Shown here: positions 1-64,000 of the stretch, piece after piece
Layout of the letters: every line of letters starts with the position of its first letter
Position numbering within the stretch: position 1 is the first letter of the stretch
NCBI GenBank assembly: GCA_020891255.1
Contig: BQFW01000007.1
Location: forward strand, 434,001 to 498,000
Reading direction: 5' to 3'
From: Entomortierella parvispora E1425
Taxonomy: Eukaryota > Fungi > Mortierellomycota
Length of the DNA: 64,000 nucleotides
Position numbers and translations under genes: made by a program
The notes under the pieces: generated by a model
What the model saw: only the letters and a program-made list of their open reading frames with translations
Told to the model about the DNA's origin: nothing
Database searches by the model: none

Positions 1-2804
1 CTGTAAAAGTTTCTTGGCCTCCGAAAGCTGCTTCACTACTGCAAGTCCTTGTCCCAGCAATGTCTCCAGACTCAAACGTTGCAACATCCCGTCCAGTTGT
101 AAATCCAAACTCGCCAAATCAAGATGCCTTGATGAATAGAAGTCTTCTGCACCATTGTCTATCTTCCTCCTTCTCCGGAAATCGTGCTTTTGATTCTGGA
201 AACGGATCGCGTAATCACAATTCTTGACAAGGGTCGAATCCAACTGTCGGGCTAGGGTTTCTGCATCGCGTATCCGAAGGGTAGACATGGCCCGCCTTTG
301 TAACATCCGGACCAGGGACTGTAACCAAGGGGCCGACTTTAAAGTATTCGAAGGAAATTTGATGCGCGCCTCTGCAAGGACTTGTAAGGCTCCCTTCAAG
401 TCCCCGAGATTATGAAGCTGGTTCATAAAAGCGAGAATAAAATCAAATGTTAGTAAACGCGTCCCCTCTGTAATCCAAGCCATTTTCATTCATCAGTATG
501 CCTTACATCGGATGCCTTCCTAACTAGACTGTCAGCAGCGTTGTTGGCGTCGATTTCTGACGCGTAAAACTCCTCTTGAAGTTCGGAGTGTAGTGCAGAC
601 AGCCTCTGATTGCCTAGGAAGAAGATACCATAGAGGACAAAATCAGCTGCCATCATCAATTGAAGCACTCGAGCAAAAAAAAAGATGTCGAATCTGTACC
701 GTAGACGCCCCAAATAGAGGATTGAACTTGATGAATCATTCCTCCGACACCCTTTAGAGTGTTTCGTGTACTTATTGACAAAGCTCGTGCCAATGCAATA
801 AAGGCTTCCTGGGCCGATTCTCCATACTAAGCAAGTTATATCCATATCATGATATTTAGTCAGGGCACTTCATACAGGTGGCATTTGAAAACTAGCATCG
901 AGACTAACCGTCAGCTGAGATGTCGTAAGTTCAGAGAGGCATCTCAGTGTCTGCAGTTCCGGCGTATCAGATTGTCCAGCCATAGTCGTTAAAGCCTGCG
1001 TTTCTTCGGCTGTTGGTGTGGGATTGGCGATGTTTCTCGTCATACGGTATTGCCAGCTAATGTTAATACAGACGAGCCAAAAGTGAGTACTCCGATAGGT
1101 GGCTGAATCAGGACATGCAATCCAACTCCTGGAAACTCACTTTAAAGCATAGTTCATGCTATCCACTTGCTCCTCATTACGTGCCGCTTCGATCGTTTCT
1201 TGAAGCATCTACGGATGAAATCCAACGAAATCCAACGGAGCAGTAAGCACGGATTACAGCACTTTCTGTGAAGAATCTGAAAAGTGAATGAAACTTACAC
1301 GCAGCGCTTGCTCTCGGTGGCCGAAATTCATATGTAACAAGGCCATATCCAAACTGGAGTAAGGAAACAGGCTGATCATACTGTAATGTAGAGAATAGTC
1401 AAAAAACCTTTGAAGACTCTGACGTGCGTCTTCGTAATTGCCAATCTGTTGCGCTCGGATACTCCTTTTGAGGAGGATGAAGTGGAATAGAAGGGGTGTT
1501 AGTGTGTTATCATACGCATGACTACTACACTGAGGTCCGACATATGATACTATAGACCATACCGAAGGTAGAGGGATTTGGCGGATGCTGTAATCTCATT
1601 TTGAATTTCGTATGTGTGTTGAAGTAGCTCCTCTGAAAGTTCGGCGCAATCCGGTTCTGCGGAGAAAAACAGAAGGTCGTTAGTTATGATAGTATCGAAC
1701 ACTTCAATCTGTAAATGCTTTCCACATACTAGAGTATTCCGAGATCAGACTGTCCAGAAACTTCTCCACATCGGCATTTGCCAAGACTGTCAGTTCGGAT
1801 GATCCTGGCGAGACGCTCTCTATGAAAAGCTTTTCGTCCTGGGTTTGTATTGGCATGATGTAATTAATGAATGCTGCACTCAGCTTAGTCGAATCCTCGA
1901 AGGTCAGTTTCCTGTACTCTAATTGGGCTCTCCTGACGTAAAGTCCAAGGGGACTAGACGGGATCTACAATTCCGGTAAGAGAGGACGAAGTGCTTCGTC
2001 AATGAGCGAAGTAATTCCACAGGTGTTCAGGTCATTCTAGCTTAAAGCTCTATCCAAGGTTCATATTGCCATACCAACGCAAAGACAGCTCGCTCGTTCT
2101 ATGTCGGTATATCAGTGCATTGTCAAAAGAAAAAATAGGTATTGAGAATCATACTGCGATTATATCCATCACGCGACTTCTAATCAAAGATCGTTACCCC
2201 AATGTCCCGCTTGTTCACCACAAGTCCAAATAGACCGGCATCTCGAGTAATCGATGTCTCCGGATCTATGACCTCGATCTTTTCTCTCGATACGATGAAC
2301 TGACCCATCTCGAATGGACTGGCGATTCGTACGAGCTAAAGTGAAGTGCCCAAGGAATGAGACAATATGTAAGAGCCAAGTCATCTGAAGAAGCCAACAG
2401 TTATTTCTGAAAGAGTATACACACCATCCTGTATAGGTAATCACGCGCAAAGGCACCGACTTCGGATGCGACCCTTGCGCCAATCTCTGATGCCTCCGTA
2501 TTGCGATATTCCAATGGATCCTGAGGACAGTATAGATGGAGATGAAATAATAGCGTCAGGGAGATGAGCTAGCCCCAGATATCGGGAAATGTCCCCTTGG
2601 AGTACTCCTGCTATTCTTAAATCTTACCTCGATACATTCGAGTAGGAAAAGAAGGAGGTCTGTCGACGAAGCAGCAGGACACTGTCCCTGACAATAGAAT
2701 TCGATCAGGATGAGAATGGCGACCTTGTGCGGGGTCAGGTAGGGCACAAATGAGGTCGCGGCATTAATGGGCCGCATTCGCGCGTGAGCCGGTGGCTCGG
2801 TCAT
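1..2804 (-). CDS. APC5: Anaphase-promoting complex subunit 5 (multi-exon, 3' end outside the window)
   Basis: The N-terminus (ATG 2804) contains YLTPHKVAILILIE, the typical Apc5 start motif. Minus-strand exons near 1140-1420 read QRFFDYSLH...LDMALLHMNFGHREQAL and LQETIEAARNEEQVDSMNYAL|SWQY, matching the ANAPC5 TPR-like domain. The open frame continues to base 1. Confidence 0.88.
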
Positions 2805-3036
2805 AATGCGTACTGGCGAGGTATTCTTCCGATGGAGGGATGAAAGGAAGCATGGCAACATGCATGAAATGGACGCGCGCAGAGCAAAAAAAGATCAATA
2901 CACGTGACCTTTTTGTTCGCTTTTTTTTTTTTTTTTTTTTTTTTTTTTGCATCAACAATGTCCGAGTCAATCTATCGTTCATTCAACCACCTTCCATAAA
3001 TCCAGTCGGACAGAACAGGATAGCAGCTTTGAGGAC
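2805..3036. promoter_or_regulatory. Short bidirectional promoter between APC5 and RPR2
   Basis: The divergent ATGs are 232 bp apart. The interval holds CACGTG (2901-2906) and a T28 tract (2921-2948). Confidence 0.55.
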
Positions 3037-4016
3037 ATGGCCAAGAAGGACAAGAAGACAGAAGGTGCTGTGCAGAACAGGGAGATCTTCCAGCGCATGA
3101 ACTTCTTGTATCAGGCCGCCATCTGCATGGCTGCCATCACCACCCCAAGCTCAAACGCCTCCACTCAGGACCAGTCGACGACTACACCTGCCATGGACGT
3201 TGGCCAGGTGGAGGACAGCTCACTTCCTCCAGAGGATATTGTCAACGAGCCAGCACAGTCCACAGCATCAAACTCGAAGCTGAGCAGGGCACGGACCAGA
3301 GCGCAGTTCCGTGAAAACAAGTGCAGGATCGCAAAGGAACAGATCAGCACAAACATGGCCCACCATGGCTTGAAAAAGCGTAGCAGGCACCATGACGCGC
3401 ATTCCCTCTCGGGAGTCTCACGATTCTATGCTGCCACATTGCGTGAAGTTGGTCGCAAGAACGTCATTCGAATGTATGAAGCGGCCTTTGTTTTATTATC
3501 AGTCCTGATAACATGGATTGTGAATTCTTTGTTGGATGCCTCAATGAAGGGACATAAACTAACTGCTGATGGATCGTCTCCCTGACTTTTATTGCTGTCC
3601 ATAGTGCACCGGTCATCAAACGAACGATTTGTATACGCTGCGATGCCGTTTTGATCCCGTCCGTCAGTTGCGAGGTCCGCCTTGAAGGTAACAAGCGTGG
3701 ATTGACCTGCTGTTTTGTAATTTGACAGACAGACAGACTAGAGTCTGATGAAAGGTGTGGGGTATCTTCAGAAGCGAGTGCTAAAATTCCTTTTCGTCGC
3801 TGTCTTTTACTTGTAGCCAAACCACAACTGAACACACTCATGACTTGTACTGCCTGCGGTGCTTTTCGCCGATTCTACTGTATGCCTGGACGCGGCATCG
3901 AGGACGACCAGGCGGAAACGGAGCCAGAAGGGGCAAAGGAAACTACCGGGAAGAGCAACGGGCAACCTGTCAAGGAACACCCGACTGGACCTAAAGAAGC
4001 CATGGCGGAGTCTTGA
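3037..4016 (+). CDS. RPR2: RNase P subunit Rpr2/Rpp21 (3 exons)
   Basis: NREIFQRMNFLYQAA, SRFYAATLREVGRKNVIR, then after introns APVIKRTICIRCDAVLIP and LMTCTACGAFRRF (two CxxC zinc-binding pairs). Stop TGA at 4014-4016. Confidence 0.88.
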
Positions 4017-4020
4017 AAGA

Positions 4021-4550
4021 GGACAGAACTCAAAGGTCGTGGACTTCCATGATAAGCAGTTAGCGCTGTTTTTGCATTTACCGGAGCGATTTGGGCGCAG
4101 CATGCATCGGCAACTGCATAGCAACGAACAAAAGAGGCCGATTTTCATCAAAAGACCGAGCCCCATGTACCATACATCCTTGTACATTATTTTTCTAATT
4201 AAACAGGCTGACTGGAAAACATTTATCGGTCTGGAGATAGTGCGGCGAAGCACAGGTTTTTATGTGGGCCCATGTCTACCTAACATCGGACAAAAATGAA
4301 ACTCAAACACCATTGTAGTCGCAGGGAAGCAGCTCGACTTGCGGATGCCTTGCACTTCTGGAGGAGGGTAATCGTGAACAAAGGAGTAGCTGGGTCGTGT
4401 GAAGTTCACACCTTGATACGGATATGATGCCCCTTGCCGCTGGTCTAGGCGCAAGCTGTGGAATCATCTCGTCTCTCAAGATACCCTACGTATTGCCGGT
4501 GACAATGTTGTTGCTACCTTGACGAAGTGTTGAAGCAAGAACGACACATT
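4021..4550 (+). pseudogene. Possible highly degenerate RNI-type LRR relic
   Basis: Frame-broken peptides NIGQK*, EAARLADAL, IVNKGV..EVHTLI, LAAGLGASCGIISSLKI and GDNVVATLTKC*SKNDT resemble the 28-aa repeat of the neighbouring LRR genes. The similarity is weak. Confidence 0.3.
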
Positions 4551-4739
4551 CTACAAATCAAGCTAAAAAATCCCTCCTGGGTGTAATATGAACCTTCATA
4601 AACGCGCCTCAGACATCATGCATAAATTACTGCGCGACGAAATGCCTCTAGTCGAGCCCACAGTCCAGAAGCACATAAAAAGGCAAAGGAACCCGAAAGA
4701 CCAAAAAGAAGCATCCAAATGATCGCCATCTGCCCCTCT

Positions 4740-4790
4740 CAGTTCCCTTGAAATTTTTTTGGGTCGCACAAAACAAAGGAAGGCAAAGCA
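4740..4790 (+). promoter_or_regulatory. Upstream element shared with paralog B
   Basis: CAGTTCCCTTGAAATTTTT (4740-4758) and AAGGCAAAGCA (4780-4790) both recur upstream of the second LRR gene. Confidence 0.55.
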
Positions 4791-4918
4791 AAGGCAAAAA
4801 AAGTGTTTGGTTTGCGCTTTTGCTCTCCCTTCACTCTTGCCCTTGCCCTTTTTGCAATTCATGCACCGTTCTGTCCCGTCATCATCTTGTTCTTAGCTAC
4901 AATACCGTCCCTCAAGCG

Positions 4919-7900
4919 ATGGAAGAAACTCAAGCCTTTCGAGTGGCTGGCACAGATGAAATCGTAGCAATTGCACTTGAGCATGTAGACGGGGAGGATG
5001 GTATCTTTTGGGAGGACATCGAGCAAGTGTTTCCTGGAGCCATTGCCGTCGTCAACGAGACTCTTGAGGTCGAATACTTGCAGGATGCGAATGGTGAAAG
5101 GTAATCTAAAGGAATTTTCTTGTTAGGATGAATGAGCGATGAATTCTGTTTTAACCATAACCCTTCATTGGATCAGATATCTCCCTCTTCGAATAGGTTA
5201 CCATCCTGGGGTTGTTCTGGAAGTCATCTTGTTATCTTCCTTCAACAATCCTTCCGGCGACTCTTCTGCAGAAAACTCAACATCAACGTTCGATAATTTC
5301 TTAGCCGACCTTTTTTTATCCTCCTCAGCCGACAATATCACGACGCTCTCAAGGTCGTTTTCTAATATTGCTGTCACTGCGGGGCCGTTCACTACCCTAG
5401 AACCCTCGGACCCACAAAATGCGACCCTTGCCAGAATTAACTTGACATATACCCAGAGTCAACAAAGCATACTTGCCACCACAGCTCTGGAACTGGCTCG
5501 CGAATCTGGAATCACATTGGACCCTGAACAGATCAGCTTACTCTTCAATGCAGAGGTGGCGCGGGCATTGAGGTCCTCGCCGGAGTTTGAGAATGCGCTG
5601 TTCAATAGACTTAACCACCTCCACGACCAAGCCTCTCAGTCAGAGCAGATTTACAGCGAGTTGGCAAAGCTGCAGCGACAGATGATGGACCGATCGACTC
5701 TGATTCTAAGCAAAACCGAGGCTGTCTTGACTCAAAATTCAGATTTGGCAGAGTGTCCAATCCCTCGATTGTTTATAGTCATGCCCGAGGAGCCGACACA
5801 ATATGAACCCTTAAACTGGCTCACGACCGTGTTCCGTCTGTATTTCATCTGTGAATGTGGCGAACACACCAAAGCGTCTGGAAGCAAGATCCCCCATCAT
5901 CTCCACCTGGCGAACCATGAAGGATATGTCATCCGTGAACCAATCGAATTCTTTGAGAAATACGGTCCGTTTCTCTTTCTAATGCTGGAGCTAATCAAGC
6001 AAGGGACAACCATCACCGGTCATGCTGTGCCTCCCTTGGCCAGTTTTCAAACAGTCGAACTAGGTGCTTCCGGTCAACATCCAGTTGCAACCGTCATTGA
6101 CAGAATCGACTACTCTCTTGCGTGTATTCACAACCAGATCAAAGAATATCAAGCGACTTCACAAACAGATCTTGACGACACAGATCATCTCATACCAACG
6201 ACACAACAAGAGCTTGCCAATTACCTGAACAATATTGATAGTATCAATACTGTCGACTTGGGCAACCTCAAATCATTTTTGGAGGCTGCAGAAGGCGCCA
6301 ATCTTCGTGGAATCTTGCGCCGAATGATAACCTTGGACGGTCATTTCAAGTGGGTCTGTCCTAACCACTATCGATCAGGATGCGAAAAAGCGCACACTGA
6401 GAAACTTCACCAAGAAGTTCAGCTGGCTGGCGGAAAGTTTGATGAACAGTTGGGAAAAGTTGAGATTGCCTTACGCTCCAGTAATGATGCAACTCGGTTC
6501 TTCAATGTCATGTGTAACGTCAAGAGCGTCCTCGAGCTCATCGTGGATTTGAAGTGGGAGTGCGATAAAAAGGATCTTGAAGCGCTAGAGGTAGCGATCA
6601 GGAAATCATTAGTATCAATTCTTCATGTTGACATCCAGAAGTTTCAACCAAGTTTCATTCGCAGGCTATCGTCAATATCCGTACGATACGAAGGATTCTA
6701 CCGTCTAATGGACCCCCCAAGCCTGAAGTCACTCCATATGGTTCTTCCACAGAACATCGTCAAGCTTTCGAATTTCACACCAAAAAAGCCGGGCCACATC
6801 CGCAAGGTTTCCTTTGAGATAGTTGTTGGATCTTATGAAGGATATCCCGGGAAAGAAGTGCGAAGCCACACAGAGGTGCTCGAGACCAACGACAAGGTGA
6901 CCACCATGTACATATGGGACACCTCGATCAAAGAAAGAGGAGCCTATCCTTTATCAGTGGCACTCAAGACTAGCTCGGCTCTTACCTCTTTGCGCTTGAC
7001 CAACAACTTGGTCGGAGAGAAAGGAACTCGGACATTGTCTGAAGCTCTCAGAAGCAACGAATCTCTGGAAATATTGAGGCTAAGCAACAATTCAATTGGA
7101 GAGAAAGGGGCAAAGGCTCTGTCCACAGCACTCAAATCAAACTCGACAATAACCACGTTAATCTTGGACAACAATTCAATTGGAGCGAGCGGGACTCGAC
7201 TGCTATCCGACGCGCTCGAAGTGAACGAGGTTTTGACTACTCTGGACTTGCAAAACAATTCAATAGGCGAAAGAGGAGCAAAGGCTCTGTCAGTGGCCCT
7301 AAAGGTCAACTCGACCCTCGCCACTTTGCATTTGGGGTTCAACGCTATTGGTGAAGTTGGGGCCCGGGCGATATTTACGGCCCTCAAGAACAACACTGGG
7401 CTTACTACGTTGAACTTGAACGACAACTCGATTGGAAAGAAGGGGGCGCGGGCGCTATCCGAGGCTCTCAAGATGAACTCGACCCTGATCACGTTGAATT
7501 TAGACGGCAATCCACTTGGCGATAAGGGTGTTCAGTTGCTGTCAGAGGCATTAGAGGTCAACGAGGGTTTAGGGGCTTTGAGCCTGTGGGACAGCTTGAT
7601 CGGGGAGATTGGAGCTCTGGCTCTAGCTAAAGCACTCGAGATCAACAAGACTCTAGTATCTTTGGACTTGTGGGGCAATTCGATTGGAGAGAAAGGAACA
7701 AAAGCACTCTCGGAGGCACTTGAAATCAACAAGACTTTGGTCACTTTGGTTTTGGACAAGAACTCGATTGGAGAGAATGGGGCTATAGCACTGGCCGAGG
7801 TCCTCAAGACAAACCAAACCCTGACCACGTTGAGAATGGAAGCCAACTCAATCGGAGATAAGGGGGCCGAGGCAATATCGACAGCACTCCTGAGAAACAG

Positions 7901-8087
7901 CACATTGACGACTCTCCACTTGTGGGATCGATCGATCGGAGAGGTGGGGGTGGGGGCGTTGAGAGCAGCACAACTGTCGAACGCTACTCTTATCGACGTC
8001 GACTGGAACGACAGCTTGTCAGTAGAAGACGAAGACCAATTGGCGAATCGTTCCATTTTACAGTGTGTAGAACCCCATGAAGAATGA
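4919..8087 (+). CDS. RNI-like LRR protein A (N-terminal putative beta-grasp domain, coiled coil, TORNADO1-C-like domain, 13 LRRs)
   Basis: Exon 1 is 4919-5100 (MEETQAFRV...), the phase-2 intron is 5101-5176, and exon 2 is open to TGA 8087. It contains PIPRLFIV, FRLYFICECGEH, HHLHLANHEGY and DGHFKWVCPNHY, then 28-aa repeats of the type LxxLxLxxNSIGEKGAKALSEALKxNxT. Confidence 0.9.
6897..7988 (+). repeat. Intragenic array of 13 x 84-bp LRR units
   Basis: 1092 bp = 13 x 84. The first unit is degenerate and the remaining 12 match the consensus. Confidence 0.9.
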
Positions 8088-8804
8088 AAAAGGAGATAGA
8101 CTTTCAAGCAACCAGATGTGTCTCTGTCCGTGTCATTTACCAAACCCAGGCACAATCCCACCTTGATACCTCGAGCGTCCTGGATTCGTAAAAAGTCAAT
8201 GCTCCCTCAATCGCTGCTGTATCAACTTGATTTAATGCTTGTTACGACTGTACCTTTTATATAAGCATGTGCACTATATATATACTATTTCGCCGCTCGA
8301 TCCCCGTCTACCATTGTCTCCTGACCGCGCGACCTGTACTGTCCACCAGGAACTAAACTGACACTGCGGGAATATGTCTCACCATTACCATTCGAATGCT
8401 CTTCCCGATGAATGGTGAATGAATGCAACTTCTCATCAGTAAGAATGTGACGCAACCATACGTCTTTTTTTAACTTCCTGGTGCAGATTGAACTCGCCTT
8501 TTCTCTGGTGGCGGTTCAAACCAGTTCAAGCTGTACACATCGCGGTATTTTCTCCAAAACCGACTACCGTACGTTGGCGAGGCTTTTGAAGGGCTACCAA
8601 TTGGACCTGACCTGAATGGGAGAAGAATAAGGATTCTTTGTAGCGGTGGTGACCGAGCATTGACGAAAGACAGATCCAGCGCTGGATGAGTCGCGCTTTA
8701 CTGTTTGATCAAGAGAGCAATAACAACGCGTCAGGAACAGATGTGATGGGGAGCAAAATCAAAAATAAAGCAAAGACAGACACGCCTGGACAATGCATTG
8801 GGTG

Positions 8805-8861
8805 CAGTTCCCTTGAAATTTTTCTTGTGCAACATGCAAACACCAAAAAAAAGGCAAAGCA
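8805..8861 (+). promoter_or_regulatory. Upstream element shared with paralog A
   Basis: CAGTTCCCTTGAAATTTTT (8805-8823) and AAGGCAAAGCA (8851-8861), in the same order as upstream of gene A. Confidence 0.55.
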
Positions 8862-8870
8862 GCAGGATGG

Positions 8871-8932
8871 TCGACTGGATTTTGTGTTTGCCCTCGACTG
8901 GATTTTGTGTTTGCCCCCGATTGTGTTTGCCC
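8871..8932 (+). repeat. 23-bp tandem direct repeat (2 exact copies plus a partial copy)
   Basis: TCGACTGGATTTTGTGTTTGCCC at 8871-8893 and 8894-8916, then CCGATTGTGTTTGCCC. Confidence 0.9.
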
Positions 8933-9036
8933 TTTTTACTTTCTTCCCAACTCTGCCACCACGCCTCAACTTCTTTGCCCGCTCAGCATTTTCATTATTC
9001 TCATCCCTCACCTCTCTTCAATCTCATACCAGGGCC

Positions 9037-11633
9037 ATGGAAAAGACCCAAGCTTTTCGGGCGGCAGGCACATCTGGAATCGTCACTATCGACGTGGAAC
9101 ATATCAGTGGACATAACGTCGTCTTTTGGGATGACATCCAGCAAGTCTTTCCAGGGGCTAGAATTGTCAAGAATGGCACCTCAGCAGTGACTTTCATGAG
9201 GGATTCAAACGGGATAAGGTAACAAAAAGGAAACCTGGCTTGCGAGTGGGACCCTCCTAACCCAACCGTATGCTCTTCTCTAGATTTCAGCCGCACCGCA
9301 TCAAATGCTTCCCAGGCATCGTCTTGGACGTTGTATATGATACTCCTGCTGATTCTCCAGTTCCTTTGCACACGACTCTCTACAAAACTCCAACTCTTAC
9401 ACCATCACCGGACGTCAAAGATAATCTTGCACCGATTCCCGTCAAGGTTTTTCTTCCTGGCTCTGACATTGCTCTTCCACCAAGCTCCAGCATAACGACT
9501 TCACCGCAAGAGATAGCCCTAACAAAAGGAGAAACAACCCACGCCTCGGATGCAGTGGCCACAGCCATTGAATTACCCGACCAATCCCGGACGCAGCTGA
9601 CCACAGGACAGCTCACGTCGCTATTAAATTCACAGCTGGCGCAGGCGTTGACGGCCAAGACAGGATTCGAGAATGTGGTAATTCGCGGACTAGGTGCGAT
9701 CCACGACCAAGCAGTCCAGACACAACAAATTGCTCGGGAAGTTTTCGAACTACAAAAGCAGATGAATGACCGATTAACCATGATCCAGAACAAAACGGAG
9801 GCTATTTTGACTCAGCAGTTTGAACTGGCCGAATATCCAATCCCTCGATTGTTTATTGTACTGCCGGAGGAATCAACAACATACAATCCCGCCAACTGGT
9901 TCGGCACAAAGTTCCGCTTGTACTTTATCTGTGAGTGTGGTGAGCATACTATGACGGCAGGAAGCAGGACCCCGCATCACCTTCACCTGGCGAAACATGA
10001 AGGATATCCCCTCCGCCAACCACTCGAGTTTTTCAGCAGATATGGCCCATATCTCATGCTGATGCTTCAGATGATCAAATTTGGAACTTCTGTCGCTGGC
10101 TATGTTGTACCACCCTTGTCTAGCCTCAAGGTGGTTGAGCTGAATGCTTCTGTCCAACAGTCTGTTGAGACTATCACTGCCAAGATTGACTACTCTCTCA
10201 AATGCATTGAGGATCAAATGGAGAAGGAGAAGGAGCCACCAGTAGGAAATCTGGACGACATGAACGATCGTACACCGGTGGCGCAACAGGACATGGTCAG
10301 CTGCTTAAACAATATCGAAACCCTTGAAGGTGCAGATCTTCGGCACCTGGAATCATTCTTGAAGACAGGGGATGACAAGGTTCTTGGTAACCTCTATCGA
10401 ATGGTTACTCCAGATGGCCACCTCAAATGGGTGTGTATTGATCATTATCGGGCTGGATATCAGGAGAGACACACTCAGAAACTGCGAAATATTGTCTCGC
10501 TGGCCGGCGGAAAATTTGATGAGCAATTGGGAAAGGTTGACATCGCTCTACAGTCCAGTATAGCTGCCGCCGAGTTTTATGATTCCCTCTGCAAGGCGAA
10601 AGGTGTTGTTGAGCTCAATCTGGATATGAGATGGGATTGTACAAAGAGAGATTTGGAAGCACTGCAGGATGCGCTCAAAAAATCCACAATCTCCATCGTG
10701 TATATTGATGTCCATCGGTTCAGATCAAGCCTTTCGAGCAGACTTTCGGCACCCTCACTCAAACATGCAGGACTTTATCGACTACTGGAGCCTGCTAATT
10801 TGAAATCCATCCACCTTGTCCTTCCAAACGATTTTGGCAAGGTTTCCAATTTCACGCCAAAGATACCCCCTCATCTTCACAAATTATCGTTTGATATTGC
10901 TGTCGGATCGTCGAAAAATAAGGAGCTTAGAGTACTCGCAGAGGCGCTCGGGAACAACCCTGCTCAGATCACTTTACATTTGCGGGATAAACCCGTCATT
11001 GAAACAGGAAGCCTGGCTCTCGTCCGAGCAGCCGAAACCAACGCGACTGTGACCTCTCTGAATTTGTTTCGCAACTCAATTGGCGACAAGGGATTGCAGG
11101 CATTGTCCGACGCACTTAAATGGGACTCGAACCTGGTTTCGTTGAACTTACAGTCTAATCTGATTGGTGACAAGGGCGCGCGAGCACTCTCTAAAGCACT
11201 CATGACGAACACTACTCTGACGTCGCTGATCTTGCTTGCCAACTCGATCGGATCCAAAGGAGCTCAGGCCCTGGCCGAGGCGCTCAAGATCAATAGCACG
11301 CTAACTGACCTGAATCTACAGTCCAACTCGATTGGAGAAAAGGGGGCACAGGCAATAGCCGAGGCACTGAAAACCAACTCCACTTTGACTTCATTGAACT
11401 TGGCCGCCAACCCGATTGGAGTGATTGGTAACCAGGCACTTGCTGAGGCACTCAAGGTCAAGACCACCTTACTCAAATTGGAAATCAGTCCAGCTGGGGG
11501 AAAAGGGCCGTTCGTTCATGCTGGAGCAAGCAAATCTAATCCATCACTTGCCAACATGACCACCAAAGGAACAGCTATGCAGCTAGCACTGGAGGAGTCG
11601 TTCGGTCGTAGGAGAGTTTCGAATCGCGAATAA
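9037..11633 (+). CDS. RNI-like LRR protein B, tandem paralog of A (6 LRRs plus a degenerate tail)
   Basis: Exon 1 is 9037-9218 (182 nt, the same length and phase as in A) and the intron is 9219-9283. It carries the same motifs: YPIPRLFIVLP, FRLYFICECGEH, HHLHLAKHEGY, DGHLKWVCIDHY. LRR units span 10965-11468. Confidence 0.9.
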
Positions 11634-11897
11634 AGACGATCGGATCGAGTTACAGAGAAGGCTTTGCCCCGAGTCTAGCAGGATCACCACCACCACCACC
11701 AAAGCAGTCGAGATAACGTTAGAATCCCCAGCAGCTAGTCCATAAATGTCTGTATTAAAAAGGTCAAAAATATTATGAATTACGAGGGGACAAAATGGGT
11801 GTCGCCAAGGAGCAGCTTTGTCGGTCAGGGTCCTTTTGGAGACGGACAGCTGTGACAGACTCCACCAGGGGCAGTCGGATCAATTAGACAGGAAGGA

Positions 11898-12080
11898 GAC
11901 GCCATCAGAGTGAAGGGCGTGCATGAAGGCATCTAGGCACTCAAGACAGAAGCATTCAAAACCATCGCGGGTATGACCATTTTTGGCGTTGGACCATACT
12001 GGGGTTCTGTTTGAGGCGCTCAGGATGAACTCGACTCTGGCGACTTTTGAACTAGCGGGACAACCCGATCAAGGAGAAGG
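11898..12080 (+). pseudogene. Degenerate LRR repeat relic downstream of gene B
   Basis: 12013-12039 matches gene A 7461-7487 at 24/27 nt (EALRMNSTL vs EALKMNSTL). It is flanked by DAIRVKGV...*ALKT and a frameshifted DNPIKEK. Confidence 0.65.
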
Positions 12081-12813
12081 AACAACGACGTGTTTTGTTT
12101 GAAACGCACACACAATTTCAGGTTCATTGTTTTTCATGTTGGGCACGTCTGTCTGTTCAAGGTACAACGGGTATAAGGTACAATGACAGGTAGGGTTCTG
12201 TGTGCTAGATAAGGGTGCAATGTACCAATGTATCATCCAGCTTGTGTTTGTTGGTGTTGTCAAACAGACGGCGATGCACAGTGAGGGGTGATCGGCGACC
12301 CCTGTGTCTGGAGTGCGACAGTGGCGAATGGCGCGAAGGACAAAAAAGGGAGAAAGTCGGTTGATGGACCGTGTATGGACGGTGGACAGACGGTTGTAAC
12401 AAGTATCCGCCCCCTGAAGCAATAATTATTGCCCTGTCACTGACAAAGACAAGGAGACACGAGACAGCAAGACAGACAGGCGTGCGTGCTAATCCCATTT
12501 AAGGTCAGCCCACATCGATCCCTGCTCATAAAACCTCTCTTTCTTTCTGGCGATCTGTCTTTGCCCTCCTTCTTCATCCATCCTTCCATTGCTGAACATT
12601 ACCCTGCATCCTCGGCGAATCCCATCCGCACTCTTTGCATTCTCTTCTACCCCCTTTCACAATACCCACTCTTGCATTCCCCCCTGGTTCAAGTCATTCT
12701 TGCTCTGCAGGGCTCTCAGCATTCAGAATAACACAAAGCAAACAAACTCCCAAAACGTGCTTTTTCCTCCTCCTTGCTCGCTCTCCTCTTTCCAACTTCA
12801 CACCCCAACGACC

Positions 12814-15800
12814 ATGCCCACCCAACTCAGAGAGTCGGACTATAGCACCAATGCATCTCCCCCCGTCTACTCGAAGCCTCGCCCAGTGTGCCCTGATATG
12901 CTAAATAACGGCTTGAGGACTACCACCTTACAGGCAAAGCTTAACAGATCAACCAAAACCACAACGACAGTACCAACAGCCACGTTGCCACTGGCAAGAA
13001 AGCTCCGTGTGGCGGTAGTGGGGTCTGGTCTTGCAGGCCTGACCATTGCCCACCTCCTGTCGTCGCTACACGAGGACAACGGCCAGGGCGATCAGGGCAT
13101 CGACGTCGAGCTGTTTGAGAAGGCTCATAAACTAGGTAAGCAAAACTGCCAGGGGAAAGGAAGAAAAAAAAAAAAAAAAAGGAGACGCAACGGCAGCAGT
13201 CGCCATGCACGGACAGACAAAGCAGACTTGACCGTTGCACTGACACAATTAAACTTGACCCCTCCCCCAGGAATGGACGCCGCATCCTTATCTGTGACTT
13301 GTCCCTGCGAACGATGTTCCGTTGCCGCTGGACGGGGCAAAGGAGATCCCAACCACGAGCACGTTGAGGGTCGCATGGATGTGCCCATGCGTAGCTTCTT
13401 TCCAGGTGAGTTTCGGCTATTGCCGTTGCCGCGATGATTGTGCAGGGCAGCGAATGTACCGAGGAAGAGAGGGGCCTCAAATGGATGACGAATGGGGACC
13501 GAAACGGACCTTGAATCAGCCGAATTGAGCGACTGTCGGATTCGCGAATCCGCCTGAAGTGATCGAAGGGTAAAATTTCTTTTTTCTGCGATCGCAAGAC
13601 GAAGCTGGACTCGAGACCCCAGCATTTGCTCTTTCAGGAGTGCTGACTAAGGTGGATGGGGGGCAGGATGGCGAACACGCGTTCATCTTTTTGGTTGCTT
13701 CTCTCGGCAACGATCGGTATCCTTACACCTGTAGGCTGTTGCTAACCTCCCCTCCTATTCTAGAATATTATCCCGCCCTCGTTCGACTTTATCGCTCCAT
13801 CGGCGTCAAGTTCCATGACGCCGACAATACCCTCTCCTGCTTTGATGTCACTTTCGACAACACCTCAGCCTGTCGATCCACCTCGAATGTCAACATCGAG
13901 ACCCCATACTTGTCATCGAGGTCCTACCGTGTTAGTGCTGATCATACTATCACTCTTCCAGATCTGCCTCCTCTCTCGATCCTCAACCCATACCCATTCG
14001 GGCGCCGCCTCCTCGGCTACTATCGCATTGCCCGAGATTACGTCAAGATGTTGACAGTCTCCAAGGAGTTTATGACTCAAGGAAGGATGATGGAGATTGG
14101 CAAGGACCCCTCGGAGTGGGGCAACGGTCGTCAAGTCAGTCTGAGAGAGTTCTTGGTTTCCGGAGGATACAGTCACGACTTTTCGGCCTTCTTTGTGCCA
14201 CTGTTCGCCTGTGTCTGTACCTGCAGCTTTGATCGAATGATGGAATACCCAGCCTGCGTAGTTCTGGAGTATGTTGCAAGATGCATGCCTTTTGGACGAA
14301 TGCAGTTTGTCACTTCAGGCGTTCAGGAAGTGACGGAGAACCTGTCCAAGAACATCAACACGATCCATTACAACACCATGATTGAAAAGATTATTCAGGC
14401 GGAACCAGGACATGGCGAAGAAAAGGGACCTGTGGTTCTTGTGGACTCGCATGGAGTACGGAGGACGTTTGACCATGTCATTTTTGCCACGCAGGCGAAC
14501 CAGGCAGCGGCGACCTTGGCAGGACAGAGGGCAAGCAAGCCCTTGCCAAAACCATTCGTTACCTCACGAGAGACCGACTATGACGAATCGAACTATGGTC
14601 GTCGCGAGGAACATGATCTTACCGACCCCGAGACACCTCGAGATGTAGACGAAGAGTCAATTCCAAAGGACCATCCCTTTTACGACCAGATCCAGACTCT
14701 GTCAAAGTTCCCATATGAGCGTACGCAAGTGGTTTGTCACACGGACACATCTTTCTTGCCCAAGGATCCAGGTGCATGGAGACTCTTGAACATTGCAAAG
14801 TCGACGACCGCGGATATCTTGGCCTCGCCTCTGGACAGGGTTACTGCAGAACTAGAGATGCAGGAGCAGGGCTTGGAGCCGTCAGCAATTACGACCGCGC
14901 TTGAGCAGGAGCAGGTCGGGACAAAGAACAGAAAGTCGAACCAATCTTCAGCATCCTCGTCATCTTTTGGATCCAGGACGCAGAGTGGCTCAAGTACACC
15001 AAATTCGACAACAGCGTCTCAAAGCCACAACTCTGCTATGGCAACTCATATCATGAACAACACTGCTTCGTCTTTGGGCTCGACTACAAAGTTCCTTCAG
15101 ACGACCAACCCAATCTTCCAGCCCAAGCCCGATTCTGTTATCTCTTCGGCTTGGTTTGAACGTGCTGTCGTTAACCCGGAATCGATCAAGGCTGTGGATG
15201 AGCTCGATCGTCAAATGGATGCACAGGCAGAACGTTTGACCGCCTCTTCGAAGGATTCTCCATCTGATCCAGCATCTGTCTCGGACCGTGTCTGGTTTGT
15301 GGGGAGCTATGCTTATCCCGGAATTCCTTTGCTCGAAGGTTGTGTTGTAAGCGCGGTGCAGGTCATGGAGCGGATCGTGTCCACGGAGCCATTGCGCCAA
15401 CTAGCAGCACTGACGACCGCGGCTGAAAGCTCGTCGTTCCTGAAGAGGGATGCGCCGATGCGAGAACGACGACTGAGACGAAAGCACGAGCAGGAGCGTC
15501 AGCAACAGGAGGCAGCTCTCCTCATGAAGAAGGGCTACCGTCCACCCACGGCGAGTGAAGTCTACTTCAAGAACGCTTGGAAGGACACATTGGAAGATGA
15601 ACGGATCTGGGAGGAGCAGGAACAAAAGGGCCATACTGACCGAAGCCTTAACAAGGATGATGAAAGAGACGAGTGGTCAACGACGGTGGGCTCTAGAAAG
15701 AAGAAAACTGCGGCGGTCGGATCCTGGACGTCGAACGTATATGTGGAAGTCGGATGGATGTTGGTGCTCTACCTGGCGGCGATTGTCCAGTGGTGGATGG

Positions 15801-15853
15801 TCTTTTTGCTGGAGAGCGCAGGTGTGGATGGCAGCCGGTGGGCTCTTGCCTAG
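12814..15853 (+). CDS. FAD-dependent oxidoreductase (amine oxidase/COG2907-like NAD/FAD-binding protein), 3 exons
   Basis: Rossmann motif VAVVGSGLAGLTIAHLL, then ELFEKAHKLGMDA, DVPMRSFF.EYYP, FDHVIFATQA and WFVGSYAYPGIPLLEGCV. Introns at 13136-13270 and 13406-13763 restore the frame. The C-terminal helix is hydrophobic. Confidence 0.85.
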
Positions 15854-15939
15854 GACCTCAGCATCTATTGTAGACAAACCCTGTAGAATTACTTTTCATA
15901 TTATCTTCCTGCATCTCATATCTTTTAAATCCATGTTTA

Positions 15940-15972
<33 letters not shown>

Positions 15973-16429
15973 GGTGGACATCAGGGGTTAAATCAAGTGG
16001 GAATTGAGAGTTCCAGCTTACCTCAACTCTCCAATCCGCAAGATCAAGAAACTCGATCAACATGATCTACCCTTTAATCAAGAGAGAGATATTCCTCTGA
16101 CGATCCAGTCCCCAAGAATCTCGCTCTCCATAATTGACAAGAGATGTGCATTCAAACCTTCCCGTTTTGCTCGTCTCTACCGATTTCCTGGGCAATGCTT
16201 ATTGCAGATAACCGTTTGATCCAACGGCAAAATGAAATCAAAGGTGAAAAGTATGGCGCAGCGAATGAACATGTATAAACCAGACTTGGCACCCAAACTT
16301 GTAAAACCCTGCAGAGTGAGCTATGCTCCAGGGTCAATAAAGTACTTTATTCTTGAAGCAACGGTTAGTGGCTGTTGCTCAGAAACAAGAAAATAGAGGT
16401 GGCAGGGTGAGCGCTGAATGAGATCCTGT

Positions 16430-17165
16430 TCACTTCTTGTCGACCATTGACAGCGCAGAGGCAGCAGTGTCAGCAGGGGTCTTGAAGTAGGAAGGACATG
16501 CCATCTTGACATGCGCCCAAGCCTCATCAAAGGCCTGCACCATCTCCTTGGGCAAGGGTCCTTGCTTGAGACACTTCAGATTCTCCTCTAGGTGCTGGGT
16601 CGAGGATACTCCGATGATGATGCCATCTTTGACAGGGTCCAGACCCGAATGGTGACTCATCCATCGCAGGGAGGCGTCGAGCAAAGTCAAGTTGAGAGAT
16701 GTCGCGGTCCTGTTTAGACCCTCTACAGCATCGAAAAAGGACTGTTGCCAGTAGCGATCACGGTACCTATGAGGCGATCAAATCACGGACAGTGCGTGTC
16801 AGAAGTATTCATTGAAAACAGAGAGGATGAGTGCGGGGCTTGAGAATGTTAGGAAACAGGGGGGTAGTCGAAGTATACAAGCCAAATGAGTCAAACATCC
16901 ACGAGTGCCTGGTTCTAGCGTACATTTTTCCATTGTTGGTCTGTCAGTTGGTCGCACACATCGTCCAAGATGACGCGGTAGAGTAAGATGAGAAGAACGC
17001 GAGATTGTCAGCAAACGGCAAGTCTAAAAACTCAAGCATCCGCAATTGAAATGCAGGGAAGTGGGCAAGGTCATTACGTTGGGGTTGAAGCGTCCGGTCT
17101 GTTCAATGATGTCAAACTTGTGCTTTCCGGACAAAAGACCTCCAGCCTACAGGAAATCCGTCAGC

Positions 17166-17199
<34 letters not shown>

Positions 17200-18210
17200 G
17201 AGTTCAGTAGCTAGCTCCTAGCCTTAGTTCTTCCTTGAGATGACGGACACTTACAATGGGATTATATGCGTAAAACGAGATGTTGAGGGCCTTGAGACAG
17301 GGGAGCAGCTCACGGACTACATCGCGAGTGATGGCATTGTACTAGAGACGAGACAGGACCAGAAGAAAACTGTTAACCTTCATTGCCTTTCTAAATGGCG
17401 GACTGACACACCGATTGCTTGCCAGCACATACCATGCCCTGGTACACAGTCGGGAGGACATATCCCTTCTGCTTGCACATCTGGTGGATCAGGGTAACCT
17501 GCCATGACGCAAAGTTGGAGAGACCAAACTGCATGGGAAAAGAAAGTTAGATATGCTCTATTCGGAAAGGAAACGATGGACATCTCTGCCTCAACGTACC
17601 CGCTCAAATCTTCCCTCGCGATACAACTCATCCACGAGGCGGATCGTCTCCTCAAAAGGTGTCGTGTAATCAGGAGCGTGCAGGTAAAGGATGTCGACCT
17701 TCTCCGTCTTGAGGGCTTTGAGCGATTCAAAAAACGTTGGCTTCAAAAGCTCGCCGTGGGCATGGAGAACTCTGGGCCAAACCTTGGTGGCAATTTTGAA
17801 CCCACTCATGTCCTGCAGCGCCAAAGCCTAAAAAAGACATGATCAGGGATTAATCAGCAAGTTTGAACTCTCGGGCGGGGGGACATGTTGTTTTTTTGCT
17901 TGAGAGGAGATCGAGACGACGATTATTTTCCCTTGCCTGTTCAGTGTCACCGTTGCCATAGGCGCGAGCGGTATCGATCTCAACATGTCCATGATTTCTG
18001 AAAATCTCCAAGAAGGGGCGGATCTTTTCGGTGCCGAGGATGTAGGCAGCCGATTTTGACGAGTCCGTGGTGTCAAGACCAAAGGTCATGGTCCTGTGAT
18101 AGTTCCAAGAAAGAGGGTGAGAAAACGTTCATCCATACAGGAAGGTGCAAACAACAACAACGGCAATCGTACCCGAGGATGATTCTGGGTGTTGCGTGGG
18201 AGTCTGTCAT
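16430..18210 (-). CDS. Aldo-keto reductase, AKR7 (aflatoxin B1 aldehyde reductase)-like, multi-exon
   Basis: PRIILG|TMTFG, EIDTARAYGNGDTE, KIATKVWP, KVDILYLHAPDYTTPFEET, ASLRWMSHHSGL and IIIGVSSTQHLEENL. ATG 18210, stop 16430. Confidence 0.92.
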
Positions 18211-21181
18211 GAGGTGAACAAAGGATGGAGCGTGGGAAAGAGGTGATGGGAGGAGAAGGGTTGAAGACACGGGAAAACCGTCCCCTAATTTATAATGATC
18301 AAACAGTCAGATGCGTCATTGCGCACGGCCACATGTAGAGCAGCAGCGCCAATGGACGACCGCCTCCTTTGACGCGTAGCAGCCATGCCCTTTTTTTTCT
18401 TTCCGTTCTCCTCTTCCTTCCTCTCTCTTTCCTACAAGGGTCCCCAATAGCGGCATCAACTAAACCGCCATTGACTCTCGGTCATTTTGGAGATCTACAT
18501 GCAACCCAACATCAAATGGCGCTGTAGTTCTCTAACAAAGGGTCAGCCTTAGACCATAATATCCAAATGCTGAGAGATTCAAGATGTCTGCTCGGCGCTC
18601 CTCTAGAATGAGCCTGGGCATTCGTTGACAATTGAGGAAAACAAAATTCAATCGGGGTCCCCCAAGGTTAGTTTACCAAGTTCTGCTCTTTTGACTGGCT
18701 CAGGGCACAAGCAAGGAAGAGCAAATAGAAAGGTTAGCAATCCAAAGTACAACACCAGTGGTATCGAAGCAGAGCAACAATAAATAACTGAAAAACGAGG
18801 GTCTGGACACTGGGGACATTGGGGACACTCGGCTGAAAAGAGACGAGGGGTGCATCAAGAAAGGAAAATAAATGCCCTCTCCAGTTTTTTTAAAGAGTCC
18901 AAAGCTTGTTGTGGTTATTTACTCTTGGGGTGTTGCTTGTTGTTTGCCAGGCATCCTGAACATGAATCAAATCAGGAAGCTAACAGAACAAAGAGATGCA
19001 GTCTGACGACAAAAGGTACAGAAGAAGTACAACAAAAGTGGTACGTGCAGTGCTGTACTGACCAAGGAAGGATGGACCTCCCACTCGAATCGGGCCTGAG
19101 CAGTAAGCCAAAGGTGCGACATCATTGCCGGTCTGATCGGTGCATATTCCCCTTGCATGGTGCACTCCTCCTGTCCTCCTGTGTCACCACCGAGTGGCCG
19201 TGATAATTTCTTTTGGTTCCTTGGACGAACAACGGAGAGGGCGATCAGAGCGATCCCCATCCTGGCATTTAGACACGGAGACGCAACACAGCCCTACAGA
19301 GCACCATCTTCAAGCAGGTCATGGCTCCAAAGAACAGAGGACGAAACGGATTTCGATACCGTCATCGTTACAATAAAGCTTCCAGTAGCTGTCTTGTTTG
19401 TTTGTTTTTGTCCCCAGGTTGAGAGCCAGGAACACCGATTGTGCTCGTACCTGAATCAGACCTTCACAAAGTTTACAGACTAGTTCATTTCTTCTACAGT
19501 GCCCACCTTTTGTGCGATTCATAGTGCTCCCTTGATACTGCTCGCGTGTGTTTTTCTATCCCCTTTCTTCCCGCCTGTGCTCTCTCCTTGAGTTCAATTG
19601 ACCTCTTTGGGTGTCTAATCGATCCCGCAAACTGATCAAGGATGGGGTAATTGAAAGAGAGAAAAACTCGCCACCCCCTCGGTGTTTTTGCTCTTTCTCC
19701 TCTTTGTTCCCCTCCTCGCTCCTCGTTCCTCCTCCTCCCACCTTTTTTTTTCTTTCACTCCTCGCGTCTTTGTTAACTCTCCTTAAGTAGATATGACTTG
19801 TCAGCGCCTGCTTACTTGAGCAGTCAAATGTATACCTCTACCTCTGACTGCCTGCCTGCAAGCTGACCAGCAGGCTGCTCATTCTGCTTCATGGTTTTTT
19901 TATGACCAGAATGAGGAGGAATATCGAGGAGACGTGGAAATTATCAAGATATAACAAGCCCTTTTCTTCATCGTCCCCGACCTCTGCCAAGGGGAAGGTC
20001 CAAAGGGATCACGTCCAGGAGGGATTCGGATAGGATTCGGATGAGCTGGGATGCGGAAGGACTGCAAGGTTTTGCTTCCACCCCACATTGCGACGTCATG
20101 TTGGAATAGGATCTGTGCGTGTGTCCTACCTGCGCGGCAAGGAAACGTGCTTTCATTATTTTTCTGCACAAGGATCTCACAGGACCTGGATTGTACCTGT
20201 AGGTGAAGTCCGGACATGAGGTCAGTCATAGATTCATTTTGCCCATTGCTACTCTTTGCTCAAGGGCTGCGTGACCAGCTTGCCAGGACCTATTTAAACA
20301 CACCCGCAGGGTCTTGTTTTCCCACCTTCTCTCCTCGCATCTCGATCTCACTCCAGTTCAGTCTTGTGCTTTCTCTCTGTCTCTTTGCCGCAATACACAA
20401 AAAGGGCCTGGCTAAATATTTATTTTTCATTTTCTCCTCTTTCTCTTTTTCTTTCTCTTCGCCATCTCCACTTTGCTCGCTCTTTCCCCCTTCTCTTTGG
20501 CCCCGTTTCCTTCTCGGACCACTCACTTGTCCAAACACATTTACCCAGATCCCATCCCCATCTGAGCACGGTCGCACAGAATCCCTGTTGCCTGCTTTGT
20601 TTTCCCGTCATTGTAACCACCTCGGCTGCCCACCTTTCCCCCCACATTCCTCTCCTTCACTTGTGCCACACGCCATCCCTTCAGCGTTTCGCAACTCTGC
20701 AAACCCACGAAAACAATTAACGCCTTGCTCTTCTTTCTTTCCTTCTTTTTCCTTCTTTGTCTCTTCATCACCCTCCCCCTCGTCTTCCCCCACGTTTTTC
20801 GGTGTGGTCCCTTGATTTTCGCGTGTTCTTTCTTGTCACACACGCACTTTTTCTTTCTTTCTGAGCCTTCCCTTTCTCACAAATTGCAACGAACAAGAAC
20901 TCTTAATTGCAGCGCCAACACCCCTCTTTCCTTCTCTTTTGCTCTTTCTTTCTCTGTCCTTCGGAAAATCTGATCGCCTGTACGCCCGTCCGCCACCAAA
21001 AAAAAAACAAAAAAAAAAAAGAAGACCAGATCCGCACAGCAAACGACTTTTTTAAATCCAAAATCGCTCAAAAAAACACGCGCCTTCTGAAATCCAAATC
21101 TCTCAACGTCCCCTCCCTCTTTCCCTCCCGCCGATTGCAGCCTGCCGCCTTCCCCCTCCCTCGACCACTCATAAACAAAAT

Positions 21182-22921
21182 ATGTCTTCCAGAGACTCTC
21201 ATCTCAGCATTGATACGGCTCACGCCAATGCCGCTGCCCACAATCGCCATTCTAACCAACAGGCCCTGCCTTCACCCATGTCGTCCACTTCCAGATCTTC
21301 TTCCAGCTCGTTGTCAAGCCAATCTTTGCCATGTCCTCCACCAGAAGGCATGATCTCCACAGCGACGCTGTCCCACCCCCCTACGCTGGCCATTCCCTCT
21401 GTTCCGTACCCTCCCCCAACTCATTCAAATAACGGTTATTTAAATCAGCAACAACATACTCAACAAAGACAGCGCAGTCTTTCGGGGAGCGGTCCCGCTG
21501 GAGGATCTGTCCCACCCTCTTGGGGCGCCCCGACAAGAGCGCACTCTCCAGAGGAAGAGGAGCACATGGCAAGGTTGGCCTTGGCCAACATGAACCGAAG
21601 ACCTAGCTTGCCCGCCAATCACCCTTACCATCACCCCATGGAACGGTTACCGAGCCACGATCCAAGACGTCAACAACAAATCTTGCAGCAACAACAACAA
21701 TCGCAACAGTCTTATTTCCGTCAACAACATGGCAACAACAGCATGGGAGGCCGTTCCTCCGCCTCATCACAGCAACCTCCAGCAGGTGCGGTCCCTCTGA
21801 CGCCCAATACGCCGACCTCCTCCTCTTCCTCCTCCTCATCGGGTCCTGCACCTCCTTCTTTGACAAGTTCAAACAGTAACAGTAACAGCAACAGCAGCAA
21901 TGGCGCAGGGGCTCCCCCTCCTCAGGTGGTTCGACATCCGTTATGGCGATTGGATTGTCAGTCTTGCAAGACCACGCTTTGCGAACAGGCCATGCAGGGT
22001 CATCTCGTTGGCGATCCATCCAAGAAGCTCTTCTCGACCAACTTGGCCATTGGGTAAGGAGTCTAAAAAGAAAAAGAAAAAAAAAGAACAAAAAAAAAAG
22101 GACCGCATCCAAACACCACACCACATGCATCCTCATGCACGCATTTAGAAAGGAGAACCACATCCATGGTTCAAGAAGAAGAAGAAAAAAAAAGGGACAG
22201 GATCACGGAAAAAAAAAGTGGTAACATGATGGTTTTCTAACGCGTCCCCCTTCATCACCCTTCTCCACCGCTTTGTCCTTTTAGAGTATTGGGCTTGCCT
22301 GACCGACCCGTTTCAATAATCTGCCCTTGCAAGTTCCACCTCTTCGCGTGCGCCAGTTGGTAAGTATCGATCTCTCCCCATGTTTTTGTTGATCTTGCTT
22401 TGCCTCGCATGCATTTCATTTGTCTAACCATGCTTTCATTGCCCCGTCCCCTCTTTTTTTTTCTTTTTTTTTTTTTCCAGTGGAAGCGTCTGTGGCTACA
22501 ACTTGAGTCAACCTTGTGCTGGGTGCGAAACAAATCGGGGAAATGGTCACTTTTGGATCTTTTACGCTCATGAAATCACGGCTCATTGGCGCACGACCGA
22601 GGAAGGCCGACAGATGTTCTGGGATGACTTGCCGACTTGGTGCCACACCTCTGACGGTAACGTCGGTCGGTAAAAAGGACCGGAAAAACAAAGGGGCGCA
22701 CTGGCCATCCTGCGTTCCCTCCATCTTAGAAACCTCCTCGATCGCCCTCAATCTCACTTTTCACCCTAATCGTTAATCCTTACTTCCGCCTTGTATTTTT
22801 ATCGTTGCGTCTTCTGTCGCCTGGGCCATCTGCCACCACTTCATTAAAATCTCATACTTTCTTTTTTTTTTAATCATTATTATTATTGAACTTGTTGACA
22901 GAAGACAACAAGGACAATTGA
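21182..22921 (+). CDS. FAM72-like (Yippee-fold zinc-binding) protein with a long low-complexity N-terminus, 4 exons
   Basis: The spliced C-terminal region reads LWRLDCQSCKTTLCEQAMQGHLVGDPSKKLFSTN...ICPCKFHLFACASCGSVCGYNLSQPCAGCETNRGNGHFWIF...MFWDDLP, which follows the FAM72 Cys pattern and the NGHFW motif. Stop TGA at 22919-22921. Confidence 0.85.
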
Positions 22922-23076
22922 GTGTCACGTCTCATTTTTTGACCATTGCATGCAGAAATACACACTGACCCAAACCCGCGACATGATGAATGTAAAATTG
23001 GTAATATATTTGATAAGTTTAAAATGCAAAAAAATGGACACTTCGATTAATGATTTGAGAAAATAACAAGAACAGC

Positions 23077-26000
23077 CTAATATCTTCCTTGTCCTTGACC
23101 CTGCTGTTGTTGGTGCTGTTGAGCCAGCAATTGCATCTGGTATTGTGTCAAGGGGGTGCCACTCATGGACAGACGGCCTCCACCGCCACCACCGCCGACG
23201 ACTGATCCAGGACCTGGAGACCCACTCCTTGGTGGTACTCCGCCTCCTGCGATAGATGAGGCCGTCCAAGAGTTTCGAGGCATGTGCTGCTGAGGTTGTT
23301 GAGGGTATGAGTACTGAGGCGCTGGAGAATAGGAACGCACAGGCGTACCCTGAGACATTTGTCCAGAGCTCACTTGACCACTGTACATGTTCATGGCCAT
23401 GCCCATCGCTGGTGATTGAGGCCGGCTTTGTTGAAGTTGTTGCAGGTTCGACGCAGACATGAAGGGCGTTCCTGTGTTCAATGGAATACTGGTCATTGGC
23501 ATATCACCGCCATAGACCGATCCTGCTCTAGAGCCTCCAGAGGCGTAAAACTGCTGGGTTGGGGGAGGGGGGGCGCCATAGCCAAAGGATCCCGTCGACA
23601 TTTGGTGTTGATGATGGAACCTGGATCCCTTCGACTCCATTGAATGCGTGGTCTGAACTTCCCAAAGCTCTTGTTCGTAGTCGGACCACTTCTTTTGTGG
23701 GATCGATCTGGGATCAAAAGGTTTGCCTCCATCCAAATCTGCGTTCACGGCCTTCTTCCTGCCCTTCTCACCGACGACCAAACGGGTGTTACCCCACGAG
23801 AAATCGTCGAAATGCCAGAAGGAATACAGAGGCAGGTAGAACGAGAACATGGGGATGGCCAGAATATAAACAATCATCCAACCGATATGTTCCCATTTCC
23901 GGCGGAGGATAAAGATCACGGCCTGAAGACCATACACAGCTCCCATCATGATCAAGGCTAGCTTCGGGACTGCGCCTGGGTTGGTAGCAATGGAGTAGAT
24001 CAAGTAACCGATATAGACCACGGTCACAGGCATGATCAAGGTCGCAAAGAGATCAATCATGACAATGAATCGCATCGAGAAACAACAGAAACCGCAGAGC
24101 TGGGGCAAGAAAACCAATTCCATCAAATTGTGAACCGTAGAGTTGATCCAGCGACGACGTTGGGACAAGAGAACCTTCCACTGATCTGGAACGTTGGTCC
24201 TGCACTGAGCATCGGGTGTGAACGTCATCTTGTAGTTGGGGAAATGCTTCAACATCAACGTCGTCAGGTATCGATCCTCGCCCAGGTGCAGCAAGTTCTT
24301 CTTGTGGAGTGTGTCGACCTTGTTTTCGGAATACTCGTCAATGATATTGTTCGAGATCAACAATGGAGTCGATTTCGTCGGGGTGCGGATACGGTACATA
24401 CAGAAACAACCAGGAAGACAGGTGACGGATCCAAAGAGGGACTCGAATGCCTTGGCAAGATGATGGGAGATGAAGTACTCGTAGACTTGCATCATTGTCA
24501 CCCAAGAATCCTTCTCGTTCGCGATTTGAGTCTCACCGCAGAGACCCATGACCTTGGTATCGTGCAAGAACACAGAGACCATCCTGTTCAACGAATCTGG
24601 CAAAACCTCCGTATCGGAATCAACCATGAGCGTGTACTCGTAAAACGACGGGTTCACACCAATGACGTTCTTGATCTGATGGTACATCTCCAGTTCCATT
24701 GGCGTCATAGCAGAGTTGAAGTGCACCTTGTTCAGGAATCGCATCAAGATCATCTGGGAATCACGCTTTCCTCTGTTACCGGGTCGCTGGCGTTCAGTTG
24801 GGGTACCGACCTTGACGACCACAATATAGGGGACAACATGACCGTTGTGCTCGTACAATCCAGAATAGACCTTGCCCATGTTGTGCTGCTTGTTGCCGTC
24901 TCCGAGAGACAAGAAACTCAATGGCTCTGGGTCCACGTTGGGGTCAACGCCCAAGATATCGAGTACGATTCGGGGGGTGGGGCGATCGTTTCCAGAACCG
25001 ATAATCATACCATCTGCAACCACAAACAACAGTTTGCGCTTGTCATCGTATCGAAGGGCTGCCAAAGAATCCAAGGTCTTTCGCAGAGACTCCTCGCCCT
25101 CGGTATAACAGGGCACCTGAAGGATAATAAACTTGTCGTGCTCTTCTGGCTCTCGTTTTGATCCCAATTGAAGCGCGGCCAAAAACTTGAATCCGATTGT
25201 GCAGACAATCAAAATCGAAGGCACCAAGAGCATGTAGTTGGCAAACTGACAACGGAAGCTCGTTCGTACATCGACACGTCCGACAAAGAACAGGTTTCGA
25301 AGACAGATCATCATGGCCTCCTTGAGCGACGCATCCAGAGGCAGAGCATTGTATTTAGCTGTCACGTCCTCTCCGGCGTTTGTCGCGAACAGGTTCACAA
25401 TGGAAGGGTCCATGAAGGCACCGCTGGCAGCAGGGGTCTTCCCAGGAATGGGCACGATTGTTCCTGCACCGCCGGCTTGGATGTAATTTGTCATGTCGTA
25501 GACATTACCATCCAGAATAGCCCAGCGCTTTTTGACAGCATCTGCCGCTGCCTGTTGCTGAATGTACGTTGGGGTAAAGGCCAAGAAGCCGACTCGCCAT
25601 TGCCGCATGAAGACCATCTTTTCATAGTACCAATCCGGTCTAGAGTCGTTTTTGAAGGCTCTGAAGTCGTGATACACGCTGTTGGGGTCCACAGCCCCAA
25701 GGCTTGGCATCTGAATAGAGGGGTCAACTGAGGCTGATCCATAGCCCCCAAGACCGTCACAAAGAGCACTGGGTTGGACAGGGAAGATGGGCGTGGAATC
25801 ACCACCAGCATACTGGAGCAACTGGGTCTGTGTAACAATGTTGGGGTTGTGCTGGACCATGAACTTGCTCATAGCAAAGATCTCGCCGCGAATCTGGGTC
25901 AAAGGGTTGGATGACTTTGCACCGTAGCCAGAGAGCTCACCGGGACCATAGACATACTGGTGAGGACAGATCAGCTCACCGAGAACAGCAATGTAAAAGA

Positions 26001-29000
26001 CCATGATCAAGGAGAGGAATCCGATCAAAATACAAAGAGCCACCTTCTCGCGCCAGGCCATGCGGATATCCGGTCGAATCATCTTGCCACACTTTGACAT
26101 GAACGAGCTTGGAATCCACCAAGTCAACAGGTAGGTCAAAAAGACCCAGTTTCGGCGGGCACGCGTGGTGGGGACCGCTTCCTCCTCTTCCTCATCGTCC
26201 TTCTTCTCAGACTCGTCCTTGCCTGCGGTCGATCCATCATGGTCTCCATCGGGGGATGATCCGCCTTGCATATGCATCATCATGCCCCTCTTTTCAGCAT
26301 CGCCAAAGATCCGGGTGCTGGGCCGGTAGATCTCGGATCCGCCATAGACAGACTCGTTTTCGAACCGATTGAACCGATCCATATCGCCTCCGTTATTGCC
26401 TGGAGCCATATTGCCTCGCATGTAGGGATCATACTCGGACTGGTTATCGTCTCCAGAATAGAATGATCGGTTCTCCAATCGCTCGTTGGCCATGAAGGAT
26501 GCATGGCCTGGATGCAATCCATTGTAAATGTTTCCTCCTTGTTGCGCATAGTAATTGGGGTGCTGCTGTTGCTGCTGAAGCATCTCCTGGTGTTGCTGAA
26601 GGTGACGTTGTTGCAAGAGAAGAGGCGCTTGCATGGCTGTGTTTGAGTTGATCGAGTTTTCATCCTCAGACATGTTCAAAATTTCGCCACGGAAACTGTT
26701 GGGAGTTTCCATGCCTGATTGACCTGCTGAGCCATCTCCGAAAGCTTGCTGAAAGCCCATGTCACTCACGACCGCAGAAGATGACGGCTCCAAGAGCCCA
26801 GTGTTCTCTTTCTTTCCCTTCTTGTCCGTCTCCAAGCTCTTGAGACGGAACTCAAGCTCGCGCCAAGCCTTCTCAGACAAAAAGATCCTGTACTTGCCCA
26901 AGGATGCATCTGCAACTTGATAGTTCTCCTCCTTGAGAACCAACTCCATCCTAGCCTTTGTGGAGGCGCCTGCAGGACAGTCTTCGAGCAAGTTGATGTA
27001 CAGGGCTGTGTATCGATCCAAAAACTCTTGGTGCGTGCAGCTAATCGTGTACTCCAACGCAAGCCTTTGAGCTACCTGAGCAAGACAGAACGAGCGGACC
27101 TGAGATTTGACCATAATGGAGTCCACATGGTTTGCCATTCCTGTGTCGTTGGACTTTAAGCAGATGAGGAACCAAGGTGTCGTCTCCTCCAGGGACTCGC
27201 AGAGTTCTTGCGTGGCAGACTGGATCTGAGCCGCCATCGACACAACCTTGCCTGCCTTGGCTGCAGGAGCTCCACTCTCGGTCTTTGTCTTGCTGTCCAA
27301 AGCAGCGGCATCCTCGTCCACCTTCTTGCGGCGCATCGAAGGAGCACGCTTGGGTTTGATTGATTGCTATAAAACAAATTGATATTCACATATTAGAATC
27401 CAGCCTCACTTTGCCACAACCTCCTGGGGAGTATTTCCCAAAAACTTGATTCTCACCTGGGCAGCAACAATCGTGTTGTTGTTGCGTGGATGGGACTCTG
27501 TGGTCAGGGCCTTGTCCGTGAACAAACCCTGCACAAACGAGTTCACACTGGCGGGAACACCTCCAGTACCGTTGCCTCTGAAAAGTGTCACGAAATCCGA
27601 GCTCAAGTTATCGACGTTCTGTTCCAACCAACCCTCGACCGTGTACACAACTGGGGCCAGGTAATGCTGAACCGTAAAGGATGGGAACACATTCTTGTCC
27701 GTTTTCGACACTGTGAGGGAGTCATGTCGGCCATAAGTCTTTGAAAAGGTCTCGAGCATAGTGGCATCTGTCTTGTTAGATCGTGCCAACTGGCCCGACT
27801 GCGAGGACATGATCCCGATCAAACCGCTTTCACTGGATCCATCCTCGTTAGAGGTTGTAATCAGGGAGTCTTCTCTTCCCTGCTGCGCTTGATCCTTGCC
27901 GGCTAACATCTGGAGACAGGCCGAGTTGTCAAAGAAATGGATCTTTGGGATCGACACGATGCCCTCAAGTTCGAAATCCGCATGGCTGGCCTCAAAGACT
28001 TGGTTCAAGAAGAACTGATGGAGGCGCTCGTTCGCATAGTTGACACAGAACTGGTCCAAGCGATTGACCGAGAACTGTTGGAAACCAAAGAGATCCACGA
28101 TACCGATGAAGTTTGCTGGGGTCTCGTGACAAAGCTTGACGTTCAAAAACTCGACGATCCAAGAGAACAACAATGAGTATAGGGCTTGAGCGAGTTCGTC
28201 TCTCTGTTGTTCTGCGCCTTGAACATCCAAGAATACAGAACAAAGTTCTTTTTTGATAAGCTTGGTTTTGTATGTCAAGGTGTTCTGAAGCGCATTGGGA
28301 TCAACACCAAGGATATCGGCCACAAAGATCAAACTGTCCACGTTCCTAACGACACATGCATCATTGGCATGACTTGAATCCTCCATGAACGTCAGGTTTC
28401 CGAGATGCAAGACGGCGGCCAAGAGTTGAAAGATTTGAGCGACTTGCTTTTTTTGGAAACCCATGACTTTGAGGGCCGTCTTCAAATGACCAAACTCGAG
28501 TCCGTCGTCGATTCCACGCAGAGTCCTGTTCCTGTTCAGCGAAGCCGGTGACAAGTAATGGAAATTTCCCTCGGTGAGATGCAAATGTGTTTTCTCCTCA
28601 AACGTTGCACCGTTCAACAATTGGTAGAAAATATGAAAGTTGCGCTCGTCGGGAGCGGCGTGGGACTGTGTGATGCGCTTCTTCTCCAGGAAATAATCCA
28701 GCATTTTGGCGCCCAACAGTCGACCGCGCTCATTGAACTGGAGCTCTGTGAATCGTCCGACCCTAGAAGCATTGTCGTTGAGTGTGGTCTTTGCGTGTCC
28801 AAAGGCTTCGATGATGACGCCTGCGGATAGGATCTGGTTCTGGATCCTAGATTCTTTCTTGGGCTGACCACTCAGGGCCAACAACTGGCGAAGGACTTGA
28901 CGAGCACCTTCAGTTTTGCCGCTTCCGCTTTGACCACTATGACGATCGTTTAAAATAGAAAAATCACAATTAGAAAACAAAACGGATGAGAGCCCCGAAG

Positions 29001-29923
29001 GAAAGAAGGAAGAAAGAAGGGAGGACCCCTAACTGAGGAAACGCGACTTGGCTGTAGGTCGTGTGTGCTGTGACCACTGTTTATCAGCCTGAAAGCAAGA
29101 GTGTTGTGATTTTGCTCTTCTCAACGGTCGATTGCATGCACTCGAGCGTTTGTTTTGGGCAGATCGGCGGGAAAGAGAAGGTTCGCCCCGTCCCAGTTAC
29201 TGCCCAGTTCAGACTGGCGAGCAGACACATAGACATCGGGGTATCAAGGGAGAAAAAAAGGCAAGCGGGAAGAATGACGATAACAAATTGAAGAGGCGAA
29301 GGCGTCGAAATGAAAATGAAATTTCGTTTCGTTTCAAAGGAAAGTTTGGAGAAAAGTCAAACGCTTGTTTTGTTTCGAACCCTAGATGGAGGTCCATTTT
29401 GTCTCTTCTTTTCTTGCTGCCGAGTGTATCTGCCCCATGGTAAGGGATGTGTTGTCGAGGAGTGAAAAGGGGTGAAGGAAGGAGACCGAAAGAAGAAAAA
29501 GCGTAACGGTTACCTGGTAATGATGGACTGATCCTGTCCAGTACGGCGCATGTGAAGGTATGCGCTGGTGGCGAGTTGGATGACATGGGGCGAGGCTATA
29601 CTCCGAGCGGCTCTAGCCTGTGCCTGTTGCTGCAGTTGTTGCTGCTGCTGATCCGCTGCTGCGGGCGAGAGTGAGTCGGTGTTGGTGGTCAGTCGTGCGC
29701 CATCCTTGTACAGGAGTACTTGGTCCTGCAGGATGGCGTCCAAAAGATCGACCTTGCCAGGGTGAAATGGGTTCAGCTGAACAAGAACCGAGGATGCGAT
29801 CCTGGTGTAGATCTGTCCTTGTTGGAATCCATTCGCGAGGATGGCTGTCAGGTTATCCTCGGTCGGGTTTGGCAACTGGGACAGGTCCTGTTGCTGCTGC
29901 TGTGTTTCTTGCCGCTGATCCAT
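23077..29923 (-). CDS. Myosin-motor-domain chitin synthase (class V/VII type), 3 exons
   Basis: Myosin head (SGQSGSGKT across the intron, NDNASRVG, DQFCVNYANERL), cytochrome b5-like region, and GT2 chitin synthase motifs (GNRGKRDSQ, LGEDRYLT, SQRRRWINST). Introns at 29513-28937 and 27456-27367. Confidence 0.96.
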
Positions 29924-31888
29924 AGAGGGCGCAAATATGTATATGTCAAAAAGTCCAAGGGCTACTGTTCCAGGGCGTGCATGTAATCAGGAGTGGAGTC
30001 GAGGGATGAAGGGGTGTTAGGAGTGTGAGTGTATGGGCCTGTGGGAGATGCAGAGAGGATCGAAGGAAGCAGTGTCAGACAGGACAGGAAAAGAAAGGAG
30101 CAAGAAGAAAAAGAAAAAGACGGAGAGGGACAGCGAGTTAGTACGGGAGTGGACTCGCCGGGTTGGCACTCCATAGCTATGCTATGCTATGCTCTGCTAT
30201 GGCCGGACTGAAATCCACCAGCATGCACCACAGGAAGACCCGCCATGACCCAGCACTCAAGACATTGGCCGGTGGAATGTGGACATGGGGTCAACCTGGT
30301 GGACAGATCAGGCTGGGGAGCGATTCACACAAAGACAGAGCAAAATAAACACGTACACGCGATGCTGGAGGGGATGAATGGCGAGCGGGCAAGAAGGAGG
30401 ACCGAAAAGGAAGGGAAAAGTCAAGAATGAGGACCAGAGAGGGGATGAATGGATGGATGGAGAGGAAGAAGAGAGAAGGAAGAAGAGAAGGAAAAAGGAA
30501 AGGAAAAGACACAAAGGCAAAGAACGAGAAAAGAAAAAGAGGGCGACCGACACAGGGCGGAAAAACACAACACGGTCAATTCTTTTTTTGCTTTTGCTGC
30601 TGGTTGCCTCGACACTCGCTCTCGGTCTCTTTTTCTCTCTCTGTGTGTGTGTATGAGAGAGAGTGAGTGAGTGAGAGAGTGCACATGCATTCACTCACAT
30701 CTCTTCATCCATCCATCCGGCCATCCCTGCCACAGATGCAGAGATGCACGCCTTCACACGGTCGAGTGACCTCGCCTAACAATAAGCAACGGATCGAACC
30801 CAAGGCCAAGGGCAGACACCCCTGGATCAGCGATCCAATAATTCTTGCAGGCAGCAGGCAGTCAGACACACACACGCAGACACACAGGGGCCAGAAATAG
30901 AAATAGAAACACCTCTGTCTTCCTTCAAAATATATTTAGATTGTACTCCCAATATGGTGGCACATATCCTTCGCGCCGAGCGCCTTCCTTGGTCATGTTA
31001 TTATCCTTTTGCACCTTTGCGGTATCTACAAACACCTCTCTCTCTCTTTTTCTCTTTTAATCAACGCAAGGGTGCGCCTGGCATCCCTCTTGTGGCCCGC
31101 CTTCCTCGCTGCCTCTGATGGCGCGCGCGCTTCCTCTCTCTGCTTCCCCCTTGCCCTCCTCTCACTTCTTTTCAATCTTACCTGTTTCCATCGAGAGTAC
31201 ATGTAGAGAAAAAAACAACGTGTTCGTTTTGCCCTGTCTCTCTCTCTCCCCTTTTTAAAATCCTGATTCTAGGCGCGACAAGATCTGTCCAAGGTCTTTT
31301 CTTTTTCTTTCCCTCTCTCTTGCAGGCGACCACAACCGAGACGATCTCTGTCTCCTCATTCTTATCTCAGGGCCATTTACGACAAAAAAAAAAAAATACA
31401 TCCCTTGAGAGTGCCTTGAATGTCCTCATCTCTCCCTCTCTTTTCTCCCTCTTTTTCCCCCCTCCAGGAGCTTTAACTTCTCATCGTCTCAATGTGAAGA
31501 CATGTGGTTCCACTGCCAGGGACTCTATCCGCTTCATCTATGAAGCCCGATGGGGCATGCAGACACAACTCCGTTGTACAGTACTTCCTGCCTTGTTTCT
31601 CTTCTGAGAAGCTTTTGGGCCAGGATCCCAACTGCCGGCGTTACCTCAACGACACAAGTCTGCATCTCTCGCATGTATCCAGTTATTTTTTTTTTTTTTT
31701 TAATTGAAAGTAACAAGGTGCAAAATAGATAGAAAATGGGTAGATAAATCGCAATTGTGCTTTTTGAAAAGAAAAATGGATTTTTTTTTGGGCGCAAACG
31801 GCAAACAAGGGTGGCCCCATCCTTCTGCATCGCGTGCCCTTGATCTCTTTCACTTAACGCCCACCCTTGACTTTCTCAGTCTTCAAAA

Positions 31889-34800
31889 TCAATGGCTGCT
31901 GGTATCTTGCGCTTCCAGCTCACGTTGCTTCTCATTCAGCTTCTGCGCCACTATGGGTCCTTCCAAGGTCTCGCCCTGATTCTTTGGCGCTTCGTTCAAA
32001 GCCTCCAAAGCCTTCAACTTCAACACAACCTCACGCACTCGATCAATCGAGTTCCAAACATGGTCCTGCTCAATCTTCTTGGCCTTCCTCTCTGCCAACT
32101 TCTTTCTGCGAGTGGGCGTTCTGACAAAAGCTGCAGTCAACTCGAACGACCAAATCTTGAAGACGTTGACCTTGACGAAATCCAACAGGATGAAATACGC
32201 AAAAGAGATCAACAGGATCACAATAGCCTGTGAGAATGGAATCTTGGGCGTCAATCCTCCAAAGACTACCATCAACAGTGCCACAATCTGAGTTCCGATG
32301 ATCACCGCAGCAAAGAGAGGCGAGGGTAGGTTCTCCCAGAAATGACCTGTCAAACGGGTGGAAAAGATCACAAAGTGGGGTGCCGACGAGATGTGGAGGT
32401 ACATCACCGACTCGAGTCGACGCTCATCAGCAGGTGCAGTTGAAAGGGCAGGAGCGTATCCGAAATGTTTCCAGAACACGAAAAAGTGGGCGAACGACAA
32501 GGCCGTGAGACAACAACCAAGAGTGATCGACATGAAGATCAACTGACCAATTCTCCACTTGTCCGGGTGGGGCGAAAGCTGGGCATTGTCGACAGCAATA
32601 ACCAATGTTGCGAGATCGTTCAAGATACAAATCAGAATCAACAAATGGGCAGGCAGGGACCAGTCGTAGGTCATGACCACGATGAAGAAAAAGATCAAGA
32701 AGTGAACAGTCGAAGTGATTCGGTAAAGGGCATAGGAACGCATGCGCTGGAAGATAGCACGGGAGGTCATCAATCCATCGACAATGGTCGACAAACCGGG
32801 GGCGAGCAAGACAATGTCGGCAGCAGAGCGGGCAGCATCAGTGCATCCGTGGACAGCAATACCGACGTTGGCCTTCTTGAGAGCAGGGGCATCGTTGACA
32901 CCATCACCGGTCATACCGACAATGATACCACGCTTCTGGAGCAGCTCCACCACACGATACTTGTGCTCTGGAATAACTTGCGCAAAACCATCTGCTCGCA
33001 GACAGTGCTCTGTCACCTCGTCCTCCGACTTGTCACTGTCGACCAAGTGGTTGGCGTCGAGGATGACACGGGTCAGACCCAAACGATGCGAGACCTCCTT
33101 GGCGATAATCAGCTGGTCTCCTGTAACCATCTTTACATCCACACCCATGTGCTGGCAACGAGCGATCGTATCTGCTGAGTCCGGTCGTGGGGGGTCAATC
33201 AAAGCAATCATACCAATCAACTGGAAGTCATCCAAAGATCCGCCAATGGTTCGGGCTACACCAAGAGCACGGAGACCACGCTTGGCCAGGGCATTCACAG
33301 CACGGACGGCATCGTCATCACCTCCAACAAGACGGATAATAACCTGGGGTGCTCCCTTGGCGACCTTGAAAGTCTCGCCGGTGTCTTTGTTGGTGATAGT
33401 AGCCTGGGTCAGCTTGGTGGCAGGGTTGAAAGGCAAGAACGAGGTCACCTTGTAGCCGGGGACATCATGCTTGTGTGTGCGGTTTTGGAGAAGAGGCAAT
33501 TGTTCTTCGGCTGCGGTACGCACAGCAAGTTCGATGGGGTCATTGGCACCAGCTTCGGCAGCAAGGTAAGAGTACAACAAGATATCGTCCGAGGTGTAGT
33601 CGTTGGTGAGGTAGGGCTCGTCGAAGGTCAGTTCGTTCAGGGTCAAAGTTCCTGTCTTGTCGGAGCAGAGAACAGAGACCGATGCCATTTCTTCGACAGC
33701 TGTAAGACGCTTGACAATGACCTTCTTGGCTGCAAGCTGCTTGGCGCCGACAGCCATAGTTACAGACATGACCGTAGGAAGACCAACAGGGATAGCAGCG
33801 ACAGTGAGGACCAGGACACGAGAAAGAACTGTCAAGAACTTTCCCTCGGGCTGGCCACGGTAGCGCACCAGCTGGTAGATCAGAATGATGCCAACAAGGA
33901 CCACCGTGATGAGAATCAAGAAGTTTCCGATACGGTTAATGATCTTTTGGAAATGACCTTCCTCGACCGTGATCGAGATCAGGTTGGCAGCACGACCGAT
34001 GAAAGTGTTGATACCGGTCTTGGTGACCACAGCCATCTGTTGTCCTTGCTTGACGATCGAAGAGGAATAGACAACATCACCCTTCTTCTTACTCACAGGC
34101 AGGGACTCGCCTGTAAGCGCGGACTGGTCAATAAGGAGATCTCCCTCCGTGGCCTCACCAGTGGCACCGATACCAAGCAAACGACCGTCGGCGGGGATAA
34201 TGTCTCCGAGACGGAGAACAATAACATCTCCAGGAACTAGGGCACCAGTGTCCAATTCAATCAAATGACCATTGCGCCAGCAACGGGTCTTGAGAGCAAG
34301 GGTTTGGCGCAAGGCATCGAGTGCGGACTCGGCTTTGGCCTCTTCAATGAAACCAATACTCGCGTTAACCAGCAACAGGGCCAAGATGATGCCAAAATCA
34401 AGCCAGTCCTAATATGCACGTGATAAAATTATGACGTGAGCATTGGTTGTGCAAGGAAATAAAAAAAAAATTGGATGGAAATAATGAATTGGCCACTTGG
34501 CTTGTACCACCGCGAGCGGGAACAAAAATGAGCGTAATGCAAAGAGAGTTGGGGGCATTGAAGCTTACCTTGACAACGGCAGCAATAATACAGGCAACCT
34601 CAATCAGGTACGCGATAGCACCTGTAAAGTAGCCCAAGAATTTGAGGATTGGATTCTTCTTCACCTCCTTGAGCTCGTTAGGACCAAACTGCAAAAGACG
34701 TTCTTGGACCTCCTGGTCAGTGAGACCATGCGCGGGATCGGTATGGAGCAGCGCCTCGAGCTCGGCCGTGATCTCGTCCTTGTGCTCGTGGTGCTCTTGC

Positions 34801-35009
34801 TCTTCCACTTGAAGATTGCCGCCTTTTCCATGCTTGTTGGGATCTGGAGACTTCAGGTCTGCGAGATTCGAGGGACGGTCTGTTTGTTTTGGGAATGGGA
34901 AACCATACTACACAGGTCAACTACTGTTCTGTTTTTTCAGTTACATACAGAAAGATGGCAGCCACCTGTCTTTTTCCTTACCCTCGATGATTTCTTGCTT
35001 GTCAGCCAT
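31889..35009 (-). CDS. PMA1: Plasma-membrane H+-ATPase (P-type IIIA)
   Basis: ALTGESLP, CSDKTGTLT, KGAPQ, DPPR, MTGDGVNDAPALKKA and IFQRMRSY. The 28-nt first exon MADKQEIIE (35009-34982) is followed by introns 34981-34859 and about 34569-34409. Confidence 0.97.
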
Positions 35010-37852
35010 CGTGATGAAGCGAGTTTACAGTCTATTCACCGGCTTGAGTCCGTACTTTGTTTATACGTCTAGGTATCTATTTTCTTTTGAGGTGAGCCGA
35101 GCAGAACAGCAAGGAGAGAGGTTGGAAGAGTTGGAAAGTCAGTCTTCCGATAGCATGCATGGAGGGTAAAACCGACGAGCAAACAGTACACACAGGAAAA
35201 CCCGCGCAGGGTGAATAAAAGTATAGGGGCGAACTGTGAAAGGAACCGAGGGGGGCAAAGAAACGGAAGGGTGGGGAGCAAGAGAGAACGAGAGAAAAGA
35301 AGCAAAAGGGTGATGGAAAGGCGGTTCATCAGAACAAAATGAGATCAGAGTGTCAGGGGACGGACGAATTCACGTCTGCTCGGTCTGCGCTATCGCTACC
35401 GCACCAAGTCCCAGGGCACGATGGTATGGGACAGACCCGGGGAGGGAGGGAAAGCAACCAGAGACAAGACGAGCCGCGCGCGCGAGGGGGAGGAGCGCGA
35501 CGGCCATTTGTCCAGGGTAAACACAGACCCGGGAAAATGTCCTGCGTGGACTTTAGACTTACTTAAACGAACGACAGGGAGAAGTACGACGGACAGGGAT
35601 AGGGATGAGGGATTTTGTTCGAAATGAACAGACAGAAAGGGGTCAAGGAAGATTAAGGCTCAAGTGTGGAGAAAGAAGCTGCACAACGAGACGCGACCTT
35701 AAATTTGGGCTACAGGTCTGTCTTGCCAAAAGTTTCCAGGGAGAAAGGATGCAGGGGAGGTAGCTGGAGGAGAGGAGGAGGAAAGAGATGTCGAAAATAT
35801 GAACGAAGGAGTGAACGTCAAGGAGGAAAGGTCATGAAAGCCCTGGTTTATAAACCCTTCCCTCCCTCCCTGTGACCCTTCATCAACGACTTTATCCGAG
35901 AGGGAGCTGCAGCCTTGTCGTATGTTGTCTGTGCACGCATCCATGTATGACCTTTCCCTGACCCACTTCCTTTATTCCTCTGATAATCGTTCCGACATGA
36001 CGGCGGAATGGCTCTTCCGGATTGGTATGGCATTTACAATATAATGAAGGAGGGAACAACCCTCGAGACAAACCACCCGCATCAACAACCGCATCATTAT
36101 CAACAAGCACCCATTAGCTGGACTCGACTCTTGACTTTTGGCCTAGTCGTGCCACCTTTACTCTGTGCCTCGCCCTTTCGGCGCGCGTTTCGCTTGTTTG
36201 TTGTGTTTACTCGACAACAAAACAACGATGGTCAACAAGACCGAATTGAGCGCAAACTCCGTGCGGCAGAACCTGATCGAATGGGTTTGTTGTTGTGAGT
36301 GCACCTAACAACAACCCAAAGGCAGCAATTCATCCATTGTTTCCTGCGTGGTCATCAGTTTGTTCATCTTCGCACTGGCTATCAAGAAAGAACGCACAGT
36401 CTCTGTTGTCTATTGTGGCCTGGAAAAAAAAGACGCAAACAGGAACGATGGAGATGGATGGGTGTTCCAATGAGATACAGACTTTTGACCGGATGTCCTG
36501 CCCCTCCGAATTGTTATCGCACTGACGGCTCAAAACAGCAGCAGTGCGATTGATAAAGGAGAGGATGCGACAATGGATATGAAGGAACACACGAGCAAAG
36601 ACAAATCACAGCGTACTAGCCTCCAACGGTTCTGTTTGAGATAGTGTTTCCCACGAGATGGTGGTTTAAATGACCAGGTGTTATCACCCGAGGCAAGGGG
36701 TCTGCGGATTCAAACAAGTTCTCGTTCCAATCGCTCTCTCGGCTTTTCCAATAGAACTAGGCCTGTTGCACCACCGCCACACCATCATCGTGATGCTCAG
36801 TCCAGGCAAACACACAGAAACCCTATATCCGACTTGAGTTGAGCCAATCACGACGAACATCATTTTGACAACCCTGTCTTTTACCCCCAACCACACCGGG
36901 CCATCCTTTCCCGGACTCTTTTCCATACAAAGTAACGTTAGCCATGGCGCGTTTTCCCCTTTAACTCTTTTGCTCAAAAAAAGCAAAAGCGGAATAAGGA
37001 CGTCGACCCTGTCAGTTGTAACGTACCTTTTTTTCATGTCTAGCACCTTTCTTCCCGTTACAGGAGGTTACTCCAACTTTCTTTTTCTCAAGGATGAATC
37101 GGCGAAAGGATCTTCCCTGTGGGAGCCTGCCCCCAAAAAGTCTACAACTTGGCACATGGACAAACCCGTCGTTGTAAGTTTACGCACGGGGCGTCAATGA
37201 ATGGCACAAAGAAAAAAAAAAAAAAAAGTCATGTGATGTGTGTACCTCAACGCAGCCCACCCCTGTAGTTGACCCGGGATCTTTCATATGAGCGCCAAGA
37301 GCGACCCAAGGATGGGGACCTCGGTTCTGGTTATCTCGCGTATCTTTTCCTGATATGCTTCATGCATATAAACTTTTGGAGGAAATGGCCAACGCCATCA
37401 TCCCGAGGTGCAGGCGTTTGGGCTAGCGGCATTCTTCACAAGGTTCGTAGTCTGGGTGCTAACGTCCGTCCTATTTCAACAAATGCCTCAAAGCCTGACG
37501 CCTGCCAGCACTCATTTGGCTCGGGTTTTACGAATGCCATGGGAGGACCCGCTTACATATATTTCCATTGCAGCGCGTCACATGCGCGCTTTGCCACCAA
37601 CTCTATATTGGCCAGTGCTTATTTGCCACTCCGCTCTACGCCTCTGTCCCCAACATCCCGGGAGAATCATAACGCAAAACGAAACGCTGCGAAAGGCCGT
37701 AATCAAGTCATCGATTGCTGCCTTACCGCTCCTCTAGTTATAAAGAGTTGATCAGGCTAAAATATCAAGAGTTGATCATTAGAACACAAGCCAGCGTGTT
37801 GTCCCCACAGTTCCCTGGTCCAGACAAATCTAATCATTTTTATTTTTGCTCA

Positions 37853-39809
37853 TTATTCACCCAAGCCCACAATGACCATTCTGAGCACTAGGTATTGCAC
37901 CTTGTCCACCTTGTTCGTGTTGCCAGTCGTTTTCAGCTCCTCCATCTCTATCTTGTTTTGCAGCTCCTCCCTTTTCTTTTTATTCCTTCGCACACGCCTT
38001 ACGAAACAGCAGCAGCACAAAAACACGCTTAGGGCCACAACACCACTGCCACACCAGATCACAATGTTGACGAACTGATTGAGAGAACAATGATCGTAAC
38101 AGGGTGGTATCTTGACATACAACATGGACTCGGGGGTCCCCAGTTCGACCCCTCCCCCTCCGTCAGTACCTCCCCTAGATGGCAGGGACCGTAGACCCTG
38201 AATGTTCAGTGGTGCAATCTTCATTTCTTGCGGCCGCACATGGTCGGGGTCACCCTTGGCAAACGTGAGGACACTTAACCCTTCCTCGCGTGTGAAAAGA
38301 ATGACAAACGCTACTTTCTTGCTGCCGGTTTCCAATTGCCGTGGCATCATTATTGGAGCCAAAAAGACCATTATACCAGGGACATCACTTTCTGAAGCCC
38401 AGGAGGCAGGTCAAGTCGTGGACGGTGCATTAGAGCTCGCCAGTGGGTCCATGATATAAACTCGCACTCTGTAGGAGTCTGTCTCTCGATCCAGCCACTG
38501 GCAGTTTTCAAAAGGATGTGAGCCTTCGGCTTGTGACCATCACTGGAAGAAAAAAAAAAAAAAAAAAAAAAAAAAAAGGTAGACTTACTGCGCATGCGGA
38601 AAAATAGACGCCCCCATTGATCACTGACATGCTGCCTTCGGGGTCAACGGCTCACTGAAGTGTCCAAGTCATGTTGAAAATAGCGCCCTGTGTCTGAAGA
38701 TTCAGCAATCCTGGGTGAGGACCTGAGGCCGACTTTGTTGGCGGAGAGGCAGGAAGCGTGTAAGCCACGAGTTCACCAGTGTAGCTCGTGATGTTGATGG
38801 TAGGAATATTACTGGCGGTGGCGGTGAAAGTGGTAGTTATGCTTGCAGAAGTTGTTCTGATAGTCTTCGTGGTTTTCATGGTAGTACTTGATGGTGAAGA
38901 AGAGTCGGTGGCGGCGTTTGGTGGATGAGCGACGTATGCAAAGGGGACATTACCGTCATTGCTACTATTCGGACCAACGGCGAGGTTGAGCAGCTTTGCG
39001 TTGCTTGTGCCCTGGAAGGAATAGGGAGATATTCGTAGCATATGTGTGTGTGTGTGCGTGTGTGTTAGCAATTGGCTGCATTCCTACTCTGTACCATTGC
39101 AATTCCGTCGACAAAGACCAGAAATATCAATGGAGCAAAATCTTACCAGGCTATACAATGAACTGTTTTGGGCCATCATACTCAACATCGGCCCAGCCTC
39201 AATGGAGGGCCTGCCCACATCCCCTGGAAACGTAGGCCATGTTTGTGGATCATCGTCGTCATGTCCAACAAGGTAACTGGCATGGTAAAGCACGCTCGAA
39301 ACATTGGCTTCAGGTAAAGGTGCAGTGGTACCACTGGCGTTTCTGCTTTCAAACAGGTTGAACAAACTGAACCTCATTTTACGAAAGATTTCTTTTGGTC
39401 CAAGATTCAACGAGGACAACATGATCCACTCTCCAAGGTCTTTACCAACAGTGTTTGGGCAGTTCAGGATCAAACTGAATAGTCTGCATGGTCCCTTCTG
39501 AGACAGCCAAACTGACCGTGAAGACGCCTGTTTCGCCACCACGCAACTTGTCAATGACAATACATTTTCAGAAGAAGGGCCGCTGCTTTTCGGGGAAGGC
39601 AATTTAAACTCGGATCCGAACTGGGTACTGGAAACTGTGGAGACGACTGACCATTCAAGGGAGCTTGGATCAGCTGGGTAACTGTTGGACCGAGCGAGAA
39701 CAAGAGTTGATCTTCCATCGTAAAACTCTCCATCGAGAGGTTGTGCGTGGGCTACAAAGTAGGCTGCCTGGGAATTGGAGGCAATGCAGCTAGGGACAAG
39801 TTTGCCCAT
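37853..39809 (-). pseudogene. Disrupted single-pass membrane protein of a Mortierellaceae-expanded family (probable pseudogene)
   Basis: Family-like motif LVLARSNSYPADPSSLEWSVVST and a C-terminal TM helix followed by a basic stretch (VIWCGSGVVALSVFLCCCCFVRRVRR). Introns at 39146-39012 and 38588-38543. In-frame TGA at 38654, 38542 and 38413, plus a probable compensating frameshift pair near 39525-39440. Confidence 0.6.
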
Positions 39810-41261
39810 TTAAAATATGGTGGTGGCGGGACGTGGGACAGTGTGACGATGGAAAATGTGCTAAAGAGAAGAAAGAAGTCCAGGAACAACGACAGCAGGT
39901 ATCAAGTAGGACATGAAGTTCATCGTCGCCTAGGCACACTCAAAGGTTGTTGTTTGCCCGGGAACGAGGGTAAAAATAAGAATAAGCATCAGTCGTCCCT
40001 GCAGAGGGGGACACGCCGTCTCGACAAAGAGCGCTGCGGAGAGTTTAGCGCAAGATGTGCCCTCCATGATGTAGGTGCTGTATGGAGATAGACGCCTCAC
40101 ACAGAACAGCTTCAATTCGTTTCTAGAGACAGAGTTGGATCTACTTAATGCTGCTATAAAGACACGCCATTGCCACCACCGGGACACTGACAGGCAGTGA
40201 CTATAGTAGGGCTCATGGCGTGGTCAATTAAGAACCGTACAAAAAAAAAAGGCTTGAAGACCAGTACTCGATAAAGAAGCTTGACTTGAAGGTCCGAATT
40301 TGGGTGCTGATGTCTCTTTCGATACTCACCCGTACCAAGGACCAGAGGTTGGTTCGATATAGCTGTCCAATTGCATAGACGTCATGGGCTGTAGTTTTGT
40401 AGTTTGATAGTTTTCCCAAAATCGCTGCAAGTTAAAAGAACGAAAGCTCACAATGCGGCGCCACTTCCACTTTTCGGCCGAGAATAGCGGTTAGCCATCA
40501 CAGTGGACCATATGATATTATCTCATCCTTCCGTGGTCAGTGCCCATGTCATGTTTCCCGCTTCTTGCTGCACCGTCGTTTTCTACGCCACAGATAACAA
40601 CAGTGCTTCTCAATTCCAATCGGCAGCCACTGCAGTTGTTAAATTAGGGAGTTCCCGCTTCAGCTACTGCTCGATGGGGCGAGCTTCACTTCTTGAGGTC
40701 ACAGGTGTCTGTGTTTGTGATTGGGATATTTAAGCCGCGGGTAATGGCTCAGATGACAGATGGTCGTCGTTTTCTCCTTCACCTCTGCTATAAAAAGTGA
40801 ATATTTGGAGGATCCACTTTCTTCGAGGCAATTGCAACACCGACCTGGGAAGTATCGCTCGCTGATCAATGTTTTCATCCCGCGAGTCTGCATCAGCTAT
40901 TACTTATTTCGATTCCACAGCCAACCCTCTGTCCCCAATTTCAGCAGTGTGAGCTCCAGTCTCCGCGAGAGAAGTGAAGAAGGGCCGGGCAGCACTTGGA
41001 CTATTTGTTCCCAACTGGTCAGCCACAATGGCGTATATCGTGGCTGAAGCGGTGGCGTAGTCACATGACGCTCTTTTAAAGACCACTGAATGGCTGTCTG
41101 TCTCACGCCTGCACAAAAGGTCTCGCTGTCCTGGTCTCCTTTCTTTCCATCCCAGCTACTTCTCTCTCATCACATCACTCACTCACCCACTTACTCACTC
41201 ACTCACTTTCCTTGACTTTGCCTGTCTTTACCCACTCCCATTCACTTGCTCACACCCGCCA

Positions 41262-43162
41262 ATGGAACGATCGGCACTTGAGGCCCTCCTGCGAATTATC
41301 CGTACCGCGCTGGGGAAACGGATCAACCAGACCGCACAGACATCGCTTGCCAATGGTAAGTCCTTACTGTCTTGCTGCTTTCTTTTCCGCTGTTTGTACT
41401 AACGAGCGGACCGATTCAACCCAATCATGTAGATATCCTCTGCGTTTCAGTGGGACTAAGGTAACGCACAGACAACCAAGACAAAAATGGATTGCCACCA
41501 AAAAAAAAGCACAAAAAAAAAAAGAAAGAACGACCGCAACACCCAAGCACATGGTGATCCGTTCCACCTGACAAACACAGGCGAGGTATTCATGTTCTTT
41601 TCTCTTTGACAGATCCGCTTCACTGGTAGACCAGCTTTACTTGTCCGAGAATGACATTGAGAGGATACAGTCCATGTTCCACCATGTAAGTACATGACAT
41701 GTGCTCATGTCAGCCAATGAGTTTTTTTTTGGTCCATGGCTGCTCTGGCTCATTTGGGACAGCAATTAAAACCTTTTCTAATTCATTTTGCTATATCAGT
41801 CTGCAAGGTTTAGTCACCTGGACCTGTTGAGCATTGGCGAGGACCATATCTTTATCATTCACCGGGCGCTGCTCCACCAAGATATTCAAGACTATCTATC
41901 CAACTCGCCCAAAGGATTGCAGAGGGTTTTTGTCAATGTGGACTATCGCCTTTCTCAGCCAGAGCTGGTGAGTCCATGTCTTGGCCATTGCGATCGAAGA
42001 CGAGAACAGAACATGGAAGCTGACTCAACCTTTATGATAATAATAGGTGCCTGATAACAGGTGCTGGCCACTAGAAGAGTATATTCGAGAGCGACTATTG
42101 CCTGAAGTCCTGTATAGGATAGAGTCATGGGACCAGGCTGACAGCATCTACAAACCTCTACCTGTACCACCAAAGAGGCTCCTCTCCGTAGTCACACTCA
42201 CGGGATGGCTATTGAGCTATCCCGTGAACTATATTGTCCCGTCCTCCTTGCCGCCAGCACGTCAACCTAGAAGCAGAACACCGGAAGAAAAACATCATCA
42301 CCTTGTTGGCGAATACGAGTCACATTGGAGCGACCATGGGAGTACACCTCCCGAGAGCGAGCAGGAACTAGAAGACGACGATGACGAGGAAGACGAAAAC
42401 GCTGGCCGTAACTGTCTTGCCAATCAACCCTTGGTTATAACAAGAGTACAACTTGAGCCAAGTGACACCGTAGACGGGCTTCGAGACCATTGCCTGCTCA
42501 GCTTTAGTTATCCAGCTGATCTTGTGGAGAAGTTCATTGATGATAGTCAGCCTACACCCGTCTCACCTCTGTCACCATCAGCGCCCGGCTCTCCTACTCT
42601 GAGCTCTGGTGTTGCCCTTGAAGTCGACCAAGGATTGCGTCTAGACGGTGATGGCTCTAACAATGTAGTGAACAATGATAACGATGAAGACGACGACGAC
42701 GACGACGAGTTTGTAGATGCTTTGAGCTCTGAGGAGGAAGTGGACGCCATGAACACAGAAGGGACAACTAGTGCATCAAAAACACCCTCGCGCAGACGGT
42801 CTAGTGCAGGCGCCAATTCCAAACTTACGAGTGAACAGCGCTCCAGACGCTCTTCTGCAGCTGCATCATCTTCCTTGGAAAAGGTATCGCCGCAACGCGC
42901 CTCTCCAGAGAACAGCTCATTTGAGCAGAATGATAGGGAGCCAAACACTTGCTGTAACACCAATGACATTGACGGGATCAAAAAGGGAAGCAGCAGTGCG
43001 ACATACGACGAGAATAGACAATTGCCCTTTAGCAACCCGGATATCTGTGCCGCTGGTCGGTCATTTCTGCACCAGTTGCACAGCCGGTTCCAGAAGCAGA
43101 CTGTATGGAAGACGTGGGAGGTTGGCCAACAGACGGTGACCCTGCCAGTGGTAGCAATGTAG
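41262..43162 (+). CDS. UPF0739/C1orf74 (DUF4504)-like protein, multi-exon
   Basis: The spliced start reads MERSALEALL...LAN|DILCVSVGL|RSASLVD. The last exon has TLTGWLLSYPVNY, NCLANQPL and LLSFSYPADL, which match DUF4504 motifs as I recall them. Confidence 0.75.
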
Positions 43163-43573
43163 TCATGTGGGGTGGCTTCAAAACAGAATAAACAGCGGTC
43201 ACCTGACGTGTCGCGTTTTGGGTGAATTTGCAAATTCACCCAAAAATCAAAGGGCAAAATTGGCCAAAAAAAACAAGCGGGCGACGCGTCGCACAGTGTT
43301 TGCACGGAGGAGAGGGGGCGAGCCTGGCGCACAAAACCCATGTAACAGATGACAGAGCACAATCACATAAACACACAACATAAATTTTGACCCCCAAAGA
43401 GACGACGAACAGACGTCGCCGTGACAACTCATCTGGAGACCGTACATAACCCGCTGCATCTGCATCCTTTCTAATCTTTTTTCCTCTTCTTCTTTTTTCT
43501 TCTCTTTTCTCTTTTTCCTCTCTCAACCCAACCACTCTCCCTAACACCCCCCCTAACCCACCACATCCCAAAA

Positions 43574-43762
43574 ATGGCCAAGGAAAAGTCCGCAAAGAAG
43601 TCTGCCTCCACCGGCAAGAAGTTGTCCCCCTACAACATGTACATGAAGTCCGAGCTTGCTAAGGTCAAGGCCGAGAAGCCCGGTTTGAACCACAAGGAGG
43701 CCTTCAAGGAGGTCGCCACCCGCTGGAAGGATGCCGCCGAGAACCCCAAGAACGCCAAGTAA
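43574..43762 (+). CDS. 62-aa YABBY/HMG-box-like small DNA-binding protein
   Basis: KKLSPYNMYMKSELAKVKAEKPGLNHKEAFKEVATRWKDAAENPKN. Intronless, with a good start context (AAAATGG), strongly biased codons (AAG/GCC/TCC) and a CT-rich leader. Confidence 0.85.
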   Translation: MAKEKSAKKSASTGKKLSPYNMYMKSELAKVKAEKPGLNHKEAFKEVATRWKDAAENPKNAK

Positions 43763-44900
43763 AGAAAAAAAAAGACATTCCCCTGTCCTTTTTTTTCGCT
43801 GGGCCTACTTTTACCCCCCCACTTCCGTCAAAGCCGATCTTTTAATCCCTCCAAGATCGATGAGTCGGTAGAGCAGGAAACGAGAGATTGAACGAGTCTT
43901 GCGCAAGAATGAAATGAAGAAAACAACGGGAGCCAAGAAGGCCCCTTCTACAACTGCCGGCGCTTTTTTTTGTTTTCAAACATCTGGGCAATCACTCTTT
44001 TTTTCTCCCCCCTTACTCTTTTGGCTTGTTCATAGTTCTCTTCTCGACATACTTTTTTCAGCAACACCTCAACCCTTTCCTTGTCCTGGATTTTTCTTCA
44101 AACAAAAAAAAAAGGCGGGAAATTTCAGTTTTTCGAAACAAATGTATTATTAAAACACAAAACTACCTCAGTTCGTCGACTATGTGCAGCTCAATATTGG
44201 TTGAAGATGGCACTTTTTGTGTGAAGAACTTTGCCTGTATGGACTTTCGGAAACAGTAAAGGTACTCTTTGTTTTGACCAGAAAAAAGGAGCATGATTGA
44301 GTTTGCAAAAGGGGAAAGGTATGAGAAGTCGGGGCAGGTGCCCGACAAGGATGCCGATGATTGAACTCTGCGATATATTGAACGACATGGGACCCGAGAC
44401 TTGCAAGAAGGGTCTTTGTCCACAGTATGGGAAAGCAGAGTCTGGCACGACCAGGGAAAAGGGGCAAACAGAGTTGCGTGTGAAATCTTTCAGATGAGGA
44501 TGAGGATGATGAGAATCAACGGGGATGGGGATCCAAGCGCGTCATTCGATCCGGGAATCGAAGGCGAATGTGGTCAATGTGATGATGATGGGGTCTCATT
44601 CCTTGACGGGGATCCCCTTCCCTTGATGTGCATTCACGGCCCTCTTTTTTTTCCCTTGCCCCCTTCTGCTTGCTTGGGCTGACAGCTGCCCAGTCTTGCC
44701 CCTCTTCTTGATGGAGCGGGGCGAGTCAGCGACCCGCGTCAGGTGATGAACCTTGCTAATAGGAATGCACGCTTATACCGAGTGGGCGTAAATATTTGCA
44801 GTTGGCAAGAGTCACGCATGGGATCGTTTTCACCGTTCCATGTCTCTCATCACATTGATCATCTACGCGCTTACTTGACATCTCTCCTTCCTTCTTCTCT

Positions 44901-44907
<7 letters not shown>

Positions 44908-44938
<31 letters not shown>
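44908..44938 (+). repeat. (TC)n microsatellite in a CT-rich leader-like region
   Basis: Perfect dinucleotide run, about 15 units. Confidence 0.9.
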
Positions 44939-44948
<10 letters not shown>

Positions 44949-46689
44949 TTCTCCCATCTATTCCATCCATCCTTTTCGTCCCCTGTTCATATGCACCCAG
45001 TCCAGCCCTCCCCTTCTTTGGCGATCGTTGTTCCTGGTAGACGGATCAACCTGGCGATCTAGGCTTTTGCCTCCCACTGGCCAGTGGCTCCTCACACCTG
45101 GCCAAAGGTTGCCAGAGGCATAGAGACACATACTCACGCTCTTTGCTCTCTGGATCCCCGGGTGCTCGCGAAACAGCCAACGCAGCCTGGCAGGCGTGGC
45201 AGTTTCATTTGGCTGCCCTCGTCCTGTTCTTATTCGCCCCTTCTTTCTCTTTTGCACCTTTCTCCGAAGCGCGCGTCGCCCCTTCCTCTGGCCGTTTTTT
45301 TCTGCCCCTCTACAACCCGTTGCCACTCTATCTCTTTTCTATGTCTTTTCCCCTTTTCCTCGTTTCTTTTTAACCTCCTCGTCCTTTTCCTCCACCGCGG
45401 CAACTTGTGCCCAGCTCGAGAGTCTGTTTGCTAGTGAGACGGTAGTGTGGCGTTAGTCATTCAACTCCCTGCTACACTCCTTCGTCATACCACCGAGTGC
45501 GTCAGCCCTGGGTCCTCTCAATGATCAAACCGACATGACCAAGGTAAGAAGTGGGTGCAGCTCTATTGCTCCTTTGTGAGGGTTCTAGGATTTGGAGCCC
45601 CCTGTGGAGTAGTTAATAACCTTTTTCCGTTTGTTGTAGACTCCACCAGGGACAAAGCCCCTTGATTTTTTCTCGAAATCTCATCCCAGCACGAACACAG
45701 ACGCCTTTGCTTGCTTGACACTAGACTTCGAGAGAGAAAAAAGACAAACAAACAAACGACTGCCTAAATTCTGGAAAGACTGATCGACGACGTGGTTCTG
45801 CCGTGTGTTCCCGAAAGCATACTCGATATCCCTCCTCGTTCACCACTTGATTGTTCAAGGGGGTCGAGAGTATCAGAGGAGAGCAGAAGAGGAGTACAAG
45901 CACAGCATCCACCAGATCATAAACGAAGGTGGAATGGAAATTCGTCTCCAGTCTTCTTTGACACACTGTGTCGTGGAGTTGTGAGAAAGGTAAGGAGGAG
46001 CAATGATGCTTGTGGATGCAGTGTTACCTTGCCTTGTTTGTACTATTAATCTCATTAGTCTCTTTGCTTTTTTTGTAGGCTGTTACGGAAAAGTCAATAT
46101 TTTTATTTTTTTTTTATTCGGTGAGCCTTGCCACCAAGGTCAGTAAGGAAAGCCACGAAGCCGGCATCAAAAGACGACGTTCAGGATCACCTGGACTCTT
46201 TGACACCTATCTCAGTCGTCCAGATGGATACTCACGCGGATGAAGCACCTGCGACGAGGAAGCATCTCAATGGGTATCTGTTTTGTCACGTGCCGCAAAT
46301 ACTCGAAGGATGTCGGAAGGCAGACTACAGGCGAGCCCACTCGAGACTGCCCCTTGTTGTTGTAGGGTCATCCTGGATTTATTGATCACTATTCATCTCT
46401 TCTTGGATTACTGCCAACTTCCTCGCTCGTCGTTCTTGAATCCATTTCGGACATACGACCTTGGATTTGCATGGACACGTTGATGGAGGCGTGTAAAGTC
46501 CCCAGTCGATTAGGATCATGCAGAATGGTTGCGATGTCGATTGTTTGGACATGCGATTGACTACTATCCGCTCTTGAGAATGGTCGAACGTCCACTCTTT
46601 ACTGTTTGACTCTTATTTTCTCATTTTGCCTATTGTTCGACCTCCATGTTCTCTTTTCTTTTCTTCTTCGTGGAAAGGGACATCCTCCC

Positions 46690-46720
<31 letters not shown>

Positions 46721-47199
46721 CCAAACTTCCATTCTCGATACTCTTTATCCGGGCATTGGAAGTGAAGTTTGATGGTAGACAATTCGAATGTTATGATTCT
46801 ACAACATCGAGCCCATTTTATCCTGCAGCAAAATCGCAAAGGGTGAATTTCGGAACTAGGGTGGCAACATCCTTGATTTTTTTTATTTTTTTTATATACA
46901 TTTTTTCATTTCTCGACGATTCCTTGAAAGCTTGTTCTAGCCGCTGGGGTGCAACACTACGATGTAACCGCCCTGCCCCGCCTGCTGCGTGCACGTTCTT
47001 ACATACCACTCTATTTTTATTCTTGACAAGGAAACAAACAACAATTGCCGTTCTTCTGTCAAACTTGTATAGTTTTCTATCCCCTGCTCTTGTTCGGGAA
47101 ATAGCAAACACTTCTTTTTTTTTATTATAAACTTGTATTATTATATTATTATTAATATTATTAATCCATGGGTCCATGGCTATGATTGGAGTATTGGCG

Positions 47200-48546
47200 T
47201 TAGAACGGGGGGGATGGGTCCCGTCGCGGTTGTTGCAGCTGAAAGAGCTGTTGACTTTGATTCAGGATCAAAGTTCGCTGTCGCTCAAACTCGAGTTCGA
47301 GTGCGTCGCACTTTTCCTTTAATCGAGCGTATTCACCTCGAAGCATGGCAAGGCATCGATCCGGGTTTGGATCATAAAGCTCAGGCGATCCATGACGGAG
47401 AAATGTGATCATGTCCACCACAACCACTACAATCTCGGGTTTGTCCTGATCCTCCTCGACAATCGATACCTCTGATTGCAGTTGCGGACGATCTGTCGAG
47501 ATTGACGTGGACGAAATTGTGGAAGTAGATCCATTCGTAGCTTGGCTGATCCCATGTTCTTGCCCGAGATGCGGTTGCTCCTCTTCCTCTTCTTCTTCAA
47601 TCTCTTCCAGGTTTCTGTGCCATTTCACGGTCTTGACACTAGCGCTTCCATTACTCTTCAGAAAGTCCCTGTCCTTGCTTCCATCACTCTCATGACTATT
47701 ATACACCGCCGTCGATCCTAGTTCCTCGTTAGAGAGTTTCTTCTTGGCTACTGGTTCCCTGCGAATCACTTTTTCGTCTTGGCTGGCCTTTTCGCCCTCC
47801 TGGACATTTGATCCTAACAGAGATTCCACGCCTAAAGAGGTTTGGACAGCCGTTTCAGTGAGTGCACCACCATCCGTTGTTCCTTGAACTAGAATCGTAT
47901 GGATCAAGTATTGGATTTGATCCATCTTGTTCCTTAGCTCCTCCAGTGTCTTTGTCCTCTTTAACCATTGTGGCATCAAACCCTCAGTCGTGTTCATCAA
48001 TGTATCTAAAAAAAAAAAAAAAAAAAAAAAAAACGAAAACAAAAGAAAAAAAGAAGGGGAGAGAGCCTACCGTTAGAACGCTCGTGCTAGGCTCTTGTGG
48101 CGACAGCCGATGTTGGTCTCCTCTCCCTCTCCCCCGATTCTCGATCAAACAACACCTCCTTGTAGCTCTTAAATGAAAGTCCTCAGCCTAAACCTCGCTC
48201 TTGCCCCCCCCGTCCCCTTCTCGAGGAAAGGAGGAAGAAGAGAGCGATTGACTCTTCACCATCCCTTTTTTTTTTTTTTTTTTGTCTTTTCTTTTTTCGT
48301 TACCAGAGAAGTTTTGAAAGAATTGGATCCGACGTTCTTCTGTCCGAACGTTGGCATCGGCAAGGCTCTGTCGAATCCATTCTAGTTCAAGGGCGGTCTT
48401 CTTCTCCGTGATCCGCCTTCGTTCCTCTCTCAGATTCGTGATGCATGTTCGAGGGTCCTGATCATACAGGAATAGAAAGCCCGTGGAATGAAAAATAGAC
48501 GGATCGACCACAGGACTCTCCTGTAGCGGCTGTGGTTTGTGTGGAG

Positions 48547-48643
<97 letters not shown>

Positions 48644-49329
48644 ATGTTGATGGAGCTGGCGTTGTTGACATTGTTGACATGAATAAAGTTGTTGTTGTTG
48701 AGAAGGACTGGACGGCGTGATGGGCAAGAGGACCAGCTCTGACAACAGCTCCGTCAGTGTACATAGTTGATGGTCCATTTCGTGCATCATGTTATCTCTG
48801 TGGGAGGACGAGGCTGTGGTCGCAATTGAGCTCATGGAGCCTGTCGAAATATGACGAAGACCACCTGTGAGATCCACCAGAGAATCTGCTGTGGACCGTT
48901 TGCCTAGAATCGTAAGAATGGGAACGAGTTAATTCACGTCTGAAAGCCCTGCATCCCTGTTCACATTCAGTGGACTTACGTACTGAGATGACGGGGCTGG
49001 TTCGCCGTGTGGCTGCTGTCGTACTGAGAGTTGATCTTTCCGTTCGATTTGGAAACCTTGGGGGGCTGTGGTGAAGATGCTGGTGTAGTGGGTGCTGGTC
49101 CTTTGAAGGATGGAGAGGAAGACTCGATCACGTCCGCGCCTCTTAGATATCCAACTCGGATCCTTGGCGCAGGCGATACTGGTCCTCGGTCTATAGTTGC
49201 CGTGCTTGTGGTAGTCATCTTACCTGGTATGAGAGTAGGAGTAGTCCGTGGCCACGAAGGACTGGTAGGTGTGGCGACGTTTCGCTCGTGCCAAGAGACG
49301 CTCGACGAGGTGTCGGCTCTGACAGACAT
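47200..49329 (-). CDS. Hypothetical polyQ/coiled-coil protein, 3 exons
   Basis: MSVRADTS... (ATG 49329). A phase-1 intron (GTACGT...CTAG, about 48982-48908) joins exon 1 to SKRSTADSLVDL. A second phase-1 intron joins FS to DTLMNT. Heptad-rich segments are present and the stop is at 47200. Confidence 0.7.
48548..48643 (-). repeat. (CAGCAA)n coding microsatellite encoding Q32
   Basis: 15 perfect CTGTTG units on the plus strand plus a flanking CTG codon on each side. Confidence 0.95.
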
Positions 49330-49666
49330 TTTTCCTTGATCAGCCTTTGAGTCTGCGAGTGAAAAATGAGAGGAAGGGAAAAAATGAACCAAGAGGATGC
49401 AGTAAAGTGCAAAGAGGAAGAAGGGAAAGGGTGTAAGCACGTTGAGATGGAGCATCCCGTTTCTCCATTTGTGCTGTGCATGCATACATGCATGCATCCA
49501 CTCATCCCATCGCCCTCCTTTCTCCTTTTCTGCTCTCTGACCATCTGCCCCTTGTCTGGGCCTAAATGTGACTTCGCTTGGTCCGTGCCTCTTGGTGCAT
49601 GTTGTCCTTTTCAGAAGAAATGATATTTTGTGGCTTTCTTTTATTCATTATTGTTCGGTTCATTAT

Positions 49667-51169
49667 CTAAAACACCCTCGAGAGAACAGCCAGAATAGCA
49701 CTGCGGACAAGTGCGACTTCGAATCCCTTGTAAAGGCTTCTCCATCCTTCTTCGCTCTGGCCCTCCTTCTTCATAGCAATCTTGACGGCGGCATCATACG
49801 AGTTCAAGTATCGTCCCTTATGAGCAATCATTCGACGATGGCCAATGGTGCCCAGAGGGTAGACCACAAACTGGATCAAGGAACTTGACATGAACACCAG
49901 CATGAACCCACAAAGACCTCCGACGAACCCTCCTCGAGAGAGTGCACTTCCTGGACGTGTCAGCAATGGCGTCAAAATCCTTGAGAGTGTCATGTAACCC
50001 AGGCGAGAAATCAAAGTACCCAGGAGCATGGGTGTGAATCCCTTGTAGAGACCCCTGTATCCTTCAGAAGCAAGGATATCATTCAGTGCATCACGCATCT
50101 TGTGGAACTTGTAGGCAAGCTCGTATTCATACTCGACAAGAACAGGGGATGTCGATGAAGCGGTAACTGGGGCAGCTGGTATCGTTGCAAGAGCCTGTTG
50201 CTGCTCTTCCTGATGATCCTCATGTGGCTCTGTGGATGCGATTGAGGTGGCATAGGGAACTGCCTCGATTTCTTGGAAAGGACTGCTGGTGCTCTCTCTG
50301 TCGATCAAGACACCAGACCCATGCTGATCTTCGTCCTCGTTCGTTTCTTGTTGGAGTGTGGCGGTACTGGATGCAAGAGTTCCTGCAGATGTCGAGGTGG
50401 CGAGTGTGGTGGACTGAATAGTGCTGCTGACACTAGTTTTCTTCACGCGCTTGACTCGTCGTACCAAATCCGTCGCCATCTTGGCCTGCAAGACTGCAAA
50501 TGGATAGACTGCCAAAAGAGCCAGACCACTCACGGCGGTGCCATGCAACGCTGTTGAGAACAGGACCAAAGACGATCCATGACCAAGACCTCCATGGCTA
50601 GCTCTGAAGTCCAGAAACCTCGACCGCTGCAACACGTACTCAATCTTTGTTAAAGCCAAAGACCCAAGGAATTCAAGCGAGTATCCGCGCCAGAGGGAGA
50701 GAGGCCCTTCCTTCTCGACCAATCGTTGGAAACAATCCTGCATGTCTGTGAAGGGAAGCTGCGCATAAGGGACCAGGATTGATCTTGGCTCTTCATCCTC
50801 CTCTTCTTCCTCTTCCTCCTCCTCATCTTTTTTGTCTTTGATATCACTGTCCTTGTCGCCGTCGATGGCTTCGAGTCCTTTTTCTGACACATCTTTTTGC
50901 TTCAGGGGCCTTGTTTTTGATGGAGGCTGTGCGTGGGAAGATGTAGAGTCGGCTGAGTGTTGCTGATGGTGCTGTTGTTGGTGGTGATAGAGCGCCAAGG
51001 ACTCTTCACGAAGATTAAGGATGATTTCGTCTTGAGATTGAAGAAGAAGCTTGACACGTTCTGTGGGGGCAGTCAAGGCGTTTAGGAGAAGAGGAACGAC
51101 AATCCGGCCAAGACCGAGGGACCCGGGGTTGTGAGAGTGGTGGTGGTAGTGGTGATGTGTTCGGGGCAT
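49667..51169 (-). CDS. Highly divergent mitochondrial carrier family protein (ADP/ATP-carrier-like)
   Basis: TAPTERVKLLLQSQDE, DCFQRLVEKEGPLSLWRG, DILASEGYRGLYKGF, VYPLGTIGHRRM and EGWRSLYKG. Three carrier repeats with low-complexity insertions. ATG 51169. Confidence 0.8.
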   Translation of the reverse strand: MPRTHHHYHHHSHNPGSLGLGRIVVPLLLNALTAPTERVKLLLQSQDEIILNLREESLALYHHQQQHHQQHSADSTSSHAQPPSKTRPLKQKDVSEKGLEAIDGDKDSDIKDKKDEEEEEEEEEDEEPRSILVPYAQLPFTDMQDCFQRLVEKEGPLSLWRGYSLEFLGSLALTKIEYVLQRSRFLDFRASHGGLGHGSSLVLFSTALHGTAVSGLALLAVYPFAVLQAKMATDLVRRVKRVKKTSVSSTIQSTTLATSTSAGTLASSTATLQQETNEDEDQHGSGVLIDRESTSSPFQEIEAVPYATSIASTEPHEDHQEEQQQALATIPAAPVTASSTSPVLVEYEYELAYKFHKMRDALNDILASEGYRGLYKGFTPMLLGTLISRLGYMTLSRILTPLLTRPGSALSRGGFVGGLCGFMLVFMSSSLIQFVVYPLGTIGHRRMIAHKGRYLNSYDAAVKIAMKKEGQSEEGWRSLYKGFEVALVRSAILAVLSRVF

Positions 51170-52113
51170 GGCTGCTGTGTTGTTGTTGTTCCTGTCGTTG
51201 CAGTAGAGTGTGTATTCGTGAAGGGGGCAGGTGTAAGCGTGAGGAAAGCGGAGCTTGATGGATGGCAGAGAGTTGAAGTTGGTTGACAACGAAGGTGGGC
51301 GGCCGACGGTCTTTATGGCCCTTCGCCATCGATCCAAAAAGGAAAAAAGGCAAAAAAAAAGGTCACGTGAGAAAAGGCGAAATCGACTTTCTTGGCTGGG
51401 GCCAAGATACGCGTGGAAAAGGAATTTTTTTTCCTCTTCAGTCAAAGATCTCGGACCAGCTTAATCGGACCTGGTTCGCTCCAAACAGCAGAGCCCTTGT
51501 TTCTATCAGTTTCCAAAAGCAGTATTGGTATATGACCAATGACGTTTGTCATGGCGACGAGTGGGAAGAGTGAAGGGATCTGCGAGTTGGTCGATAACAA
51601 AAGACTACAAAGAAACAAGGAAGGAAGGGGGAGAGGACTTCTGCAGCCACGTCTGGAGTGCTTACTATCACATCCCAACATACCCACGACCGACCCATAA
51701 GAAACTGTTTGTCCGCGACAACGGCAAGCCTTAATCTCTAATTATCTTCAACAGATTCCTGCAAAAAGCAATCAATAACACCGCCCTTTTGCCTTGACAA
51801 CTCTCAAATGCGCCATTCTTGATGAGAATTAACCCAACAACTCGCCTTTAGGGCCATCAGTGGGAAGGGTAATTCTAGAAGAACGAAAAAAAAGGAAAGG
51901 CCCCATTGATGGCAGGATGACTCCTCTCTGATTTCCAACGGAAAAACAACGGTCAACAACAGTTTTTTCTGCATCTCTTGTCATTTTCATCAATCTTCCC
52001 TTCACTTCCACTTCACTTTTCTCTTTATCCAGCTCTGTGCACCTTCTCGTTCCAATTGTCCTTGCTCGACACCACTCGCATCTCAAGTGTTTGAATCTCA
52101 CATCTTAGTGGAG

Positions 52114-52210
52114 ATGCCCTCATCGCCTCTGGTTCTGGCTCACCCAACTTTGGACTTTAACGGTTCTCATACGAATACAGCTTCTGCCGATGTGGATTTT
52201 GAAGAACAGG

Positions 52211-52241
<31 letters not shown>

Positions 52242-54655
52242 GCAACTGAAAGGAGACCAAGAATTGGAACTCATGCTTTTGACATCCCATATCTACAACA
52301 ATGGCCGGGGATGTCTCATACCCTTACTAGACCAATTCTATCGCAAGCCGGAAGAGAAACTCGGGAAAGGTAGAGCGGAAAACAAGATCTTTGCCTTCGG
52401 ACTCCTTTTCTTCCTCCACACCCTCCTCCACTGCGGCCTCAAGACCGTCCTCTCCACCTCTGGGGTTGAATGAAGGAGGGATTCCTTCATCTTCCAAGCC
52501 TCATACAGCCGTCAATACACAGGATCCATCCATTCGACGATCTGCTAGAGTTTCTGTCACACGTCGTGTCCGCGCTTTGATCCAAAGTCAATCGAGGTCT
52601 CTTGGGGACGACAACAACGACCACTATGACGCCGATGAAAGCGGTCTGGACGTCAAGGCTGCCTTCAAAAAAGGCAATCAAGTCCAGACAGGTCTGAAAA
52701 GGAACGCTGCCGTTATTCCTTCTGGAAACAAGCGAGAAAGAAAGCGATCTCGGACTTTCAAGGTGACTTCTCAAATATCGACCGTGACAACGGCAGGCAC
52801 TGAAGGCATGATCATGAGGGGACGGACAAAGTTGGTTGGCGTCCACATGGTGACTTCTTTGCCACTCAATCGTTCTCCAACAATGGATACTCTCCCCCGC
52901 CATAACAAGAGAAGAATCCAGTCAGAGTCCAGAACACGAGCTCGACTGCCATCCTCCTTCAAGAAGGCAAAGAACGTAGCCCAGAGTGAGGGCAGTGAGG
53001 ACGGAAGCTTGGTTGCTCGTGGAAAGGCCACTCGATGGACTCCAGAAGAGGACGAGGCATTGTTCGAAGGTGTCTCTCTCTACCTCAAGAGTAAGGGTCT
53101 GCAGGTGCATCCACCATCGCATCTGCCCGCCGAGATGGATGTTCAGGTCTTGCAAGCTTCGTCGTTATCGAGAGCGGACAGGGACGCCCAGACCGCAGCG
53201 GACTGTCTTGGGCACCGCCCCCAGCCATTCCCTCGATCGCTCTCAGTTTCGTCGTTCTCGTCTCTACGATCGTCCTCTAACTCCCCCTTCGCCCTGTCGC
53301 CTCCAGCTGGGCTTCATCCGCGCCTTGCATCTGCGGCTTTCGTGGCATCTGCTGCCTCCACTGGGTCAAGAGAGTCACGCGACAGTGACCGCAGCCTATT
53401 GAACTATAGCAGCAATGAGTTCGCTAGCTCGTCCTCATCTCCATCCTCCCTCTCTTCGTCATCATCAGTCTGCACCGGCTCAACTCTGACTTCTGACATC
53501 AATCATACTCTGGCTCGGGTCCACCTCGGAAATAGCTCTTTCGAAGATGATCTCGAAAAGGAAAGAGGCCTCAAAGACGAAGGATTCCAGGATGAAGATG
53601 ACGATGATGCTATGGATCTTTTCAATCGATTTGTTGATTCTTCCTCATCGCCGCAGCCCACCCAGATCAACCAACAGCCTTTCCCCTTGCCCACAATGCG
53701 TCTTCCGTCAAGCTTCAGCACCCGCCAAGAACCGATTGCCGTCTCCCAACCCTCTGCCCAGTTACAGACTCACCTGGGGCAATCAACGGCCGCTCAAGGA
53801 AGTGTGGCCATGAATTGGGCTTGGGAGGGGTCTTCAAACCAGATATCTCCCTTCCAGGCTCACTTGACAGCACTTCTTGCTGGCAGTAGTGGATCTACAT
53901 CGGGGATGACAGCTCCATTAACTCTTCCTTATGGCGACGAGTTTTCAGTGAGTAACCTCCGTTTAAACAACCGCAGTTCTTACCAATTACCTCGTGAGAG
54001 TCTCCGTCCCTTGACACCCGGCGAAATCCTCGCCGCAGAAAGCAGCTCCAGTTCGCCATCCAGCTCCGATTCATCCTCGTCGTCCCCTCGTAGTTTCTTT
54101 CATATCGGCCGAGGCAGCAGAGCCTGGCAAGAGCAGATGCTTACCTCAATGGCAATGGATGGTCCCCCCACAAACATACTGGAAAGAGGACGTGACCGTG
54201 ATAACACCCAGCCCACTCAAAAATCTCAAAACAGTAATGACAACAATGTCGAACCCGATAATGAGAACGTACTTACTCAAGAATCCTACGCGCTCGCCGT
54301 CTCTAGAGCCCTCTCTCATTGTCCTTGGTCCAGCGTTGTACAGGCTACCCCTCGACTGGCGGGCATCCGAACGGGTGTCCAAGCGCAAGCCCGGTGGTCC
54401 GAAGCTCTGGACCCCCAGGTCCTGAAGGGGCCCTGGACTGAGGCTGAGGATCAACTGCTGATGCAAAGGGTGGAGCAGTTTGCAAAATGTTGGATCTGGA
54501 TCGCAGACGGCATCCCTGGCAGAACCCAACGGCAGTGTCGGACTCGTTGGGTTCAAATCCAGACGCGTCTCGATCGAGAAAAGGCCGCGTCCATCACAGT
54601 GCCGGCGGCCAGGGCAGTAAAAGCTGAGAAAAGGCTCAGAGGGAGCGGGAACTGA
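52114..54655 (+). CDS. Myb/SANT-repeat transcription factor, 2 exons
   Basis: Exon 1 is 52114-52209 and the intron is 52210-52330. Motifs RWTPEEDEAL, RTGVQAQARWSEALDP and KGPWTEAEDQLL...WIWIADGIPGRTQRQCRTRW. Confidence 0.85.
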
Positions 54656-54956
54656 GAATCGGCGTCGAGCTTACTTGCATACTTCGACATGAAAAAAACA
54701 GTCATTCAGCACCACATAGTTGGCAACAAACAAACAAGAAAGAAAAAAAAAGGCCATTTCGAGGCCATCGTACATCTCTCCTTTGGAACAATAAAAAATC
54801 AGTATGTTCAGAAACATTAACATCTCTCGCTCAACAAGTTGCTTGCAAAAATATTATTTGTCTATGGTACACAATGGGGTAGGGGTAGTAAAGCTAGGGT
54901 AATAAAAGAAAGGTAACTACGCGGTCCGTCAAAGATTCGCAGACAAAAAAAATCGA

Positions 54957-57900
54957 TCAACGGCCTCCGTGGGCCTTGATCTTGAGCATGTTCTTCATGG
55001 AACTCCAGCGCTGGCCACTGTTTTTGCCAGCGCTGTTTCTGTTGCTGTTGCTGATGCCATTTTCCCTACTGTAGTTTGGGTGATTTCCAGTTTGGGGATA
55101 CATGGACGGGATCTGAGGAAGAGGTGCGCTGATAGCACCACCATTCAGATGACCACGAGGTGGTTGTTGACTCTGATACTGGTTTTGGCTCTGGTTAGGG
55201 CTTGGGTAGGGAAACTGTGAATCCTGATAGGGGATTCCTCCATTTCCACTGCTGACACGTCTAGAGCTGGACCGAGACAAAGTTCTAAAGCCCATATCAA
55301 CATACGCCGGGGGGTCACGCTCATATAGAGTGTTGCCGTTTGAATCGAATCCCCTGTCCTTTGGTGGATGCGCCTGCTCCGGTAGCAAAGGAAGAGGTCG
55401 ATGCTGATGCTGGCTTTGGTATGCCTGATTATAGCCAGATCCAGCGCTTGAGCCAATTAGATCGGGACTGGACATTGAGTGTGTTTTTGATACAAAATTC
55501 GGCCCTGCTCTAGTTTGTCTCGCAGACGGCACAGCGGCGATTCCAGGAGATGTTGGTGGGGATAGCAACCGTGGCTGATCATCCGTTTGCGACAAAAGAT
55601 AAGTTGCAGGCTGCGGCATGAATCCGTTGCTTCCTGGCGAGGACGGAGGAGAGAGCGGGTGCTGATGACTGTATCCGTTTGGAGTCTTTGCCTTTTGCTG
55701 TTGAGGTTCAGGTAAAGGAAAAAGAGGAGGAAGAACGGGTGCAGAGCTGAATTTCATACTGGATTCTGATCCGTTCGTAGAGGCTCCTGCTCGATTAGGG
55801 GAGCGTGGAGGCGAGGCTGGGGGTTGATTCGAATTGTTGAACATGGGCAAGATTGAAAGCTGCCTTGGAGCCTGTGGTGAGTTTCTTGAATTTGAAGACT
55901 GGGATCCTGATGCCGAAGAAGACAAAGACGATGGTAATGGCGATGCAAACGGATTGGCAGAAGACGATCGTGTCAATGTACCCTGCGAGTTTCCTTGACT
56001 TGACTTCAGGACGTTATCACTGCTGAGATTTCGTTGAAGCGCCATGGGTCCTCCACCATTGTTGTCTGGCCCGGATCCTTTTGCGCTTGGAAGTGATGAT
56101 GTCCTTCGCGAGTATGAAGGTGAACCTTGCCGCGATGTTGCAGAGTCTGACCCATTACTGTTGAATCCAGCCGCAAACTGGCCACCTGAGAACGAGGCTG
56201 TTGAAACAGGACGCGAGGGTGGACTGGTTTTAAACTTGTTATTCTCACCAAGGTTGTTGTTGTAGCTCTCATGGCGAGTGACCATCGGTCGAGCTTTACT
56301 CCCTCCTGCCATGCCGTTGGATCCGTTAGCAGCTGTGGTGGATTGTGCAGAGTGTACCAAGGATGATCGCCTTCCTGGTACCAGAGTTTTTCTAGGCAAC
56401 GCAGGCGGCACAGGCGACGATGAGCCGTTTGTCGCGACGGGGAGAGCAGGCGGGGATTTTGAAATGTTGGACTGGCTCCTGTTTCCGACTTCACCATTTG
56501 AGGAAACACCATTGATGCCACTGTTGATTCCTTGACCAGATTCTTGAAGATCCTTACTGGGCTGTGGGTGTGGCGATCCATGACTGGATCCATTTGGTGA
56601 GCTGTCAGGTTTGGATCCCGATTCCATGGCCGCTGCGTCAAGTGGGACTCTTGAGGCTCTCTTGGACCTAGGGCTAGATCCCAAGATAGGGCTACCTAAA
56701 GATGATGAAGTTGAAGGCGATGACATGGACGCAAGATTCGAGGTCACTGCCATGGGTGAGGAAGAAACAATCGACCGTCTCTTGGCCGCGGCTGCCACGG
56801 CTGCTGAAGGGACCGGGCCATTCCCGCTTCCTGCTCCAGGTGTAGTCAGCGTAAAAAGTGAGTCCTCCGTCAGGGATAACCCTACAGACCAGTCCACATC
56901 AAAAACTGCAGAGAGATAGTTGTTGAGTGACTGGGGTAGCTCTACGGATTTGGGTCTTGGCAATGACTCCTTTCCAACTCGTGGGATGACTTGAGGCAGT
57001 CCATGAGAAGGAGCCAAGAGTGGCGATTTCTGGCCAGATCCTGGGATGCCTGCCGAAGAGAGTAAAGGTGACTTGGGTTTGGTTGATGAAGAGACCGCAG
57101 CTGGGGCTGAGGCCGAGGCTGAGGTCTTGGATCCGGACGACGCAGGAGAGGGGGTATAGGGTGTCCGAGATGATGGAGCGCTTGGAATAGGGAGAGGAGG
57201 AAGAGGGGGAGAGAGTGCCGCGGCTGCCGCTACTTCTGCTGGTGTCACTTTAGTTGTTTTTGCAGCTTTGTTCTGAGGAGTGGCGAGATTAGGAGTCGAC
57301 AGAGCAAAAGCCGGGTTCCTGGCTGTATACGATGGCGCCTGTGGCAAGGAAGATAACGAGGCTGAGGCCTTCTTGGCGACCTATGGATACAGAAAAAGGA
57401 AGGTTGGGATCTGTCTGCGACTTGGTGGCGAAACGCGCTGCTCTCCACGTGACACTTACCGTGATGTGAACATATCCGCCTTCAAGGTCGTCGTCGCTGT
57501 CGCTGTCGTCCTCGTTGTCGCGCGCGAGATGTCGGCCAGGTGCACCATGTGAACCGACATTGTCATCATCTTGCTCGTCATCATCCGCATCAGCATCGTC
57601 ATCATCCTCTGCCAGTCCAGCCGCACTCAGTGTCCGCTCCATCCACCCATTCTGTTCGTCTTCGCCCAAAAGAAGCTCTCCCGACGTGTCTTGGCCTTCT
57701 TCAAAATAACCTCCGTCGTCTGAGACCTGTAAATTCTGACCGTCATCGTACCAGTTCAGCATAGGATACGTCTCGTACAACAACGTGAGCAGGTTCTTGA
57801 CCAGGATTCTTCGGTGGATCGATAAGGACCGGGAGGAGAAAATGTCATTATTGAGCTTGATATTTGAGATGTTGACAAGCTCCATCGGTGTCCTGGTGGA

Positions 57901-58263
57901 CGATCCCAAGAGAAGGGAGGACGAGGAAAAGGTGGCTTCGGGTTGCCATGGGGCTGCATAGGAGGACGAGGACACGGAAGAAGACGTTGTAGAATAGGCT
58001 GCCGAGGATGAAGTGGATGTAGGTGAGAGGCCTGTGGGTGTCGAGGTATAGAGCGCGTCGGCAGTGGTAGGTATAGCGTTGTAAAAGGAGTTGTAGTCTT
58101 CATCATCTAGGATGGAGAGGGAGGTGGAGGAAGTGGTCCTATTTTCAGACGCGGAAGGGGCCAGCTGGGACTCGTAAAGGAGAGAAGGGGCAGGTGGAGC
58201 AGGCAGGTGAGCCAGGGTTTCGTCAAAGTCCTTGTTCCCTGCGACCTTGACCTGCGGGCTCAT
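54957..58263 (-). CDS. Hypothetical S/P-rich, largely disordered protein with an IER/SERTA-like motif, 2 exons
   Basis: A phase-0 intron (GTAAGT at 57459 to CATAG) fuses ORF 57289-58263 with ORF 54957-57347. The non-disordered islands are ELVNISNIKLNNDIFSSRSLSIHRRILVKNLLTLLY and SLNNYLSAVFDVDWSV. Confidence 0.75.
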
Positions 58264-59480
58264 TGTGAGGAAGTGAGGAAAAGGGCGAGAGGAAAGGGAG
58301 AATGCGGCAAGGGAATGAAGAGATGAATGGGCTGATGATGGGCAAGATGGGATGGAAGGGACAAGACTAGCTGCAGGAAGGGAGACACACGCTGACAGGA
58401 GGCCAGCAGGTGGAGTCGGCGGCCAATTGCTCTCCAGGAACAGAGGGCTGGCAGGGGTGGTTGGCGAACAGTGCTCTCAGTGGACTCTTCTCTCTTCTGT
58501 CACTCAATGCACCTCCAGCAAGTTGTCCGAGGAGGGGAGCGAGGTCGCTCTGTGCCCCTTTCCCGTTTCCATTCCGTGGGGCGTGTGCGCACACTCCACA
58601 ATCCGCAACGGCCTGCGAGCTGTCACGATGGATTGCAATTATTCAACGAAAAAAAACAAACCCGACGAACCAACGAGCAGAGCAGAAATGAACATTGTGC
58701 CCACGGGAGAGAGACCCTTGCCTCAGCGCACACCAAAGAATCCAGTTTGCTTTGCTTTGCACTTTAACCACTCGTGCCTTTCCTCGTAAACAAGGGAGAC
58801 AACGCATTTGGCTCACAGACTCTCTATTGTCAGTATTGTCAGTGCCCTTCCCTGTGAGCAATTTCGATCTCTTTGGTTACTCAGCGTTCCCCCCTCCCGC
58901 CTCTTGGACCAAACCCTGTGCACCATCCCAGGCAGACAGAAAGGCAATTTACTTGGCCAACGAAAAAAATCTTAGCATGGCACCCTTTTTTTTCAATCGG
59001 GCATACGACAGACACAACAAGACAGAACCTGACGCGATAGACGCGTTTTTGTGATGCGCTTGGAAAGCATTGAGGGTTTTTCTGTTTTTCTGCAGCGAGA
59101 CTCTGACGATAGCATCATTCACTTTCCAACACTCGGCAGAGTCGATCAGAACCCACGAAAATGAGCTCATACAACTGTGGCAACCAAAGGTCTTAAAACA
59201 AACCGTTTTTATTTGCGGGGACATGAAGGCATCTAATATACAAAATCAAGCAAAAAGGAAAGAAAGAAAAATGCCCTCGTCCATTTACTCAATGCACACT
59301 TTCACCTTTCAACACCTCAAGGAACTTCAGGTTTTTTGAGCGGTGTTCATGATGGCAGAGTACTGGGGAGAGAAAAGATAACGATTCAGCACGATTGAGC
59401 ATGAGAACCAAGTAAATAATATACAACCGGAAGGTTTTTGTGGAGGATATATGAGAGAGTGAGACGACATTGTGGGTGAG

Positions 59481-59483
<3 letters not shown>

Positions 59484-59522
<39 letters not shown>
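59484..59522 (+). repeat. (AG)n microsatellite
   Basis: About 19 perfect units, intergenic. Confidence 0.9.
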
Positions 59523-59529
<7 letters not shown>

Positions 59530-59938
59530 AGAAAGAGTAATGAGGTAAGTGGCGACATGATAAAAAACAAAACAACAAATAAAGAGATCGATATCATTGG
59601 CATGAACAAAGGCGAGTCTTTGGTGATGATTGACTGACTGTTTGGGGTTGATGACAAAGTGGGAGGGAAGGGTGAGGGGAGGAGCGAAAGTCGACGCTGC
59701 ATGCTGCCGACTGCCACCTTGGCACTAGTCATCCGACGAAAGAGGAGGAGCGACAGAGAAAGAGAGAAAGAAACAAAGATGAGTTTCCTGGTGGAGTATC
59801 CTCTTGGAGCATGTCGATGGAGGAAATGTCGTAAAATACAAAGTAATAAAACAAAAAAGGGTTTGAGCAAAGTGCAACGGATATAAACAAAAAAAGAGGC
59901 GAATCAAGATGAAGTGCTGCAACTGAAGGGGTCCGATT

Positions 59939-62061
59939 TCAAGCGCGATACTTGTGGTGATCGTGCTGGGCAGAGATACGGTTGAGCAAACGAGCTGATT
60001 GCCGCTTGGTCGGGTAACGAGTGTGAACGGACGTGGAGAGAATGCCGGCTTCGGCCCCATCGTCGTCCTCCATATGATTCAGATTCATGACACCCTCCAC
60101 GTCAACGTTCATTGCAGCCATAGGATGATGGTGGTGCAATGCCCCTTTCAACTGTCCTATCGAAGAGTCGGTGCCGGGCAGTAGGCTTAGATCCAGGTTT
60201 AAGTTCAGGTCCGAGAGCGGCTGAAGATGATGAGGCCCGTCCTTGTTAGACTTGTCCCGATGTGGAAGCAAAGGGTGATCATGACCGTCATGGTTGGACG
60301 GTGGTGTCTTTGGCGAGGAAGGAGCGGATTCAGGACCCGAGTCTGACGAGGAGTCCTCGCTAAGACGACGACGCTTATTTCGTCTAACCAGCTCGGCCAA
60401 GTCAGCATCTGTCTCTTCAAACTTTCTGGAGCGACGAGGGCGGGAAGATGGGCCACCTGGATATCTGATCGAGCTCTTCGACCTTCCATCCTTCATATTC
60501 TTGGAGTACATCTTGCGGCTACTCAAAGCTCTCTTGGGGCCTGCAGCTGGACGCTTACGAGGGGAAACTGGTGGGGATCTCAAGGTCATTCTACCTAGAG
60601 ACAAGTCTTCATCCACATCCATAGATGCAGGATCATCGTCCACTCCACCCACATCTGTCGATGATGACCGTTGGTCTCTCTCAGGTGTACGGCGGTCCTC
60701 TTCCAGCTCCGGCACCGCTTCCTCAGACAAAGACTCCGAAGTCTCCATTTGTTCTGTCATCTCCGAGGACGGTGCATGACTTCTCAGATCCTCTCTCTGC
60801 AGGACCACTGTTGCACCTTGCTGACGATGTGGCTCTACTGACTCGGAGGCAGTAGCAGCAGGTACCAAATTTTGATCCGGTTCGATGGAAGTTGGAGTTG
60901 CCTGTGAAGGGAAGTTTCCAGAGAGGGCGTCCATTATCTCTCGGGTCGTCAACGGGACCGTTCGTTGTGAAGACCCCGCAGAGAGTGGGAAAGCAGCGAG
61001 GTTATAGGTCGAAGGGGTATCGTTGGCGTGGCCACTACTGATATCAATCTTGTCCGCCATTGGGGTATTGGAGAGAGCTTCGTCACCTTTTGAGGCGACT
61101 AGGAACGTTGGCGAGGAAATGGAGGCGGCGTTTGTGGAAAGAAGCTGGGACAGCGGTTCGGTTTGACCTGCCGACATTAAGAGTTCGTAGTAAGAAGGCT
61201 GTGGGTTCGAGGAAGCGGCGAGGGGGAGAGACGAGGGTATCAAAAGCGAGGAAGAGGAGGAGGCAGCTGTTGGCGGAAGCAAAGCGGACGCCACCTCGAT
61301 CATCGGACTGCACTGCGAGCCTGCCAGTGCTGGTGAGGACAAGGACGGAAGGGCTGAGGGGGAGGGTATGGGAGGAGGGCAAGAGGAAGACACGCAAGCA
61401 TCCGCGGCGGCTACAACGGGTACCCCCTGGGGATAATCTTCCGAAAAGGATCCGAAGGACATGGAGCCAAGCTGGCCGAGGTTAAACAGGCCCTGCTGGT
61501 CTGTGTCCATCATGGACGCAGCTGCAGCCGAAACCGAAGCTGCAGCGGCACTGTCGGCAGCGTTCTGCGACGCACCCATGGAGAGGAGGAGGTCCAAGGA
61601 CAGACTAGAAGCCAGACTCGAGTCCATGGAATCCTGGTCCCACTGAAAGTCTGGCGCGCCGCTGTCCTGAGCAAAGTGTGCGTACTCGTTTTCAAAAGAG
61701 AAGGCCGACTGGCTGAAGCTGGTGCTGAAAGGGAAGCTGCCAGTGATATCGGCCTGTGAGAGATCGGAGGAGGAAGAGGGCAAAGACGAAGAGGAGGCCA
61801 CCTGGAGGAAGGACTGCATGCGCATACGGTGGAGCATGCTATTTTCGATTCAGAGGAAGCAGCGAGGCAGTTGTTAGTCATCATGGGTCTCATTCTCGCA
61901 AGCGCACAGTTCGGTTGAGGGTGCAGTCCAGTCCAGTTTGGTTACCATGTCAATTGCACCTGTCGCAGCAGTGAGTGAGTCCTTCCGGTGGAGGCACGCT
62001 GCAGCTTGAGAATGCAGAGGCTGGCAAGATGGTCCCTCAGACCGGGGTCAGGATACATCAT
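59939..62061 (-). CDS. Hypothetical S-rich protein with an N-terminal SERTA/IER-like motif, 2 exons
   Basis: Exon 1 is 62061-61946. The phase-2 intron 61945-61839 (GTAACC...CTAAC...ATAG) gives MMYPDPGLRDHLASLCILKLQRASTGRTHSLLRQVQLTCMLHRMR, in frame with the 632-aa ORF. Basic NLS-like segments lie near the C-terminus. Confidence 0.75.
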
Positions 62062-63863
62062 GTTTCGCAGGGAGACACCGCCGTGCAACCAGAGGGGAGA
62101 GGAGCCACGATGGAGGAGGAATGAAGCGAATAATGCTGAGAAGAATGTTTTGCAAGGGCAAGGACAAAGCAGCAAACGGATGGGCAACGGACGGCGAGAA
62201 GGAGAGTGGCCGCTAGAGTTGCTATTGATAGGGGAGGAGGAGGGGAGGAGGAAGGGAAGAGTGGGGAAGGGGAACGGATTACAAGAAAGAGGACAGAAGC
62301 GAAGAGAAGGTGGGAAGAAGGGAGGCGGTGAGTGTGTGTGTGTGTGTCAGTGTGCACCATTGACCTCGCTGGCAGACTCGTGATCTAGTCACATGACTGG
62401 CTTCTGTCAGGTGACGAGTTGAGTTGTCAGACTCAGACTCAAGCATTGCGATTCTCCTCTGGAAAATAGTGTTGACAGTTATCGGCGATTAGCCGACGCT
62501 GACTGAGGCGATTGATATGTGTGATAATGGCCCAAAGTAGACTATATGGGATAATGGCCCAAACAAACCAGAAAAGAAGCCATGGGTCACTTCTCTTTCT
62601 AGAGACTGTCTGCACTTCTTTGAAAAGCTTGGGTCCTGTCGTGTACTTTCGCTTCCTGCAGCTCTATGACAACGAACTTGGGTTCTTCAATTCTATCAAG
62701 AGATTCGTCTCGAAAGAGCCAATTTATTACCTCTAATATTGCTATGTGCCGCCGCATGTTGTTTCCGGCGCCTGCCAGTATGCAATTGCTCAGGTTATCA
62801 AGTTGATCTCAAACTCACCTAGGACGAAAGAGCAACAAATTGTCGCCAGTCACTTGTGTGGCTTTTTTCTTGCAGAATGAAATAGCCCCCATGTAAACAG
62901 TCAAGAACAACTGCTCTTCCGGTTTTCACCCTATACTTTTACAGCTCAGCCCTGTCCCCTCTGCCCCCGTCACTTCGCGCTATCCAATGGCCGCCATGAG
63001 GATTCTGAAACGGTCCCTACCCTATAAAAACCAATTGCTCCCTGCGGCCCTTGTGTGCGGATTAATGTCACGCTCGCACAGAGTCACTCTTTTGTTTTCT
63101 TATGATCTCCATAGCATCAAAGTGCTAGTGTATAGCAAGAAGGATTGTAATCACCAGAGGTCCCTCACAACACCCCATTGGGGTGGGGACCCTGGCAGGG
63201 GCACTTTATATCGTCTCGGCTTACTCCTCGCCCGGGATCGAGTGTCTACAAAGCCTCTGCGGAAATTTTTATTTTTATTTTTTTTTTTCTCTTTGTCACT
63301 TGAAAGACAACCAACAAAAAAGAACTTGGGCGAATTTGGAAGAAGGAATGGGCTGGCTTTGAGTTATGGTGACGGATACCATTATCCAATTGCTAAGTAA
63401 AAAAAGGCAACGTTCCGTCGGTGAAAAATCGCCAGCATTCATCAACCCTCCGTGCTGCACGCCATCGCGCGGCGTTCCTTCCTCCTTGGTTCTTTTTCGT
63501 GTGGGCCCCTCACTTTGTTCTTGATGTCTCCGTTTTTATATTCTTGGCCGCGGATCAGATCCGTGAGCCTCTTTTTTTTCAGGTTCGCTCCCTTTCTTCT
63601 TCTACGAATGATGGCAAGGGTGTTCCTCGGACGGAGAGAGAGGCACGGCTCTTTTTTTTTGTTGTCTTCCATTGTTCTTTTTATCTTTCTTTTTCTCTCT
63701 CTCTCGTTCTCTTGTTCTCTTGCTTTTCTTCTCCTTTTCCCCTTTCTTTCATCATCAGACCCACACGACTTTAGTACACACGACACAGAGCAATCTCCTC
63801 TCCTTTGTCGTTTTCGTTCCAATTGCTTTTTTTTTCTGCTCCCGTCTTTTGCCTTGGTAACAA

Positions 63864-64000
63864 ATGCTCTGGCACTATTTTCCAGGTATTCTGGCCATTG
63901 CCTCTATTGCTCTAGCAGATGGTAAGGACTACTAAGAGAGAAAAAAACAGTGATCAACGGACATCCCCCTGCCTGGCTCTAACCGCTTACGACTTTTTTT
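63864..64000 (+). CDS. Probable first exon of a secreted protein (truncated by the window edge)
   Basis: After a CT-rich leader, ATG 63864 gives MLWHYFPGILAIASIALAD (signal-peptide-like), followed by a G|GTAAGG donor at 63922. Confidence 0.45.

Follow-up and report, generated by a model that had tools for sequence, protein, structure and literature searches.

Fungal NLRs pair a NACHT or NB-ARC domain with WD40, ANK, TPR, or HEAT repeats, and they have been reported to be without LRRs (PMC5658179, PMC12258605). In animals, NLRs such as NOD2 and the NLRC and NLRP proteins carry C-terminal LRRs of the ribonuclease inhibitor (RI) type. Here we describe two adjacent genes of the soil fungus Entomortierella parvispora E1425 whose products also end in RI-type LRRs. 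They lie in a 64,000-nucleotide stretch of contig BQFW01000007.1 (the window, to which all positions below refer). An earlier note on this DNA took them to be tandem paralogs of common architecture from an NTPase-less, multi-copy family with a possible part in innate immunity. We find that they are members of a large Mortierellaceae group of soluble LRR proteins that are built around a novel Cys/His domain and have no ATPase. Literature searches found no description of this family.

Gene A (4919-8087) and gene B (9037-11633) are both intact, consist of two exons each, and are located on the + strand. In gene A, exon 1 (4919..5100) is 182 nt long and encodes most of a small N-terminal head domain. 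It is followed, from the GT at 5101, by a phase 2 GT...AG intron (5101..5176) that was read directly from the sequence; its acceptor is the sole one that restores the frame, and the paralogs have their intron at the same place. Exon 2 (5177..8087) is an open frame of 969 codons plus stop and matches Pfam LRR_6 at 3e-31. Gene B likewise has a 182-nt exon 1 encoding the head (9037..9218), a phase 2 GT...AG intron (9219..9283), and a second exon (9284..11633) of 782 codons plus stop that matches LRR_6 at 2e-22. The exon 1 products are 56% identical and the exon 2 products 45% identical over 784 residues. Both proteins are ordered as head, low-complexity linker, long helix, Cys/His core, and 28-residue LRR_6 repeats, with no signal peptide or membrane segment predicted. 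For gene A, the helix, a putative coiled coil, is encoded at 5595..5729 (residues 2-45 of the AF2 model) and the 221-residue core at 5730..6392 (alignments A1 and A2). Structure prediction, which the earlier note had recommended, gave confident AF2 models of both (pLDDT 87-91 for the helix and 76-83 for the core). Irregular N-terminal LRRs and a cap follow at 6393..6905, where VIA aligned residues 267-359 of the A1 model with LRR proteins (Z 5-6.7), and then 13 canonical 28-residue RNI-type LRRs at 6906..7997, with an 84-nt period and 62-71% nucleotide identity. In gene B, the core is found at 9810..10469 (row 3 of alignment A2), and six canonical 28-residue LRRs, followed by one degenerate repeat, at 10974..11477. 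The LRRs of both proteins are candidate sensing repeats.

Neither protein contains a G....GK[ST] motif, and no Pfam NTPase family was matched at E<=0.1; a P-loop NTPase was likewise absent from the seven larger paralogs that were checked. The 575 residues ahead of the LRRs matched no Pfam family of any kind, even at E<=10. The exons were searched separately in these analyses; for the head, which spans the intron, the exon 1 product and full-length homologs from databases were used. The LRRs fall within the 28-29 residues looked for in the RNI type and match both LRR_6 and ribonuclease inhibitor, the latter being their best sequence match in the PDB (2e-40), followed by NOD2 (1e-28), NLRP proteins (1e-24 to 1e-19), and RanGAP (6e-21). 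Exon structure and alignments, the repeat count, and the motif, Pfam, and PDB searches agree with what the earlier note had seen: two paralogs with a 182-nt first exon and a common architecture, 13 versus 6 repeats, no Walker A motif in either gene, and RNI-type LRRs resembling those of animal NLRs. The matches to ribonuclease inhibitor and RanGAP could also mean that A and B are simply housekeeping RNI-like proteins. A protein of the RanGAP kind would be a conserved, single-copy LRR protein without extra N-terminal domains. However, copy number and architecture contradict this reading. The family is multi-copy and restricted to the Mortierellaceae, its members possess a head and a core in addition, they show roughly ten times the dN of the neighboring gene, and the RanGAP match is weaker than that of ribonuclease inhibitor. 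We consider a housekeeping role of this type extremely improbable.

The core distinguishes these proteins. Both A and B carry the motifs PRLF.VLP, FRLYF.CECG.H, H.HLA.H.GY, and W.C..H. In the exon 2 numbering of gene A, C225, H243, and C394 are invariant and C227, H247, and H397 nearly so, and the core is conserved across 25 paralogs with the same C, H, and C invariant. Neither sequence nor fold searches of Pfam, NCBIfam, and the PDB recovered a match for these ~220 residues. Foldseek against the PDB returned best E values of 0.15-0.37, which is no match; a wide VIA-align search reached a Z of 4.5, with helices only; a second look with VIA reached 2.4; and a protein atlas look-up gave no usable match. 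Precomputed annotations had offered PF27087 as the Pfam family of the core, and this was rejected because PF27087 is LRR_TMOD-LMOD, an LRR family. The core, which has no known relative, is the base of a lineage family.

A domain of this size next to RNI-type LRRs calls to mind the Roco proteins. A and B could be Roc-less relatives of Roco or TORNADO1 proteins, with the core as a COR or post-COR domain, and the Roco protein of C. tepidum is present in the fold list. However, the C. tepidum match is restricted to the LRRs (residues 267-353 of the model, aligned with residues 3-100 of Roco), no Roco chain is among the 50 best rows for the core alone, and Pfam at E<=10 gave no family, COR and Roc included. 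As far as the blank Pfam result and the LRR-only fold match reach, a COR/TORNADO1 origin of the core was rejected, and a Roco kinship is very unlikely.

The conservation of the Cys and His residues suggests that they may hold a structural zinc site, which would anchor the core to the first LRRs. Alternatively, the invariant residues could form a catalytic dyad and not a metal site. A and B would then be protein-modification adaptors or enzymes with a catalytic or E2-binding (E3-like) core, and their LRRs would choose the substrates, as in F-box/LRR proteins and bacterial LRR-NEL ligases. LRR-plus-ligase designs exist, and such a function would suit conserved single-copy members of the family, such as EMPS_04277, which has about one ortholog per species. 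However, Pfam searches of the A and B exons found no F-box, RING, HECT, NEL, or other ligase signature, and the core is without a fold match above Z 4.5. We regard a role in protein modification as doubtful.

The head is recognized by the motif Q.FR...W.DI..VFPG, which is found in both proteins and is mostly encoded by the 182-nt first exon; exon 1 of this type occurs 17 times in the genome. A protein-language-model look-up in the protein atlas, to be read as a lead only, placed the head of a homolog (P0006, residues 1-85) nearest to TDP-43_N clusters, with a score of 0.93 and 187 of 256 features, and PB1 and CIDE-N clusters were also near. However, the head was not detected when the Pfam TDP-43_N model (PF18694) was run against the genome, and a profile of 18 exon 1 products had no match in the PDB. 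As a lead, the head is possibly a TDP-43_N/DIX-like domain with a ubiquitin-like fold that polymerizes head to tail.

The 42 family matches in the E. parvispora genome represent about 35 loci, of which about 7 are fragments or contain in-frame stops, and a search of public data with the core profile found 1,786 family clusters (50% identity). All of the named members that we saw belong to the Mortierellaceae. With about 35 loci and no NTPase found, the description of A and B as tandem paralogs from an NTPase-less, multi-copy family stands. The repeats themselves vary: Sel1 repeats replace the LRRs in some head-and-core proteins (P0113, P0116), and a head joined directly to Sel1 also occurs. 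Some members share an upstream sequence as well. A 19-bp element, CAGTTCCCTTGAAATTTTT, lies 179 nt ahead of the gene A start codon (4740..4758, + strand), with an identical copy 232 nt ahead of that of gene B (8805..8823, + strand). Allowing up to 2 mismatches, the genome has 11 sites for this element versus 1 for a control pattern; five of the 11 are 135-232 nt upstream of family members, and the element is conserved upstream of the orthologs of both A and B on L048.

On a related metagenome contig, orthologs of A and B occur in the same order and with the same repeat numbers, along with a third copy that is missing from the window. The A/B duplication is old, and the two genes have remained in one-to-one synteny, their repeat numbers stable. 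The evolution of both genes is purifying but fast, with a dN/dS of 0.21-0.29 versus 0.03-0.07 for the neighboring gene. The concave face of the LRRs shows a mild excess only in gene A (0.54 versus 0.26) and none in gene B (0.17 versus 0.20). In a younger paralog pair elsewhere, which differs by a three-repeat indel, dN/dS on the predicted concave (binding) face is 1.12 versus 0.39. Values were never clearly above 1. The earlier note had inferred a birth-and-death family from repeat gain and loss and from flanking relics. The relics could not be confirmed, as tblastn of both proteins against the whole window (E<=0.01) recovered nothing related outside A and B. One chance-level match of 25 residues was also returned there. 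Repeats have been gained and lost only between paralogs; the orthologs of A and B on the related contig keep their repeat numbers. The wider family shows some birth and death, given its decayed loci, the third copy, and the repeat difference and fast-changing concave face of the young pair, but this description is not supported for A and B themselves.

These patterns are relevant to whether the proteins are innate-immune receptors, with LRRs that sense bacterial or endosymbiont molecules and a head and core that trigger defense or cell death without a STAND NTPase. A large single-lineage family with pseudogenes, copy-number differences, repeat indels, and a faster concave face in young copies would be consistent with this, as would the swapping of sensor repeats, which resembles that of fungal NLRs. 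The host strain also carries a Mycoavidus endobacterium (PMC8759367), and a single annotation predicts a head-core-LRR-NACHT fusion for one M. alpina member (KAF9948251.1), with the NACHT domain joined at the C-terminus by splicing. However, A and B are conserved one-to-one under constraint, and they lack any known death or effector domain. Linkage to the NACHT genes, of which the genome has at least 70 matches, is also weak: the nearest one is 122 kb from A and B, and 6 of 32 family loci are within 30 kb of a NACHT match versus 2.7 expected (P ~0.05, with loci that are not independent), only a weak excess. The case for immune or endosymbiont sensing is one of architectural analogy, and we hold an immune role of this kind to be unlikely.

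The reading that we prefer, with a probability of roughly one half, is that A and B belong to an anciently duplicated, Mortierellaceae-specific set of soluble cytosolic receptor or adaptor proteins that are read out through their assembly state. Both look like receptors, and a receptor or adaptor role is plausible. A protein ligand would bind to the concave face of the LRR horseshoe. The helix and head may mediate self-association, so that a bound ligand would be signaled by a different state of assembly, with no nucleotide exchange. With sensor repeats that are interchangeable, either LRR or Sel1, the family would resemble a panel of receptors or adaptors, and its ligands could be either non-self molecules, as in immunity, or proteins of the fungus itself, as in regulation. 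A more specific version seems to us quite improbable: the head-core module would be an NTPase-independent signaling engine in which a microbial ligand, for example from Mycoavidus, binds the LRR or Sel1 sensors and releases a zinc-stabilized core, whereupon the ubiquitin-like head polymerizes into a signaling filament. If true, this would add a fourth architecture of cytosolic immune receptor to NLRs, TIR/death-fold adaptors, and Roco-like proteins. Non-self sensing by the family would mean that fungi evolved receptor-like LRR systems independently of STAND NTPases, and it would open a way to study how Mortierellaceae control their endobacteria. Failing that, the core is still that of a large, single-lineage family, with a fold that merits a structure.

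Among known systems, the 28-residue repeats and their identical consensus link A and B to ribonuclease inhibitor and other RNI-like LRR proteins. Unlike in ribonuclease inhibitor, which consists of LRRs only, the repeats are preceded here by a head, linker, helix, and Cys/His core that together span ~575 residues. Roco proteins and plant TORNADO1 also combine LRRs with a large central module, but no Roc GTPase or COR was found here by Pfam or fold search. The animal NLRs are alike in being cytosolic and multi-copy, with a small N-terminal domain and a C-terminal RI-type LRR; they differ in that A and B have no NACHT, NB-ARC, or Walker A, and an unrelated Cys/His domain occupies the NTPase position. 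With fungal NLRs, the family shares interchangeable repeats, lineage-specific expansion, and some pseudogenes. However, it uses LRRs and has no NTPase, and the NACHT matches of the genome are separate from it. Within the fungi, RI-type LRR proteins have expanded in an early-diverging lineage, on an ATPase-less chassis with a head that may polymerize.

The best-supported reading of the two neighboring plus-strand genes, A and B, is that they belong to a lineage-confined family of soluble proteins acting as receptors or adaptors. By sequence reading, gene A begins at ATG 4919, with exon 1 at 4919–5100 (182 nt), GT at 5101, the acceptor AG at 5175–5176, and exon 2 at 5177–8087. Gene B begins at ATG 9037, with exon 1 at 9037–9218 (182 nt), an intron at 9219–9283, and exon 2 at 9284–11633. 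The open-frame scan of the window gave long plus-strand frames at 5139–8087 and 9270–11633, and in both genes only the chosen acceptor restores the frame. An earlier note on this DNA had described two paralogs sharing a 182-nt first exon, with 13 and 6 RNI-type repeats and no Walker A motif. Both gene models return the 182-nt exon, the canonical 28-residue repeats number 13 in A and 6 in B, and a search for Walker A found it in neither. The exon 1 products are 56% identical, and those of exon 2 are 45% identical across 784 residues. Pfam matches in A and B are to LRR families only (LRR_6 at 3e-31 and 2e-22, respectively), and no signal peptide or membrane segment was found in either protein. 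The repeats have an 84-nt period with just 62–71% nucleotide identity and are therefore old.

The 575 residues ahead of the canonical LRRs had no match in Pfam (E ≤ 10), NCBIfam, or PDB sequences. Within them lies a Cys/His core, which was trimmed from an alignment of 25 paralogs, all from this genome. Its motifs include PIPRLFIVLP, FRLYFLCECG.HT, H.HLA.H.GY, and LGNLYR..T.DGH.KWVC.DHYR. C225, H243, and C394 (numbering of A exon 2) are invariant among the 25 paralogs, and C227, H247, and H397 are nearly so; this conserved pattern suggests a structural zinc site. Confident AlphaFold models (pLDDT of 83 for helix, core, and first LRRs together and 76 for the core by itself) comprise a helix of 45 residues and an alpha/beta core, with an LRR-like region starting directly after the core (model residues 267–359; VIA Z 5–6.7 against LRR proteins). 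For the core alone, no fold match came from Foldseek (best E 0.37), from the wide VIA alignment (best Z 4.5, covering helices only), or from a second VIA look (best Z 2.4), and the core profile found nothing significant among PDB sequences. PF27087, precomputed on relatives, was considered as the core family and rejected, as it is LRR_TMOD-LMOD, an LRR model. A Roco/COR reading was also rejected, as it fails the tests run on it.

Exons 1 and 2 were searched separately; analysis of the head, whose coding sequence is interrupted by the intron, used exon 1 and full-length database homologs. Exon 1 encodes the motif M..TQ.FR..G....I.....G..V.FW.DI..VFPG, present in 17 genome copies. In a protein atlas, residues 1–85 of one such homolog (P0006) fell nearest to TDP-43_N clusters (score 0.93, 187 of 256 features shared), followed by PB1, CIDE-N, and Par3 N-terminal clusters. 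All four are ubiquitin-like domains that polymerize head to tail. This likeness comes from the atlas; neither the Pfam TDP-43_N model nor a profile search of PDB supported it, and we treat a TDP-43_N-like head as a lead. Elsewhere in the genome, the head is joined straight to Sel1 repeats (up to 17) without the core, as in L043:5061–7883, L044:7393–8325, L044:3069–3932, and L047:6424–8289, all on the minus strand of stretches of contigs C10, C2, and C5. This makes the head a mobile module common to several repeat-protein families.

The N-terminal region of A had 42 matches in the 38.9-Mb genome, at approximately 35 loci, including a cluster of at least five copies at C1:2.62–2.65 Mb; about seven loci are fragments or carry in-frame stops. 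A search of 1.84 billion representatives with the core profile recovered 1,786 clusters (50% identity), of which 775 reached E ≤ 1e-30. Among the matches listed, which lie above the weak tail of that search, every named one is from Mortierellaceae; relatives in other groups may exist. For the most divergent paralog, each species has roughly one ortholog, in Mortierellaceae only, and one divergent paralog is EMPS_04277 (100% identity). RI-type LRRs are present in most members; in some, such as P0113 and P0116, Sel1 or TPR repeats come after this head and core, and some members have two cores. No NTPase was found in seven larger paralogs, and we found no description of the family in the literature.

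An 11.3-kb metagenome contig from a related species (L048; ENA ERZ27249417 k141_2216227) is collinear with the window, with nucleotide identities of 72% for A', 74% for B', and 78% for the downstream NAD-binding gene, and the A/B duplication is therefore older than the split of the two species. Upstream of A', positions 1–405 of L048 are the 3' part of one more LRR gene, the third on this contig (76% nucleotide identity to the A 3' end), which has no counterpart in the window; tandem copy number therefore differs between species. Flanking relics, which the earlier note had proposed, did not appear: when the window was searched with both proteins by tblastn, no related remnant emerged outside the two genes. 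Nei–Gojobori dN/dS was 0.29 for A (63% amino-acid identity to A') and 0.21 for B (66% to B'), against 0.03–0.07 (89–96%) for the calibration gene, the downstream neighbor at 12589–15853 with an NAD(P)-binding Rossmann domain (PF13450, 2.3e-06). A and B are conserved genes, quick to evolve yet constrained. A reading of them as housekeeping RNI proteins fails the tests run on it and was rejected. At predicted concave LRR positions, dN/dS was 0.54 in A versus 0.26 elsewhere, and 0.17 in B versus 0.20 elsewhere.

Across the genome, the paralogs are mostly old, the nearest one being 30–60% identical in the core, and two young pairs stand at 89% and 91.5%. In the young C1 pair (dS 0.34), concave dN/dS was 1.12 versus 0.39 for the remainder, concave dN was three times higher (permutation P = 0.005), and repeat number differs by exactly three; the family therefore shows receptor-like diversification among its young copies. 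The proposed repeat gain and loss is seen between paralogs and not in A/A' or B/B', where repeat numbers are unchanged.

The 19-bp element CAGTTCCCTTGAAATTTTT lies at 4740–4758, 179 nt upstream of the A ATG, with an identical copy at 8805–8823, 232 nt upstream of the B ATG. Allowing up to two mismatches, the genome has 11 sites versus one for a control pattern. Five of the 11 lie 135–232 nt upstream of family start codons: those of A, B, and three C1-cluster copies (C1:2625079, C1:2629508, and C1:2646462). The other six are at C1:778077, C5:1038389, C8:2808521, C4:1332585, C13:2162396, and C13:2622970. The element is retained upstream of A' and B' (L048 1294 and 5576), where the flanks have diverged by approximately 25%. 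This pattern points to shared regulation of the A, B, and C1-cluster sub-clade. Separately, at 8871–8916 in the B promoter region, the 23-nt unit TCGACTGGATTTTGTGTTTGCCC occurs twice in perfect tandem.

In the receptor or adaptor reading, the RI-type LRR, or Sel1 in other members, would serve as a sensor attached to a new core, probably zinc-stabilized given its conserved Cys/His residues; the helix and small head would probably mediate self-association, and A/B-type proteins would operate with no nucleotide switch. An innate-immune receptor function is a separate hypothesis, possible but unlikely. Strain E1425 carries a Mycoavidus endobacterium (PMC8759367). Family loci show only a slight excess near NACHT genes over random positions (6 of 32 within 30 kb versus 2.7 expected, P ~0.05, the loci not being independent). 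The nearest NACHT gene to A and B is 122 kb away, and for this pair the immune role is no better favored than one in regulation or as a modification adaptor.

NACHT matches number at least 70 in this genome, many of them within open frames 1,200–2,400 residues long, clustered on two contigs (C1:0.22–0.75 Mb and C13:2.15–2.36 Mb), and 26 NAIP-like NACHT NLRs have been reported for E. parvispora (PMC12258605). In one Mortierella alpina family member (P0139, KAF9948251.1), the predicted protein ends in a NACHT domain (6.6e-23). Its gene, at 1206–6204 of a stretch of JAAAHZ010000768.1 (L049), would encode head, core, irregular LRRs, and then NACHT, joined through a predicted intron of 125 nt whose donor, branch, and acceptor signals are good; left unspliced, the frame stops immediately. 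Fungal NLRs are reported to make no use of LRRs (PMC5658179; PMC12258605), and LRRs ahead of NACHT, as predicted for KAF9948251.1, would be an unusual layout for an NLR.
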